Origin: an uncultured delta proteobacterium | GTDB taxonomy: Bacteria > Desulfobacterota > Binatia > UBA9968 | Direction: 5' to 3' | Assembly: GCA_963755715.1 (NCBI GenBank) | Contig: CAVWLW010000024.1 | Coordinates: 128,001-192,000 of the forward strand | DNA length: 64,000 nt | Part shown: piece after piece, positions 1-64,000 of the stretch | How the letters are laid out: every line of letters begins with the position of its first letter | How positions within the stretch are numbered: the stretch's first letter is position 1 | Position numbers and translations under genes: made by a program | Notes under the pieces: model-generated | What the model saw: the letters and a program-made list of their open reading frames with translations, nothing else | The model's database searches: none | Told to the model about the DNA's origin: nothing

Positions 1-1
1 C

Positions 2-691
2 GGGTAGCACCGCCGATTCCACGTCGACGGCGAGGCCGATGAGCTTGCCGGCTTTGATATGCGGCTGCGCGGCGACATCCGATGCCATGGCGAAATTCAC
101 ATGCCCTCCCAACAGATTCGTCATCGCCTGCGCCGAGCCGGCGAAGGGAAGCGAGGTGATATCGATCTTCGCCGCGCGCTTCAACAGCTCCACTTCCAAC
201 GTCAGGCTTGTCCCCACCGGACCCACGGCGACGATCAGATCGCCGGGTTTTTTCTGCGCTTGAGAAACGACGTCTTTCAAGTTTTTGAACTCGGCGTCGG
301 CGCGACCGAGCATGATCACGGCTGCATAGCCGTGCAAAATCGCGATTGGCTGAAAATCACGGACCAAATTCGCCGGGGCCTTCGGATTGGCCACGCTCAT
401 CGTCGCCACTTGGCCGAGCAATGAGCCTAACAGCGTGTAGCCGTCCTTGCGCGCGCCCGCGACCTTTTCGGCGGCGATCGCGCCGGCGCCGGCGGGTTGA
501 TTGACCACATTCACCTGCACCTTTAAAGTCTTCGCCAACTCCTCGGCGAGGAGGCGAAATATGAGATCGATGCCGCCGCCCGGGCTCGACGACACGACGA
601 GCTCGATCGGCTTAGTGGGAAAATTCTGGCCGTAGAGGGCCGGACTCAATCCTAACACGGCCAAAGCGACGATCATGAACTTCAGTTTCAT
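2..691 (-). CDS. tctC: Tripartite tricarboxylate transporter substrate-binding protein (Bug/TctC), runs off the window edge
   Basis: Manual translation from ATG 691 (GGAGGT RBS): MKLKFMIVALAVLGLSPALYGQNFPTKPIELVVSSSPGGGIDLIFRLLAEEL...VVNQPAGAGAIA...DGYTLL, the Bug family signature; downstream of tctA. Confidence 0.9.
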   Translation of the reverse strand, partial: MKLKFMIVALAVLGLSPALYGQNFPTKPIELVVSSSPGGGIDLIFRLLAEELAKTLKVQVNVVNQPAGAGAIAAEKVAGARKDGYTLLGSLLGQVATMSVANPKAPANLVRDFQPIAILHGYAAVIMLGRADAEFKNLKDVVSQAQKKPGDLIVAVGPVGTSLTLEVELLKRAAKIDITSLPFAGSAQAMTNLLGGHVNFAMASDVAAQPHIKAGKLIGLAVDVESAVLP

Positions 692-772
692 GAAACCTCC
701 GGAGCACTTGTGGAATTAATGTCCCTTTCGGGGATGGTTGAAATCCCTAGTCCTCAGCCGAACTGAAAATTC

Positions 773-853
773 GTCATGCCGGTGAAAACCGGCATCCAGG
801 CCGTTTTCAGTTTAAGCTAAATCCGCCTGGATTCCGGCTTCAGCCGGAATGAC
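773..853. repeat. Inverted pair of GTCAT(G/T)CCGG...CCGG(C/A)ATCCAGG palindromic REP-like units
   Basis: gtcatgccggtgaaaaccggcatccagg (773-800) and cctggattccggcttcagccggaatgac (826-853) are inverted copies, each a hairpin. Confidence 0.75.
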
Positions 854-937
854 AGGAACAAGAGTCGACTTCCAGTCGACTAATTCAGAACCCTCAGATT
901 AGAGCCGAGTGTTCTTCAGTTTCTAAATCATTTGCAG

Positions 938-2443
938 TCACTGCTCTTCCAATTTCTCGATGATTTCATGGCCGATGCGTCGCCGCGTCAGCAGCGGGCT
1001 TAACAACATGAGCAACGCCGCGCCCATGAAGAACGCCGCGATCGGTCTTTGGAAAAAAATCGCAACGTGTCCCTTGGACATGATCAACGAGCGCCGAATC
1101 GCCGTCTCCAACAGCGGACCGATGACCAATCCCAGTACCATCGGCGCGGGCTCATAGGCAAATTTTTTCATCAGGTAGCCGACGACGCCGAAGATAATCA
1201 CGATCACGACGTCGCCGGTGTTGCCGGCGGCGGTGTAGGCGCCGATGATGCTGAACAGAATAATCAATGGGAAAAGGAAATAGTAGGGGACTTGCAGCAC
1301 TCTGATCCACAGGCCGATCAACGGCAGGTTGAGGATCAAAAGCATGGCATTGCCGATCGCCATGCTGCCGAGCAGGCCCCAGAAAATATCCGGCGAATTT
1401 TTGATAAACAACGGTCCGGGCGCCAAGCCGTGGATCATCAGCGCGCCAAAGATCAGCGATGTCACCGAGCCGGTTGGCAAGCCCAGGCTCAGCAGCGGGA
1501 TCCAGCCGCTGCAGCTCGCCGCATTATTTGCCGTCTCGGGCGCGGCCACGCCTTCGATGGCGCCGCGGCCGAATTTTTCCGGATGCTTGGAAATCTTTTT
1601 TTCGACCGCATAGGCGGCAAACGTGGCGATGACGACGTTCAAACCGGGAATCGCGCCGACCAAAAAACCCAGAACGGTTCCGCGAGTGATGGGCATCGCG
1701 GAATCCTTCCAGTCTTGCAGCGTCGGCAGTAGCCCCTTGATCTTTTTTTGAAAGATTTCTCCCGCGTGCGCCTGCAGATTGACCAAGACCTCGGAAACTC
1801 CAAAGAGACCGATCACGACCGGAGTCAAGCCAACGCCGTCGCGCAGCACCAAAATATCGAAGGTGAAGCGCGGTTGGCCGGTGACGGGATCGAGGCCGAC
1901 GCTGGCGAGAAGACTGCCGAAGAGCGCCATCAGCAGCGCTTTGTCCATCGGGCCGTGCGCCAGATAAACGAGGGCGGTCAAACCGAACAGGAGCAGGGCG
2001 GCATATTCCGGCGGGCCAAAGCGAAGCCCCAATTCCGCCAACGCCGGCGCCAAGAATGCCACGCCAAGGAGCGCAACCATGCCGCCGATAAAGGAGCCGA
2101 AGGCGGCGATGCCCAGCGCCGGACCCGCGCGACCCTGGCGCGCCATCGCGTAGCCGTCGAGACAGGTGATGACCGAAGAAGCTTCGCCCGGAATATTGAC
2201 TAGAATCGACGTCGTCGAGCCACCGTACTGGGCGCCATAGGTAATGCCGAACAACATAATCAAATAGGCCAGAGGCGGCGCGTGCAAAGCCAGCGGCAAG
2301 AGTAACGCGATGGCGCCCGCCGGGCCGAGACCGGGAAGCACACCGACCAAAGTGCCCAACAGGACGCCGGCAAAACCGTATAATAGGTTGAGCGGCGAAG
2401 CAGCGGTGAGAATACCCTGAGCTAACGAATGCAGCGTGTCCAT
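938..2443 (-). CDS. tctA: Tripartite tricarboxylate transporter large permease TctA
   Basis: 501 aa hydrophobic; GVLPGLG, YGGSTTSILVNIPG, EGVAAPETANNA motifs. Confidence 0.95.
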   Translation of the reverse strand: MDTLHSLAQGILTAASPLNLLYGFAGVLLGTLVGVLPGLGPAGAIALLLPLALHAPPLAYLIMLFGITYGAQYGGSTTSILVNIPGEASSVITCLDGYAMARQGRAGPALGIAAFGSFIGGMVALLGVAFLAPALAELGLRFGPPEYAALLLFGLTALVYLAHGPMDKALLMALFGSLLASVGLDPVTGQPRFTFDILVLRDGVGLTPVVIGLFGVSEVLVNLQAHAGEIFQKKIKGLLPTLQDWKDSAMPITRGTVLGFLVGAIPGLNVVIATFAAYAVEKKISKHPEKFGRGAIEGVAAPETANNAASCSGWIPLLSLGLPTGSVTSLIFGALMIHGLAPGPLFIKNSPDIFWGLLGSMAIGNAMLLILNLPLIGLWIRVLQVPYYFLFPLIILFSIIGAYTAAGNTGDVVIVIIFGVVGYLMKKFAYEPAPMVLGLVIGPLLETAIRRSLIMSKGHVAIFFQRPIAAFFMGAALLMLLSPLLTRRRIGHEIIEKLEEQ

Positions 2444-2455
2444 CGGTCGCGCGTG

Positions 2456-2914
2456 TCAAATGAGCCAGCTCAGCAAGCCTCTCGGCATTTCAGCCTTTAG
2501 CAGCACGTCAAAAAAGAAATGGGACGCTAGCGCTACCGCCGCTGCGAAACTCAGAGTCGCGGGCCAGCGGCGCGCAGCGATGACTTTTAAATAGAAAGCG
2601 ACAAGCAGGAACGTGCAGAAAAGAAATCCGAGAAGGTCGAGCAAAAACGCGTACGCCATCATGCCGGCAATGACGTAAAGGACGAGTTTCGCTTCGCCGG
2701 CGATGGCTAGCTCAGAATTATCATCCGGCGAATTCTTTCGAATACTATTTACCAAGCGAAAAGCGGCGATCAGCCCTATGGCGATGGCGGCGATGAAAGG
2801 GAAAAACCCCGGCCCGGGCCGATTGGCCGTGCTTAGACCGAGCCGATAGGATTCGACGGATAAGTAGCACGAGAGCAGCAGCCAAAAGCTGCAGATGATG
2901 ATTTCTCTTTTCAC
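2456..2914 (-). CDS. tctB: Tripartite tricarboxylate transporter small permease TctB
   Basis: 152 aa, about 4 TM segments, PGPGFFP motif, adjacent to tctA. Confidence 0.9.
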   Translation of the reverse strand: MKREIIICSFWLLLSCYLSVESYRLGLSTANRPGPGFFPFIAAIAIGLIAAFRLVNSIRKNSPDDNSELAIAGEAKLVLYVIAGMMAYAFLLDLLGFLFCTFLLVAFYLKVIAARRWPATLSFAAAVALASHFFFDVLLKAEMPRGLLSWLI

Positions 2915-2926
2915 GAGCGCGCTTGA

Positions 2927-4444
2927 TTAGGAATATTCTTTGATGAAGTCGGCGGCGCGCTCGCCGATCATCATGCTGGTGAGATTGGTATTAGCGTGGG
3001 CGACCGTCGGCATGATCGAGGCGTCGCCGATCCAGAGATTCTCCATGCCGTGTACGCGGAGGTGTTGATCGACAACGGCCATGGGGTCGGACGCGGGTCC
3101 CATCTTGCAGGTGCCGACGCCGTGAAAATAGCTGGTGTAAGCGGAGCGGGCGAACTTGGTCCAGTCTTCATCCGGACTCGGCGAAAATAACTCGCCGCAG
3201 AATCTATCCATCGGTTCGGTGGCGGCGAGCCGCTGGACGAATTTCATCGCCGAAACCATCGCTTGAATGTCTTTGGGGTGCTCCAACATGCGCGGATCGA
3301 TAATCGGCAAATCCGTCGGATCGGAACTTTGCAGCGTCAAGCGGCCGCGATTGGTCTGCTCCAGCAAGTGACAGGAGAAACCGATCATGTCGCCGATCCC
3401 GGAAACCGTGGTGATGTCGCGCAGGATGATGTGAAAATCGATATACTCGCGCGCCGGATCGCTCTTGAAGTAGAGCTTCAACGTTGAGCGGCCGCGAGCT
3501 TGCGACTCGAGGCCGTTGGTTTTCGCTTTCAGCGTCATCGTCACCACGGGATGGTCTTGGTAATTTTCGCCGACGCCGTCAAGTCGATGGACGACCGAAA
3601 TGCCATGACGTTCCAACTCATCGCGCGGACCGATGCCCGAGAGCATGAGAATTTGCGGCGAGTGATACACGCCCGCGCTGAGTACGACTTTGTCCGCAGT
3701 GGCTGTGTGCTCATTGCCAGCAATTCGATAACGCACGCCGGAGACGGTTTTACCGCTGAGAATCAGCGAAGTGACCTGCGCGTCGCCGATGATCGCTAGA
3801 TTTCGTCGCGCTCGCGCCGGACCGAGATAGGCAATAGCCGAAGATTGCCGTTTGCCGTCTTTGATATTGCGCGCCGTCGGCGCGATGCCGTAGGGATTCG
3901 GCTCGTTTTGATCGTCGAAGCGCGGCAATCCCAATAGGGTTACGGCTTTTAACAACGCCTGTTCCGGTGCGCTGAGCTGTGCATCGAAGACATGTTTGCG
4001 CTTCACATAGATCGGGCCGTGATCGCCGTGAATTGGACTGTGGGGAAAATCCTGATCGGCTTCGATGCGCTTCAACACCGGCAGGATTTTTTCCCATGAC
4101 CAATCGGGATTGCCTTGAGCCGACCAAGTGTCCATGTCGGCTTTTATCGGCCGCGGAATCGACATCATATTGACCGACGAGCCGCCGCCCATGATACGCC
4201 CGGCGAGGGAGTAAAATTCGCTGGAGTCGTAATTGCGCTTGGTCGGATACATGACGATATAGGGACTCTCCAGCAACACGTTGGTGGCTTTCTCGGCATC
4301 GGCGACCGTTTCGGGAATCGGCTGCGGATCGGGACCCGCTTCGAGCAGCAAGACTTTCCGCTTCGGGTCTTCGGCAAGGCGTGATGCGATTACGCAACCC
4401 GCCGAACCGCCGCCGGCGACAATAACGTCGTAATGTTCAGGCAT
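2927..4444 (-). CDS. GMC family FAD oxidoreductase (choline dehydrogenase-like)
   Basis: YDVIVAGGGSAG FAD motif, GGGSSVN, SPQILMLSGIG, HGVGTCKMG, DASIMP, NTNLT; likely start ATG 4444. Confidence 0.92.
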   Translation of the reverse strand: MPEHYDVIVAGGGSAGCVIASRLAEDPKRKVLLLEAGPDPQPIPETVADAEKATNVLLESPYIVMYPTKRNYDSSEFYSLAGRIMGGGSSVNMMSIPRPIKADMDTWSAQGNPDWSWEKILPVLKRIEADQDFPHSPIHGDHGPIYVKRKHVFDAQLSAPEQALLKAVTLLGLPRFDDQNEPNPYGIAPTARNIKDGKRQSSAIAYLGPARARRNLAIIGDAQVTSLILSGKTVSGVRYRIAGNEHTATADKVVLSAGVYHSPQILMLSGIGPRDELERHGISVVHRLDGVGENYQDHPVVTMTLKAKTNGLESQARGRSTLKLYFKSDPAREYIDFHIILRDITTVSGIGDMIGFSCHLLEQTNRGRLTLQSSDPTDLPIIDPRMLEHPKDIQAMVSAMKFVQRLAATEPMDRFCGELFSPSPDEDWTKFARSAYTSYFHGVGTCKMGPASDPMAVVDQHLRVHGMENLWIGDASIMPTVAHANTNLTSMMIGERAADFIKEYS

Positions 4445-4449
4445 GAGCT

Positions 4450-4585
4450 TCTCCGCGGCGTTGAAGAAATTTGACCTCACCACGAAGGTCACGAAGGAAT
4501 TCAGGCATAATAATTTTTACCTTCGTGTCCTTCGTACCTTCGTGGTGAATCCTGTTGTTTTTTAGTTGCGGCAGTGCCGCGCTGG
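4450..4585 (-). mobile_element. Degenerate non-autonomous element: left end CCAGCGCGGC-nnn-GCCGCAAC plus internal CACCACGAAG inverted pair (4477-4548)
   Basis: Reverse strand reads ccagcgcggcactgccgcaactaaaaaaacaacaggattcaccacgaagg..., nearly the same as 9814-9872. Confidence 0.65.
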
Positions 4586-4586
4586 G

Positions 4587-5540
4587 TCACCATTCCACAC
4601 CAAGCTGTTTGAGCCGCCGGCGATACTCCAGAGCGGGAGTATCCGGGCCGCGCAAGTGCAGCTCCTCGGCGAGATCGAGCGGCAGCTCTTCCGGGCGCTG
4701 CGATTCGACGATTCTTTTATCTTGCTCGAAGATGCGCCGATGCTGCGCGTTCAGTTGTTCGTCGGTTTTCACGTCGCGATAGTTGCGCCCGGCGAGGCGA
4801 TAAAATTTGGTCTCGTGATTCGACACCGGGGTGCAAAGATAAATATTGGTATGGCGCTCGACGCTGTCGGGTTGGCGGCGTTGGATCGTCACCATGAACG
4901 GCAGGATGACCGTGTACAACTGTTTAGCGGCGCTATTCGGGCGGAATTTGTTGACCGGCGTATCGATCTCATACTGGAAACCGCCCTTGGTCTCGATGAG
5001 TGCGATCACCGGCGACTCGGCTCGATCGGGATCGCCGAGGATGCCGGCGTGAACCCACGGAAAGTGGGAAAAGTCGGCGAGGTTTTCGATCATGCGCGCG
5101 GCGTTGGCACGCCACTGGCCTTCCGACGTGTAGGGTTCCCAGTTAAAGCTCGGATCGCCGAACTCAGGCGGAAATTCCGGAATCTCCTGGCGCGGCTCGT
5201 CGAGACAGACCCAAACCAAACCGTAGCGCTCTTGCACGCGATACGCTTTTGCGCGCGCCTTGGCGGGTATCTCGCGATCCGGCGGCAGCGACGGTATGCG
5301 CGTGCAACGGCCGTCTGCGGCGTAGTTCCAACCATGATATCCGCACACCAATTGATCGCCGTTCACCCAACCGAGTGAAAGCGCCGCGCCGCGGTGAATG
5401 CAGAGATCGTAGAAGGCCGACAAACTGCCATTAGCGCGCCAGATCACCAAGGGCTGATCGAGCAGCTTGACCGCGACGGGTTTATCGGTGACTTCTCTAG
5501 ACCATAAAATGGGATGCCAGTATTGGCCAAGCGCATTCAT
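4587..5540 (-). CDS. Rieske non-heme iron oxygenase alpha subunit (VanA/O- or N-demethylase-like)
   Basis: CIHRG...CGYHGW Rieske motif; ENLADFSHFPWVH and IFEQD mononuclear iron ligands. Confidence 0.92.
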   Translation of the reverse strand: MNALGQYWHPILWSREVTDKPVAVKLLDQPLVIWRANGSLSAFYDLCIHRGAALSLGWVNGDQLVCGYHGWNYAADGRCTRIPSLPPDREIPAKARAKAYRVQERYGLVWVCLDEPRQEIPEFPPEFGDPSFNWEPYTSEGQWRANAARMIENLADFSHFPWVHAGILGDPDRAESPVIALIETKGGFQYEIDTPVNKFRPNSAAKQLYTVILPFMVTIQRRQPDSVERHTNIYLCTPVSNHETKFYRLAGRNYRDVKTDEQLNAQHRRIFEQDKRIVESQRPEELPLDLAEELHLRGPDTPALEYRRRLKQLGVEW

Positions 5541-5631
5541 AGAAGCACTCCTGAAACGATACTTCTCGGATCGACATGCAATGACGTAACCATGTCGAAA
5601 GTCAATTTCGCTTCATAACTCATGCTTCGAT

Positions 5632-7113
5632 TTATTGCGAACCCGATGCCGGTGCCAAAAGAGGCCCGCCGGCGCGTTTGCTCGCGGCAACAAATGATTC
5701 GGTGGCTTTGGTTATGACTTCTTCGGCGTCGAGCGCGGTGAGTTCGCCTTTGTGCTTGAGGATTCGGCCGTCGATGATCACCGTATCGACGTTGTACGGT
5801 TGCGCTTGCTGGACGAGGAGCAGCGCAGGATTGAAAAACGGCGCGACGTTAAGGTCATTGGTTCGGACTAGGATCAAATCGGCGCGTTTGCCGGGCGTGA
5901 GTGAGCCGACGCGGTCGGCAATGCCCAAGTCTCTGGCCCCGTCGATGGTGGCCAATTCCAAAATTCGCCGCGGCTGTACTTCCATCACGTCCATGGAGCG
6001 CAAATGATTGAGCTGGAGCATGAGGCGCATGATGCTGAACATGTCGGCGTTGCCGCCGACCGTGGTCGTGTCGACGGACAAGCTGCATTGCACGCCACGC
6101 TTGAGAAGGTCGCCGAGATAGGGGAGACCCGAGGCCAGGCGCGAAGCGGTGAACGGCGCTATGCTGTTGTGAGTTTGAGTTTCGGCCATCATGCCACGTT
6201 CTTCCGGCGAGGCATTGTAGGTGTGAATGAGCTGCACATCCGGACCGAGCAGCTTGTCTTTATATAAGATTTCGATGCGGTGGAATTTTTTGATCTCGGC
6301 GATGGAACGACCGGCGTGTTGGGTGATCGGCAATCCCAAAGCTCGCGCACTCTCCCACTCTTTGCGATAGGTCGACGGCGGCGTGTCGCCGGGACCGCGC
6401 GACGCGAAGCCCATGGTGAGCAGACCATCATTCGATGCGCCGAACCATTCGCGCTTCACGCGCGCGATGTCATCGAAATCAGTGGTTTGCTCGGGCTTTT
6501 GCTGCAGATTGCGGCTGAAACCGTAGGAAAATCGCGCGCGAATGCCGCAATCGCGCAGCGCGCGCAGGTCGGCGTCGGCGTAAGCGCCGGAAATGATGTT
6601 GTGCGACCAGTCATGAATCGTCGTCAGGCCGGAGTTGATCGCCTCGGTGATGCCTAACTTGGCGCTGTTGTATGCGTCTTCCGGCGTCATGACAGGGCCG
6701 AGCCGGCTCATCACCGGGAAATAATCGAAATCACCGTCGGCGACGATGCCGCGAGCGAAACTACCCCAAAGATGAAAGTGGGTGTCGACGAAACCCGGTA
6801 AAGCAAGCCGATTGCGGCCGTCGATTTCTTCGGCGCCGGGCGCATTGAGCTTTGGGCCGACGGCGACTAAGGCGCCGTTACGGACGTGAACGTCGCCGTT
6901 GGGAATATCGCCCAACTTGTTGTCCATCGTCACCACGTAGGCGTTGCGCACGACGAACTCGCCGCGTGACGGCAGCTTTCCTGAACCACGCTCCGATGTC
7001 GATAGTCGTGCGCTTTGCGGTGAATTTGCCGCACAGGCGGAAAGTCCCACGGCGCCGAGGGCGGCGACCGCCTCGATAAAATTACGCCGGCTTATTTTGT
7101 TCGCTTTAGCCAC
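5632..7113 (-). CDS. Amidohydrolase family deaminase-like protein with Tat lipoprotein signal
   Basis: PGFVDTHFH, GSLTPGKRADL; N-terminal SRRNFI and LSAC lipobox; AGGAG RBS favours GTG 7113. Confidence 0.85.
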   Translation of the reverse strand: MAKANKISRRNFIEAVAALGAVGLSACAANSPQSARLSTSERGSGKLPSRGEFVVRNAYVVTMDNKLGDIPNGDVHVRNGALVAVGPKLNAPGAEEIDGRNRLALPGFVDTHFHLWGSFARGIVADGDFDYFPVMSRLGPVMTPEDAYNSAKLGITEAINSGLTTIHDWSHNIISGAYADADLRALRDCGIRARFSYGFSRNLQQKPEQTTDFDDIARVKREWFGASNDGLLTMGFASRGPGDTPPSTYRKEWESARALGLPITQHAGRSIAEIKKFHRIEILYKDKLLGPDVQLIHTYNASPEERGMMAETQTHNSIAPFTASRLASGLPYLGDLLKRGVQCSLSVDTTTVGGNADMFSIMRLMLQLNHLRSMDVMEVQPRRILELATIDGARDLGIADRVGSLTPGKRADLILVRTNDLNVAPFFNPALLLVQQAQPYNVDTVIIDGRILKHKGELTALDAEEVITKATESFVAASKRAGGPLLAPASGSQ

Positions 7114-7269
7114 GATCACTCTCCTTGTTCGGCGCTAGCGGCAGCAAGCCGGAACTATTTTGTTCCGGAAAATTTATAAAGAGCTGGTCGGAGAGTAGTA
7201 AATCCGCTTGCGAGTCGTCAAGAAAATAGTAAGGGAAAACTTTTCAACGGGCTCCCGTCGCAGGGTTTG

Positions 7270-7860
7270 CTACTGATCTCTTTCGCGCCACATGTACCAG
7301 ATCGGCGTGCCGATGAGTTCTTCTTCACGCCGAACCGCGAAGCCGAATTTTTCATAGAACTTGACGTTCTCCGCTTTGTCGGTTTCGAGGTAGCCCGGGA
7401 GTTTTTCTTGCTGAAGATATTCGACGTAGCGATGCATCAGCGCCGTGCCCACGCCCTGGCCTTGGCTTTCGGGCGCGACGCCGATGGGACCCAGATGGAC
7501 ATGCGGCTCATCGGGATCGAGACGGCACCAGCGGGCAAACCAGGCGATCACTTTTGGGTTCGCCGCGCCGAGCGGTTTCAGCAAAGTTGCCATGGTGTTT
7601 GGGATCTCTTCCGGCGCGGGCAGGCAATAGGGCGATTCGTTGAAATGGACGTAGCCGCGAATCGCACCGTTCACCGAAGCGACGTGAGCATGGCCGTTGA
7701 ACATGTGGCGCAGACCGATGCGAAAGAACAATCGGTTCTGATCCATGCGCTCGGCCCCGAAAGCGGCGATGTGCAGCGGACTGGCAACGAAGGCGTCGGC
7801 CAGGACCGATTGCACCGTTTCCAAGTCTCTTTCTCGATAATTTTCAACGAGGATCGTCAT
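7270..7860 (-). CDS. GNAT family N-acetyltransferase
   Basis: LGPIGVAPESQGQGVGTALM (motif A), YLET, NVKFYEKFGF. Confidence 0.9.
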   Translation of the reverse strand: MTILVENYRERDLETVQSVLADAFVASPLHIAAFGAERMDQNRLFFRIGLRHMFNGHAHVASVNGAIRGYVHFNESPYCLPAPEEIPNTMATLLKPLGAANPKVIAWFARWCRLDPDEPHVHLGPIGVAPESQGQGVGTALMHRYVEYLQQEKLPGYLETDKAENVKFYEKFGFAVRREEELIGTPIWYMWRERDQ

Positions 7861-7882
7861 CGCCGGAGTCGCTGCGCAAAAT

Positions 7883-8624
7883 TCACAAGCTCTCGACGCC
7901 CTTGCCGATGGTTGCTTTGAGCAGGGCGGCTAGGTCGGCGATTTCTTTCTGACCGTCGCCTGTGAAAGAGGAGCCGTGCATGGCGGCAAGAGTTTGCGGG
8001 TGCAAAAGAGCGAGTCTTTGCAAGGCGGCGTCCGTCTGCGCCGTGTAAGGCATATCGTGGGCCAGCGGACCGGAAAGATTTTCAAGGATTGCGTCTCTTG
8101 TGCGGCCGAGCGTGCTCGAGTCCGTTAAAGGTTCGGGATCTCCCGGTTGAAAAAATAGATCGGAACAGAACAGGGTGCGCTGGACGCTTTCGAAAAATAA
8201 GCCCGCGTCCCAGCAGTGCGGCACATGCGGCGTGGCGAGAAATTGCAGGCGATAACGTCCGGTTTGGAGGATCTCGTTATCCGCCAGCGCGCGCGCGGGC
8301 CGATCGGCGAAGTCGTTGACCATGACGACGGCGCCGACGAAACTGCAGACCGCCTGCGCCCGGGGCGCGACATTCAGCCATTCATTCAACGCGCCGCACT
8401 CGTCGGATTCGAAGTGGCTGAAGCCAATCCAGCGCAACTTGCGCGGGATCGAGGATGGACGACACGCCTTCGAGGGTCGTTGGAAACATTTTTTTCATGC
8501 CCGTATGCATGATAAACGGCTCTTCGTCGGCGACGAGAAATTGATTGAATTGAATGCCGAACTCCGGATGAAAGGTGGAAATACGAAAAACGTTGGGGGC
8601 GATTTCTGTAACATTGGCCTGCAT
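7883..8624 (-). CDS. MBL-fold metallo-protein (FprA/ODP-like di-iron domain), frameshift near 8440
   Basis: ORFs 8382..8684 and 7883..8437 join: NQFLV..EP..HTG / [26 protein letters not shown]. Confidence 0.75.
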
Positions 8625-8814
8625 GACTTTTCTCCTTACCCGGCAAGAGCGAAGAGCTAGGGTTCTCACAATTGAATAGCGCAACGTGCGAATGTTTCAA
8701 GGCGGAGCCGCCAAGCAACGCGGCGGACTGGACATTTTTAGCGCAGGCAGGCTACGTTGCGTCGAGATTGAAACCGATTTGTCGCGGCTGCATTTTCGAA
8801 TGAGGTGATCCTCG

Positions 8815-9813
8815 ATGGCGAAAAATATTTTTGTGAGCCTGATCTGTCTTATCGGGTTTGGTTGCGTCAACCGCGCCGACGGGCAAACGACCAAGCTCGT
8901 GGTCGCCTACGCCTCTCCCGCCGCGACGTTTTGTCCCGGCGTAATCGCCAAGCGCGAAGGACTGTTTGCGCGCTACGGTCTAGACGTCGAGATGGTGCTG
9001 ATGCAGGGCGCGTCGACCTATATGCCGGCGCTGGCGAACGGCAATATCCAGGTTCTCTACGGCGGCGGCACGGCGGTGTCGCGGGCGATCGCGACGGGCG
9101 GCTTCGATTTCGTCGTGATTGCCACAGAGACCCGCTACGTGCCTTTGCGCATGATGGTCAATGCCTCGATTCAGACGCCGGCTCAGCTCAAGGGAAAACG
9201 ACTCGGCGCGGGACAGGCCGGCCTAGATGAGTACGCGACGATCTTGTATCTGGAAAAGATTGGCATGACGCCGAACAAGGATGTGCAAATCGTCTATCTC
9301 GCCGGCGGCGTGCCGAGCCGCGCAGCGGCGATGAAACAAGGCCTGATCGACGGTGTCGCGGTGAATCCGCCCAATGAATATGAGCTCGAAAAGGCCGGCT
9401 ATCGCGAGCTTGCCAACTTTCTCGACTTCAAGATGCCCTACGCCGGCGTGCCGCATACCGTGAGCCGCGCATTTCGGGATAAGAACCGCAAAGTGGTCGA
9501 GGATTATATGACCGCAATCGTGGAAGGGATTCAAATCTTTCGCACGAACAGGCAGGCGGCCTATCGTGCGATCTTCGAGCTAACCCGGCAGAAAGATCCG
9601 GTGCTGCTCGAACGCACTTATGATTCGTATGCGAAACAATACGATGCGATCGGCGGCATACCGATCCCTTGGGAAGCCGGTATCGAGAGCATGATCACCG
9701 GCTTTCACGAGCGCTTCAATCCCCAGGGAATAAAAAATCGCGACGCCAAGCCCTATCTCGATCCAACCTTCGTGCAGAAGGCGGTGGAGCGATTGAAGCT
9801 GGGCAAGAAATAA
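8815..9813 (+). CDS. NMT1/THI5-like (SsuA/TauA-type) substrate-binding protein
   Basis: Signal peptide, GLFARYGLDVE, LKGKRLG, typical family layout. Confidence 0.85.
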   Translation: MAKNIFVSLICLIGFGCVNRADGQTTKLVVAYASPAATFCPGVIAKREGLFARYGLDVEMVLMQGASTYMPALANGNIQVLYGGGTAVSRAIATGGFDFVVIATETRYVPLRMMVNASIQTPAQLKGKRLGAGQAGLDEYATILYLEKIGMTPNKDVQIVYLAGGVPSRAAAMKQGLIDGVAVNPPNEYELEKAGYRELANFLDFKMPYAGVPHTVSRAFRDKNRKVVEDYMTAIVEGIQIFRTNRQAAYRAIFELTRQKDPVLLERTYDSYAKQYDAIGGIPIPWEAGIESMITGFHERFNPQGIKNRDAKPYLDPTFVQKAVERLKLGKK

Positions 9814-10224
9814 GCTGCGCGCCAGAGCCGCAACCAAAAGAAAACAACACGATTCACCACGAAGGCACGAAGGTTTTGATAGTTTTAACTGCTAACTTCG
9901 TGCTCATTACTATAGTTAAAAATTTGCGCGGCCTGCGCAAATAATCTGGCATCGAAAGTACTCGGAGTCGGGAATTCCTCCCGCCAAGGCGCAAAGGCGC
10001 CAAAGGTTATGGGGAAAGGACAAAAACTCTTATAAATGATTTTCACCCTCAATCTCCGAACTTTGCGCCCTTTGCGTCTTTGCGGGAGATACTCCGAGTT
10101 TCGGTTGCGGCTCAGCCGCGCTGGGACCTTCGTGGTTAGATCGAAATCTCCTGTAGAATTGCCAGCGTACCTTTGGAGCCCTGGAAAATTTGCGCACGCC
10201 GTGAAAACTTTCAACCATAGCAAT
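9814..10224 (+). mobile_element. Outer copy of non-autonomous element (left end 9814-9835, right end 10185-10224) containing a CACCACGAAG inverted pair (9854-10136)
   Basis: gctgcgcgccagagccgcaacc matches the left end at 18/22; aaaatttgcgcacgccgtgaaaactttcaaccatagcaat resembles the right end tttgcgcaggccgcgcaaatttttaactatagtaat. Confidence 0.65.
9906..10124 (-). mobile_element. 219-bp non-autonomous element (MITE-like), inner copy
   Basis: Near-identical inverted copy at 14197-14411; contains an internal CGC(A/C)AAG-type inverted pair. Confidence 0.85.
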
Positions 10225-10242
10225 GCAAAGTGCGCAAAAGGT

Positions 10243-10267
10243 GTAGGGGCGACCGGCTGGTCGCCCT
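10243..10267 (+). repeat. GTAG-class REP palindrome
   Basis: gtaggggcgaccggctggtcgccct; second copy inverted at 59240-59263. Confidence 0.7.
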
Positions 10268-10327
10268 TCGGTTCGGATGCCGTGCGAATGTTGTAGGGAC
10301 CGTCGTGACCGCGGCTCAACAATTCAA

Positions 10328-11323
10328 TCAGCGCTTCTTGTAGAGCCCGTCGACGTAGCCGCTTTGATCCAACTCTCTGATAAAGCTCGAATCGACGAAG
10401 TCTTCCGGCTTGCCGGGCTTGCCTTTTAACTCCGTGTTCAGAATCGTCTTGATGCCTTCGAGAGAGGGATACTGTTTTTTTGGCAAGACTTGCTCGTTGA
10501 GAAGATTTTCCCAGGTTTTCTCGAGCACGTCGCGGTCGACGTTGCGGCCGATAAAACGCCCCAACGCTTTTATCGCGCCTTCTTTGTCCGTGTAAATCCG
10601 ATGCACGGCTTCCACTTGTGATTTAACGTAGCGGCGCACGATGTCGGGATGTTCGCGAATATATTTCCGCGTCGCCGCCACGGCGGTGTGTTGGTAAACC
10701 AGACCGAGCTTGGGAAGATCGGCGAGAACCGTCATGCCTCGCTTCTGGGCGATAATGCTCGCCGGCGGATTGACTACGGTCGCTTGCACGCGCCCTGCCA
10801 GTGTGGCGTCGACGCGCGCCGTGGTGCTGCCGATCTGGACGATCGTCACGTCTTTGCCCGGTGTCAAGCCGACTTTTTGCAAGGCATAGCGGGCGATGAA
10901 ATCAGACGACGAGCCGAAGCGGCTGATCGCCACCGAGCCGCCTTTGAGTTGCTCTGGGCTTTTGATTTCCGGGCGGCCGAGCAAATAATAATTGAGCGAG
11001 GTCACGCCACCGGCAATCAGCGCGGCATCGGAGCCAGCCATGACGGAGTTGATCACGGCTGCGCCGGCCAGTTGCGCGATCGGCGTGTCGGCGGAAACCA
11101 GCGCCATGACCGCGGTGGTGCCGCCGGTGAAAAAAACCAACTGAACATCGAGGCCGTTCTTTTCAAATATCCCGGTGTCCTTGGCGAGCCAGGCCGGCAG
11201 GGCGTCGCCGCTGATGGCGCTGTAGCCGACGCTGATTCGGGTCATTTGGGCGTAGCTTAAACCGGTCGAAAAGACGGCGGCTAACAAAAAACAAATCGTC
11301 AACGGCGTTTTTCCCTTGAGCAT
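10328..11323 (-). CDS. NMT1/THI5-like substrate-binding protein
   Basis: Signal peptide, GIFEKNGLDVQ, LKGGSVAISRFGSSSD, FVDSSFIRELDQSG. Confidence 0.88.
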   Translation of the reverse strand: MLKGKTPLTICFLLAAVFSTGLSYAQMTRISVGYSAISGDALPAWLAKDTGIFEKNGLDVQLVFFTGGTTAVMALVSADTPIAQLAGAAVINSVMAGSDAALIAGGVTSLNYYLLGRPEIKSPEQLKGGSVAISRFGSSSDFIARYALQKVGLTPGKDVTIVQIGSTTARVDATLAGRVQATVVNPPASIIAQKRGMTVLADLPKLGLVYQHTAVAATRKYIREHPDIVRRYVKSQVEAVHRIYTDKEGAIKALGRFIGRNVDRDVLEKTWENLLNEQVLPKKQYPSLEGIKTILNTELKGKPGKPEDFVDSSFIRELDQSGYVDGLYKKR

Positions 11324-11478
11324 CGAACGATCCTTTCCTCTGTCTGACGATAGGATTTGGTGATACGATTTCAACATCGATGGGGTGACGGAGAAGCGAT
11401 CCGGCTGTTTGCTTTATCCGGTGACCCTAGCTACAAAATAAGGCTACCTACCTATACCTGATAATAAGGAGCGGTCCA

Positions 11479-14172
<2,694 letters not shown>

Positions 14173-14182
14173 ATTACAGAAG

Positions 14183-14477
14183 TCACCACGAAGGACCCAG
14201 AGCGGCTGAGCCGCAACCGAAACTCGGAGTATCTCCCGCAAAGACGCAAAGGGCGCAAAGTTCGGAGATTGAGGGTGAAAATCATTTATAAGAGTTTTTG
14301 TCCTTTCCCCATAACCTTGGCGCCTTTCCTTGGCGGGAGGAATTCCCGACTCCGAGTACTTTCGATGCCAGATTATTTGCGCAGGCCGCGCAAATTTTTA
14401 ACTATAGTAATACGAAGAGCACGAAGGTTTAAGATATCAAACTCTTAAACTTCGTGACCTTCGTGCCTTCGTGGTGA
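14183..14477. repeat. CACCACGAAG inverted-repeat pair interrupted by the 215-bp element
   Basis: tcaccacgaaggac|insert|acgaagagcacgaag...cttcgtgaccttcgtgccttcgtggtga. Confidence 0.8.
14197..14411 (+). mobile_element. 215-bp non-autonomous element, second copy
   Basis: By manual alignment differs from the reverse complement of 9906-10124 by one substitution and 4 deleted bases. Confidence 0.85.
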
Positions 14478-14505
14478 AAAAATCTTTCGCAATCGCACAA
14501 ATTTC

Positions 14506-15423
14506 GTGATTACACGACGCGAAGCGCTGGCGGCATTGGGTAAAACCTCGCTGGCGCTTTTTTTTGTCGATTCAATTTTTCGCGGCGCCGGGACGGCCGC
14601 TGAAGGGACTGCTATGGCGACACCGGATTTCATCGGAAAGTTCACGGCTAACAACCCAGGCATCATGACTTTGCAGGGAACCAACCAGTATATCGTCGGC
14701 AAAGAGACCGGCCTGGTTATCGACGTCGCGCTGAGCGAAGATTCGAACATGGACGGCATCATCGAACAGGCCGAGGCGATGGGCGTCAAAAAGATCGACC
14801 AGATATTGCTCACCCACATTCACAGCGACCATTGCAGCGGCGCGCTGGCGCTGCGCAAACGGTGCGGCGCCAAGCTCGGCATTCATCGCTCGCGTAAGGG
14901 CTATCTCGGCGGTGAAGACTTTCAGTACGACGACAATGACCGGATTTCTTTTGGCGACGGCGAGCTCCACGTGCTGCACACGCCGGGCCATGAGTCCGGT
15001 CACTGCTGTTTCTACGAAGGCGGCGATAAGGTGCTGTTCAGCGGCGACAATATCCTCGGCTACGGCACTGCGGTGATTCATCCGCCCGACGGCAACATGA
15101 CCGATTATATGAAAACGCTCGAGCGGCTGCTCGGATTCGACATCAGCCTGATCCTGCCGGGCCACGGCCCGCTCATCGGCAAACCCGAAGCGAAGATTCG
15201 CGAGTACATCAAACACCGCATCGAGCGCGAGCAGCAGGTGTTGGCCGCGCTGCGCAGCGGGAAAAACACGACCGGCGATATCACGCAAATGATTTATGTC
15301 GACGTATCGGCCGCGCTCCAACGGGTGGCCGAGTTCTCCGTGCTGGCGCATCTGGAAAAACTGGTGCGCGAAGGCCGGGTCAAGAAAGAAGGCAGCCGTT
15401 ACCTGCTCATCAGCGAAAATTGA
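14506..15423 (+). CDS. MBL-fold hydrolase, LACTB2-like
   Basis: NPGIMTLQGTN, THIHSDH, TPGHESGH, FSGD, PGHG, AHLEKL C-terminal domain. Confidence 0.88.
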   Translation: MITRREALAALGKTSLALFFVDSIFRGAGTAAEGTAMATPDFIGKFTANNPGIMTLQGTNQYIVGKETGLVIDVALSEDSNMDGIIEQAEAMGVKKIDQILLTHIHSDHCSGALALRKRCGAKLGIHRSRKGYLGGEDFQYDDNDRISFGDGELHVLHTPGHESGHCCFYEGGDKVLFSGDNILGYGTAVIHPPDGNMTDYMKTLERLLGFDISLILPGHGPLIGKPEAKIREYIKHRIEREQQVLAALRSGKNTTGDITQMIYVDVSAALQRVAEFSVLAHLEKLVREGRVKKEGSRYLLISEN

Positions 15424-16792
15424 CCGGCCGCCATGCCGATTCGAAGCGAACGGCCGCCGGTTCCGCTTCGATCTCTAAATCCCTCCAAGCCTCTTCGGCA
15501 AGCTCGGTGGCGCGGTTTGCCGTTGCGCTCTGTACAACCAGTACGACGGGCCCGCGCGCCTGCAGCAACCAGGCGCGCCCGTCTCGCGCCATGCCGATAA
15601 GCGCGAGGTCTTTGGCTTGCGCCACCCGATCGAAACGTAGTCGTTGCCGGCTCTCGATGACTTTTTGGTACGCTCGGACAAATTCTTCAGCAGCCGTTTC
15701 TCCGCCCCAGGCACTGAACCAAAAAGTATTGAGATCGGCGTCGTTCTGAAACGAGAAAAGTTGGTCACCGCGCCATTTCGCCGCCGTGTCGGCCGCATAT
15801 TTTTGCGCATGCTCGCCCTCGAGCAGGGTGCGAATCGACAATTCGCCGATGCTGTCTTCGACCAGCGAATTCGTCCTTAGCCGGCGTAGCAACGCTGCCG
15901 GAAAAAAATGCGTTAGAGGGTTGCGCTCGATAAAATATTTTTCTGGGTGAAGCACTTGCGCCGTTGTGTGCGGCGGATCGGCGTAGAGCGCGTCGACGCC
16001 TTGCCAGCCCTTGGCTGCCAACGCCCAGTAAACGAATTGTCCACCTTCGCGGTAGGGAAAGCTGGCCTGTTGGCGTAGGAAGTCCGGTAGATGCGACGCC
16101 AACTGATCGACTGCGGCGGCGATTTGCTGCAGGGCGGCTAAGTTTGCCGGCGCGAGCTTTTCTCCCGCGCCGCGGCTCACCGCCGTAAGCAACGCATCTC
16201 CCGTCGCCACCGCGCGCAGAGCCGTACGGCGATCATCGAAGGCGCTGGAGTTCATTCTTTCGCGCCAATTGAAGTGACGTTCTTGCAAGGCGCGCATGAC
16301 GCCGATGACGGCGGGCAGTTCATGAGCGGCGGAAGGGTTGCTCGTCTCCAACGGTGCGGCGAGACGCGCGGCGTTGGCCGATAGGATGACTAGGTCTTTT
16401 GGTCCGTCGTAACTGATTAGTTCGACAATTTTTAGGTATTCCGCTAAAGCAGTGCTGAAATCGACGTGATTCGGCAATAAGCCGATCGCTTTGTAGGCGT
16501 GTTCGAGTTGCGCCGGATACGGCACGTTTATGGGAGATGGAAAAACAGTTTGCCCTGTCTCCATTCCGCCAGGTTGGATTTGCAGGCGAATGGGCCGAGC
16601 GAGCGGTAATTGGCGCCACTCAGCCACGCTCCTGGTCAATTCCCTGAATGCATCGGGCGACGGGGCAGGGAACGGTTTTGGCTCCGGTGATAAGCAACCG
16701 GTTAGCGTGATGAAAAGAAACAGCAATCGGCACGGAGAGATGAGCAGACGAGGCAACGTTGCCGGAAGTTTTAACCGAATCGCTTCATCCAC
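15410..16792 (-). CDS. Hypothetical lipoprotein, degenerate zincin-like
   Basis: LTGC lipobox; RALQERHF, TGDA, FPYREG..FV, PPHTTAQVLHPEKY, WRGD. Confidence 0.6.
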   Translation of the reverse strand: MDEAIRLKLPATLPRLLISPCRLLFLFITLTGCLSPEPKPFPAPSPDAFRELTRSVAEWRQLPLARPIRLQIQPGGMETGQTVFPSPINVPYPAQLEHAYKAIGLLPNHVDFSTALAEYLKIVELISYDGPKDLVILSANAARLAAPLETSNPSAAHELPAVIGVMRALQERHFNWRERMNSSAFDDRRTALRAVATGDALLTAVSRGAGEKLAPANLAALQQIAAAVDQLASHLPDFLRQQASFPYREGGQFVYWALAAKGWQGVDALYADPPHTTAQVLHPEKYFIERNPLTHFFPAALLRRLRTNSLVEDSIGELSIRTLLEGEHAQKYAADTAAKWRGDQLFSFQNDADLNTFWFSAWGGETAAEEFVRAYQKVIESRQRLRFDRVAQAKDLALIGMARDGRAWLLQARGPVVLVVQSATANRATELAEEAWRDLEIEAEPAAVRFESAWRPVNFR

Positions 16793-17446
16793 CTATTTCT
16801 CCATGACGATGACCGAGTAACCGGCTTGGACGACCTGGCGCGCACGCGCTTCCGCGTCGGCGCGATTTGTAAAGGTGCCGAGTTGCACTCGGTAGTAGGT
16901 GGTGTCTTTCGACTGCAGTGGCGCGATGCCCACGTCGGTGAAGGAATTGGCGACACGATCGCGCAACTGTTGGGCGTTTTCCAGTTGGGAAAAAGAGCCG
17001 AGTTGCAGCGTGTAATCGAGCGAAGCACGAATCGCTTGCAGTGGCGTCGGGCTGTCGATGATGTCGACGCGAACTAGCGCCGTTCCGGGTCCAATCATAT
17101 GGATGGCCTCGGCGGCGCTGTAGGAAAGATCGATGATGCGGTTCTTGGCAAAAGGTCCGCGATCGTTGATCGTCACTTCGGTGGCGCTGCCGGTTTCCAG
17201 GTTGGTGACCATGACCCGCGTGCCGAGGGGAAGCGTTTGGTGCGCCCCAGTGAGATCGTACTGATTATAGATGGCGCCGCTCGTGGTTGCTTTGCCGTGA
17301 AAGCCGGGACCGTACCAGGAAGCGATACCGACTTGGCTAAGGCGCGCCTCGGGCGGCGGTGTTACGCGGACTTTGGCCGGCGGCACGGCGCAGCCGAACA
17401 TGACTACGAGAAAAAACAGACAGGGGATAGTCGCGTGGTAGAGCAT
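16793..17446 (-). CDS. rlpA: Septal ring lytic transglycosylase RlpA with SPOR domain
   Basis: GIASWYG, AHQTLPLGT, INDRGPF, RIIDLS; C-terminal LQLGSF...YRVQLG. Confidence 0.92.
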   Translation of the reverse strand: MLYHATIPCLFFLVVMFGCAVPPAKVRVTPPPEARLSQVGIASWYGPGFHGKATTSGAIYNQYDLTGAHQTLPLGTRVMVTNLETGSATEVTINDRGPFAKNRIIDLSYSAAEAIHMIGPGTALVRVDIIDSPTPLQAIRASLDYTLQLGSFSQLENAQQLRDRVANSFTDVGIAPLQSKDTTYYRVQLGTFTNRADAEARARQVVQAGYSVIVMEK

Positions 17447-17735
17447 TGAGCCAGCGCCGATCACGTCGGATTTTTCCAAGTCTGCATGCGTCATTGTTTT
17501 GGAATATAACCGAAAGCGTCGCGAGAAAAAAGTATTTTTCGCTCAAGAGCATTCGCGAACGAAAGGGGTGGATGCTATTGGCGATTCGACGCCGTGGCGC
17601 GCCGCCGAAGATGGGCCATCCCTTATGGTCGGCGTGCCCGATGATCCGCTTGCGCCATGTTCTGCGTTGGCGCGCGGTTTACCCGCCGTGGCGATTATGC
17701 TAGTTTAACTGCGATTTTGAAGGGAAGGTTTATTT

Positions 17736-18482
17736 ATGTCGGGTCATTCGAAGTGGAGCACGATTAAGCATAAAAAGGCCGCGAAGGACGCCAAGAAGGG
17801 CAAGATCTTCACCAAGCTTATCAAGGAAATCACGGTGGCAGCGCGCATGGGCGGTGGCGACATCAATGCCAATCCGCGGCTGCGCACGGCGGTTTTAACC
17901 GCGCGCAGCAACAGCATGCCGAGTGACAACATCGATCGCGCCATTAAGAAGGGTACAGGTGAGCTCGAAGGCGTGACCTACGAAGAAATTCAATACGAGG
18001 GCTACGGCCCCGGCGGCGCGGCGATTATCGCGCAGGTTTTGACCGACAACAAAAATCGCACCGTTTCCGAGATTCGCCGGCTCTTTGCCAAACATGGCGG
18101 TAATTTAGGCGAGACCGGCTGCGTCTCTTGGATGTTCGATAAGAAGGGCTTGATCGCCATCGAGAAAGCCCAAGTCGACGAAGACCGCTTGATGAGTATC
18201 GTGCTTGACGCCGGCGCGGAAGATGTGCGCGATGAGGACGAAATATTCGAAGTGGTGACGACCCCGGAAGATTTCGCCGCGGTCAAAGACCGTTTGGATC
18301 AGGAAAAAATCGCCGCGGCGAGCGCACAGGTGACCCTGGTGCCGAAAAACAGCGTCGATGTTGACGCCAAGCATGTCGAGCAGATCCTGAAACTCACCGA
18401 AGAACTGGAAGATCATGATGACGTTCAGAGCGTCTCTGCGAATTTCAATATTCCCACCGAGCTGATGGAGAAGGCGAGCTAA
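17736..18482 (+). CDS. yebC: YebC/PmpR family protein
   Basis: [29 protein letters not shown]. Confidence 0.97.
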
Positions 18483-18486
18483 GCTC

Positions 18487-19077
18487 GTGGCGCCCCTGTC
18501 AAAGAGCGGCGCCGGCCGGCCCCATCGTGAAATCATTCTTGGCATCGATCCAGGATCCATCCATACGGGCTGGGGACTGATCGAGACCGCCGGTAACGCG
18601 CTCCGCCACGTTGCGCATGGCACCGTCAGCCCCGCCAATTCGATCGCTCTGGGGGCGCGTTTGAGCGAGATCTATCGCGGCCTGCAAGAGATCATGGACC
18701 GGTATCAGCCCGCCACGGTAAGCATCGAAAAGGTTTTTTTTTCGCGTAACGTGCAAAGCGCTCTCAAGCTCGGTCAGGCGCGCGGCGTGGCTTTGCTGGC
18801 GGCGGCGCAAAATCAAGTAAGCCTGGCCGAGTACTCGGCCGCGGAAATAAAGGTCGCCGTGGTTGGCTATGGCCAGGCGACCAAAGAACAGGTGCAAAAA
18901 ATGGTCAACGTGCTGCTCGGTTTACGCGGTCCGATGCGGGCCGACGCGGCTGATGCGCTGGCGGTGGCGATTTGCCACATTCATCGGCGGACATTTCAGA
19001 ACTTGGTGGTTCAGTCGTTAAACGGGCGGGCCAAAGCAGCCAGTTGGCGCAACTATCTCGACACGCCGCGCCGCTGA
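18487..19077 (+). CDS. ruvC: Holliday junction resolvase RuvC
   Basis: ILGIDPG, KLGQARG, DAADALAVAICH. Confidence 0.95.
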   Translation: MAPLSKSGAGRPHREIILGIDPGSIHTGWGLIETAGNALRHVAHGTVSPANSIALGARLSEIYRGLQEIMDRYQPATVSIEKVFFSRNVQSALKLGQARGVALLAAAQNQVSLAEYSAAEIKVAVVGYGQATKEQVQKMVNVLLGLRGPMRADAADALAVAICHIHRRTFQNLVVQSLNGRAKAASWRNYLDTPRR

Positions 19078-19122
19078 GGGTTGCGATGAAAGACGTTCGG
19101 TTGGCGCATTCGAAATCCCGAC

Positions 19123-19716
19123 GTGATCGCGCAAATTAGCGGCACTTTAGCCCAGAAGATTCCCGGCGAAGTCATCGTCGACGTCGGCGGCGTGGGCTAT
19201 CAGGTATTGATTCCGCTAAACGTTTTTTATCAGTTACCGGAAATCGGCGCACCGCTCAGCTTACAGATTCACACCCATGTGCGCGAAGACGCGTTGCAGC
19301 TTTTCGGTTTTCAAGACTTCGCCGAAAAGCAGATGTTTTTGCTGTTGATCAATGTGTCCGGTATTGGGCCGAAATTAGCCATCAATATTTTATCCGGCAT
19401 CGCGGCGACGGAATTGAAACGCGCCTTGAGAGAGGGCGATCAGAGTCGTCTAGTCGCGATTCCAGGGGTCGGCCGCAAACTGGCGGAGCGTCTGATCGTC
19501 GAGCTAAAGGATCGGATTGCTGCTCTGGCGCCAAGCGCCACTGAGAGCGCGAGGCTCGAAGGGGGCTCGCAAATTTTACTCGATGCGGTATCGGCGCTGG
19601 TCAATCTGGGATATAAAAGACCCGACGCCGAAAAAATGGTCCGCGAGGTTCTCAAGCGCGGCGAGCAATCCTTGGAAACCGTATTGAAGGAAAGCCTGCG
19701 GCATTTGAGTCCGTGA
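19123..19716 (+). CDS. ruvA: Holliday junction branch migration protein RuvA
   Basis: [26 protein letters not shown]. Confidence 0.95.
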
Positions 19717-19750
19717 TGGGTTCGATGATCGACGATGCCATTTTACTACC

Positions 19751-20776
<1,026 letters not shown>

Positions 20777-20821
20777 TGGTCTTGAGGCCGTGGCTCGCAA
20801 ACTGATGCAAGTGGTAGGCTC

Positions 20822-21034
20822 ATGGATGGATTTGGCAAGACGCTGATCTATCTCGGATTGCTGTTGGTGATCGTCGGAGTGATCTTTACACTAGCCGGCA
20901 AGGTGCCCTGGTTCGGACATCTGCCGGGCGACATTTCCATTCAAAAAGAACGCTTTACGTTCTATTTTCCGATCACCACTTGTATCGTGATCAGCATCAT
21001 CATTTCGCTTGTCCTTTATTTTTTTCGCAGGTAG
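20822..21034 (+). CDS. DUF2905 small membrane protein
   Basis: GHLPGDI, FYFPITT motifs. Confidence 0.85.
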   Translation: MDGFGKTLIYLGLLLVIVGVIFTLAGKVPWFGHLPGDISIQKERFTFYFPITTCIVISIIISLVLYFFRR

Positions 21035-21078
21035 AATTTTTTCAATCCGCTACGCCTCGAATCAGGGACCGAATCCGA

Positions 21079-23308
21079 ATGGAAGCAGCGAATCCGACAA
21101 AATTCGTCGAAGAAAGCCTCAAAGTCGAGGAGGCCAAACGGCGGCGCCGCGAAGGAATCGTCATTCTCATCACGGCTTTGATGGTCGCCGCGCTGATTTT
21201 TTTCGAAGTTCAACTGCCCGACGTCACACCGGAATATTCATTAGGAAGCAACATCGTTTTTTTTCTGCTGATCAACGTCAATATTATTTTGCTCGGCTTG
21301 CTGGTTTTTTTAGTCGTGCGCAACCTCGTCAAGCTGGTCGTCGAGCGCAGACGCCACATGCTGGGGGCCCGTCTGCAAGCGCGGCTGGTTTTGGCTTTTG
21401 TCGGACTTTCGCTCGTTCCCAGCGTATTACTTTTCATCATTGCCGGTGGTTTGCTGCGGCGCTCAGTGGATCGCTGGTTCGATTCTAAAGTCGAGAGCGC
21501 GCTGCAAGGTTCGTTGGAAATCGGTCAGACCTATTACCAAAATTCCGCCAACAATGCGCTTTTTTATGCGCGCCAGCTTAGCGATCAGGATCACCGCGGA
21601 AGGGCTCGTCGATCCGTCGCGACTTGCCGAGCTGAAAAAGTTCGTCGAAGCCAAGCAGCGCGAATACAACCTCGGCACGGTCGAGCTTTTTTCACCCGAC
21701 GGCCAGCCGTTCGTCGTCGCCTTCAATCAGCAAGTGCCGACGGGCGTCACGATTAAACCGGAAAGCGAGTTTCTGAACCGGGCGCTGCGCGGCCTCGAGG
21801 TGACGCGCACGCAAGCTTTCGGCGAGGGCGACGTGATTCGCGGCGGCGTACCGATTTACGCGCGCGACAAGCGTATTCTCGGCGTGGTCGTCGTCGATTA
21901 TTATGTGCCGAAAAGCATTTCGAAACGGGCGATTCAAATATCCCAGTCCTATGAACAATACAAATATTTGACGTTTCTAAAAGCGCCGGTCAAAAATAGC
22001 TACCTCCTGACCATGCTTTTGATCACGCTTGTGATCATTTTCGCGGCTACTTGGTGCGGCATCTATCTATCCAAAGGAATCACGGTGCCGATTCAAAAAC
22101 TCGCCGAGGGGACGCATCAGGTCGCCCTGGGAAACTGGGATTATAAAATCGAGGCGGGCGGCGACGACGAAATCGGCGTGTTGATGAATTCTTTCAATCA
22201 AATGACCGGAGATCTGAAGCAAATCAAGCTCGAGCTCGAACGGCGCGGCAAAGTGGTGCAAACCCTCATGGCGAATATCGCGGCCGGAGTGGTATCGATC
22301 GACCCGTCCGGCAAGGTTACGACCTGGAACAAAGCCGCCGAGCAGTTGCTCGGAGTGGCGGCGGAGCGTGCCTTGGGAAAATCCTACGCCGAGGTTTTTC
22401 GCGCCGAGCCCTTGCGCGGCATTCGCGAGATCGTCGACAGCGTCAAGGGCGGCGAGAGCATCGAGCGGGAAATCAAGCTTTCCCTACAAGAGCAATTGCG
22501 CAGCGTGGTGCTGAGCGCCGCGACGCTGCACGATGACGACGGCTCGATTCTCGGCATCATGCTTTTTCTCGAGGACATCACGCAGATTCAAAGAGTTCAG
22601 AGGATGGAGGCTTGGCGCGAGGTCGCTCGCCGTATCGCCCACGAAATTAAAAATCCCTTGACGCCGATCCAGTTGTCGGCGCAGCGCTTGCGCAAGCGCT
22701 ACGCGAATATCCTGGAAGAGGACGGCGGGATCTTGGACAAGTGCACGACGACGATCATCCAGCAGGTCGACGAGCTCAAGAACTTGGTCAACGAATTTTC
22801 CCAGTTCGCGCGCCTGCCGTCGGCGCGACCGATGCCCAATGACTTAAATCAGATCGTCAACGAAGCGCTGGTGCTTTTCAAGGAAGGACATCACGGCATC
22901 CAGTTTCAATTCGGCGCTGGAGATCTGCCGCCTGTGGAGCTCGACCGCGACCAGATGAAACGGGTGCTGATGAATCTGCTCGACAACGCGGTCGCCGCGG
23001 TCGAGGGGCGGGGGGAGATCAAGCTCGCGACCAGTTACGAGCGCGCCCGCGGCATGGTAACGCTGGAAGTGGCGGACAACGGCTGCGGCCTTGCGCCTGA
23101 ACTCAGAACAAAGATTTTCGAGCCCTATTTTTCTACCAAAGAAAACGGCACGGGTTTGGGATTGACGATTGTCAGCCAGATCGTTGAAGATCATCGCGGC
23201 TATATTCGCGCCTGGCCCAACGATCCGCAGGGAACTCGCATCACCATCGAGTTGCCGGCGCACCGCGACGCAGGGGTTCAGATTTTGGCGAAAAGTGCGG
23301 TACACTAG
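21079..23308 (+). CDS. ntrY: NtrY-family sensor histidine kinase (TM-HAMP-PAS-HisKA-HATPase), frameshift near 21589
   Basis: AWREVARRIAHEIKNPLTPIQLSA H-box, NLLDNA, DNGCG, GTGLGL; one extra base at cag-g-atc joins ORFs 20980 and 21398. Confidence 0.88.
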
Positions 23309-23342
23309 GAAAAGTCGAGAGGACGGGGTGGAAGAACTGGCG

Positions 23343-23786
23343 ATGCCCAAAACAATTTTAGTGGTCGACGATGAGGACGGCGTGCGCGATTCGGTGCGCG
23401 AAGTCTTGAACGACGAAGGTTACCGGGTGGTCGACACGGCGGACGGCACCCGGGTCCTCGACATCATCAAAAGCGAACGGCCCGACCTCGTTCTGCTCGA
23501 CATCTGGATGCCGCAGATAGACGGTATCGGCTTGCTTAAAGAGATCAAGATCCAAGAGCCCGACATCAACGTCGTAATGGTTTCCGGTCACGGCAATATT
23601 CATACCGCCGTTACCGCGACCAAATTCGGCGCCTTCGATTTCATCGAGAAGCCGGTGTCCTTGGACGGGCTCTTGCTGACGGTGCAGCGCGCGCTGGGCG
23701 AACTGCCTCGCGCCACCGGGCCGGAGCAAAACGGCGGTCGAAGCCGGAAAGCGCGCTCGGCAAGGGCAACGGCTGCGCGCCGTTGA
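23343..23786 (+). CDS. NtrX-like receiver domain, probably the N-terminus of a REC-LpxC fusion
   Basis: ILVVDDE, LLDIWMP (phospho-Asp), SGHG, DFIEKP; no AAA+/HTH follows. Confidence 0.85.
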   Translation: MPKTILVVDDEDGVRDSVREVLNDEGYRVVDTADGTRVLDIIKSERPDLVLLDIWMPQIDGIGLLKEIKIQEPDINVVMVSGHGNIHTAVTATKFGAFDFIEKPVSLDGLLLTVQRALGELPRATGPEQNGGRSRKARSARATAARR

Positions 23787-24631
23787 GCGCCGCCGGTGCG
23801 CAAACGATCAAACAGCGAACTTTGAAAAAGAGCGTGGTGCTTTCCGGCCAGGGGCTTCATTCCGGGGTAAAAACCGGCTTGATTCTCCATCCGCTGCCGG
23901 CTAACAGCGGCATATTATTTACCGGGATTTCCGGCGACGTGACCGTTCCGGCCCATCTCGATTACGTCGGCTCGACGGGCTACGCGACTTCGTTGCGCTC
24001 GAAAGGATTTGCCGTCGGCACCGTTGAACACTTTCTCGCCGTCCTGCACAGCTACGGTGTCACCAATTTGCTCGCCAAGGTACAAAGTGAGGTGCCGATC
24101 ATGGATGGGTCGGCGGAAGAGTTTTGCCAGGCCCTCGAAGAGGCCGGCATCGAAGAGCAAGCCGGAGAGTGTTTGGAAATCGTCATTGATCGGCCTTACG
24201 AGGTCCGCGCTAAGGGTGAAGAGGCAATTCGCATCGAGCCCGCCGATACATTTTCCGTGCACTATGTTTTGCGCTATCCCGAACCGGTGGGCGAGCAGGA
24301 ACACCGCTACACCTATCTCGGTCCGGAGACGTTCAAGGCGGAGATCGCGCCAGCGCGGACCTTTGGTTTCTTGCGCGACATCGAAAAACTCCAGACCATG
24401 GGACTGGTCGGCGGCGGCAAGCTCAACAATTGCATCATCATCGGCGACGATAAGATCCTCAATACCGAGTTGCGCTTCGCCGACGAGTTCGCTCGCCACA
24501 AGATCCTCGATATCCTCGGCGATCTTTACCTGCTCGGGAGACCGATGCGAGGGGCGGTATCCGCCGTTATGACCGGGCATTCGGACAATATCGCTTTGTT
24601 GCGACAGATCCGCGAAGGCATGAACCTCTAA
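23783..24631 (+). CDS. lpxC: UDP-3-O-acyl-N-acetylglucosamine deacetylase LpxC
   Basis: QRTL, GQGLHSG, TVEH, EVPIMDGS, IAPARTFG, RHKILDILGD, GH. Confidence 0.93.
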   Translation: MSAAGAQTIKQRTLKKSVVLSGQGLHSGVKTGLILHPLPANSGILFTGISGDVTVPAHLDYVGSTGYATSLRSKGFAVGTVEHFLAVLHSYGVTNLLAKVQSEVPIMDGSAEEFCQALEEAGIEEQAGECLEIVIDRPYEVRAKGEEAIRIEPADTFSVHYVLRYPEPVGEQEHRYTYLGPETFKAEIAPARTFGFLRDIEKLQTMGLVGGGKLNNCIIIGDDKILNTELRFADEFARHKILDILGDLYLLGRPMRGAVSAVMTGHSDNIALLRQIREGMNL

Positions 24632-24700
24632 GCGCAAGCCGGAGGTTACAAAAGAATCGCCGTTACTTTTCTCGGATCCGCGTCGACACAAGGTTTACTA

Positions 24701-25150
24701 ATGGAATCCCAGGCCAATTTTCCACGACTTTTCACCGTCATCGAGGCGAACGACCTGCTGCCGAAGCTTCGACCGTTGGTCGAGCAGGTTCTCGAAAATA
24801 TTCGCCGTTTAAAGGGCGCCAGCGAATCGGTGATTCGCCGAGAGGGACTCGATCCGGAAGCGCCGAACCTGATGAATCGGCTGCGCGACGACGGCGAGAT
24901 CGCAAAGTTGATTGGCCAGGTAAAAGGCTGCGTCGATGAGATCAATGGCTATGGATGCATTTGTAAAGGCGTGGAGCAGGGATTGATCGACTTTCCTTGT
25001 CTGCTCGGCGCGGAAGTGGTCTTCCTCTGTTGGCAAATCGGCGAGCCCAGCATCGGTTATTGGCACCGAATCGAAGACGGCTTTGCCGGCCGCAAGCCTC
25101 TGCTGGACGACGAAACCTCAGATCCCAACGATAAAATGTCCTATCACTGA
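24701..25150 (+). CDS. DUF2203 domain protein
   Basis: FTVIEANDLLP, GLIDFP, LCWQIGE, WH..GFAGRKP. Confidence 0.85.
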   Translation: MESQANFPRLFTVIEANDLLPKLRPLVEQVLENIRRLKGASESVIRREGLDPEAPNLMNRLRDDGEIAKLIGQVKGCVDEINGYGCICKGVEQGLIDFPCLLGAEVVFLCWQIGEPSIGYWHRIEDGFAGRKPLLDDETSDPNDKMSYH

Positions 25151-25225
25151 GCGTGTCGAAAATACCGTCAAGTTCGTCCGACTGGTTGATACTATTTTGC
25201 TCTATTCGAATAAATCGAGGCGATC

Positions 25226-26398
25226 ATGACCCCTGGGCTGCGCCGGGTCGAGACCGCGCTGTCAGCGCAAATCAAAGAGGCCGCTCAACGATTGGGCTTC
25301 GAACTGGTCGGCATTTCGCCGATGCGTCCTGCGCCGCATGAACAATCCTTTGCCCAGTGGCTGCGCGAGGGGTTGGCCGGCAATCTAGATTACATGCAAC
25401 GCACCGAGTCGTTGCGGCGCGATCCGCGCGAGCTCGTGCCGTGGGCGGTCTCGATTATTTCAGTAGGGATGAACTATTACAGCGGTTATTCCCGTCCGGT
25501 CGATTCTTCGGAGCCACGCGGATGGATCTCGCGCTACGCCTGGGGCGACGACTATCACAACCTCATGAAGGGCAAGCTGGAGGCGCTGCTTGAGAGTATC
25601 GGCCAATTCCATGACGGCAACATTCAAGGAAAAGCTTTCGTCGATTCGGGTCCGGTTTTGGAGCGAGACTTCGCCGGTATCGCCGGGCTCGGCTGGATCG
25701 GTAAAAATACCCACCTTATTTCGCCGAAGAAAGGCTCGTGGTTTTTCTTGGGCGAATTGTTCGTCGATTTGCCACTCGCTTACGATCGGCCGATTCGCGA
25801 TCGTTGCGGTCGCTGCGATTTGTGTTTGAAAGCCTGCCCGACCGGCGCCTTTGTCGGGCCCTACGTGCTGGATGCGCGGCGCTGCATCTCGTATTTGACG
25901 ATCGAGCTCAAGGATTGGATGCCGCGTTCGCTGCGACCGCTTGTTGGCAATCACATCTTCGGCTGCGATATCTGCCAGGAAGTCTGTCCATATAATGTGA
26001 AAGCGCTCCCGACTGCGGAAATCGCGTTTCAGCCGCGTTCGGGCCTGCACGCGCCGGAGCTGATCGCGTTTTTATCGCTCAGTGAAGCCGAGTTCCGCCA
26101 ACGCTTTCGCGCCAGTCCGATTTTACGCGCCAAGCGGCGCGGCTTTTTACGCAATGTCGCGGTGGCGCTCGGTAATCTAAAAGCGCTCGATGCGGTGCCG
26201 GCCTTGATTCGATCTCTCGACGACGAGGAATCTGTGGTGCGCGGGCACGTGGCGTGGGCTTTAGGCCAAATCGGCGCACAGACGGCGCTCGACCCTTTGC
26301 GCCGCCGGTTACGCGCAGAGAACGATGCCGATGTGCAAGAGGAACTACGGGAGGCGATTGGTATTTTGTCCGGCGACAGCGCGGATTTGCCGGTTTAG
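25226..26398 (+). CDS. queG: Epoxyqueuosine reductase QueG
   Basis: SRYAWGDDYH, GWIGKN, CGRCDLCLKACPT, GCDICQEVCP, HEAT tail. Confidence 0.95.
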   Translation: MTPGLRRVETALSAQIKEAAQRLGFELVGISPMRPAPHEQSFAQWLREGLAGNLDYMQRTESLRRDPRELVPWAVSIISVGMNYYSGYSRPVDSSEPRGWISRYAWGDDYHNLMKGKLEALLESIGQFHDGNIQGKAFVDSGPVLERDFAGIAGLGWIGKNTHLISPKKGSWFFLGELFVDLPLAYDRPIRDRCGRCDLCLKACPTGAFVGPYVLDARRCISYLTIELKDWMPRSLRPLVGNHIFGCDICQEVCPYNVKALPTAEIAFQPRSGLHAPELIAFLSLSEAEFRQRFRASPILRAKRRGFLRNVAVALGNLKALDAVPALIRSLDDEESVVRGHVAWALGQIGAQTALDPLRRRLRAENDADVQEELREAIGILSGDSADLPV

Positions 26399-26501
26399 TC
26401 GAAGCTAGAATCAAAGCTTTGTTAGGTGGTGAATTTGAAGCGGCCGGCAGGCCGAGGTAAATTAGCGGCAATATTTTGGCTCCCATCGACCGGCGATCAC
26501 G

Positions 26502-27380
26502 ATGACAGCACAAGCGACAAGTAGTTTTGATTTAGACGAGTATTTACAAAGACAATGCGCCGTTGTCGACCATGCACTCGAACATTATCTGAGTCACTAT
26601 CCGGATGCGTCGCAGACTCTCTATCAGGCGATGCGCTATGGTATTTTGCCTGGCGGCAAGCGGATTCGTCCGATCCTGACCCTGGCCGCGGGTGAATGGT
26701 TGGGCGCGGCACAGGCGCATTTGTTGTCTTTTGCCTGCGCGGTCGAAATGACTCCTGTTGATTCGCTGATCCATGATGATTTGCCGGCCCTCGATGACGA
26801 TGACTTGCGCCGCGGTGCGCCGGCCGCCCACAAGGTTTTCGGTGAGGGGATGGCTTTGTTGGCAGGCGATGGTTTGTTAACCGAAGCTTTCCATCTTTTG
26901 TCGAGCGCCGAGGCGACGCGCGGCGCGACGCCGGAACTGGTCGTGCAAGCAATCACGAATTGGCGCGGGTGGGCGCTTAGGTTTGGTCGGCGGGTGGCGC
27001 TGACTTGGAAGCGAAAGAGAAAACCATCGATCTGGCCACGGTAGAGATGATCCAATTGCGGAAACCGGCGCGTTGATTCTCGCTGCGCTCAGGATCGGTG
27101 CCCAAGTGGCCAAAGCGACAAGCGCCGATTTGGCGTGGCTCTCGCGCTATCGCGAATATCTTGGCTTGGCATTTCAGATCGCCGACGATATCCTAGATAG
27201 CCACGGCGGGGAGTTGAGCACGGCAGCCGAGTGGAGCCACAAGGAGCCGAAGCAGGCGATCCATCGGTTGTTGGAATCGTCGTAGCTCGGGAGCGGCTCA
27301 GGGAGCTTTTGAGTTTACCGCTGGTTGAGCTTGAAAACATTTGGCGGCGGTCGGGCGATTCACATTGGCGGCGCATCTTA
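26502..27380 (+). CDS. ispA: Polyprenyl (farnesyl) diphosphate synthase IspA, several frameshifts; end approximate
   Basis: GGKRIRP, SLIHDDLPALDDDDLRRG, ALLAGDGL, LGLAFQIADDILD in successive frames; upstream of dxs. Confidence 0.8.
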
Positions 27381-27393
27381 GAAAAGGAGAGTC

Positions 27394-29320
27394 ATGGACA
27401 ATATGTCGCGGCTGTTGGACGGAGTTGAATATCCGAAAGACATTAGACGTTTTTCCATCGAAGAATTAAACCAACTCGCCGCTGAGATCCGCGAAGAAGT
27501 GATTTCGGTTGTCTCGGAGGTCGGCGGTCACTTTGCTTCGACTCTCGGCGCGGTCGAATTGACCCTCGCGCTTCATTACGTCTTCAACACGCCCGAAGAC
27601 CGGATCGTCTGGGACACCGGGCATCAGGCTTACGCGCATAAATTGATCTGCGGGCGGCGCAATCGGTTGGCGACGATTCGCCAACTAAACGGCCTAAGCG
27701 GTTTTTTGAGCCGGGAAGAAAGCGAATATGATGTCTTCGGCGCGGGCCACGCCGGCACATCGATCTCGGCAGCTCTGGGGATGGTGGAGGCAAAGGACCT
27801 CGAAGGCGCGAGCCGCAAAGTGGTCGCGGTGATCAGCGATGGCGGGCTAAGCGCCGGTTTGACTTACGAAGGGTTAAATTCCGCCGGTCACCTCGACCGC
27901 GATCTGATCGTGGTGCTTGAACGACAACGAGCATTTCATCGATCCCCGAGTGGGTGCGGTGTCTTCGTTTTTGAGCAAGCAGTTCACCAGCGATCTCGGC
28001 GTGCGCTTGCAAAAAAATCTCTCGAACCTGCTGCGCAGTCTACCGAGCGGCGAGAATCTCAAACACGCGGCGCGCAAGATGCGCGACTCTTTCTTGAGCT
28101 TGGTCACGCCCGGGTTTCTCTTCGAAAGCTTGGGCTTTCAATACGTCGGGCCCATCGATGGCCACAACATAAGCGAAATGATCACGACGCTGGAAAGCGT
28201 TAAGAAGCTCGACGGCCCGACGCTCGTTCACGTGCTCACCAAGAAAGGCAAAGGCTATGCTCCAGCGGAACAGGATCCGATCAAGTTTCACGCTGTGACG
28301 CCTTTTCACGTGCTCACGGGTAAGCCTAAAAAAGAAAAGGGACCGGTCCCGACTTACACCGATGTGTTCGGCCAGTCGCTCGTGCGCCTCGCCAAAGGGA
28401 ATCCCAAAATCGTCGGCATTACCGCGGCGATGGGCAGCGGCACCGGCATCGACAAGCTTGCCCGCGAAATGCCGCGCCGCACCTACGACGTAGGCATTGC
28501 CGAGCAGCACGCGGTGACGTTCGCCGGCGGCATGGCGACCGAAGGATTTATTCCGGTGGTCGCCATCTATTCGACATTTCTGCAGCGCGGTTACGATGAA
28601 ATCTTGCATGACGTCTGTTTGCAAAACTTGCACGTGGTCTTTGCCCTCGACCGCGCCGGTCTGGTCGGCGCGGACGGCCCGACCCACCACGGTGTTTTCG
28701 ACTTTGCCTACATGCGCGCGATGCCGAACATGGTCATCATGGCGCCGAAGGATGAAAACGAGCTGCAGCACATGCTGAAGACCGCCATCGATCACCCCGG
28801 GCCGATTTCACTGCGCTATCCGCGCGGCGAAGGTTGGGGCGTGGCGCTCGATAAAGATATGAAGACTCTCGAGATCGGTAAGGCAGAAATTTTGCGCCAA
28901 GGCGGCGACGTCGTGATCGCGGCCATCGGCCACACGGTACTCCCCGCGCTCAAGGCCGCCGAAGAGCTGGCGCCGCTTGGTATCGATGCCAGCGTGGTCA
29001 ACGCGCGTTTCGTCAAGCCGCTGGATAAAAACCTATTTCGCGACCTGCTGACTCGAGTGCCGCGCCTGATCACCGTCGAAGATCACGTGGTCACCGGCGG
29101 TTTCGGCAGCGGCTTGATCGAATTTCTCGCCGACGAGGGTTTTACCGGCATCGAAGTGAAACGGCTCGGCGTGCCGGACCGGTTTATTCCTCACGGCACC
29201 CAAGACGAGCTTCGGAAAATGTGCGGTTTCGATAAGGATGCGATCGCTCAGGCGACCTTGCAACTGGTTCGGCGCGGCAAGAAACGAAGCAGGGAGGGAT
29301 GGGAAAGAGGGAGCGCCTAG
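27394..29320 (+). CDS. dxs: 1-deoxy-D-xylulose-5-phosphate synthase, frameshift near 27917
   Basis: GGHFASTLG, WDTGHQAY, NDNE, GPIDGH, GIAEQHA, DGPTHHG. Confidence 0.93.
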
Positions 29321-30036
29321 ATTTGCTGCTGGTCGGTCGCGGTCTGGTCGGTAGCCGGGAAGACGGCCGGCGCAAGATCATGGCCGGCGACGTCCTGGTC
29401 AATGATCAAGCCGTGACCAAGGCCGGCGCCTTGATCGATGCTAGCGCACGCATCGGCCTCAAAGCCACGCCTCGCTATGTCAGCCGAGGCGGGCTGAAGC
29501 TCGAAAAAGCTTTAAGTGACTTCTCGATCGAATTGACCGGCAAGACCGTTCTCGACGTCGGCGCTTCCACTGGCGGCTTTACCGATTGTTTGCTCGCCCA
29601 CGGCGCGGCCAAAGTTTGCGCGATCGACGTCGGCTACGGCCAGTTTGACTGGCAACTGCGTAACAATCCGCGCGTCTGGCTGCTCGAAAAAACCAATATT
29701 CGTTTTCTCGAGGCCGAGTCCCTGCCTCAGGTGCCGCATATCGCAACGATCGACGTGTCGTTCATATCGCTGAAGATCGTTTTGCCCCGAGTAAAAATGC
29801 TGCTCCAGCCGAGCCATGAAATTATTGCTCTAATCAAGCCGCAGTTCGAAGTCGGCAAGGGCAAAGTCGGCAAGGGTGGCGTAGTGCGGTCGGCAGCGGA
29901 GCATGCGCGGGTCATCGACGAGATCCAAGCCGCCGCGACAGAATTGGGTTATGATGTGCGCGGGACGATCGAGTCGCCGCTTTTGGGACCCAAAGGGAAT
30001 AAAGAATTCTTGATCTATCTCCGCATCGACCAATAA
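29299..30036 (+). CDS. tlyA: TlyA family rRNA methyltransferase
   Basis: YVSRGGLKL, DVGASTGGFTD, DVSFISL, LIKPQFE. Confidence 0.95.
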   Translation: MGKRERLDLLLVGRGLVGSREDGRRKIMAGDVLVNDQAVTKAGALIDASARIGLKATPRYVSRGGLKLEKALSDFSIELTGKTVLDVGASTGGFTDCLLAHGAAKVCAIDVGYGQFDWQLRNNPRVWLLEKTNIRFLEAESLPQVPHIATIDVSFISLKIVLPRVKMLLQPSHEIIALIKPQFEVGKGKVGKGGVVRSAAEHARVIDEIQAAATELGYDVRGTIESPLLGPKGNKEFLIYLRIDQ

Positions 30037-30100
30037 GATCGCGGCGCTTGTCGAGAGGCGCCGCGGAAACCATTTTTCGCTCAGCTCCAGGGTTCAAGCC

Positions 30101-30831
30101 ATGCCCGGTTTTAAAAAAATCGCTCATCGCGGCGCCTCCGGCCAATATCCGGAAAACACCCGCTTGGCTTTCGTAAAAGCCATCGAAGCCGGCGTCGATA
30201 TGATCGAGCTCGATTGCCAGATGACTCAAGACGGACACGTGGTCGTTTTTCATGATGAGCGTCTGACGCGCACCGCAAGCGCCAGAGGAACGGTCACGAG
30301 CAAGACCCTGGAGCACTTGAAAAAACTGGACATCGGCCGGTGGCGCAAAAAAGCCTTCAAAGGCGAGCGTATTCTGACGTTGGAAGAAGCACTGGAATGC
30401 CTGGCCGGCAACGCCGATCTTTGCTGTGGAAATAAAATCCTACCCTGACTCGTTCGCCCGGCATCGAGCTCAAGATTCTTTTTATCATCAGCCACTACGA
30501 TTATTTGGATCGGACGATCATTTCTTCGTTCAATGATAACGTTCTCGCGCGTGTGCGCGAGTTGGCGCCGGAAGCCACGCTCGGCGTCATCTTCGGCGCC
30601 AAAAGCGCCAATGACCCGTTCGAAAGCGCAAGACGGTTGGGCGCCAAATCGATCCACGTTCAAAAAGAAATTGTTTCCCGGCAGTTTTTGAGTTTGGCGT
30701 GGGAAGACGGTTTGGACGTTCACGTTTGGACCGTCAACGAGTTCCGTGAAATGGAAGCGTTCATGGCGCTGGGCGTGCAAGGCTTGATCTCAGATTTTCC
30801 CGACAAATTTGCCAAGCTCCGGTGCCGATAA
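30101..30831 (+). CDS. Glycerophosphodiester phosphodiesterase family, frameshift near 30427
   Basis: IAHRGAS..PENT, IELD, VVFHD; second frame IISSF, VWTVN, ISDFPD. Confidence 0.88.
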
Positions 30832-30973
30832 GCGTCGGAGGCCTCAAGTCGCATCGACGTCAAGACGAACCCTCGCGATGCGGTTTCGTCATAAGCGTTT
30901 TCAAACATTTGCCGAAGGATTGTTCATTGGTGCATCAATTGCCTGCAAACTGTTCATTTTTAAAGTGAATTGC

Positions 30974-31001
30974 TTGACTTGGAAGGCAAATGCGCTAGAA
31001 T
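30974..31001 (+). promoter_or_regulatory. Putative sigma70 promoter for the rpsU operon
   Basis: TTGACT-16 nt-TAGAAT, 50 nt upstream of rpsU. Confidence 0.55.
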
Positions 31002-31051
31002 CACCGGCGGGCATGTTATGGTCCCTTGCTGATCGGGGGTGATGTAATTTT

Positions 31052-31246
31052 ATGACTGGTGTCCGAGTTAGAGAAAACGAGTCGATTGAAAGCGCTATCC
31101 GACGTTTTAAGAAATTATGTGAAAAAGCGGGTATTCTCGCCGAGCTACGTAAGCGAGAACACTACGAAAAGCCCAGTGTCAAAAGGAAAAAAAAGGCGAT
31201 AGCCGCAAAAAAAAGAGCGCTCCGGCGCGTGCGCCATTCTTTTTAG
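31052..31246 (+). CDS. rpsU: 30S ribosomal protein S21
   Basis: [24 protein letters not shown]. Confidence 0.96.
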
Positions 31247-31280
31247 AAATCTGTCTCAATGATTGTTGCCAATACGCGAC

Positions 31281-31727
31281 GTGGATCTTAAGACCGATAT
31301 AAAAGAAGCCGTCAAAGTGGCGATGAAAAGCGGCGATGCCGTGACGCTCTCCACGCTGCGGCTTCTTTTGGCCGCGCTTCAGAACGAAGAAATCAGACTC
31401 CGAAGAGAACTTGTTCCTGAAGAAATTCAACGCACTATTGCAACCCTCTGTAAACAACGCACCGAGGCGATCGACTTGTACCGCAAGGGCAAGCGAGACG
31501 ATCTCGCTCAGAAAGAGGAAGCCGAGTTAGGGGTTCTGAAGCGCTTCTTGCCGCAGCCTCTCTCCGAAGATGAAGTCAAGAGTTTGATTCGAGCGAGTAT
31601 TGCCGAGGCGAGCGCCCAAGGAATCCAAGATCTCGGCAAGGTCATGAAGCTGGTGATGCCGAAAGTCTCGGGCAGAAGCGACGGCAAACGTGTCAATGAG
31701 CTGGCGAAAGCGCTCTTGAGCGATTAG
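31281..31727 (+). CDS. GatB/YqeY domain protein
   Basis: AMKSGD, FLPQPLSE, DLGKVM, DGKRV; follows rpsU. Confidence 0.9.
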   Translation: MDLKTDIKEAVKVAMKSGDAVTLSTLRLLLAALQNEEIRLRRELVPEEIQRTIATLCKQRTEAIDLYRKGKRDDLAQKEEAELGVLKRFLPQPLSEDEVKSLIRASIAEASAQGIQDLGKVMKLVMPKVSGRSDGKRVNELAKALLSD

Positions 31728-31908
31728 GGGAAAAGATCGCCTGTGGCGCGCGCCGCTCGGGCTCGACACAGGCGACGGATTAAAACGCAAATTAGATTTT
31801 GTTTTTCGGGTCGTGTACGGGATGGAGTGAATTCCGTGAAGTTTTCCGAGGCGGCGCGCGCGCGGAGACGGGGATTGCCGGATCGCGCGTCTTGGGTGGT
31901 TTTCGCTC

Positions 31909-32442
31909 GTGAATTGGATCGACCTGATTATCATCTGCATGCTGGCTCTCTTTGGCTTGCGAGGATTTTTCCGGGGCCTATTTCGCGAAGTTTTTTCGCT
32001 CCTAGGTTTGATCGCCGGGTTCATGATAGCCGTCGCTTTTCTGCCATCGGCGGCATCTTACGCGGCCGCCTTTTGGAAAGCGCCACCATTGTTTCTCAAG
32101 GGTGCGGTCTTCGTGGTCATTTTCTTTCTCGTCTATTTTGTGTTTAGTCTTATGGGTTGGCTACTCCATCGTTCGGAAAGTCTCCTGTTTCTCAAGACGG
32201 TGAATCGTGCTGGAGGGATCGCTGTGGGTTTAGGCAAAGGCGCGGCGATTATCGCCCTGATTGTTTTTTTTCTGAGTGAGGCAGTCTGGTTGCCCAAAGC
32301 CGGCCAGCAGAATTTTCACGCTTCCTATCTCGTCTCGCCGCTGTCGCGCTTCGCGGAGAGCTTGATTCGCCTGGGCAAACAAAGAGTTCTTTTGGGCGCG
32401 GATCTGGAGCAAGCATCGTTCCCGGGCGGCGAACGCCTCTAA
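31909..32442 (+). CDS. cvpA: CvpA family membrane protein
   Basis: NWIDLII, GFFRGLFRE, NRAGGIAVGLGKG. Confidence 0.88.
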   Translation: MNWIDLIIICMLALFGLRGFFRGLFREVFSLLGLIAGFMIAVAFLPSAASYAAAFWKAPPLFLKGAVFVVIFFLVYFVFSLMGWLLHRSESLLFLKTVNRAGGIAVGLGKGAAIIALIVFFLSEAVWLPKAGQQNFHASYLVSPLSRFAESLIRLGKQRVLLGADLEQASFPGGERL

Positions 32443-34178
32443 TTTTCCGCAATGATTAGTCAGGACAAGATCTCTGAGATTCGCACGCGGGCTTCCATCG
32501 TCGAAGTTATTTCCGATTACGTGACCCTAAAAAAAGCCGGTCGTAACTACATGGGCCTGTGCCCGTTTCACGGCGAGAAAACTCCTTCCTTTACAGTCAG
32601 CGAAGATAAAGGAATTTATCATTGCTTCGGCTGCCATGCCGGTGGAAGTGTCTTTCATTTTCTGATGCAATACGATCAGTTGACCTTCCCCGAAGCGGTC
32701 GAGCAGGTCGCGAAACGCTACGGGATCGTCGTCGAACGAGATGAGCGGCGTGGAACAGCCGATGCCGCCGGCGAGCGAGAGCGTCTCTATCGCATTAATG
32801 AGCGCGCCGCCGCCAACTATCAGAAAATTCTTTTGGGTCATCCGGAAGGCGCCAAGGCGTTTGGGTATTTAAAATCTCGCGGCGTCGATGAGGCCGCCGC
32901 GCGCAAGTTCATGTTGGGCTACGCGCCGCAAGGGGGTTCGGGACTGCTTCATTTGATCCGTCAAGAAAAAATTCTCGTCAACGACGCGCTCCGTCTCGGT
33001 TTGATCGGCCAGCGCGAGCCGGAAAAATTTCACGAAAAATTTTTCGCCCGGGTGATTTTTCCGATCATCAGCCCGGCGGGTAAAATCATTGCCTTCGGCG
33101 GCCGCGTGCTCGACCAAGGGCTTCCCAAATATCTCAATTCGAGCGAGACGCCGCTCTTTCACAAAGGCGCGACTCTCTACGGCCTTTACCAAGCGAAGGA
33201 CGGCATTCGTCAATCGGATCGGGTGGTGGTGGTCGAAGGTTATCTCGACGTTATCGCCTTATGGCAATACGATATCCCTTACGCCGTCGCCACTCTCGGC
33301 ACGGCCTTGACCGTCGATCACGCGCGCGTCTTATCGCGTTACACCAAGAACATTATTGCGCTCTTCGATGGCGATGATGCCGGGCAGAAGGCGGCGGCGC
33401 GTAGTTTCGAGATCTTTGTCGAAGCGGGGCTGTTCGGTCGCGCGGCGTTTTTGCCCAAAGGAGACGATCCCGATAGCTTCGTGCGGCGCCACGGCAAAGC
33501 GGCGTTGGAAACCGTACTCGATGGCGCGGTTTCATTGGCGGATTATTTTTTCTCGTGGCTGGAGCGCCGCTTCGGCAAGAGCCTCGAGGGAAAAAGCCAA
33601 ATCGCCGCTGAAGTCAGTCGAGTATTGGCTAAAGTGAACAACGCTTTCGAAGTGGACTTGCTGGTGCGTCGGGCGGTCGATATGTTGGGAATCCGAGAAG
33701 AACTGCTCCGGCGGCCGGCGCCATCGCTAGGCGCGACGCGGGCGCTTGCACGCGGCCCGGTGGCGACAACGACGACGGCGGCGAACCGTGACGATATTGC
33801 CGAGCGCTCGCTGGTGAGCTTGATGCTCCGAGTGACCTCCGCGGTTGCCAAGATCGCTCAGGACAAAGAAGCGGCAGAGTGGTTTGGGCCGAAGTGGCGC
33901 GCGGTGGTTGACGGAATGGTCCGGGAATGGCTAGAACTTGGGAAGGTCGACGTGCCGCGACTGACTCAGGAGTTGCCAAGTTCTTTAACCGGTGAGATTG
34001 CCGCGCTGGCTTTGACGGGAGAGGATCTGTCCGACGCTGAATGCGCTCGGATGGTCACCGATTGTCTGGCGCATTTGCGGCGCAAGCATTTCAAGGGCGT
34101 GGAGCGCGATCTGCGCCTTGCGATCCGCGCCGCGGAAGAACAGAACGACGAGAAAGCGAAGAGAGAAAGGATACTAGA

Positions 34179-36054
<1,876 letters not shown>

Positions 36055-36110
36055 TATTGACGCCGTCTTGAACCCAGTATCAAAAAACTTCTAAATTAAC
36101 TATTTCCTTC

Positions 36111-36187
36111 GGGCCCATAGCTCAGTTGGTTAGAGCCACCGGCTCATAACCGGTTGGTCCCTGGTTCGAGTCCAGGTGGGCCCACCA
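36111..36187 (+). tRNA. tRNA with CAT anticodon, probably tRNA-Ile2 (lysidine)
   Basis: GGGCCCA acceptor stem, ccggCTCATAAccgg anticodon arm, GTTCGAGT T-loop, encoded CCA; lacks initiator features; follows rpoD like E. coli ileX. Confidence 0.92.
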
Positions 36188-36189
36188 AC

Positions 36190-36516
36190 TCTTTTCCTCG
36201 TTAAATTTGCACTGCCACTGACTTTCGCTACTTTCTGCCGCTTCCGAGCGGCAAAGGTTTCACTCCAAGGGTTCACTTTTGCCGCCCAAGAAGTCCGGGC
36301 TAACTGCTTGTCGACGTCGTCTCGGATGTATTTCGCGTAGTGCTTTTCGGTGATTGCCACGGACGTCCCGCAGTACTCTGCGAGCCATTTTATGTTTACG
36401 CCGTTGCTCAATCCTATCGAAATGAACGGGTGGCGCATCGTGTAGGGGCCTCGTGGGGGCATCCCGGTTGCCCGTAGCGCTCGATACCACACCCCCGTGC
36501 GGTGTTTTCTGCCCAA
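36190..36516 (-). pseudogene. Tyrosine integrase C-terminal remnant
   Basis: PYTMRHPFIS...WLAEYCGTSVAITEKHYAKYI (RH box and catalytic Tyr region); abuts the tRNA 3' end. Confidence 0.75.
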
Positions 36517-36579
36517 TCGACTTTTGGGTTCTACCTAACGCCGCGCCAAGTGTGGAAATTCGGGGGCGGCGACGGCAAA

Positions 36580-36888
36580 GAATTTCCTCAAACATGGTTC
36601 GAAGGAATCAAAACGTTTAAGACCGACAAAGAGACATCGTTAAAAGCTCTTGCCCAGTATCTCAAGATTTCGGACCGAAACATCCTGGAAAACAGTTCCG
36701 AAATCTATCGCCCCGCGTATCGCGTATGGCGATAGCAAAGCGGTCAATTTCGCGTTGGATCAGATGATTAAGGATCTACCAAACGGCATAAACTTCGTGC
36801 GGAGGATTTCATCGATAATCGCATGTTGACCGAGCTAGAAAAAAGCGGATTCATTGATCAAATCTACGCCGGTACATCAATAAAGTAA
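36580..36888 (+). pseudogene. C-terminal fragment of an NMT1-like substrate-binding protein
   Basis: EGIKTFKTDKETSLKALAQYLK... and, after frameshifts, EDFIDNRMLTELEKSGFIDQIY; resembles the C-termini of 58118..59143 and 10328..11323. Confidence 0.65.
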
Positions 36889-37152
36889 GGCCACCGAAGA
36901 AAAAAAGCGCCCAACCCCAATTTAGTCGTAATACTCGCGGACAATCGCGCAACTCTCATCAAGTTTTCAAAGGACAGCTCCCGCACCGCTAGAAAAATAA
37001 AATCGGCGTTGCTAGTGGGTTTGCCGTTAATGGATGAAACCGAGGAATTCTTACCGGTCAATTCTTTGAAATTTGTCTAATATTAGACAGAAATCCTTCG
37101 CGGTTCACGTAATGTTAAGTCGCCTTCCAACATACGAGAGAGGCTTGGAGCG

Positions 37153-37362
37153 ATGATGACCATTAACACTAATTCTATGCTCGACGAAGAATGTGGTCAG
37201 GAATTTTTCGACAGCGTGACAGACGAAGAACTCATTTATCTTTGGCGTTGGATCAAAGGACGTGGCATTTCCGCGAACGAAGCATGGAATGTGGTGTTGA
37301 CTGGACTTGCTCTCGACAAGGCATTCGACAAGAGCAAAACGTGTATGCAGATCGAGCACTAG
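37153..37362 (+). CDS. Small hypothetical protein
   Basis: GGAG RBS before ATG; 69 aa; no recognised motif. Confidence 0.4.
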   Translation: MMTINTNSMLDEECGQEFFDSVTDEELIYLWRWIKGRGISANEAWNVVLTGLALDKAFDKSKTCMQIEH

Positions 37363-37665
37363 GCAATAAAAACGTGATGAACGTGCTTCGAGCAACCGAG
37401 TGACTTAAAGCCGACTCAATATTAGTCTTGAAACCTAATTACTGCTGTAGGTGCGACCGCTGCCGCGTTACTCACAGGGCCATGAACCTAAATCAACTCA
37501 AAAGCTTTGCAGTCTCTCGCCGTCTCACTTAGCTGCTTGCCCCCGTGGTGAGGAATGGTGATGGGCAAATAAGCCATTCGCTGCCATCCTTAATCGCCTC
37601 TTATCTGCGCTTGATTTATGCCGAGGCGATTTCTGATCCCTTGCCTTGCGCTGTGTCTCGGTACG

Positions 37666-38250
37666 TTAGACTAGAACGAGATCGCCAATCTGTTTTATTG
37701 AATAGCCGACGTGGGATTTCAGGATGTTAAAAATCTCATAGCAGAATTCGGTATCGTCAAATTGCATCGCACCCATGTATCGAAGACTCTGATACTCGAT
37801 TGTCAGGAATAACATGGTATGGAACAGATCATTCATCAATACCTGCTTAAGGATGCCAATTTCACCGACTGCACTATCATTGCGTTCTCGCCGCGTTGTT
37901 GTCCATAAAGGGGGCCAGCTTTGAAAACCGCTCGTTCGTGTCATGCCCGGATGATAGCGAAACATTAGATCATTAATCGCAGGTTCATTATCTGTACACT
38001 GGACAAATTCGCTTTTGTTTAAATCCTTCGCAGCTGCGGGTTGAGAGTCGATCCAATCTTTGCCTGCCTGGAGACCGAAGGCTACTGCTTCGCTCTCCGT
38101 TGGAAAAATTCCGGCCAAATCGCTAATCGTGTGCAGTTTCTGCGTAGCGGTTTTCCAGAAAATGCAAACCATCGATTTCCACTGACTTGTAGCTTCATTA
38201 CATTCACCCGAAGCGACGATGAGACGGCTCCTATAGAGCGACTTAGCCAT
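37666..38250 (-). CDS. Hypothetical protein, apparently two small domains
   Basis: 194 aa; module ending EAVAFGLQAGKDWID, linker, module HPGMTR..SWPPLW...IGDL. Confidence 0.6.
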   Translation of the reverse strand: MAKSLYRSRLIVASGECNEATSQWKSMVCIFWKTATQKLHTISDLAGIFPTESEAVAFGLQAGKDWIDSQPAAAKDLNKSEFVQCTDNEPAINDLMFRYHPGMTRTSGFQSWPPLWTTTRRERNDSAVGEIGILKQVLMNDLFHTMLFLTIEYQSLRYMGAMQFDDTEFCYEIFNILKSHVGYSIKQIGDLVLV

Positions 38251-38642
38251 ACGAAATTCTTTATTGTTCGAGCTTGGGCTAAAATTGGCCCGCAGCTTTC
38301 CCGCTCAAATCGCTAGGACGTAGATAGATTCAGTCAGCCCATCGAGACCACGGTTTTTTCTGCAGTTGTTATCCCCACCGCTCTTTTTCAGCAAGAACAA
38401 TAATTAGATCAGAGTTGGGCGCTTCGTATAACTATTTTTATTTCCTCGATCTCCCGCAAATAGATTTGCTCCCGCATGAGTAACGAGCGCGGTGCTATTT
38501 TGGCTTTGGAATCTCGGGATATCTTTTGAGCAGATAAGAATGATAACTAAACAATAACAGCCGTAATACTGATTTCAGAATGACTGAAGATCCATGCGTA
38601 TGCCTGAAGATTCCGGCGTAATGATTGAGCGAGGCAGCGGCT

Positions 38643-38897
38643 CTATTGATCGGACGGAAATTGGAGGGCTCGTTTGATGGCGGGAATGGCGTCGGGGCAG
38701 AGCCTGGTTGCCAAACCGAGAAGTGCTTGGGCCTGCTCTTTTTCACAGAGAATTTGGATGAACCGCTCGAACTCATTCCCTTTCGGGCGGCGGTCGATGC
38801 AACCATTCATCAAGACGCTAAACTCGGGCGATGACATGTCGCATTTGTCGCGCAACTGATCGTAACGCTCAAGAGGCAGTTCAATGGTGACTTTCAT
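38643..38897 (-). CDS. Small hypothetical protein
   Basis: 84 aa, ATG start, protein-like composition. Confidence 0.55.
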   Translation of the reverse strand: MKVTIELPLERYDQLRDKCDMSSPEFSVLMNGCIDRRPKGNEFERFIQILCEKEQAQALLGLATRLCPDAIPAIKRALQFPSDQ

Positions 38898-39049
38898 TCC
38901 GCGAGGCTAATCTTCTCGACTCCAAAGCGCAAGGACAAATCATGGCGGGTCTGAGATGGACAAAATCCAGCCCCGAAGTAGGGGAGTCTCAGTTGGCGCT
39001 GCGGATCGGAGGTATTTCGTACAGAGAGTGGTAGAGAAAAGCCACGCCA

Positions 39050-39508
39050 TTAATTGGTGTTTATCAAGCGACGTAGTTGTGAAAAAGCGCGGCTGGCATT
39101 TAGCGATGCATTTCTTAAACTAGCGAGAATCCCGTGCTCGTACTCCACGATGCATTCGTTACAGACGGCGTAGTCGCCCGGCACTTCCAAGCAAGCAACA
39201 TAAGCATCAATGGGCCAGTGCGAACAGCTCGTGCAGAAGTGCCAGATATCATTGGAGCCTGTTCTGCGAAATTCAGCCGACGAAATCTTAAACAGAGGCG
39301 AGGAGGGATCAGTTTTTTTATCATACGAGCGATGCCCCGAAGAGCATCGGTACACCAGGAGGGGAATAGGGTCGTGCGTTTTTTCCTCTATGACATCCAG
39401 ACCGCATGCTTGTCCATCGGTGATGACGGGGCATTGGGTAATCGATCTGGCTGCTCTTTTAATCCTCAGTATCGTAAGCGACGAAAGTTCTTTCTCATCC
39501 ACAGACAA
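39050..39508 (-). CDS. Cys/His-rich hypothetical protein (possible zinc-binding)
   Basis: CPV..CGL, YRCSSGH, WHFCTSCSHWP, VCNEC. Confidence 0.5.
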   Translation of the reverse strand: MSVDEKELSSLTILRIKRAARSITQCPVITDGQACGLDVIEEKTHDPIPLLVYRCSSGHRSYDKKTDPSSPLFKISSAEFRRTGSNDIWHFCTSCSHWPIDAYVACLEVPGDYAVCNECIVEYEHGILASLRNASLNASRAFSQLRRLINTN

Positions 39509-39716
39509 CCACCCTTCACGAACAAGTTGACATTGAATCTTATTTTAAAACACCACGGGTTTACAGGAATATTTTGGTCGGTAGGGGAGCATCTTGATAG
39601 TAATAGGTCTCAATGCCAGCAAAATCATGACGGTGATGTCGGGACAAGGAATATTTGGACAGCGAGATTGTTTTTAGACGGGTAGATTCATCCGAAATTT
39701 ACCGCAATATTCAGTA

Positions 39717-39932
39717 ATGCTATGGAATATCAAAGCTGCCGAAAATCTGATCTCTGGTGATTTTGTCGAATTTATAAAAGACGGAGACGGCAACCTAAGT
39801 TGTAGAAAAGCTTTGGAACTAGGGTCAATTACTGCAATCGCGGCGAGAGATATCGCAGAGGGCGAAATGCTCACCTTTGATACGAACGGTGATACTAAAG
39901 ATTTGACGACACCCCAAAAGGCAACCTCGTGA
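39717..39932 (+). CDS. Small hypothetical protein
   Basis: 71 aa with AARDIAEGEMLTFD. Confidence 0.5.
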   Translation: MLWNIKAAENLISGDFVEFIKDGDGNLSCRKALELGSITAIAARDIAEGEMLTFDTNGDTKDLTTPQKATS

Positions 39933-40204
39933 AACAATCGCCGTTTATTTATATGTTGTATCGCTATCCCAAAGGCGAATCTAAAGCTTTTCTCATGCCC
40001 TTCAACGGTTTTCTGAATGCGATTGCAGCCCGGCTGAGACTGCCAACTTCCGGCCAGATTCATTTCCGTCAGACCATTCGGACGACATTGAAAACACCCT
40101 CGCGAAGCTCCCATCGTCCCGCAGTGAGGGGTTGAGTCGGCCAAGCCGCAGAGTTAGGCTTCAATTTGGCCGCAAAAGCAATCAAATCTCGCCGGAGGTT
40201 TCCG

Positions 40205-40588
40205 ATGAGAAGTATATTCGCGGTATTGCTTTCCAGTCTCGCCGTCCTCTGCGCGTTGTTCGTCCTCATTTCGGAAGATCGCAGCACGCCGAGTAGCTCG
40301 GAGCTGATACAGCGAGAAAAAACCTCCGACGCCGGGGACCGTTTGGTGCAAGCCATTATGCTCCAACGCCAACGACGATCGGATTATTCCAAAGCTCCAA
40401 ATTCAGATCAGATAATCAAAGCGCAGCTAGTTTTGAAAAATGACGGTATTTACTCAGGCCCGGTTGACGGTAAGATGAGCCAGGGCACTCGCGAGGCTAT
40501 CCGGTCGTTTCAACAATCACACGAACTTAACGTGACCGGAGCAATTGATGACGACACAGCTCGGGAGTTGGGTCTTCAACAACAATGA
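40205..40588 (+). CDS. Peptidoglycan-binding domain protein
   Basis: N-terminal TM/signal; AQLVLK..GPVDGKM...TREAIRSFQ...LNVTG.ID..T (PG_binding_1). Confidence 0.8.
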   Translation: MRSIFAVLLSSLAVLCALFVLISEDRSTPSSSELIQREKTSDAGDRLVQAIMLQRQRRSDYSKAPNSDQIIKAQLVLKNDGIYSGPVDGKMSQGTREAIRSFQQSHELNVTGAIDDDTARELGLQQQ

Positions 40589-40942
40589 TTCACTATCCAC
40601 CCACGAACGACCATCTGAGGTCGGGTCTGAATTCCTTTTAGAGATCACCGCTAGGAATGAAAAGCGTGCGTCAATCAGCGCAGATGCATTCCTCGGTAAA
40701 CAACGTCGTGCATATTTAGGCCAACCGTTGCTCTAACCCAAAAAGCATCCTGCCGCGCTGTTATTCACCGGCAACAGTCCAGTTCTTCAGCAAATAGCAG
40801 GTAGACGCGCTAAGAGAGATCTTTTGGATCATTTAATGTTTGGCCGGTAAGATCTCCAGTTCCGGCGCCTTCTCCGGCGTGCGGTTGCTTTCTGTCCTTG
40901 ACGTGGGTTAGAAGAACATTCGCGCTCATGGAGGTTGGCGAT

Positions 40943-41200
40943 ATGGCCATTGATAAACGCAAGGCGCTTCAACCCGTCCTTGATAGCATCGAGAAGGGAT
41001 GGCAGATCACAAAGCCCTCCCCTCTAAATCCGGATGACCCCGAAACCGAATGCATTTTCCAACACGGAGCGGCAGGCCACGAACAAGTCAGAATTGTGAT
41101 TGATAATGGCCTTTTCCGACTCAGCAATATGTCCGAACTTCAGGACCTCGTTCGATCTGCAGTCAAACCTGGCCCCAAAATTTACTTAGCGAGACCGTAG
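40943..41200 (+). CDS. Small hypothetical protein
   Basis: GGAGG RBS before ATG 40943. Confidence 0.5.
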   Translation: MAIDKRKALQPVLDSIEKGWQITKPSPLNPDDPETECIFQHGAAGHEQVRIVIDNGLFRLSNMSELQDLVRSAVKPGPKIYLARP

Positions 41201-41293
41201 CTCGGGACTTAGCGGATGGGCGCCTGAGCCTTCTGGCCGATTTTTCGACGATCCAGGATCGTCTAGGCGGCTCTTTGGAAGGAAGAAGCTGTA

Positions 41294-41827
41294 GTGGCGC
41301 GCGGACTTAAAGTTTTTTTCACCCTTGCGTCGGTTGTCTTCCCTGCCGCATGCTCGCCTCAGCCCCAAACTCATCCTGTCGATACGGCGCCGGCACCAGC
41401 TAACGTGCGTATGGTGGAACAGTGCTCAACGCTTGGCAATATGTTGTGCGGTGCGGTTTCGCTGCTATCCGGCGAAACGGCGGTCGAACGCCGATCAGCC
41501 TGCATGGTGTACGTCGAGACTAGTGGCAGGCGCGTTGAACAATGCGGATCGCTCCCGGCGTCACAATCCTCTATTGTCAGTCCGTCCACTAAACCGTCAG
41601 AACCTACGAAGACAGCCCACCTCTCATGGAAAGACAATAGCGGTAACGAAACCGGCTTTAGAATTTATCGAATTACAGGGAACCAAAAAGTAAAGATAGC
41701 CGAGTTGGGACCCAATACCACAACTTATATTGACAAAGATGCCCCGCCCAAAGCATGTTATCTAGTCGTCTCTTTTAATTCCGCTGGAGAGTCTTCACCA
41801 ACTAGCAAAGCTTGTCTGCCAGATTGA
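41294..41827 (+). CDS. Putative lipoprotein with fibronectin type III-like domain
   Basis: PAAC lipobox-like; LSWKDNSGNETGFRIYR...TYID...FNSAGES. Confidence 0.7.
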   Translation: MARGLKVFFTLASVVFPAACSPQPQTHPVDTAPAPANVRMVEQCSTLGNMLCGAVSLLSGETAVERRSACMVYVETSGRRVEQCGSLPASQSSIVSPSTKPSEPTKTAHLSWKDNSGNETGFRIYRITGNQKVKIAELGPNTTTYIDKDAPPKACYLVVSFNSAGESSPTSKACLPD

Positions 41828-42086
41828 CCCGTGAGTTAAGCCGAAAGTCATCGCAGGAGGGACTAAGCCTTCCTGAACACGTATCTCTGCTTCTTCATGC
41901 CTGTCGTCACGTACCATAGGTTGTAACTTCGACGTGCTCGTGCGTGTTCTGTCAATGCTACCACGTGTTTTCGATCCATGGTCTCGAATCAAATGAAGTT
42001 TAGCGAACAATGCACGATATTGTCACAGTTAGCTTTTCTTGGTGATAGGTCATAGACGCACGAGATCGATTCCTAAAAAACGTGAG

Positions 42087-42419
42087 TCAGTGGGTTTTGA
42101 TCAATGAGAAAAATAAAATTAAATCTTCGCTTTTGCCAGCGGCAAAATCGTGCGGCGTACCTTTTGGGATGTGGCAGATCGTGCCCGGCCTTAACGGAAA
42201 TCGTTCGCCGTCGATGCGCAAACGGCCGCTGCCTTTGATGACGTGGCAGACGACGTCTTTGTCGGCGTGGTTGATTTGTTTCGGATTGGATTTTTTCGTC
42301 GAGCGGAAGGCGATCAGGCCGCTGGTGAATTGCTTTCCTCCGAAGCAATCGGCGTAGCGGATCTCGTCATTGAGTTTTTTAAGACATCTAAGGGCTTGGC
42401 TGATCTTGATGAGTTTCAT
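42087..42419 (-). CDS. Cupin domain protein
   Basis: HADKD..HVIKGSG, IPKGTPH. Confidence 0.85.
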   Translation of the reverse strand: MKLIKISQALRCLKKLNDEIRYADCFGGKQFTSGLIAFRSTKKSNPKQINHADKDVVCHVIKGSGRLRIDGERFPLRPGTICHIPKGTPHDFAAGKSEDLILFFSLIKTH

Positions 42420-42468
42420 CTTGGGCTAGCATGAGACACGAGGCAACAGGCGAAATTGCACTCTCGTC

Positions 42469-43425
42469 TCACGCCCTCTCCGTGACTGCCTCGACAATCT
42501 CTTTAATCGCTTGCTCCGCCTGGTCGTTGGGGACGCGGCTCGAGCCGACGACTTTGTGGCCGCCGCCGCCGTAGTTTTTGAGCAGCTCGCCGACGTTGAC
42601 GTTGGAAGTCGGGTTGAAGATGTTGTAGCCGACGGAGATGGCCGTGGTGTTTTCGCGCTGGGAGTCGTGGGCGACTTTGACTTGGATATTGCCTTTGGGA
42701 AATAGCGTGAAGATCAAGAAGCGGTTGCCGTCGGGAATCTCTTTGATGCTGCGCAGGTCGCAGTAGATGACGTTGCCTTTCATCGTCGTCCGTTCGAGCA
42801 AAAGCTGGCGCAGTTTTTCCTGTTCGTCGCGGATCATCTGGCAGCGTTTTTTGACCTCGGCATCGTTCAACGTTACTTCCAGCGTCGTGTCGCGCAGAAG
42901 ATCGATAATCTTTAGCCAGTAAGACTCATCGCCGGCGTTCTTGCCGTCAGTGGTCATCGAAATCAGCACATAGCCCTGCGGATTGAGAACGTCTTCCTGT
43001 TCCAGCTTGCCGGCGTCGATCCGGTCGGCTTCGTGCATTAAATACTTCATTCGCTCAGTGCCCAGAAACGAGAGAATTTCATCTCCGGAAATCTTACGGT
43101 TGCTTGTTGCCTGATGCCTATTGCCTATCTCCGTATAGTATTCATACACCACCCGCGCCGCGCTCGGCGCGAGACGAAAACCGCCTTTGCCGAGCACGAT
43201 CGGCTGGGGAAAATTCGGCGTCGTGTTGGTGATGTGATGATCGAACCAGAGCGTGCAATTCGGATGGTAGGGGAGATTGGTAATAATATCGCCGCTGCGG
43301 ATCTCTACCAGCCCGTCCTGCATGAACTTTGGCTCGACGAAAAGATAGTCCTCGATCTTCTCGAATTTTGTTACCAGGGCGCCGCAAACCAATCCGTCGA
43401 AATCCGCACGGGTTACGAGTCTCAT
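42469..43425 (-). CDS. DHH-family phosphoesterase (nanoRNase/exopolyphosphatase-like)
   Basis: RLVTRADFDGL, FDHH, PSAARV, GGGH; start overlaps the ald stop (ATGA). Confidence 0.8.
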   Translation of the reverse strand: MRLVTRADFDGLVCGALVTKFEKIEDYLFVEPKFMQDGLVEIRSGDIITNLPYHPNCTLWFDHHITNTTPNFPQPIVLGKGGFRLAPSAARVVYEYYTEIGNRHQATSNRKISGDEILSFLGTERMKYLMHEADRIDAGKLEQEDVLNPQGYVLISMTTDGKNAGDESYWLKIIDLLRDTTLEVTLNDAEVKKRCQMIRDEQEKLRQLLLERTTMKGNVIYCDLRSIKEIPDGNRFLIFTLFPKGNIQVKVAHDSQRENTTAISVGYNIFNPTSNVNVGELLKNYGGGGHKVVGSSRVPNDQAEQAIKEIVEAVTERA

Positions 43426-44540
43426 GCGCGAATGACCTCCTCGACCGGCGTCCACGGCCAGTTAAATGCGTTGGCGACGCCTTCATGGGTAATTTTACCG
43501 GCGTAAGTGTTGAGCCCCTTGGCCAGAGCCTTGTCGCGCGCCAGCGCCTGAGGAAAACCGCGATTCGCCAGTTGCAGGCCGTAAGAGAGCGTAGAATTGG
43601 TCAGCGCATAAGTTGAAGTATTCGGCACGATCGCCGGCATGTTCGTGACGCAATAGTGGACCACGTCTTCGTCGATATAAATCGGCTCGCGGTGGGTCGT
43701 CGGTCGCGAAGTCTCGGCGCATCCGCCTTGATCGATGGCGATGTCGATGAACGCCGCCCCGGCTTTCATGCGGCGCACCAGCGCGCGGGAAATCAGCTTC
43801 GGCGCCTGCGCGCCCGGGATCAGCACCGAGCCGATCACTAAATCGGCTTCGATAACTTCTTCTTCGAGATTGGCGCGATTGGACATCAGGGTTGTCAGGT
43901 GTCCGCCGAGGATATCATGCACGTAGCGGAGCTTGCTCGGATTGATATCAAGGATGCTGACATAAGCGCCCATGCCGGTTGCGACCTGGCAAGCGGCGGT
44001 GCCGGACATGCCGGCGCCGAGAATCACCACCTTGGCGGGCCGAACGCCCGAGGCGCCGCCGAGAAGAATACCGCGCCCGCCGTTTTCCGCTTGCAAACAC
44101 CAGGCACCGACCTGGATCGATAAGCGCCCGGCAATCTCGCTCATCGGCGCCAGGAGTGGCAGTGAGCCGTCATCGAGCTGGATCGTCTCGTAACCGATCG
44201 CTGTGACTTTGCGGTCGAGCAAAGCGCGCGTCACCGATTCATTGGCGGCCAGGTGAAGGTAAGTGAAGAGGATCAGGCCGGGGCGAAGCAGGGGATATTC
44301 GGCAACCTGCGGCTCTTTGACCTTCATGATCATGTCCGCTTGCTGCCAAACGTCTTCCGCTGTTTCGATCATCGTCGCGCCGGCGCTTTCATAGGCGCGG
44401 TCGGTCAGGCCGCTGCCGAGTCCTGCGCCTTTTTGAATCAACACTTTATGATTGCGCGCGACGAAACCAGCCACACCGGTGGGCGTGACCGCAACGCGGT
44501 TTTCTTCGGTTTTGATTTCTTTTGGCACGCCGATGATCAT
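43422..44540 (-). CDS. ald: Alanine dehydrogenase
   Basis: GVPKEIK..ENRV, KVKEP, FTYLHLA, PMSEIAGR, IDQGGC, NMP. Confidence 0.93.
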   Translation of the reverse strand: MIIGVPKEIKTEENRVAVTPTGVAGFVARNHKVLIQKGAGLGSGLTDRAYESAGATMIETAEDVWQQADMIMKVKEPQVAEYPLLRPGLILFTYLHLAANESVTRALLDRKVTAIGYETIQLDDGSLPLLAPMSEIAGRLSIQVGAWCLQAENGGRGILLGGASGVRPAKVVILGAGMSGTAACQVATGMGAYVSILDINPSKLRYVHDILGGHLTTLMSNRANLEEEVIEADLVIGSVLIPGAQAPKLISRALVRRMKAGAAFIDIAIDQGGCAETSRPTTHREPIYIDEDVVHYCVTNMPAIVPNTSTYALTNSTLSYGLQLANRGFPQALARDKALAKGLNTYAGKITHEGVANAFNWPWTPVEEVIRA

Positions 44541-44561
44541 GAAGAAAGGCTAAACGATGGG

Positions 44562-44626
44562 AGGGCAAAAGGCAAAAGTAAAAGACAATGAGGAAGTCAG
44601 GAGTCAGGAGCCAGAAGTCAGAGGTC
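44562..44626 (+). repeat. Degenerate heptamer tandem tracts (GGCAAAA; G(A/G)AGTCA)
   Basis: gggcaaaaggcaaaagtaaaaga and gaagtcaggagtcaggagccagaagtcagaggtc. Confidence 0.6.
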
Positions 44627-44632
44627 GGGGCG

Positions 44633-44998
44633 CTATCGGCCGACGGACCAGACCAGGATGGCCCAGCCGATTAGGAACGCGAGGCCGCCGATCGGCGTGA
44701 TGGCGCCGAGCCAGCGGATATCAGTCGCGCTCAAAAGGTAAAGGCTGCCGGAGAAGACGACGATGCCGACAATGAACGCCCATCCGGCGGCGTTGAGGTT
44801 GGCCTCGGGCCAGCGCGTCATTGCCCAAGCAACGGCGATCAGGCCGAGCGCATGATACATCTGGTAGCGCACGCCGACTTCGAAGATGTTGAGCATATCC
44901 GGGGAGAGCTTCGTTTTCAGAGAGTGGGCGCCGAAGGCGCCGAGAGCGACCGCGATAAAAGCGGCGATGGCGCCGGAGAGAAAGAAGAAACGGTCCAT
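44633..44998 (-). CDS. DUF423 (YgdD/TMEM256) membrane protein
   Basis: GAFGAH, YQMYHA, FSGSLY, GAITPIGG. Confidence 0.93.
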   Translation of the reverse strand: MDRFFFLSGAIAAFIAVALGAFGAHSLKTKLSPDMLNIFEVGVRYQMYHALGLIAVAWAMTRWPEANLNAAGWAFIVGIVVFSGSLYLLSATDIRWLGAITPIGGLAFLIGWAILVWSVGR

Positions 44999-45049
44999 GG
45001 TACTTCCGTGTTCGTGGGCGTGTTGTGCTCGGAACGGTTTGAGATTTAC

Positions 45050-46525
45050 TTAGGACGCGGGCGCGCTGCGATTGAGCGAGACGACCATCTCGCCTTTCTG
45101 GATCACGATCTGGCGATAATCTTTGCGTTTGCTCAATGCTTCGATCAGATTTACCAGCGGCTGGCGTGCCGTGAGATATTCCTTCGGGGCGCCGGCGGCG
45201 CGCATGGCGTCAATCTCTTCGACGTTAAGATTCCAGCGTAGTAAAAATTCCTCGTCGGAAACGTTTTCGGCATTCATCTTCTTGCGCAGCTCGGCAATAC
45301 TCGGCTCCGGCGGTTGCCATGCCGCCCACTCTTTGGCGCGCGGGCGATCCATGATCTTCGCCTTGATCGCCGGGTCCATCAGTTCCGCGCCTTCCTTGCC
45401 CCAGTAGCCGAGCGCATACTGAATAATTTGATCGGTGACTTCCTTATAGCGGTCGCCGACGATGACGTTGATCGCCGCCTGGCTGCCGACGAATTGCGAC
45501 AGCGGCGTGACCATGATCGGGTAGCCGAGCTCCGCGCGCACGCACATGGTTTCTTCCAGCGCTTGGTCGATCTTTTTCTCCATGCCGACCTTGCGCAGTT
45601 GGAAGCGCAAATTGGAAATCATGCCGCCGGGCACCTGGTGTTGGTATTGAGAATAGTCGTATTCCACCGGCTCGCCGATGGGAAAACCTTCGCGCTTGGC
45701 GATGTAGGTGAAATGGTCCGACACCGGCTTGAGAATCTCTTCGTCGATCAGCGGTTTGTAGCCAAGGGCGCGGAGATTTTTTGCAACGTTAAAAAGCGAC
45801 GGGTTCGACGATCCGTCGGCCAGCGGCGGCAGCGCGGTGTTGACGATCTTGATGCCGAGCTTGACCGCTTCGAGACAACAAAGCGGGCCGAGGCCGGTGG
45901 TGCAGTGGGTGTGCAGTTCGATCGGAATCCCGTCGGCGTTGGCGAACATGATCGGCACCAAGGTTTGCAGTCGTTCAGGCGTCAGCAGTCCGCCGGGATC
46001 TTTGAGGCAAAGACGATTGACTTTGAGCGATGCCGCCTGGCGCGTGCGCTCGGCGAAGTATTCGTCGGTGTGCTTCGGCGATACGGAGTAAATGATGTTC
46101 AGCACCGGATTGATGCCGACATCGCGGGAGACTTTCGTCTTCCACTCCCAGCCCTCGAGCTCGTTCCACTCTTCGGAAATGCGCGCTTCGCGGATACCGT
46201 TGGCCGCCATTCGTTCCATGAAAAGCCGGTACATGGAGCGCGGCGTGATATCGAACGCGCTGAATCGGCCGGCGTTCAAGCGCAGCGGCGTGCGCGGCAT
46301 CCGTTCGCGCATCAATCTGACCCGCGCCCAGGGATCTTCTTTGAGCTCGCGCACGCATTTTTTCAAATGCGAGCTGGAGATCAATTCGATCGCGTCGAAG
46401 CCGGCGCGGTCCAGGGTTTCGGCCACCGGCAGCATCATGCCCGTGGTCATGTTCTCGGCCCACAAGCTCTGATGGCCGTCGCGAATCGTGGTGTCGACAA
46501 ATTTTATGCCGTCTGTTTGTACCAT
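45050..46525 (-). CDS. Stand-alone pyruvate/oxaloacetate carboxyltransferase-like subunit (PycB/OadA CT domain, no biotinyl domain)
   Basis: DTTIRDGHQSL, LKDPGG, LHTHCT, VPGGM, YPIMVTPLSQ. Confidence 0.85.
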   Translation of the reverse strand: MVQTDGIKFVDTTIRDGHQSLWAENMTTGMMLPVAETLDRAGFDAIELISSSHLKKCVRELKEDPWARVRLMRERMPRTPLRLNAGRFSAFDITPRSMYRLFMERMAANGIREARISEEWNELEGWEWKTKVSRDVGINPVLNIIYSVSPKHTDEYFAERTRQAASLKVNRLCLKDPGGLLTPERLQTLVPIMFANADGIPIELHTHCTTGLGPLCCLEAVKLGIKIVNTALPPLADGSSNPSLFNVAKNLRALGYKPLIDEEILKPVSDHFTYIAKREGFPIGEPVEYDYSQYQHQVPGGMISNLRFQLRKVGMEKKIDQALEETMCVRAELGYPIMVTPLSQFVGSQAAINVIVGDRYKEVTDQIIQYALGYWGKEGAELMDPAIKAKIMDRPRAKEWAAWQPPEPSIAELRKKMNAENVSDEEFLLRWNLNVEEIDAMRAAGAPKEYLTARQPLVNLIEALSKRKDYRQIVIQKGEMVVSLNRSAPAS

Positions 46526-46539
46526 ACCGGAACCTGATG

Positions 46540-46616
46540 CTCACCACGAAGGACACGAAGGTTTTTAATAATGAAATAAACTCCGAACTTCGTGCTCTTC
46601 GTGTCTTCGTGGTGAG
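46540..46616. repeat. CACCACGAAG inverted-repeat pair (uninterrupted)
   Basis: ctcaccacgaaggacacgaag-AT-rich spacer-cttcgtgctcttcgtgtcttcgtggtgag. Confidence 0.85.
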
Positions 46617-46637
46617 TCTGTCTTATATTTTCCGCCT

Positions 46638-47495
46638 CTAGAGCGTCAGGCCGAAGAACTTCACGGCGTTATCGACCATGATCTTCTTGCGCACTTCCGG
46701 TTTCATGTTGACCTGCTGGAACTCCTCGAGCCAGCGCTCGACGCCGATGGCCGGCCAGTCGGAGCCGAACATCGCCTTGTCCTGCAGCAAAGTGTTGATG
46801 TTATGGATGAGCTCGGCGGGGAAATATTTCGGTGCCCAGCCGGAGAGATCGATATAATAGTTGGCCTTGTGCCGGGCGATGGCCAAACTTTCCGCGGTCC
46901 ACGGCCAAGTCGGATGAGCGCTGATGATTTTCAGCTCGGGAAAATCCGCCGCCACTTCGTCGAGGTGAATCGGCTGGCTGTATTTTAGCTTGATCCCCAT
47001 GCCACCCGGCGTGCCGGCGCCTGCAGCCGCCATGCCGCCGTGAAACAGAATCGGCAAATTGAGCTTGGCGCATTGTTCCCAGAGCGGGTAGAAGCGAATG
47101 TCGTTGGCGAAAAAGTGTTGGCGCGCCGGATTGAGCTCGCCCATGCCCGACAGGCCGAGGTCTTTGCAGCGTTTGATTTCGTCCAACGCCAGTTTGCCGG
47201 TCCAAGGGTCTATGGCGCCGAATGCCAGGAATACGTCGGGATGTTTTTTTACCGCCGCGGCGACATAATCGTTGGGTACGGGAGTCAATCCGGTCACGGT
47301 CTCGTCGCGCGTGTTCATGATCACAGCCATCATTTTGCGCGCGCGGTATTGGTCGGCCATCTCGTCGATGGATACCGGCGGCCTTTCGCGGCCAAAATAT
47401 TTTGCCATCTGTGCGGTGCGATCGCCTTTCGCCTTCTGGGTTACTTCATCGGATAGATGAACATGAACGTCAATCCCGACAATATCTCTTGCCAT
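46638..47495 (-). CDS. Amidohydrolase_2 family metal-dependent hydrolase
   Basis: IDVHVH, AHPTWPW, DLSGWAPKY, FGSDWP. Confidence 0.88.
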   Translation of the reverse strand: MARDIVGIDVHVHLSDEVTQKAKGDRTAQMAKYFGRERPPVSIDEMADQYRARKMMAVIMNTRDETVTGLTPVPNDYVAAAVKKHPDVFLAFGAIDPWTGKLALDEIKRCKDLGLSGMGELNPARQHFFANDIRFYPLWEQCAKLNLPILFHGGMAAAGAGTPGGMGIKLKYSQPIHLDEVAADFPELKIISAHPTWPWTAESLAIARHKANYYIDLSGWAPKYFPAELIHNINTLLQDKAMFGSDWPAIGVERWLEEFQQVNMKPEVRKKIMVDNAVKFFGLTL

Positions 47496-47616
47496 AGCCT
47501 TGGGCCTCCTCGATCAAATTTTTTTGGTTATTGCACTGCTGGTTGTTCAGATTCAACTATGTTCGAGTTCTCGCGTCTAGATTCGGAGTTCGAGCTTGAA
47601 GCCTCAACCTTGAGAT

Positions 47617-49095
47617 TTAAAGAACGTTACGGCTGTACGCTCGTTTCTCCAGCATGAGTGAAAATCCCGGCGTCTGCACATGAATTTGGCGGTTCTGGGT
47701 GCGCTTGGATAATTGCTGCAGGAGATTGACGAGCGGCTGCTCTGAATTCAGATATTCCAATGGTCGCGGATTGGCGCGCATGGCGTCGATATCTTCTTTG
47801 CCGACGATCCAGCGCAGCAGCAGTTCTTCGTCGGACGTACCTTCGGCTCCCAAGCGACGGCGCATCTCGTCAGGGCTCGGCGTGTCGGGTGTCCATCTCG
47901 CCCATTCCTTGGCTCGGGGACGATCGAGGATCTTGTCTTTCACGTCGGGCGCCATGTCGCGCGCGCCTTCGGCGCCGGCGTGGCCGAGGGCGAACTTGAT
48001 GACCTGGTCCGTCACTTCTTTGTAGCGCTCGCCGACGATCACATTGATCGCTGCCTGGCTGCCGACGAACTGCGATAGGGGCGTGACCATGATGGGGTAG
48101 CCGAACTCTTCGCGCACGCGGATCGTTTCTTCGAGCGCTTCCGGGAACTTGTGCTCGAGCCCGACCTTGCGCAGTTGAAAGCGCAGGTTCGAAAGCATGC
48201 CGCCGGGGACTTGGTGCTGGTATTGGGAGTAGTCGTACTCCACGGGCGCGCCGATGGTGAACCCTTCGCGCTTGGCGATAGCGGTAAAATGCCTCGATAC
48301 CGGTTTTAAGATTTCTTCATCGATATCGGTTTTGTAACCCAAGGCCCGGGCGTTTTTCGCGACGTTAAAGAGCGATGGGTTGGAGGTGTCGTCCGCGAGT
48401 GGCGGCAAGGCCGTGTTGATGGAGCGAATCCCCAATTCCATACCCTTGATGCAGCAAAGCGGGCCCAAGCCTGTGGTGCAGTGCGTGTGCAACTCGACCG
48501 GAATCCCGCCGGCGTTTTTGAAGATGATCGGTACCAGGGTCTCCATTCGTTCCGGGGTCAGCAATCCGCCCGGATCTTTCAGGCAGAGGCGGTAAGGTTT
48601 GAGCGATGCCGCCTGGCGCGTGCGCTCGGCGAAGTATTCGTCGCTATGTTTGGGTGAGACGGAATAAATCAGATTCAAGATCGACTTCATGCCGGCCCGA
48701 TGACATTCACCGACGCGGAACTTCCAGCCTTCATGGTCGTTCCATTCGTCGGAGATGCGCGCCTCGCGGATGCCGTTGGCAAACATGCGTTCGACGAAAA
48801 GGCGGTACATGGACGGCGGATTATATTCGAAGGTATTCACCCGGCCGGCGATGAGTCGGAGCGGCGTTTTGGTGATGATTTTCGAAATCAGGCGGACGCG
48901 CTCCCAGGGATCTTCCTTCAACTCGCGCACGGTTTTCTTAAGATGCGATCCCGAGATCAGCTCGATGCCTTCAAAGCCGGCATCGTCCAAATTCTTCGCG
49001 ATCGGCAACATCATGCCGGTGGTCATATTCTCCGCCCATAGGCTTTGGTGACCGTCGCGGATCGTCGTGTCGACGAATCGAATGGTGTCCATCAA
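47617..49095 (-). CDS. Second stand-alone carboxyltransferase-like subunit, paralog of 45050..46525
   Basis: Same motif set; long identical stretches with the first copy. Confidence 0.85.
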   Translation of the reverse strand: MMDTIRFVDTTIRDGHQSLWAENMTTGMMLPIAKNLDDAGFEGIELISGSHLKKTVRELKEDPWERVRLISKIITKTPLRLIAGRVNTFEYNPPSMYRLFVERMFANGIREARISDEWNDHEGWKFRVGECHRAGMKSILNLIYSVSPKHSDEYFAERTRQAASLKPYRLCLKDPGGLLTPERMETLVPIIFKNAGGIPVELHTHCTTGLGPLCCIKGMELGIRSINTALPPLADDTSNPSLFNVAKNARALGYKTDIDEEILKPVSRHFTAIAKREGFTIGAPVEYDYSQYQHQVPGGMLSNLRFQLRKVGLEHKFPEALEETIRVREEFGYPIMVTPLSQFVGSQAAINVIVGERYKEVTDQVIKFALGHAGAEGARDMAPDVKDKILDRPRAKEWARWTPDTPSPDEMRRRLGAEGTSDEELLLRWIVGKEDIDAMRANPRPLEYLNSEQPLVNLLQQLSKRTQNRQIHVQTPGFSLMLEKRAYSRNVL

Positions 49096-49141
49096 GTTAC
49101 TCCTCCAGTAGAGTCGATCATATTGGCTGATGCCAGCAAAT

Positions 49142-50317
49142 TCAATGAAGCCACTTCTCTGTGCGTTGTTCCTGCCTGAGCTCCATGAGGCCGGTAGCGA
49201 ACGGTATGATAAGCATCGTCGCGTTCAGCACAACCGCGCCAAACCAGCCGTAATTGCTGTAGGCATAGCCGCACGCCGTGATACCGGCGGCGCCACCGAC
49301 GTAGTAGCACAGGACGTAGAGGGAATTGGCCCGCCCCCGGCCGGAGCTGAGCCTGCGATTGAGCAATCCCACCGCAGCGGCGTGGATCGCGAAAAAACCC
49401 GCGCAGACGCCGATGAGGCTTAGGGCAATGACGGCGAGAGATTGAATGAGTGTAGCGGCGACGGCTGCGCCGAGTAACAGAGATCCGAGAACAATCGTTG
49501 TGCCGCTGCCCAAGCGGTTGCTGAGTTTTCCTGACATCGGGCCGATGACGATGCCGATCAGGTACGCCAGATACATCAATGTGATGACTTCAGTGGAGGC
49601 CGCAAACGGCGGCTTCGAGAGATAGAAGGGGAGGTAATTAAACGTCGATGAGAACACGAAAAACGCCCCGAACGCTACGGCGAACATGCGCAACAGACCC
49701 GGTGCACTCAGCAATTCAATGAAACCAGCGGGCGGTGCTTCGCTCTTCACTCCGGAATTTTCTGCCGGCAGCCAACGAACCGCGGCGATCGTTGCTGCAA
49801 TCACCAAGACGGAAGCGCTGACAAATGCGTAGCGCCAATGCAGCGGCGGATGAATCCAACCACCCAGCAGCCGTCCGCCTAAGCCTCCGGCCACGGTCGC
49901 GGCGACATAGGATCCCATGACGACGTTGAGACGCGCGGCGGGCAGACTCCGCGCCAGATAGGCGGCGATGCAAGTCGTGTGCGACGGAATGAATAGACCT
50001 TGAATGAAGCGAGCTCCGATGAGGAGTGCGAAGTGATGCGTCACTGCGCAAATCAGACTGGCCGTTGCGATAACGCTTCCGCCGATCAAAATAATCGGCT
50101 TTATCGGATACCGGTCAACCAGCGCGCCAAATGGCAGGTTCGCCAGCGCAATAGCAAAGATAACCGCGGAAACCGACAAGGACGCAGTTCGCGCATCGGT
50201 ACCGAACTCGGTTTCGAGGACGGGCAGCACTGGTTGAGTGATGTAGACAACGGTAAAGGAGCTGGCCACGAGAGCAAAAACTAATGCTTGGATGGAAACC
50301 TGCGAGTCCAGTTTCAT
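49142..50317 (-). CDS. MFS transporter (YnfM-like)
   Basis: About 12 TM; YITQPVLP, GGLGGRLLGG, FNYLPF. Confidence 0.88.
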   Translation of the reverse strand: MKLDSQVSIQALVFALVASSFTVVYITQPVLPVLETEFGTDARTASLSVSAVIFAIALANLPFGALVDRYPIKPIILIGGSVIATASLICAVTHHFALLIGARFIQGLFIPSHTTCIAAYLARSLPAARLNVVMGSYVAATVAGGLGGRLLGGWIHPPLHWRYAFVSASVLVIAATIAAVRWLPAENSGVKSEAPPAGFIELLSAPGLLRMFAVAFGAFFVFSSTFNYLPFYLSKPPFAASTEVITLMYLAYLIGIVIGPMSGKLSNRLGSGTTIVLGSLLLGAAVAATLIQSLAVIALSLIGVCAGFFAIHAAAVGLLNRRLSSGRGRANSLYVLCYYVGGAAGITACGYAYSNYGWFGAVVLNATMLIIPFATGLMELRQEQRTEKWLH

Positions 50318-50462
50318 ATCGTGAGGGCATCGGTGCGATGTTGAATTTTAGCATGCCGGCACACTTCCGCTAGTTAGTGAAATCAGTCCCGGCGAGTTGA
50401 CACTGTCAGTTTCATCATGGAACATTCAAGCGCTTGGCAGGCGTGTTTTGGAAGGAGACCGG

Positions 50463-51101
50463 ATGGCTATCTTGAAAAGTGAGGTCGTGCCGAAGAATTC
50501 CGGCGCGGCGTTTGAATTGAAAAAAGGGCAGAGACTTAGGATCGCGGGCAAGAGCATCGTCGATTTTGTCGCGTTTAACTTGCGCGATTTGACGGAACGT
50601 TTCGATCAGGCGCGGACCAAGACCAATCAGGTGAAGATTTTTATCAGCACCGGAGATGTTCTCTATTCGAAAAGAAACAATCCGATGCTGACGATTGTCG
50701 CCGACACGTTCACGGAAGGGCGGCACGATCTACAAAAAGGCATGTGCAGCCGCAAGCGCTTTGAAATGGTGGCTGAGGGCAAGTCGAAGCGTGTGTTTGC
50801 CGAAGGCGTCGATATCAATCCTAAGAAAGCCGAAGAGATTCCTGATCACGGCTGCTGGGAAAATCTGAGCGGCGCGGTGAAAGCCTGGAAGATCGCGCCG
50901 GACGATGTGCCGAGCCCGTTCAATATTTTTCAGTGCATGCGCATCGATCCGGACACCGGCATCATGTACGACACCATGATTCGGCCGAAAGACGAGGCGC
51001 ATGTCGATTTTCGCGCCGAGATGGATTTGCTCGTTGCCGCCAGCGCGTGCCCCGAGTCGGGTAGGGGACAGGCGATCCGCGTGGAGATTTACGACGATTA
51101 A
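50463..51101 (+). CDS. Urea carboxylase-associated family protein (DUF1989)
   Basis: LKKGQRLRI, HDL..GMC, HGCWENL, PFNIF, RAEMDLLVAASACP. Confidence 0.85.
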   Translation: MAILKSEVVPKNSGAAFELKKGQRLRIAGKSIVDFVAFNLRDLTERFDQARTKTNQVKIFISTGDVLYSKRNNPMLTIVADTFTEGRHDLQKGMCSRKRFEMVAEGKSKRVFAEGVDINPKKAEEIPDHGCWENLSGAVKAWKIAPDDVPSPFNIFQCMRIDPDTGIMYDTMIRPKDEAHVDFRAEMDLLVAASACPESGRGQAIRVEIYDD

Positions 51102-51106
51102 GATCC

Positions 51107-51170
51107 TCACCACGAAGAGCACGAAGGTTTAAAAATCTGTTAACTGGAAACTTCGCGATCTTCGTGGTGA
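51107..51170. repeat. CACCACGAAG inverted-repeat pair (uninterrupted)
   Basis: tcaccacgaagagcacgaag...cttcgcgatcttcgtggtga between convergent genes. Confidence 0.8.
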
Positions 51171-51209
51171 ATGAGTGCGTGATCGGTTGAGCGCTCGCTC
51201 AGGCTCCAA

Positions 51210-52031
51210 TTACGCCGACACTTCAAAGTTCAACTGCTGGCGCGCCGCTTTATGATATGCTTCGGCGCAGGCGGCTTCCGACTTTTCGTTCGGCGGCGAG
51301 ACGATGCGCGCGCGGGCCGAAAAGTTTACCGGGCTCACGTCGAAGGGGTAAGGATCCATGACCACTGAGCCGGCGCCGTTGGGCCGGATCGTCAATCTTA
51401 CGCTTTCGTCGCTGTCGTAAGAAACTCGCACCGGAGCAATCGCATATTCTTTGAACTGATTATCCGAAGCGTAGCCGTCGCAGCAGAAGTAAAGCGAAAG
51501 CAGATCGAAAATCTGCAGCGCCATATAGTTGTAGGCGAGCTCGTTTTCGAAGCCGGGAGTTTTGGCGGCGAGTGATTTTTTGACCTCGGCTTGCTTGGCT
51601 TCCAATTCTTTTTTGGCGTTCTGGACGGGCTGGCTTCGCTCGCGCAATCTGCCGGCCGGCTCCGTGAAAATATTGTAACGGTTGTGCCACAGTCCCGTTC
51701 GGTGCATGGAGACCAACAGCCCGGCATAGAGGTCTTGCGAGCTCAGCCAATCGACGTTTTTAGCGTAGGCGTTGAGCTCCACCGCTTCGAAATTGGGCAC
51801 GTCTTCGCGGTGTGCGTAGGGGCGGCCCTTCTCTACATTCATCGGCGGAGTGCCTTCCCATTCGCGGTAGCCGCTGTCGTGATAGGTAGTGGCGAATACC
51901 ATCGTTTGATACGGCCGCAGCCGAGAGAAACGATCATTGCCCCAATGGGCGGCGAATTGCGCCGACAATTCGGCGTGATCTTCCTGAAGACTCACGAAAC
52001 AACGTCCATCTTTGAGCTCACGGATAACCAT
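51210..52031 (-). CDS. DUF3891 family protein
   Basis: QEDHAELS..FAAHWG, HDSG, LLVSMH, DLLSLYFC, PYPF. Confidence 0.75.
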   Translation of the reverse strand: MVIRELKDGRCFVSLQEDHAELSAQFAAHWGNDRFSRLRPYQTMVFATTYHDSGYREWEGTPPMNVEKGRPYAHREDVPNFEAVELNAYAKNVDWLSSQDLYAGLLVSMHRTGLWHNRYNIFTEPAGRLRERSQPVQNAKKELEAKQAEVKKSLAAKTPGFENELAYNYMALQIFDLLSLYFCCDGYASDNQFKEYAIAPVRVSYDSDESVRLTIRPNGAGSVVMDPYPFDVSPVNFSARARIVSPPNEKSEAACAEAYHKAARQQLNFEVSA

Positions 52032-52077
52032 TTTTGCCTCCTTGTGCCAGTACGAGTTTAATTGCAAAAGTAATGGA

Positions 52078-53130
52078 TTAAATGCTCCCCGGTATCTCCG
52101 CCACGCCTAGCTCTTCTGCGAGCTCGGTGAGTTCCGACCATGTTTCATCGTCGATTTCCACGCCGTTTTTTTTCTGCAGCCCTTCTCTGCGCCTGCCGGA
52201 TTCGCCGGGCAAAAGGATTTCACTGAAGCCGGGCGCGAGTTGGCTCGACTTTATAAAAACGATCAATTCGTCGACTCGGTCGTAAAAATTATCGAGCTCC
52301 TGGAATTCTTCGACGGCGAATGCTTGGAGAAAAACACCGTTGACGCCGTGGCCGCCTTTGTTCCACCAGCTTTTGCCGAGGCCGTTGCCGGAGAGCAGGC
52401 CGCCGAGGATTTCGGTAACTAGCGCGACGCCCGAGCCCTTGTAGCCGCCGAAGGGCAAAAAAACCCCGCGCGGCGGCCCGCGAAAAGTTTTGAAATCGGT
52501 AGTCGGCTGGCCATGACCGTCAAGCAGCATGCCGTCGGGAATCGGCTCTTTCTTCGCTACGCGTTTTTGAATCTCGCCCATGCTCATCGACGCCGTGGCG
52601 AGGTCGAGGATAATTTGCTTGCCGTCTCTCGCGGGGATGCCAAACGCGATCGGGTTGGTGCCGGTGATCGGCTTCATGCCGCCGTAAAGCGTCGTGGTCG
52701 CCGAACCGACGCTGACCGCGCCCATGCCGATCAGTCCCTGCGCCGTCGCCATTTCCATGTAATCGGCGAGCCGTCCGGTATGGCCGGCGCGTTTTAGACA
52801 AACTATGCCGGCGCCGTGCTCTTTGGCTTTTTTGATTGCGAGTTCCATCGCCATGTGCGCCGCGACCTGGCCAATGTAGTGCTTGGCATCGATCACAGCG
52901 GTGACTTTGCCTTCGCGTTCGATTTGCGGCTTGACGTTCAGATCGTAAGTTTTGTTGTTGATGAACTCCAAATATTGGCCGACGCGGGTGACGCCGTGGC
53001 CGGCGTAGCCGCGCAGCTCGGCTCTAACGAGCAGTTCGGCGACGAGGTCGGCGTCTGACGGTGGGATGCCTCCCTTGCGCAGCAATTGCTTGCAGAAACC
53101 GAGAAGCTTGACGTGGTCGATTGTCGGCAC
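52078..53130 (-). CDS. Ldh_2 family NAD(P)-dependent oxidoreductase (malate/lactate/ureidoglycolate DH-like)
   Basis: GHGV, HTGRL, GTNPIAFG, DLAT, PFGGYKGSG, LPGE. Confidence 0.9.
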   Translation of the reverse strand: MPTIDHVKLLGFCKQLLRKGGIPPSDADLVAELLVRAELRGYAGHGVTRVGQYLEFINNKTYDLNVKPQIEREGKVTAVIDAKHYIGQVAAHMAMELAIKKAKEHGAGIVCLKRAGHTGRLADYMEMATAQGLIGMGAVSVGSATTTLYGGMKPITGTNPIAFGIPARDGKQIILDLATASMSMGEIQKRVAKKEPIPDGMLLDGHGQPTTDFKTFRGPPRGVFLPFGGYKGSGVALVTEILGGLLSGNGLGKSWWNKGGHGVNGVFLQAFAVEEFQELDNFYDRVDELIVFIKSSQLAPGFSEILLPGESGRRREGLQKKNGVEIDDETWSELTELAEELGVAEIPGSI

Positions 53131-53141
53131 GGTGGTTCCTT

Positions 53142-54017
53142 TTATTTATTGTTCACGGGGAAATAGCGTTGCAGCCACTCGTGAACGATATTCGTTAGGC
53201 GCGGATTTTCCTCGTTGAAGGTAAAATGATCGACATCCGCGAGCAAGTGCAACTCGGCCGGTTGTTTCGCCTTCTTGAACATTTCGATCGACTCATAGGT
53301 CGGTGTCACCGAATCATTGGCGCTGTGGATGAGGAGCAGGGGCCGCGGCGAAATGTTGCCGACCTGATCGTCGGCGCGAAAATCATTCATGCTCTGCGCG
53401 GTCTCGGCGGGAAACTCCATGATCGAGCCGCTGCTCATACGATTGCGCAGCTTCTCCGGGATCGGCACGATATCGTAGCGCGGCACCATGAGCGACTTGC
53501 CGGTGCGCTCGCGCTGGCGCTTGCCTTCTTCGAGCATGTTGGTGAATTTCGCCCAGGCCTCCGGCGTCGGATGCTGACCGCGGAACTTGCGCTCGCCGTC
53601 GCCCCACCCGCCGCAGGAAATCACCGCGGCGACGCGACGATCGGCGCCGCCGCTGAAAACCGCAACCGCCGCGCCGAAGCTGCTGCCGACCAGGGCGATT
53701 CTTTGCGGATCGACTTCGGGGCGCGTCGCAAAGATACGAAAGCGCGTTGCGTGTGTCGGCGACTTGATCGAGACAAATAATGCGCCCATGCTCGCCTTCG
53801 CTCTCGCCGCAGCCGCGAAAATCGATGCGCAGGGTGACGTAGCCCCATTGAGCAAATTGCTTTGCGACCACCGATTGGCCGCGGCCGTCCTTATTGCCAC
53901 CGAAGCCATGCAGAACGATAAATGCGGGCCGGCGCTCGCCGCTTTATAATCGAGCGGCGTGTCGATCAACCCGGCGATCTTCAAGCCGTCGGACTGAAAT
54001 GAAACTTTTTCTTCCAT
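53142..54017 (-). CDS. Alpha/beta hydrolase with two compensating frameshifts
   Basis: GSSFG nucleophile, D and H in the C-terminus; RIDFRGCGESEG lies in the alternative frame (ORF 53383..53871). Confidence 0.8.
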   Translation of the reverse strand: MEEKVSFQSDGLKIAGLIDTPLDYKAASAGPHLSFCMASVAIRTAAANRWSQSNLLNGATSPCASIFAAAARAKASMGALFVSIKSPTHATRFRIFATRPEVDPQRIALVGSSFGAAVAVFSGGADRRVAAVISCGGWGDGERKFRGQHPTPEAWAKFTNMLEEGKRQRERTGKSLMVPRYDIVPIPEKLRNRMSSGSIMEFPAETAQSMNDFRADDQVGNISPRPLLLIHSANDSVTPTYESIEMFKKAKQPAELHLLADVDHFTFNEENPRLTNIVHEWLQRYFPVNNK

Positions 54018-54019
54018 GG

Positions 54020-55093
54020 TTAACTCCTCTTTTCCCGTTGTGGAAGTTCGTTGCCCCAGAGCTCTTTCAGAAAACCGCTTTTTTCGAGGTGTTCGGCGAA
54101 ACCGTTGTCGATGATCTCGGCGGGCTTCTTTCTTAGTTGTGTGCCATCCTCGCGCGCGATCTCTACCGCTTGCGTCACGGCGTTTACAGGAACCAGCAAT
54201 CGCCGGTTGACCAACGTCTTCGCGTAGGCATCATAGGCAGACTGCAGGACTTCTTGGTCGTTGATGCTGAGAATTTTCGCTAGCGCGGCTTTGCTCCTAT
54301 CCGGATTTTTTTCGACGAAGTGAATCGTTTCCGCCAATGCCGCGACGAATTTTTGCACAAGAGCGGGCCGCTCTTTCAGCGTTTTGGAATTCGTAAACAT
54401 CGAACTATAAATTGCTGGCACGTCGAGCTCGTTGAGATTGTAAATAAGCGCGAAGCCGTCGCGCTTAGCGCGCACGTCCAAGGGCGGCGTTAGAAAGGTC
54501 GCCTGCGTGAGGCCCTGCACCATGGCGTTGTAAGGTTCAAGCTGGCCTGTGCCGCCGATGTGCAGGAGTTTGACTTCCTGGGTGGTTAAACTGAATTTCT
54601 TCATCACGGCCTTTGCCAGTTGGTCAGTGAGACCCCCGGGACGCGATAGCGCGATCGTCTTGCCCTTGAGATCTTGCGGCCGCTTGATTTCTTTGCGCCC
54701 CATTAGCACCCAGGGAAGTCCGACGATAGTCGATCCGATTAGTTTCGCGTCGGCGCCTGCTGCAATGCGCGGGATCATCGGATCGGCGGAGCAGTAAATG
54801 AACTGAATCTCGTCCGCCGACAAAGCGGCGAGACTCACCACGCCGCCGCGCAAAGTCACGTGTTCCAGCTTGATACCGTATTTGTCGAAAAGCCCGTTGA
54901 ATAGCGCGCTGTACAAATGAATAAAACCGCCGGTGATCGAGCAGGTGCCGACGCGCGCGACGAGCGGCGCTTCGCCAGCTTTGGGTAGGTACGGATTCGC
55001 TAAAGCGCCGCCGATGAATAGGCAGACGACAACGCTGATCGCCAGGCAAAGGGTCCGCGCTAATTCGCGTGCAGTGCATGTGACGAATTCCAC
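54020..55093 (-). CDS. NMT1/THI5-like substrate-binding protein
   Basis: GLFDKYGIKLE, DLKGKTIA, IIDNGFAEHLEKSGF; start uncertain. Confidence 0.85.
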   Translation of the reverse strand: MEFVTCTARELARTLCLAISVVVCLFIGGALANPYLPKAGEAPLVARVGTCSITGGFIHLYSALFNGLFDKYGIKLEHVTLRGGVVSLAALSADEIQFIYCSADPMIPRIAAGADAKLIGSTIVGLPWVLMGRKEIKRPQDLKGKTIALSRPGGLTDQLAKAVMKKFSLTTQEVKLLHIGGTGQLEPYNAMVQGLTQATFLTPPLDVRAKRDGFALIYNLNELDVPAIYSSMFTNSKTLKERPALVQKFVAALAETIHFVEKNPDRSKAALAKILSINDQEVLQSAYDAYAKTLVNRRLLVPVNAVTQAVEIAREDGTQLRKKPAEIIDNGFAEHLEKSGFLKELWGNELPQREKRS

Positions 55094-55097
55094 CGAG

Positions 55098-56321
55098 TTA
55101 TCCCCACGGGCCCAAAAATGGTTCGCCGAGATAAGCATCGACGGCGCCGTCTATGGATTCCGGCCAGTCGTCGAGGGCGCGCGTTTTTCTTAATTCCCTC
55201 GGGCTCGGCTTGCCCTCCCAGCCGATTTGCTCCATTGCGCAGTAAAGCTGAATCGTGTGGCCATCGGGATCACGCACCGTGGCGGAGTATTCGATTCCGG
55301 GGTGAAGTTCCGCCGGGATCGATTCCGTTACTTTGACGCCGTTGTCGCGGAAAAATTTGACGGCTTCTTTGAGCTGGCGGTAGTTGGCGAGTTGGATGCC
55401 GAAGGCGGCACACTTGGAATGCGCGCTCAACCCAAGCGCATCGCGTACTTGCAACGGCAAAAGAGCGACGGAATGATGCTCAGTATTGCAGCGTAAAAAC
55501 AAACAGCGCTCGCCGCGCCAGATAACTTCTTCGGTCGGAATGAACCCCAGCGTGTCGCGGTAAAATGTTTCGGCAGCATCCATATTCTCTGTGAACAGAT
55601 ACACCGGCCCGAGGCGGACAATCTTAAATGGACGAGGCAAGAGAACACCGTCGACGTTGTACTGAGCCGGTAGCTTCTCCACGTGCCGATAGCCGGAAAA
55701 AATGTCGATGCCCTTTGCGCGGGCCTGTTGCACTTCCTCGAATTCCGAAATCTGCGGCAGCTCAGGCGGTTTATCGAAGCCGCGATCGTACATGGCTTTC
55801 GGTTTGCTGTGGCCGTTCCAGCCGATTTGCTCGATGCCGTAGTAGAGCTCATTGCTCTGACCGTCGGGATCGTAGAGATAAGTGTGCCAATTCGATCCCG
55901 GCATGTCGCGCCCCGAGCGTTGCTGCTTGATACCGCGCTCGTTGAACCACTTGATGGCGTTGCCCACCTCTTCCAAGCTGCCTACTTGCCAGGTGATCTG
56001 ATTGACGGTGATGCCGGGTTGTTCGCTTCTTCCCAACGCGTCCCGCACCCGCTTAGGAAAAAGCACCATAGCGTGGTGATCGGTGCCGTAGCGGGTGAAG
56101 TAGCCGTTCGGGTCGCCGAGGCCCGCAACTTGCGCCGGGTCTTTGGCGCGGCGCGAGTAATCCATGACGTCCGATATGCGGAAGCCCAAGAGATCGATAT
56201 AGAAATGTACGCCGTCTTCCATATTCGACAAGTTGAAGCCGAAATGGCCGAGCCGGCGAATTTTAAAGGGTTGGTTCAGCAGCACGCCGCCGACGTTGAA
56301 TTTGCTGTTTGATGCCGCCAT
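55098..56321 (-). CDS. VOC family protein, extradiol dioxygenase-like, two domains
   Basis: RLGHF..FY.DLLGF, TDHH, DPDG repeated twice. Confidence 0.8.
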   Translation of the reverse strand: MAASNSKFNVGGVLLNQPFKIRRLGHFGFNLSNMEDGVHFYIDLLGFRISDVMDYSRRAKDPAQVAGLGDPNGYFTRYGTDHHAMVLFPKRVRDALGRSEQPGITVNQITWQVGSLEEVGNAIKWFNERGIKQQRSGRDMPGSNWHTYLYDPDGQSNELYYGIEQIGWNGHSKPKAMYDRGFDKPPELPQISEFEEVQQARAKGIDIFSGYRHVEKLPAQYNVDGVLLPRPFKIVRLGPVYLFTENMDAAETFYRDTLGFIPTEEVIWRGERCLFLRCNTEHHSVALLPLQVRDALGLSAHSKCAAFGIQLANYRQLKEAVKFFRDNGVKVTESIPAELHPGIEYSATVRDPDGHTIQLYCAMEQIGWEGKPSPRELRKTRALDDWPESIDGAVDAYLGEPFLGPWG

Positions 56322-56500
56322 CGATCACCTCCGAAGAGCGGGTTCGGCCCCTCTATACAATCTTTTCTCTCCACTCACAATGTGAATCTCCAAATTGACT
56401 TGCATCTGGCGAGTCGCTGGTCTATCAATATGCCTGCCCATTGCAAAGCAGTCTAGGTTCCCTCAAAATTAAATCTTGTTTTAACCCAAGGAGGTTCAAC

Positions 56501-57358
56501 ATGGCGCTTCAAGAATTACACTCCAGCGGCAAGATACAGTGGCCGGGTGATGCCCGGATCGCGGTTTTCTTAAGCTTCGATTTTCAGGGCGGCGAAGACG
56601 TGAAGCCGGATAAGAACGGCCGGATCAATCACGAGGAATACACCCAGGGCGAATACGGACCCAACACGGGGATTTGGCGGATTTTGCGCATCCTCGCTTC
56701 ACACGAAGTCAAAGCGACGTTTCTCACCTGCGGCGGCATCGCCGAACGTTATCCCGAGGCGGTGGCGGCGATCGTCGCTCAAGGTCACGAAGTCGCCGGC
56801 CACGGTTATCATCACGAAGTGGCACGCGATCTCGCGAAGGACGAAGAACGGGACGTGATCAAGCGGACCACGGACATGATTCTCAACCGTACCCAGAAGC
56901 GGCCGTTCGGCTGGCGTTCGTGCACGCAGAGTCCGAACAGCTTGGAGTTGCTCTTGGAGCAGGGCTATCTGTGGAACAGCAATTCATTCTCGCACGACCT
57001 GCCCTTCCTTTGGCAAAACGGCAAAAAGAAACTGGTCGAGTTGCCGCGCCAACCGTTCGGCGACGGGCGCACCTACGGTCATCGCGATTCAGGAAATCCC
57101 AACGATACGCTGGTGGTTTGGAAGGCGATGTTCGATCAGTTCTACGAGGAGTCGAGCCTGGCGCCGACGTTCTGCCCGTTCCAATTTCATCCATACATTT
57201 CGAGCCGGCCCGGTCGAGCGAAGACTCTTTCGGATATCATCGGTCACATGAAGTCGCACAAGGGTGTGTGGTTCGCCACCGGCAGCGAAGTGGCGCACTG
57301 GTGGTTGGAAAAAGGTTTCTCAGCGGAAAGCAGTGCGAAGATCTCGAAAGTGGCGTAA
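56501..57358 (+). CDS. Polysaccharide deacetylase family protein (PuuE-like)
   Basis: WPGDARIAV, YGPNTGIWRIL, HEVAGHGYHH, HPYISSRP. Confidence 0.85.
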   Translation: MALQELHSSGKIQWPGDARIAVFLSFDFQGGEDVKPDKNGRINHEEYTQGEYGPNTGIWRILRILASHEVKATFLTCGGIAERYPEAVAAIVAQGHEVAGHGYHHEVARDLAKDEERDVIKRTTDMILNRTQKRPFGWRSCTQSPNSLELLLEQGYLWNSNSFSHDLPFLWQNGKKKLVELPRQPFGDGRTYGHRDSGNPNDTLVVWKAMFDQFYEESSLAPTFCPFQFHPYISSRPGRAKTLSDIIGHMKSHKGVWFATGSEVAHWWLEKGFSAESSAKISKVA

Positions 57359-57379
57359 ACAAAATTGGATTTGCGAGTG

Positions 57380-57415
57380 ACACAAGGGCGCAGCATGCTG
57401 CGCCCTTGTGTTTTT
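57380..57415. terminator. Perfect palindrome plus T tract between convergent genes
   Basis: acacaagggcgcagcatgctgcgcccttgtgt-tttt. Confidence 0.7.
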
Positions 57416-58089
57416 ACGACCTAAACCAATAACGAATTTTCTTTCTCAACCCCCGCCCCATCCGCCTTTTCAGCTCGAACCAGATGCGCAAAGACCAGTT
57501 GCGCGAAAACCACGCTAAGGAAGTCGACGTGGTGATCCACTGATGATTGAACTCGAAGTCGGCTTTGAATTTCCGTATTTGCAGCGTCTTACCGAATTTT
57601 CTTTTGAAGATCGCCTTGACGCTGACGGTATTGCGCGTCTCGACGAACACCGTGATGGTCTCGACGGGTAGGAGCGTGCGGACGCGCGCGATTTTTTGCG
57701 CTAGCGCCACTTCGTTCTTACCGGTGATCTCGACGATGTTGGCGAGAAGCTCCGGTTCCTGGAGCGTTTGCTCGACGATGGCTCGGCGCAGTTTGATTTC
57801 TTGACCCTGGTCGATGTCATAGCCGGCGATCACGAAATAGGTTTTGTGCTTCGAGGTCTGCATGGATTTTTGCCACCAGTCGAGGGCTCGGTCCATGCAG
57901 ATGCCCGAGGCCTGGGAAAGCCGTTGCGCGTCCAAGACGCCGTACGGCATGGCGACGATTACGATGGAAATGGCGCTTCTCCTTTGCTCGAAGGCTGGAT
58001 CGGTTTTAAGGCTCGTAGATCCTTACGCTGCGGACCAGCCGCTGTTGTGCGGCACATGGGCCTTGGCGGATGGTGTTCATTGTGGTCAT
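57414..58089 (-). CDS. Hypothetical protein, probable frameshift near 58010
   Basis: 178-aa ORF 57414..57950; GAAGGAG RBS and ATG at 58089 in another frame. Confidence 0.5.
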
Positions 58090-58117
58090 TTCTCCTTCGT
58101 CGGTTGCGCGGCGGTGT

Positions 58118-59143
58118 CTAGCGGTTTTTGTACAGCGAATCGACGAAGCCGCTGGTTACCAGCTCGCGGATGAATTTTGATTCGGCGAACCGTTGCGGCG
58201 GGATGCCGGTGGGTAGGGGACGGCTGGCGGCAATTTCTTCGAGGATGGTTTGGATTGCCTCCGGCGTGGCTTCGGGGGCACGCTTGAAATATTTGGTCGC
58301 ATAGATCTCGTAGATCTTTTCCACGCCGGGCGAGCTCTTTTGCTTTGTGTATTTCTCCAACACGGCGAGCGCAGCCGACTTATCGGTCTTAAAACGATGG
58401 ATGCCTTCCACGTAGGCTTTCATGAAGCGGGTGACCAAATCCGTTTGGCTTTTCAGGAAAGCTTGGCGCGCCGCAAACGGGCCGAAGGGATAAACCAGAC
58501 CCGACGCGGAAACATCGGCGAGGCGAACATAGCCTGCGGCTTCGGCGTTGAGCGTTTCCGGGCCGGTGGAGAGCACGCCGCTCTGCACCGAGCCGCCTTT
58601 CAATGCGGCGAAGACTTGGGGTCCCGAGCCGGTTTGAAAAATGGCGACTTCTTTGTCGGGTTGAAGATTCCATTTTTTTAATAGATAGCGTGCCACGAAA
58701 TCCGTAGTGGCGCCGATCCGGCTGACGCCGAGCTTGGTGCCCTTGAGTTGCTCCGGTTGTTTGATGCTCGGAATCGACCATAGCTCGAACGGCAACGAAT
58801 CGATGCTCGCGCCGAGCAACACGACGTCCGAGCCTTGCAAATTTGCCGCTACCGTCGCGCCGCCCGCCGTGAAAGAGATCGCGACATCACCCGCGATCAG
58901 CGCTTGCAGCGACGGCGGCCCACCGGCGATATAAATAAACTCCGGCTCGATATGGTATTTTTTGAAGAGTCCGGCTTCCTTTGTAAGCCAGAGCGGGCCG
59001 TAGACAAGCGCGATCGAAGTGTAAGCGATGCGCAGAGGCTCGGCCTGCGCCGCCGCGGCGTAAATCAAAAGTATTATCGAGAGCAGCCACTGCGCTACTC
59101 TTCGGCGCTTCAAGAGCCGGACGACGAGCGTGAGTTTCCGCAT
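58118..59143 (-). CDS. NMT1/THI5-like substrate-binding protein
   Basis: AGLFKKY, LKGTKLGVSRIG, FIRELVTSGFVDSLY. Confidence 0.88.
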   Translation of the reverse strand: MRKLTLVVRLLKRRRVAQWLLSIILLIYAAAAQAEPLRIAYTSIALVYGPLWLTKEAGLFKKYHIEPEFIYIAGGPPSLQALIAGDVAISFTAGGATVAANLQGSDVVLLGASIDSLPFELWSIPSIKQPEQLKGTKLGVSRIGATTDFVARYLLKKWNLQPDKEVAIFQTGSGPQVFAALKGGSVQSGVLSTGPETLNAEAAGYVRLADVSASGLVYPFGPFAARQAFLKSQTDLVTRFMKAYVEGIHRFKTDKSAALAVLEKYTKQKSSPGVEKIYEIYATKYFKRAPEATPEAIQTILEEIAASRPLPTGIPPQRFAESKFIRELVTSGFVDSLYKNR

Positions 59144-59239
59144 CGGCTTTTTCCGTGTTTGCAATCTGTAAGTTAGATTGCCAATCCTGTCAAGCAAATG
59201 AGCCAGGGATTGAACACCTCAATCGTCGGATTAAAGAAG

Positions 59240-59263
59240 AGGGCGACCGCCGGTCGCCCCTAC
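59240..59263 (-). repeat. GTAG-class REP palindrome
   Basis: Reverse complement gtaggggcgaccggcggtcgccct. Confidence 0.7.
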
Positions 59264-59312
59264 ACCTTTTTCGGCAGGCGCACGAGGAATTGAACCGAAT
59301 CGATCAGCAATT

Positions 59313-60575
59313 TCAGCCGCGAAAATATTCTTTAAACCCCGTCACCATGAGATTGGCCAGGCGTTCATTGTAACTTTCGACGTGACCGTAGTGGGTGAGT
59401 TGCGGCACCACGATCAAACGCAAGGCGTCGGCAAACGGCGCAAATTTTTTGAACGCGTAGACTTCGCGGCGAAATTCGAGGCCCTTTTCTCCGCCTTCGA
59501 TCCAATGTCCCTTGTCGTTCTCGCCGACGATGTGGAGCAGCTTTTTGCCGCGCAAGCGGTTCAAATCCGATTTATAGGTGATGAACAATTCTTCGTCGGG
59601 CAACCCGGAAAGTTTTTTGATGTCGGGCAGCAGCACGTCGTGGGCGCTGTGCTCGATGTCCTGTAAAAATGGCTTGAATTGAGGACGGCGATGATTCTCG
59701 AGCTCGAACCATCGCTCCACGCTGCCCCACGGCTGATTCGGTCCGACATAGCCGCTCTTGGCGTAACCTTTGGGCGAGCGGCGGCTTAGATCGGTGAGAT
59801 TGCGAAATCGTGCGGCGCGTTCTTCGGGCGATTTCTTCGCGCAGGCCAAGTCCCATTCTTTGCGCACCCAGGCCGGCATGCCGGTGCCGAAGCCGAGGCC
59901 GCCGATGAGTTTATTCTTCAAGCCGTACTGTTCCATCAGATAGAAATATTCGCCGCCCGTCGAATGGCCCCACATGAAGATCGCTTCTTTGAGATTTTTC
60001 TCGACCAGGGCTTTGATCGCTTCCGTGCACATTCTGAAGGTATAGACGGCGAGACGATTCTTGAGCTCCGAATCGCTCGGAATCTCGCCGATGACGAACT
60101 CCGGCCTGCGCTCGGCGATCGGCGGCCAGGGTTTGCGGCTGTAGTGGCCGGGGAGCGAGATCGCCAGAACCGGAATGCCGAGTGACGCGATATGCTGCGC
60201 CATGCCGACCCGCGCTTTTGCAGGATCGGTCTTTGTCAGGTCGGGATATTCCTCGGGGCCGTCCGGCGTAAAAATAAATTCGTACTCGTTAACAGCGCCG
60301 CCGTGAATCATCACTACGGCCATGTCGGGAATGGAAAGTCTTGCCGGCGTAAACAGCCGGCCGTGAATGTCCCACTGAAATAACTCGCCGGGTTTGTCCG
60401 GATTGGCATAACGGCGAATACTTTCCTGAACCTCTTTAATTGCGACGGCCGTGCGCGGAAACGGATCGGGAAAAGTTTTATAGTCGTCGAAGGGCATGTA
60501 GTAAATGAATTCGTCTTTGAGACCGGCGCCGGTTTTCAGCGCCGCGATTAGGTTGCTCATTGCGGCTTGGCTCAT
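59313..60575 (-). CDS. Alpha/beta hydrolase-fold hypothetical protein
   Basis: MIHGG, SLPGH, WGHSTGG, GEND, THYGH. Confidence 0.65.
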   Translation of the reverse strand: MSQAAMSNLIAALKTGAGLKDEFIYYMPFDDYKTFPDPFPRTAVAIKEVQESIRRYANPDKPGELFQWDIHGRLFTPARLSIPDMAVVMIHGGAVNEYEFIFTPDGPEEYPDLTKTDPAKARVGMAQHIASLGIPVLAISLPGHYSRKPWPPIAERRPEFVIGEIPSDSELKNRLAVYTFRMCTEAIKALVEKNLKEAIFMWGHSTGGEYFYLMEQYGLKNKLIGGLGFGTGMPAWVRKEWDLACAKKSPEERAARFRNLTDLSRRSPKGYAKSGYVGPNQPWGSVERWFELENHRRPQFKPFLQDIEHSAHDVLLPDIKKLSGLPDEELFITYKSDLNRLRGKKLLHIVGENDKGHWIEGGEKGLEFRREVYAFKKFAPFADALRLIVVPQLTHYGHVESYNERLANLMVTGFKEYFRG

Positions 60576-60761
60576 TTGTTTTCTCCTATATTTGCGATCG
60601 GGTTTTTGAAATTATATGGGGCTGAACACCGATCATTGTCAACATGACACATGAAACTCTGAGGAGTTCGGTCTAAAGCGGATGTTTGAAAAGCGCGCAC
60701 GCACTTGATGGTCCGCGCGATTCTGGGTTAAAGAAACAGTAACACTTCGGAGGAGGTTTGG

Positions 60762-61863
60762 ATGGCAGAAAGCATTACGCGTCCGTCGTACGAAAAAGTC
60801 GAGCGCAAGGTGGAGGTGATGGACACCCCGTACGATCGTTGGATCAGCTCCCAAGGGGTCGATGTGGTTCGCGGGTTTTTCGTTGAAGATCTTTACACCA
60901 TACCGCTCAAGCCATGGGACCGCATGGGCGGCACCGGCGTCTACATCATGCTAGATGGAACCGGTTATCTCGACGATGCCTACGTGGTCGGGATTCCTCC
61001 GGGCAAGAACCTCAAGCCGCAGCGCCACATTTACGAAGCGCTTTATTACGTGCTCGACGGTCGCGGCGCGACCACGGTATGGCAGAGCAACGGCGCCAAG
61101 CAGAGCTTCGAATGGCAGACCGGTAGTTTGTTTGCGATTCCGCTCAACGCTTCCTACCAGCACTTTAACGGCCAGGGCGACAGAGAGGCGCGCCTGCTCG
61201 CAGTCACGACGGCGCCGCTGGTTTTCAATTTGTTTCACTGCGAAGACTTCGTGATCAACAATCCCTATGCCTTCACCGACCGCTTCAAAGGCGAGGACGG
61301 TTACTTCGCCGGCAGCGGCAAGCTCTACAGCGACCGCGTGGTTGAAACCAATTTTGTTGCGGATGCGATCAACATCGAGCCGGTGGCGTGGACCGAAAGA
61401 GGCAAGGGCAACGCGACGATCTTCTTCGAAATGTCGGAGAGCATGATGGGCTCCCACGTTTCCCGCTTCCCCGTCGGCGTCTACAAGAAGGCACACCGGC
61501 ATGGTCCCGGCGCGCATGTTTTCATACTTACGGGGAAGGGCTATTCGCTGCTTTGGCCCGAGGGAGAAAAGATGACCCGCGTCGATTGGAAGCGCGGCTC
61601 GATCGTGGTGCCGCCCGAAGGTTGGTTCCATCAGCACTTTAATTCGAGCGCCGAACCGGCGCGTTATTTGGCGCTGAAAATCCTCAGCCGGAAATACAAA
61701 CTGCAGCCGGGAAAAATCCAGTCCGACGTGCCGTTGGCTTTCGGCGGCTGGCAAATCGAATACGAAGATGAAGATCCGATCATTCGTCAAGACTTTCGAA
61801 CAGGAGTGCGCCAAGTCCGGCGCTGAAGTAAAGATGCCGTCACTGGCTAAAGCGGCCAATTGA
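60762..61863 (+). CDS. Bicupin protein (gentisate dioxygenase-like fold), frameshift near 61790
   Basis: QRHIYE..YVLDGRG, AHRHGPG, WFHQHFN; corrected C-terminus ...FEQECAKSGAEVKMPSLAKAAN*. Confidence 0.8.
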
Positions 61864-61932
61864 CAACATGACGGCCTTTCTTAATAATAATGTATAAGAG
61901 CGCTAAAACGTTTGCTTTCTAAGGAGACACCC

Positions 61933-62763
61933 ATGCTGAAGCCGATAGGACTTACCGAAGGACATTACGAATGCCGGTCATTGGACGAAACGCTGCCGAT
62001 CTTTACCGATCTTCTAGCCGCGCAAGTCATCGAGCGCACCGAAAAGCAGGCGGTCGTCAAACATCCGAATACGGCGTGGCGTCTGGTGATTCACCAAGCC
62101 GGACCGGATTCCAAAAATAAACCGCACACCAACCATTATGGTTTTCGCGTCGCGACCTCGAAAGAAATTCCCAAGGCGCACCAATACATTTCCGATCACA
62201 AGGCGCAGTACAAGATCAAAAGCGTCACGGCGCCGCACGAGGCCCATTTCGCTTATTCGATCTATTTCAAAGAGCCGGGCGGCAATGACCTCGAAATCGA
62301 ATACTACAATCCGGGAGCAAGCAAACATGGCCGGCAGAACGCCGCGACGCACTGGACCACGCCGTTGACGGAAGCAGATTTTCCCGGCAGAGGCTACATT
62401 CCCCAGGCGATGAGCCACGGCACGCTGAATTGCGACGATAAAGAGGCGAGCGACAAGTTTCTGGCGAACGTGCTGGGGTTATCGATCATCGGCGGCGGGC
62501 GCATGTCGACCTACATCAGTGTGCCGAATATGGGGCCGTGGTACGTCGTGGTGCTGCCGACGCCCCATCGCGATTATCTCTCGGAGGCGAATCGGTTTAC
62601 TCTGCAGGTGGCGACGCCGGAAGAAGTCGAAGATGCCCACAAAGAGTTCTCGGCCAAAGGCAAAGAGCTCGGTGTGACGGAGCTTCGCGAGCTCCAGACC
62701 AATGGCAAGGCGCACTTTTTACTGAGCGACATCAGCAAGAACTGGTGGGAAATCACCTCGTAA
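61933..62763 (+). CDS. VOC family protein
   Basis: AAGGAG RBS; NHYGFRV, YFKEPGGNDLEIE, SHGTL, NWWEI. Confidence 0.8.
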   Translation: MLKPIGLTEGHYECRSLDETLPIFTDLLAAQVIERTEKQAVVKHPNTAWRLVIHQAGPDSKNKPHTNHYGFRVATSKEIPKAHQYISDHKAQYKIKSVTAPHEAHFAYSIYFKEPGGNDLEIEYYNPGASKHGRQNAATHWTTPLTEADFPGRGYIPQAMSHGTLNCDDKEASDKFLANVLGLSIIGGGRMSTYISVPNMGPWYVVVLPTPHRDYLSEANRFTLQVATPEEVEDAHKEFSAKGKELGVTELRELQTNGKAHFLLSDISKNWWEITS

Positions 62764-62788
62764 AATAACCGCCGGAGTTTAAAATTCT

Positions 62789-62828
62789 AACGCCGCTAGC
62801 GAATGATTCGCTAGCGGCGTTTTTATTT
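62789..62828 (+). terminator. Rho-independent terminator
   Basis: aacgccgctagcgaat-g-attcgctagcggcgtt followed by a T-rich run. Confidence 0.8.
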
Positions 62829-62889
62829 CTGTGGCCCATTCAGAAACAGGTTTTCACTTGCGCCAGAGTGGCGCGCGTATGGCGGTTGT

Positions 62890-63381
62890 TTAACCGGCTT
62901 GCGGCTTGCCGCGCTTGTCGTGCGAGCGCAGGAAAAGATCATAGAACGATGCGATGCTGCGTTCTTCCATCTCCGGGTGACCGTCTCTGTTGTGCGAGAG
63001 TAACGTTAGGCTGAGTTGTCTCTTTTGCAACTCCAACAACACGGCGCCGTTGAGCTCTAAGTAGTATCCGACCGTGCGCAGTGTATTGGCTAAGCCGTAG
63101 AAATCGGGCAGACGATTGGGCTGTGTTCGATGCGCCCGTCCCTGGCGCTCGAGCTGGTCGATATCCTGGCTGGTAAAAGTCAGTGATCCGTTGAGTCCTT
63201 CGCTGCGCCGTCGCTGCTGCCATTGACGCAGCGCCCCGAGCATCGAGGTTTCCTTTTCAGGCTCGCCCTTGACGACAAATTGGTCGCCGCGACAGCTCAT
63301 TTCAAAAACGGTGATCCGTTGGGCTTCGAGCGACTGCCCGATCGAGCGAAGTTGTTGGCGGTACGATTTGAGATTTTCCAT
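62890..63381 (-). CDS. Hypothetical protein with internal duplication
   Basis: LRSIGQSLE and LRTVGYYLE half-repeats. Confidence 0.65.
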   Translation of the reverse strand: MENLKSYRQQLRSIGQSLEAQRITVFEMSCRGDQFVVKGEPEKETSMLGALRQWQQRRRSEGLNGSLTFTSQDIDQLERQGRAHRTQPNRLPDFYGLANTLRTVGYYLELNGAVLLELQKRQLSLTLLSHNRDGHPEMEERSIASFYDLFLRSHDKRGKPQAG

Positions 63382-63543
63382 AAAAGTTCGTCGTTAGCCG
63401 ATTTATACGTGTCCGACCGATGCGCGTTCATAGCATTCCACCGCCTGGTCCACAAGCCCCGAAACGGCCAACTTTCTTGACAAGAATTGGCACGAAACGT
63501 AAGGTGAATCTTTACTAAAGGTCTGGTTTGCACGGAGGCATTC

Positions 63544-64000
63544 ATGGCACGACCGGAGAGAATCGGCAGATCCCAGAGCGCGGTCAGCTACCGCGGTTTA
63601 CGCGACTGGCTCGACCAGGTGGAAAAACTCGGCGAGTTACTCAAAGTCAACGGCGCCCACTGGGACCGCGAGATGGGCAGCGTCACACAGATGCTCACGG
63701 AAAGCGGCAAGGGCAAAGCCCCCGCTATTTTATTCGACGAAGTGCCCGGTTATGCCAAAGGCTACCGCACGCTCTACGGCCAATTCTCCACTATCAAACG
63801 GGTTGCGCTCACTTTGGGCTTACCGCTCGAATACGAGCACAAAGCCGACATCGTCAAAGCGTATCACCACGTCATGACCGACATGAAGATGCTCAAGCCC
63901 AAAATGGTCAAGACCGGCCCCATCTTCGATAACGTTCTAGAAGGCGACCAAGTCGACGTGCTCAAGCTCCCCGTACCGATCCATCACCAAGCCGACACCC
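63544..64000 (+). CDS. UbiD family (prFMN) decarboxylase, N-terminal part
   Basis: GGAGG RBS; manual translation LRDWLDQVEKLGELLKV..HWDREMG...APAILFDEVPGY...VDVLKLPVP. Confidence 0.85.
   Translation, partial: MARPERIGRSQSAVSYRGLRDWLDQVEKLGELLKVNGAHWDREMGSVTQMLTESGKGKAPAILFDEVPGYAKGYRTLYGQFSTIKRVALTLGLPLEYEHKADIVKAYHHVMTDMKMLKPKMVKTGPIFDNVLEGDQVDVLKLPVPIHHQADT

Follow-up and report, generated by a model that had tools for sequence, protein, structure and literature searches.

The stretch of DNA analyzed in this study (64,000 nucleotides of an uncultured delta proteobacterium of the class Binatia, contig CAVWLW010000024.1; hereafter referred to as the window) carries a gene which, judging from its relatives, in its natural form encodes a single protein of approx. 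430 amino acids (aa), in which a flexible linker joins an NtrX-type receiver domain (REC) to a complete LpxC, the UDP-3-O-acyl-GlcNAc deacetylase of lipid A synthesis. This REC-LpxC protein appears to be the only LpxC of the cell. Its gene is preceded by that of an NtrY-like kinase, and we consider it reasonably probable that this kinase phosphorylates the receiver and in this way sets the activity of LpxC, by autoinhibition of the type found in CheB.

LpxC, a drug target, catalyzes the committed step of lipopolysaccharide synthesis, which is tightly balanced; control of the enzyme is known at the levels of proteolysis (FtsH/LapB, Lon) and transcription. If the proposed reading is true, a receiver in the sole LpxC of many soil bacteria would represent the first two-component control acting directly on LpxC, and the poorly understood NtrYX family would gain a concrete biochemical output. 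The presence of the fusion beside its likely sensor kinase suggests that outer-membrane synthesis in this soil bacterium may be under direct signal control.

Organization of the locus

All genes of the locus are located on the forward strand. The ruvB gene (19751..20776) is a conserved neighbor on the 5′ side of the kinase gene, where RuvB or RuvA is also encoded in four relatives (L031, L033, L014 and L119). Next come a gene for a small membrane protein of the DUF2905 family (20822..21034; PF11146, E = 3.3e-25), the kinase gene (21079..23308), the fused gene (23343..24631) and a conserved 3′ neighbor encoding a DUF2203 protein (24701..25150; PF09969, E = 6.9e-32), which also follows the fused gene in L003 and L031. 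In a scan of the region 20700–25300 for promoters and terminators, three promoter-like sites were found where 2.0 would be expected, and the interval between ntrY and the receiver contained nothing resembling a terminator.

The receiver and LpxC are encoded by one gene

In the window as assembled, the two domains lie in separate ORFs: that of the receiver extends from an ATG at 23343 to an apparent stop codon (TGA, 23784–23786), and that of LpxC from a TTG at 23783 to 24631. The sequence-only reading had remarked that LpxC has only a TTG start and that its frame stays open upstream, and both points were borne out (the frame is open past position 23600). It had further proposed that one added base near 23755 would restore a single REC-LpxC of approx. 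430 aa. DNA alignment with a 97%-identical relative (G001) confirmed the restored frame but not the position: the window lacks a G approx. 21 bases further on, after 23776 (context GGCTGC^GCGCC). In the relatives, the gene is an intact single ORF, encoding 434 aa in G001 and 431 aa in a second genome (G012).

It is extremely improbable that the gene is truly split in this strain, i.e. that a stand-alone receiver is followed by a separate LpxC starting from the TTG at 23783, the two being translationally coupled via a TTGA overlap, as had been put forward as the alternative. The window sequence itself does read in this way, and an LpxC initiated at 23783 would begin near the usual LpxC N-terminus. 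However, the additional G is carried by contigs of all four public runs compared, which derive from four studies (three DNA runs and one metatranscriptome, whose RNA-library contig covers 23340–24071), and one of the contigs carrying it has only one other differing letter across 656 bases. Moreover, in 15 of the 18 same-genus genomes the frame containing the receiver is 428 aa or longer (the remaining three are cut by contig ends), and the neighboring ntrY gene is frameshifted too, as an error-prone assembly would give.

These data strongly suggest that one base was dropped in this assembly, and that both the stop between REC and LpxC and the apparent overlap of two coupled genes are artefacts of its loss. 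The deletion, the false stop and the false TTG start are all located within the low-complexity linker (23709..23812) of what is most evidently one continuous gene.

The NtrY-like kinase and its pairing with the receiver

The kinase gene is distributed over two ORFs of the window (20980–21756 and 21398–23308). The first piece contains NtrY_N (E = 9.7e-10) and the second HAMP, PAS, HisKA and HATPase_c (Pfam), and therefore all five domains of an NtrY-type kinase were found, in the NtrY order. The intact 743-aa kinase of L031 aligned to 21079–21582 and 21560–23299 in two frames, which places a frameshift near 21560–21582.

As originally described, the kinase gene directly precedes the receiver: it runs to 23308, and the receiver begins at 23343. 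A search for the same synteny in relatives showed that, of 31 loci, 20 have an NtrY-like kinase gene immediately before the fused gene, the other 11 being without an adjoining kinase. Where no kinase adjoined the fused gene, a single full-length NtrY-like kinase was encoded elsewhere in the genome (five of five such genomes), and none of these had a regulator gene alongside (four of four readable cases). Gene adjacency and this one-to-one occurrence support the transfer of phosphate from kinase to receiver, and we infer that the two proteins form a candidate pair.

The LpxC domain

The LpxC domain (23813..24631, with the stop codon at 24629–24631) matched PF03331 with E = 7.8e-84 (281.8 bits; cut-off 27), and the intact protein of G001 exceeded the threshold of TIGR00325 (246.4 bits; cut-off 187.25). 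The TxEH, HKxxD, D and GH motifs are intact in the window, and residues E229, H230, H386, K387, D390, D394 and H413 are invariant across all 45 family members aligned, down to 31% identity. The zinc-ligand and catalytic Glu/His roles of these motifs are known from work on the E. coli and A. aeolicus enzymes. The enzyme is thus, by its motifs, catalytically intact, in agreement with the sequence-only reading.

The possibility of a second, unfused lpxC, raised in the same reading, was not borne out: the fused protein is the sole LpxC match in the genome containing the window (G000), which also encodes LpxA (two matches) and LpxB. The class shows the same pattern: all 81 genomes sampled from it have a single LpxC locus, which lies in a frame of at least 411 aa in 78 of them. 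REC-LpxC therefore appears to act within the lipid A pathway as the cell's only LpxC.

The fused LpxC ends approx. 6 residues past its alignment to the solved LpxC chains, which run approx. 25 residues further; a C-terminal tail such as the one bearing the FtsH degron in E. coli LpxC may therefore be missing. In addition, LapB was not found in G000: the best NF008757 score was 46.9 bits (cut-off 363), and the sole PF18073 (Zn_ribbon_LapB) match, considered as a candidate, turned out to be a RadA-like protein. This result carries little weight, because among 14 control genomes the equivalog model was passed by E. coli alone.

Both features would fit a receiver that governs the lifetime of LpxC rather than its rate, as a phosphorylation-dependent degron or adaptor that hands the fused enzyme to a protease and replaces the FtsH/LapB route. 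Single-domain regulators of this type are known (CpdR and RssB). However, the sequence contains no pointer to a protease partner, and the receivers of NtrX and NtrC, which resemble the fused one, are known for dimerization switches and not for adaptor roles. We regard such lifetime control as unlikely, even though LpxC is mainly under proteolysis in the organisms studied, according to a review of lipid A regulation (PMC12444477).

The receiver domain and the linker

The receiver domain (23343..23708) matched PF00072 (Response_reg) with E = 6.9e-32 (110.4 bits; cut-off 30.2). It contains the acidic pocket, the phospho-acceptor Asp (within the motif LLDIWMP) and the Ser/Thr and Lys switch residues. 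In the 45 aligned family members, down to 31% identity, D10, S81 and K103 are kept in all 45 sequences and D53 in 44; one cluster representative (P0145) has Asn in place of the phospho-acceptor Asp. The best NCBIfam regulator model was that of NtrX (NF051870, 133.5 bits), followed by AtoC (94.4 bits), and the best solved relatives were 4d6x (E = 2e-29) and 5m7n (E = 1.2e-28).

The window protein does not have the full NtrX architecture (REC, AAA+ without GAFTGA, Fis-type HTH): neither AAA+ nor HTH was found in it with Pfam, and the NtrX score, being that of a receiver-only match, lies far below the equivalog cut-off of 600. The earlier description of an NtrX-like receiver with intact residues and without the AAA+/HTH output, joined to LpxC by a low-complexity linker, is thus accurate. 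In relatives this linker comprises 25–80 aa and is unconserved.

An AlphaFold2 model of the whole protein (mean pLDDT 88.1; pTM 0.85, which seems high for two unplaced domains) predicts the linker to be disordered (pLDDT <50 at residues 123–150). Prediction of a complex between the receiver (residues 1–122) and the LpxC domain (residues 151–429), with a 45-row alignment for each and without controls, gave a score of 0.01 and a mark of 0.32, values that weigh neither for nor against docking. Given the length of the linker, its lack of conservation and its predicted disorder, a rigid coupling of the two domains cannot be read from the sequence.

A disordered and variable linker would also be compatible with a real fusion in which no signal passes from the receiver to the enzyme. 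The receiver might be a phosphate sink or an NtrX leftover kept for co-expression, or LpxC might serve as the input, with substrate occupancy altering receiver phosphorylation and feeding back to NtrY. The loss of the AAA+/HTH module within the family (see below) points in the same direction, since it implies that the family can do without parts of the ancestral regulator. However, decay like that of the AAA+ module would be expected of a receiver without function, while the phospho-acceptor pocket is retained in 44–45 of the 45 sequences and the fusion is the sole LpxC locus in every sampled genome of the class. For these reasons we consider the absence of a receiver-to-enzyme signal quite unlikely, and prefer the reading in which the receiver controls LpxC activity.

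Distribution and origin of the fusion

The REC+LpxC architecture, proposed earlier as a search target, proved to be widespread. Both LpxC and Response_reg were present in all of the 120 best database matches, and the two domains were encoded in one frame at each of 20 loci examined. Of 300 other genomes in a sample of the phylum, 41 gave full-length, one-frame matches and a further 34 contained an LpxC part of 50–61% identity inside frames of at least 450 aa, so that approx. 75 of the 300 genomes carry the fusion. Among the matches listed in a search with the family alignment, most were unfused LpxC proteins from many phyla, the only fusions being the short form L034 and the long form L035.

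Two groups of apparent variants were rejected. The "full-coverage" matches from Nitrospira (L058 and L088) consist of a separate NarL-type regulator gene adjoining an unfused lpxC. The frames of 1007–1423 aa in L014–L016 suggested a kinase-REC-LpxC hybrid, but REC and LpxC are the only domains that Pfam finds there, and the kinase is encoded in another frame; the long frames are thus open by chance, the DNA being rich in G+C.

In the long form, present in some genomes, the receiver is followed by decayed AAA+ and HTH domains and then by LpxC, i.e. a whole NtrX is joined to the enzyme. Such proteins match the NtrX model from end to end (251–351 bits, under the cut-off of 600), lack GAFTGA and have lost the Walker B Glu in all 21 cases. 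Within the REC-LpxC family, the AAA+ and HTH module decays and vanishes. In the tree, 32 fused LpxC domains were separated from 69 unfused ones by one branch (SH-aLRT 99). Seven residues of LpxC are clade-specific (V166, T178, G179, H236, K246, C262 and T411). In three of five genomes of the phylum without the fusion we found the cluster lpxC-DUF4390-ntrY-regulator.

The phylum offers a natural series of a regulator merging with its target, from an operon through NtrX-LpxC to REC-LpxC. At the level of sequence, we regard the gene structure, its conservation, the kinase pairing and an origin from an NtrX-LpxC fusion as demonstrated.

Possible regulation of LpxC by the fused receiver

According to the preferred reading, the membrane kinase encoded upstream (NtrY_N, HAMP, PAS, HisKA, HATPase) would transfer phosphate to the conserved receiver Asp, and the level of LpxC activity in the cell would be set by the phosphorylation state that results. 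As in CheB, whose autoinhibition is relieved by phosphorylation, the unphosphorylated receiver would restrain LpxC, and phosphorylation would free the enzyme. From the sequence data we infer the phosphotransfer, any effect that it may have on LpxC, and the sign of this effect. Activation was chosen because the unfused ancestors in the phylum resemble sigma-54 activators in an operon with lpxC. The sign is nevertheless a guess, since this ancestry would point to activation and the alphaproteobacterial precedent to repression.

CheB (receiver and methylesterase) and other enzyme-output regulators share with REC-LpxC a single-chain layout in which a flexible linker connects an N-terminal receiver to a C-terminal hydrolase, and this makes CheB a plausible template for the proposed autoinhibition. 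The likeness is one of architecture only: REC-LpxC has as its output not a signalling enzyme but a zinc deacetylase that serves an essential biosynthetic pathway.

The kinase has the same domain order, including NtrY_N, as NtrY of Brucella, Rhodobacter sphaeroides and Caulobacter crescentus; the receiver is nearest to NtrX, and the long relatives bear a full NtrX-like body without GAFTGA. In those bacteria, however, NtrX acts on transcription and affects lpxC only indirectly, whereas in REC-LpxC the receiver is covalently attached to the enzyme, with no AAA+ or DNA-binding part. Alphaproteobacterial NtrYX affects the envelope and lpxC expression (PMC12444477, PMC7240162), and its loss in R. 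sphaeroides is reported to raise the lpxC transcript 8.8-fold (PMC7240162).

A bolder extension, to which we would give slightly less than an even chance, is that in the whole class and in approx. one quarter of the sampled genomes of the phylum the transcriptional or proteolytic control of lipid A has been replaced by a direct phospho-switch from NtrY to REC-LpxC, acting within seconds. The long NtrX-LpxC forms would then be evolutionary intermediates, which would explain the ties of NtrYX to the envelope in other bacteria.

An enzyme-output system of this type was, in the sequence-only reading, not known to have been characterized, and we likewise found no description of a REC-LpxC fusion in the literature searched (a 2006 survey of response-regulator outputs lay outside the search). 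The words receiver, fusion and fused are all absent from the available text of the 2025 review of lipid A regulation (PMC12444477). FtsH/LapB control in enterobacteria has the same regulatory target, since it too acts on how much active LpxC is available for the committed step; it differs in that LapB was not found in G000 and the fused LpxC is seemingly without the C-terminal extension.

A two-component system with lpxC as its target has been described in D. vulgaris, where lpxC is the single mapped target of the DNA-binding regulator DVU2934; in S. fumaroxidans, the operon orthologous to DVU2931–DVU2934 is immediately preceded by lpxC (PMC3333781). This arrangement resembles that of the three unfused lpxC-DUF4390-ntrY-regulator clusters, and by gene arrangement the systems may be likened to each other. 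However, the DVU2931–DVU2934 system exerts transcriptional control from separate genes.

The other known natural fusion of LpxC is the bifunctional LpxC-FabZ, which carries a C-terminal FabA-like domain. Pfam analysis revealed no FabA/FabZ domain in the window protein, which ends right after LpxC. In LpxC-FabZ the partner is a metabolic enzyme at the C-terminus, in contrast to the N-terminal signalling domain of REC-LpxC; five of the representatives (P0206, P0220, P0248, P0259 and P0262) are of the LpxC-FabZ type.

Receiver and LpxC are encoded in a single frame

Three reading frames, all on the + strand, occupy positions 21079-24631 of the window. The kinase gene lies in two pieces (ORFs 20980-21756 and 21398-23308), the first containing NtrY_N and the second HAMP, PAS, HisKA and HATPase_c (Pfam). 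It is followed by a receiver ORF (ATG at 23343 to TGA at 23784-23786; Pfam Response_reg, E 6.9e-32) and an LpxC ORF (TTG at 23783 to 24631; Pfam LpxC, E 7.8e-84), whose frame remains open upstream past 23600. These genes and the open upstream frame had been described accurately in the sequence-only reading, which proposed that one added base would restore a single REC-LpxC protein of approx. 430 aa and gave, as an alternative, two genes coupled by a TTGA overlap.

The proposed fusion was borne out by comparison with other genomes. In the closest relative (G001; receiver 97% identical) the same DNA is one 434-aa ORF, and genome G012 likewise has a single ORF there, of 431 aa. DNA alignment with G001 revealed that a single G is absent from the window (context GGCTGC^GCGCC). 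The stretch is present in 20 public runs, belonging to 14 studies of soil, rhizosphere or mine samples. Contigs were compared with the window for three DNA runs and a metatranscriptome, which together represent four studies. All four carry the extra G, behind position 23776; one of the DNA-run contigs has just one further letter differing from the window across 656 bases, and the metatranscriptome contig (spanning 23340-24071) crosses the junction. The position suggested earlier for the missing base (near 23755) is approximately 21 bases upstream of the real site.

Among 18 genomes of the same genus, 15 have the receiver in an uninterrupted frame of 428 aa or more and three have frames that end at contig ends; the stop after the receiver is unique to the window's genome. 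The kinase gene is broken in a similar manner: an intact 743-aa relative matches 21079-21582 in one frame and 21560-23299 in another, which places the ntrY frameshift at 21560-21582, where the two alignment frames overlap. Taken together, the ntrY and lpxC breaks suggest single-base errors in the window assembly, and on the evidence of these alignments the stop that separates receiver from LpxC is such an error. The two coupled genes are what the assembly literally encodes; with the G present in all four public-run contigs, it is very unlikely that the gene is truly split into a receiver and a separate LpxC in this strain. The finding of a fused gene is real, and the artefactual nature of the split strengthens the first impression. 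In another genome of the class, the sole lpxC is spread over at least three frames (G357:C5:524273-525078), probably due to further assembly frameshifts like those of the window.

Distribution of REC-LpxC proteins

A search of 5.8 billion proteins was performed, and the best 120 matches (415-449 aa) were examined. All 120 contain both LpxC and Response_reg; in the sources they are annotated simply as LpxC and carry MAG labels such as Candidatus Binatia. A protein atlas yielded 17 clusters with both domains (labels Binatota and Myxococcota). Judging from these labels, the window probably comes from a Binatia bacterium. When 300 other genomes of the phylum were searched with the fused protein, 41 gave a full-length match in one frame; in a further 34 the LpxC part was 50-61% identical and lay inside frames of 450-840 aa. 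Most of the remaining genomes encode an ordinary LpxC (36-43% identity, frames of approx. 290-430 aa), and no match at E 1e-30 was obtained in 13 of the 300. All seven genomes of genus g79 (99-100% complete) lack a match at this threshold, which indicates that their LpxC is very divergent or absent.

Receiver and LpxC share one frame in all 20 loci fetched from the phylum sample, so that the architecture which the sequence-only reading had proposed to look for does occur in relatives. In five of these loci, Sigma54_activat and AAA_lid_14 are located between the two domains. The proteins are thus of a short form (REC-linker-LpxC) or a long form, in which a decayed AAA+ region, with or without an HTH, is interposed. 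From the best 150 cluster representatives at 50% identity, 53, picked mainly for length (at least 400 aa), were scanned: 22 were REC-LpxC and 15 REC-AAA+-LpxC, with fragments, proteins with several receivers and the known LpxC-FabA fusion making up the remainder. As far as database records reveal, the REC-LpxC family is widespread in uncultured soil lineages.

A second, unfused lpxC had also been considered. The window's own genome (93.6% complete) contains one LpxC match only, together with two matches to LpxA, and LpxB. Exactly one LpxC locus was found in each of 81 genomes of the class (49 genera), and in 78 of them it lies in an open frame of 411 aa or longer; the three exceptions are the window, a locus at a contig end and a gene with multiple breaks. 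Judged by these counts, the fused protein is the housekeeping LpxC.

Origin of the receiver and its kinase partner

The top NCBIfam model of the receiver is NtrX (133.5 bits; AtoC is next with 94.4 bits), and its best solved relatives are 4d6x and 5m7n, which we take to be Brucella NtrX; the receiver had earlier been called NtrX-like. The long forms align to positions 3-452 of the 452 in the NtrX model and score 251-351 bits, short of the 600 bits set as equivalog cut-off. All 21 long forms examined lack the GAFTGA loop and have another residue in place of the Walker B Glu, and the HTH is present in some and lost in others, which indicates that their middle part is a decaying NtrX body. By these homologies, the receiver is descended from NtrX.

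An NtrY-like kinase is encoded directly upstream of the fused gene in 20 of 31 loci, which answers the earlier question of ntrY synteny. These include 11/11 loci of the genus (10/10 without the unpublished locus L007 of genome G005), with the others spread over the family, the class and three additional families. Each of five genomes lacking an adjacent kinase has exactly one full-length NtrY-like kinase elsewhere, with no regulator gene beside it in the four that were readable. From this pattern, the NtrY-like kinase is the conserved putative partner of the receiver. The gene order in the window (flanks at 18487-20776 and 24701-26398) is ruvC, ruvA, ruvB, DUF2905, ntrY, REC-lpxC, DUF2203 and likely queG. 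RuvB or RuvA is also found beside the kinase in distant relatives (loci L031, L033, L014 and L119), which indicates that this neighbourhood is old.

Five genomes of the phylum with unfused LpxC were searched for NtrX-like genes. In three, the best match shares the strand of lpxC and lies 2.7-3.1 kb away from it, within a cluster of lpxC, DUF4390, ntrY (with NtrY_N) and the regulator, as assigned by Pfam (L120 990-6282; L121 864-6159; L122 885-5831). The three regulators have a receiver and a full sigma-54 AAA+ domain; HTH_8 is matched in two, and two retain an intact GAFTGA. A DUF4390 gene is found before the kinase in L026 and L119 as well. According to PMC3333781, lpxC is the only mapped target of the Desulfovibrio vulgaris regulator DVU2934, and the orthologous operon of S. 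fumaroxidans has lpxC directly upstream. This published link to lpxC fits the arrangement seen in the unfused clusters, with DVU2934 a possible member of the same regulator family. In alphaproteobacteria, according to PMC7240162 and PMC12444477, NtrYX lowers lpxC expression indirectly. In two Nitrospiraceae (Nitrospira MAGs; L058 3758-5929, L088 3950-5785), an ordinary, unfused lpxC is immediately preceded by a NarL-type regulator gene, whose product, a receiver with a LuxR-type HTH as judged by eye, differs in family from the NtrX type.

Phylogeny of the LpxC domains

A tree was built from 101 LpxC domains, 32 fused (26 short, 6 long) and 69 unfused, leaving out the partial locus L005 and nine contig loci whose chosen frame showed no TxEH motif. 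The unfused domains were collected by a pattern scan and include none from the sampled genomes of this phylum; a few of them have NCBI labels such as Thermodesulfobacteriota. One branch (SH-aLRT 99) separates all fused from all unfused domains, which is consistent with a single origin of the fusion. In the tree, long forms are mixed with short ones, without branch support; since the AAA+/HTH module decays, derivation of short from long forms by loss seems more plausible than gain.

Seven LpxC positions (166, 178, 179, 236, 246, 262 and 411 in G001 numbering; approx. 23840-24580 in the window) are specific to the fused clade, being at least 90% kept in the 32 fused domains and at most 15% common to the 69 unfused ones. 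Position 246 is Lys in fused LpxC, in contrast to Glu or Asp in unfused LpxC. These residues are candidate contact or regulatory positions.

Conserved residues and possible control of LpxC

In an alignment of 45 short forms (identity to the G001 protein down to 31%), the phospho-acceptor Asp is present in 44, with Asn in the remaining one (P0145). All 45 retain the second Asp of the pocket, the Ser and the Lys in the receiver and, in LpxC, the Glu-His of TxEH, His-Lys-x-x-Asp, the Asp that follows it and the GH His. Both halves therefore look functional. In the predicted model (mean pLDDT 88.1) receiver and LpxC are confidently folded. The linker (25-80 residues) shows no conservation across relatives and is predicted to be disordered (pLDDT <50, residues 123-150). 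No solved structure among the structure matches covers both domains.

The reading we prefer is that NtrY would phosphorylate the receiver of the fused protein, and that this would alter LpxC output. Phospho-control of LpxC in some form appears moderately probable. For its form we chose a CheB-like one, in which phosphorylation would relieve autoinhibition of LpxC. The activating sign was suggested by the unfused ancestors, which resemble activators encoded alongside lpxC; we hold this particular form and sign with less confidence. Rival explanations are that the receiver might set the stability of LpxC rather than its activity, or that the fusion might carry no signal from receiver to enzyme. 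LapB was not found in the window's genome, where the zinc-ribbon profile matches only a RadA-like protein and the top score of the LapB equivalog model is 46.9 bits (cut-off 363), this model being a narrow one that E. coli alone passes among 14 control genomes.

Literature searches found no paper on a receiver-LpxC fusion and no occurrence of the terms 'REC-LpxC' or 'LpxC domain'. LpxC-FabA is the only fusion mentioned in one preprint that names both LpxC and Response_reg, and the words receiver, fusion and fused are absent from a 2025 review of lipid A regulation (PMC12444477). The architecture sits unremarked in public databases. By its domain composition, REC-LpxC is a response regulator with the committed lipid A enzyme as its predicted output, and as such a new addition to the known class of enzyme-output regulators.

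The natural REC-LpxC protein P0145, with Asn at the phospho-acceptor position, retains the remaining pocket residues intact and could represent a variant that acts constitutively or independently of phosphorylation.
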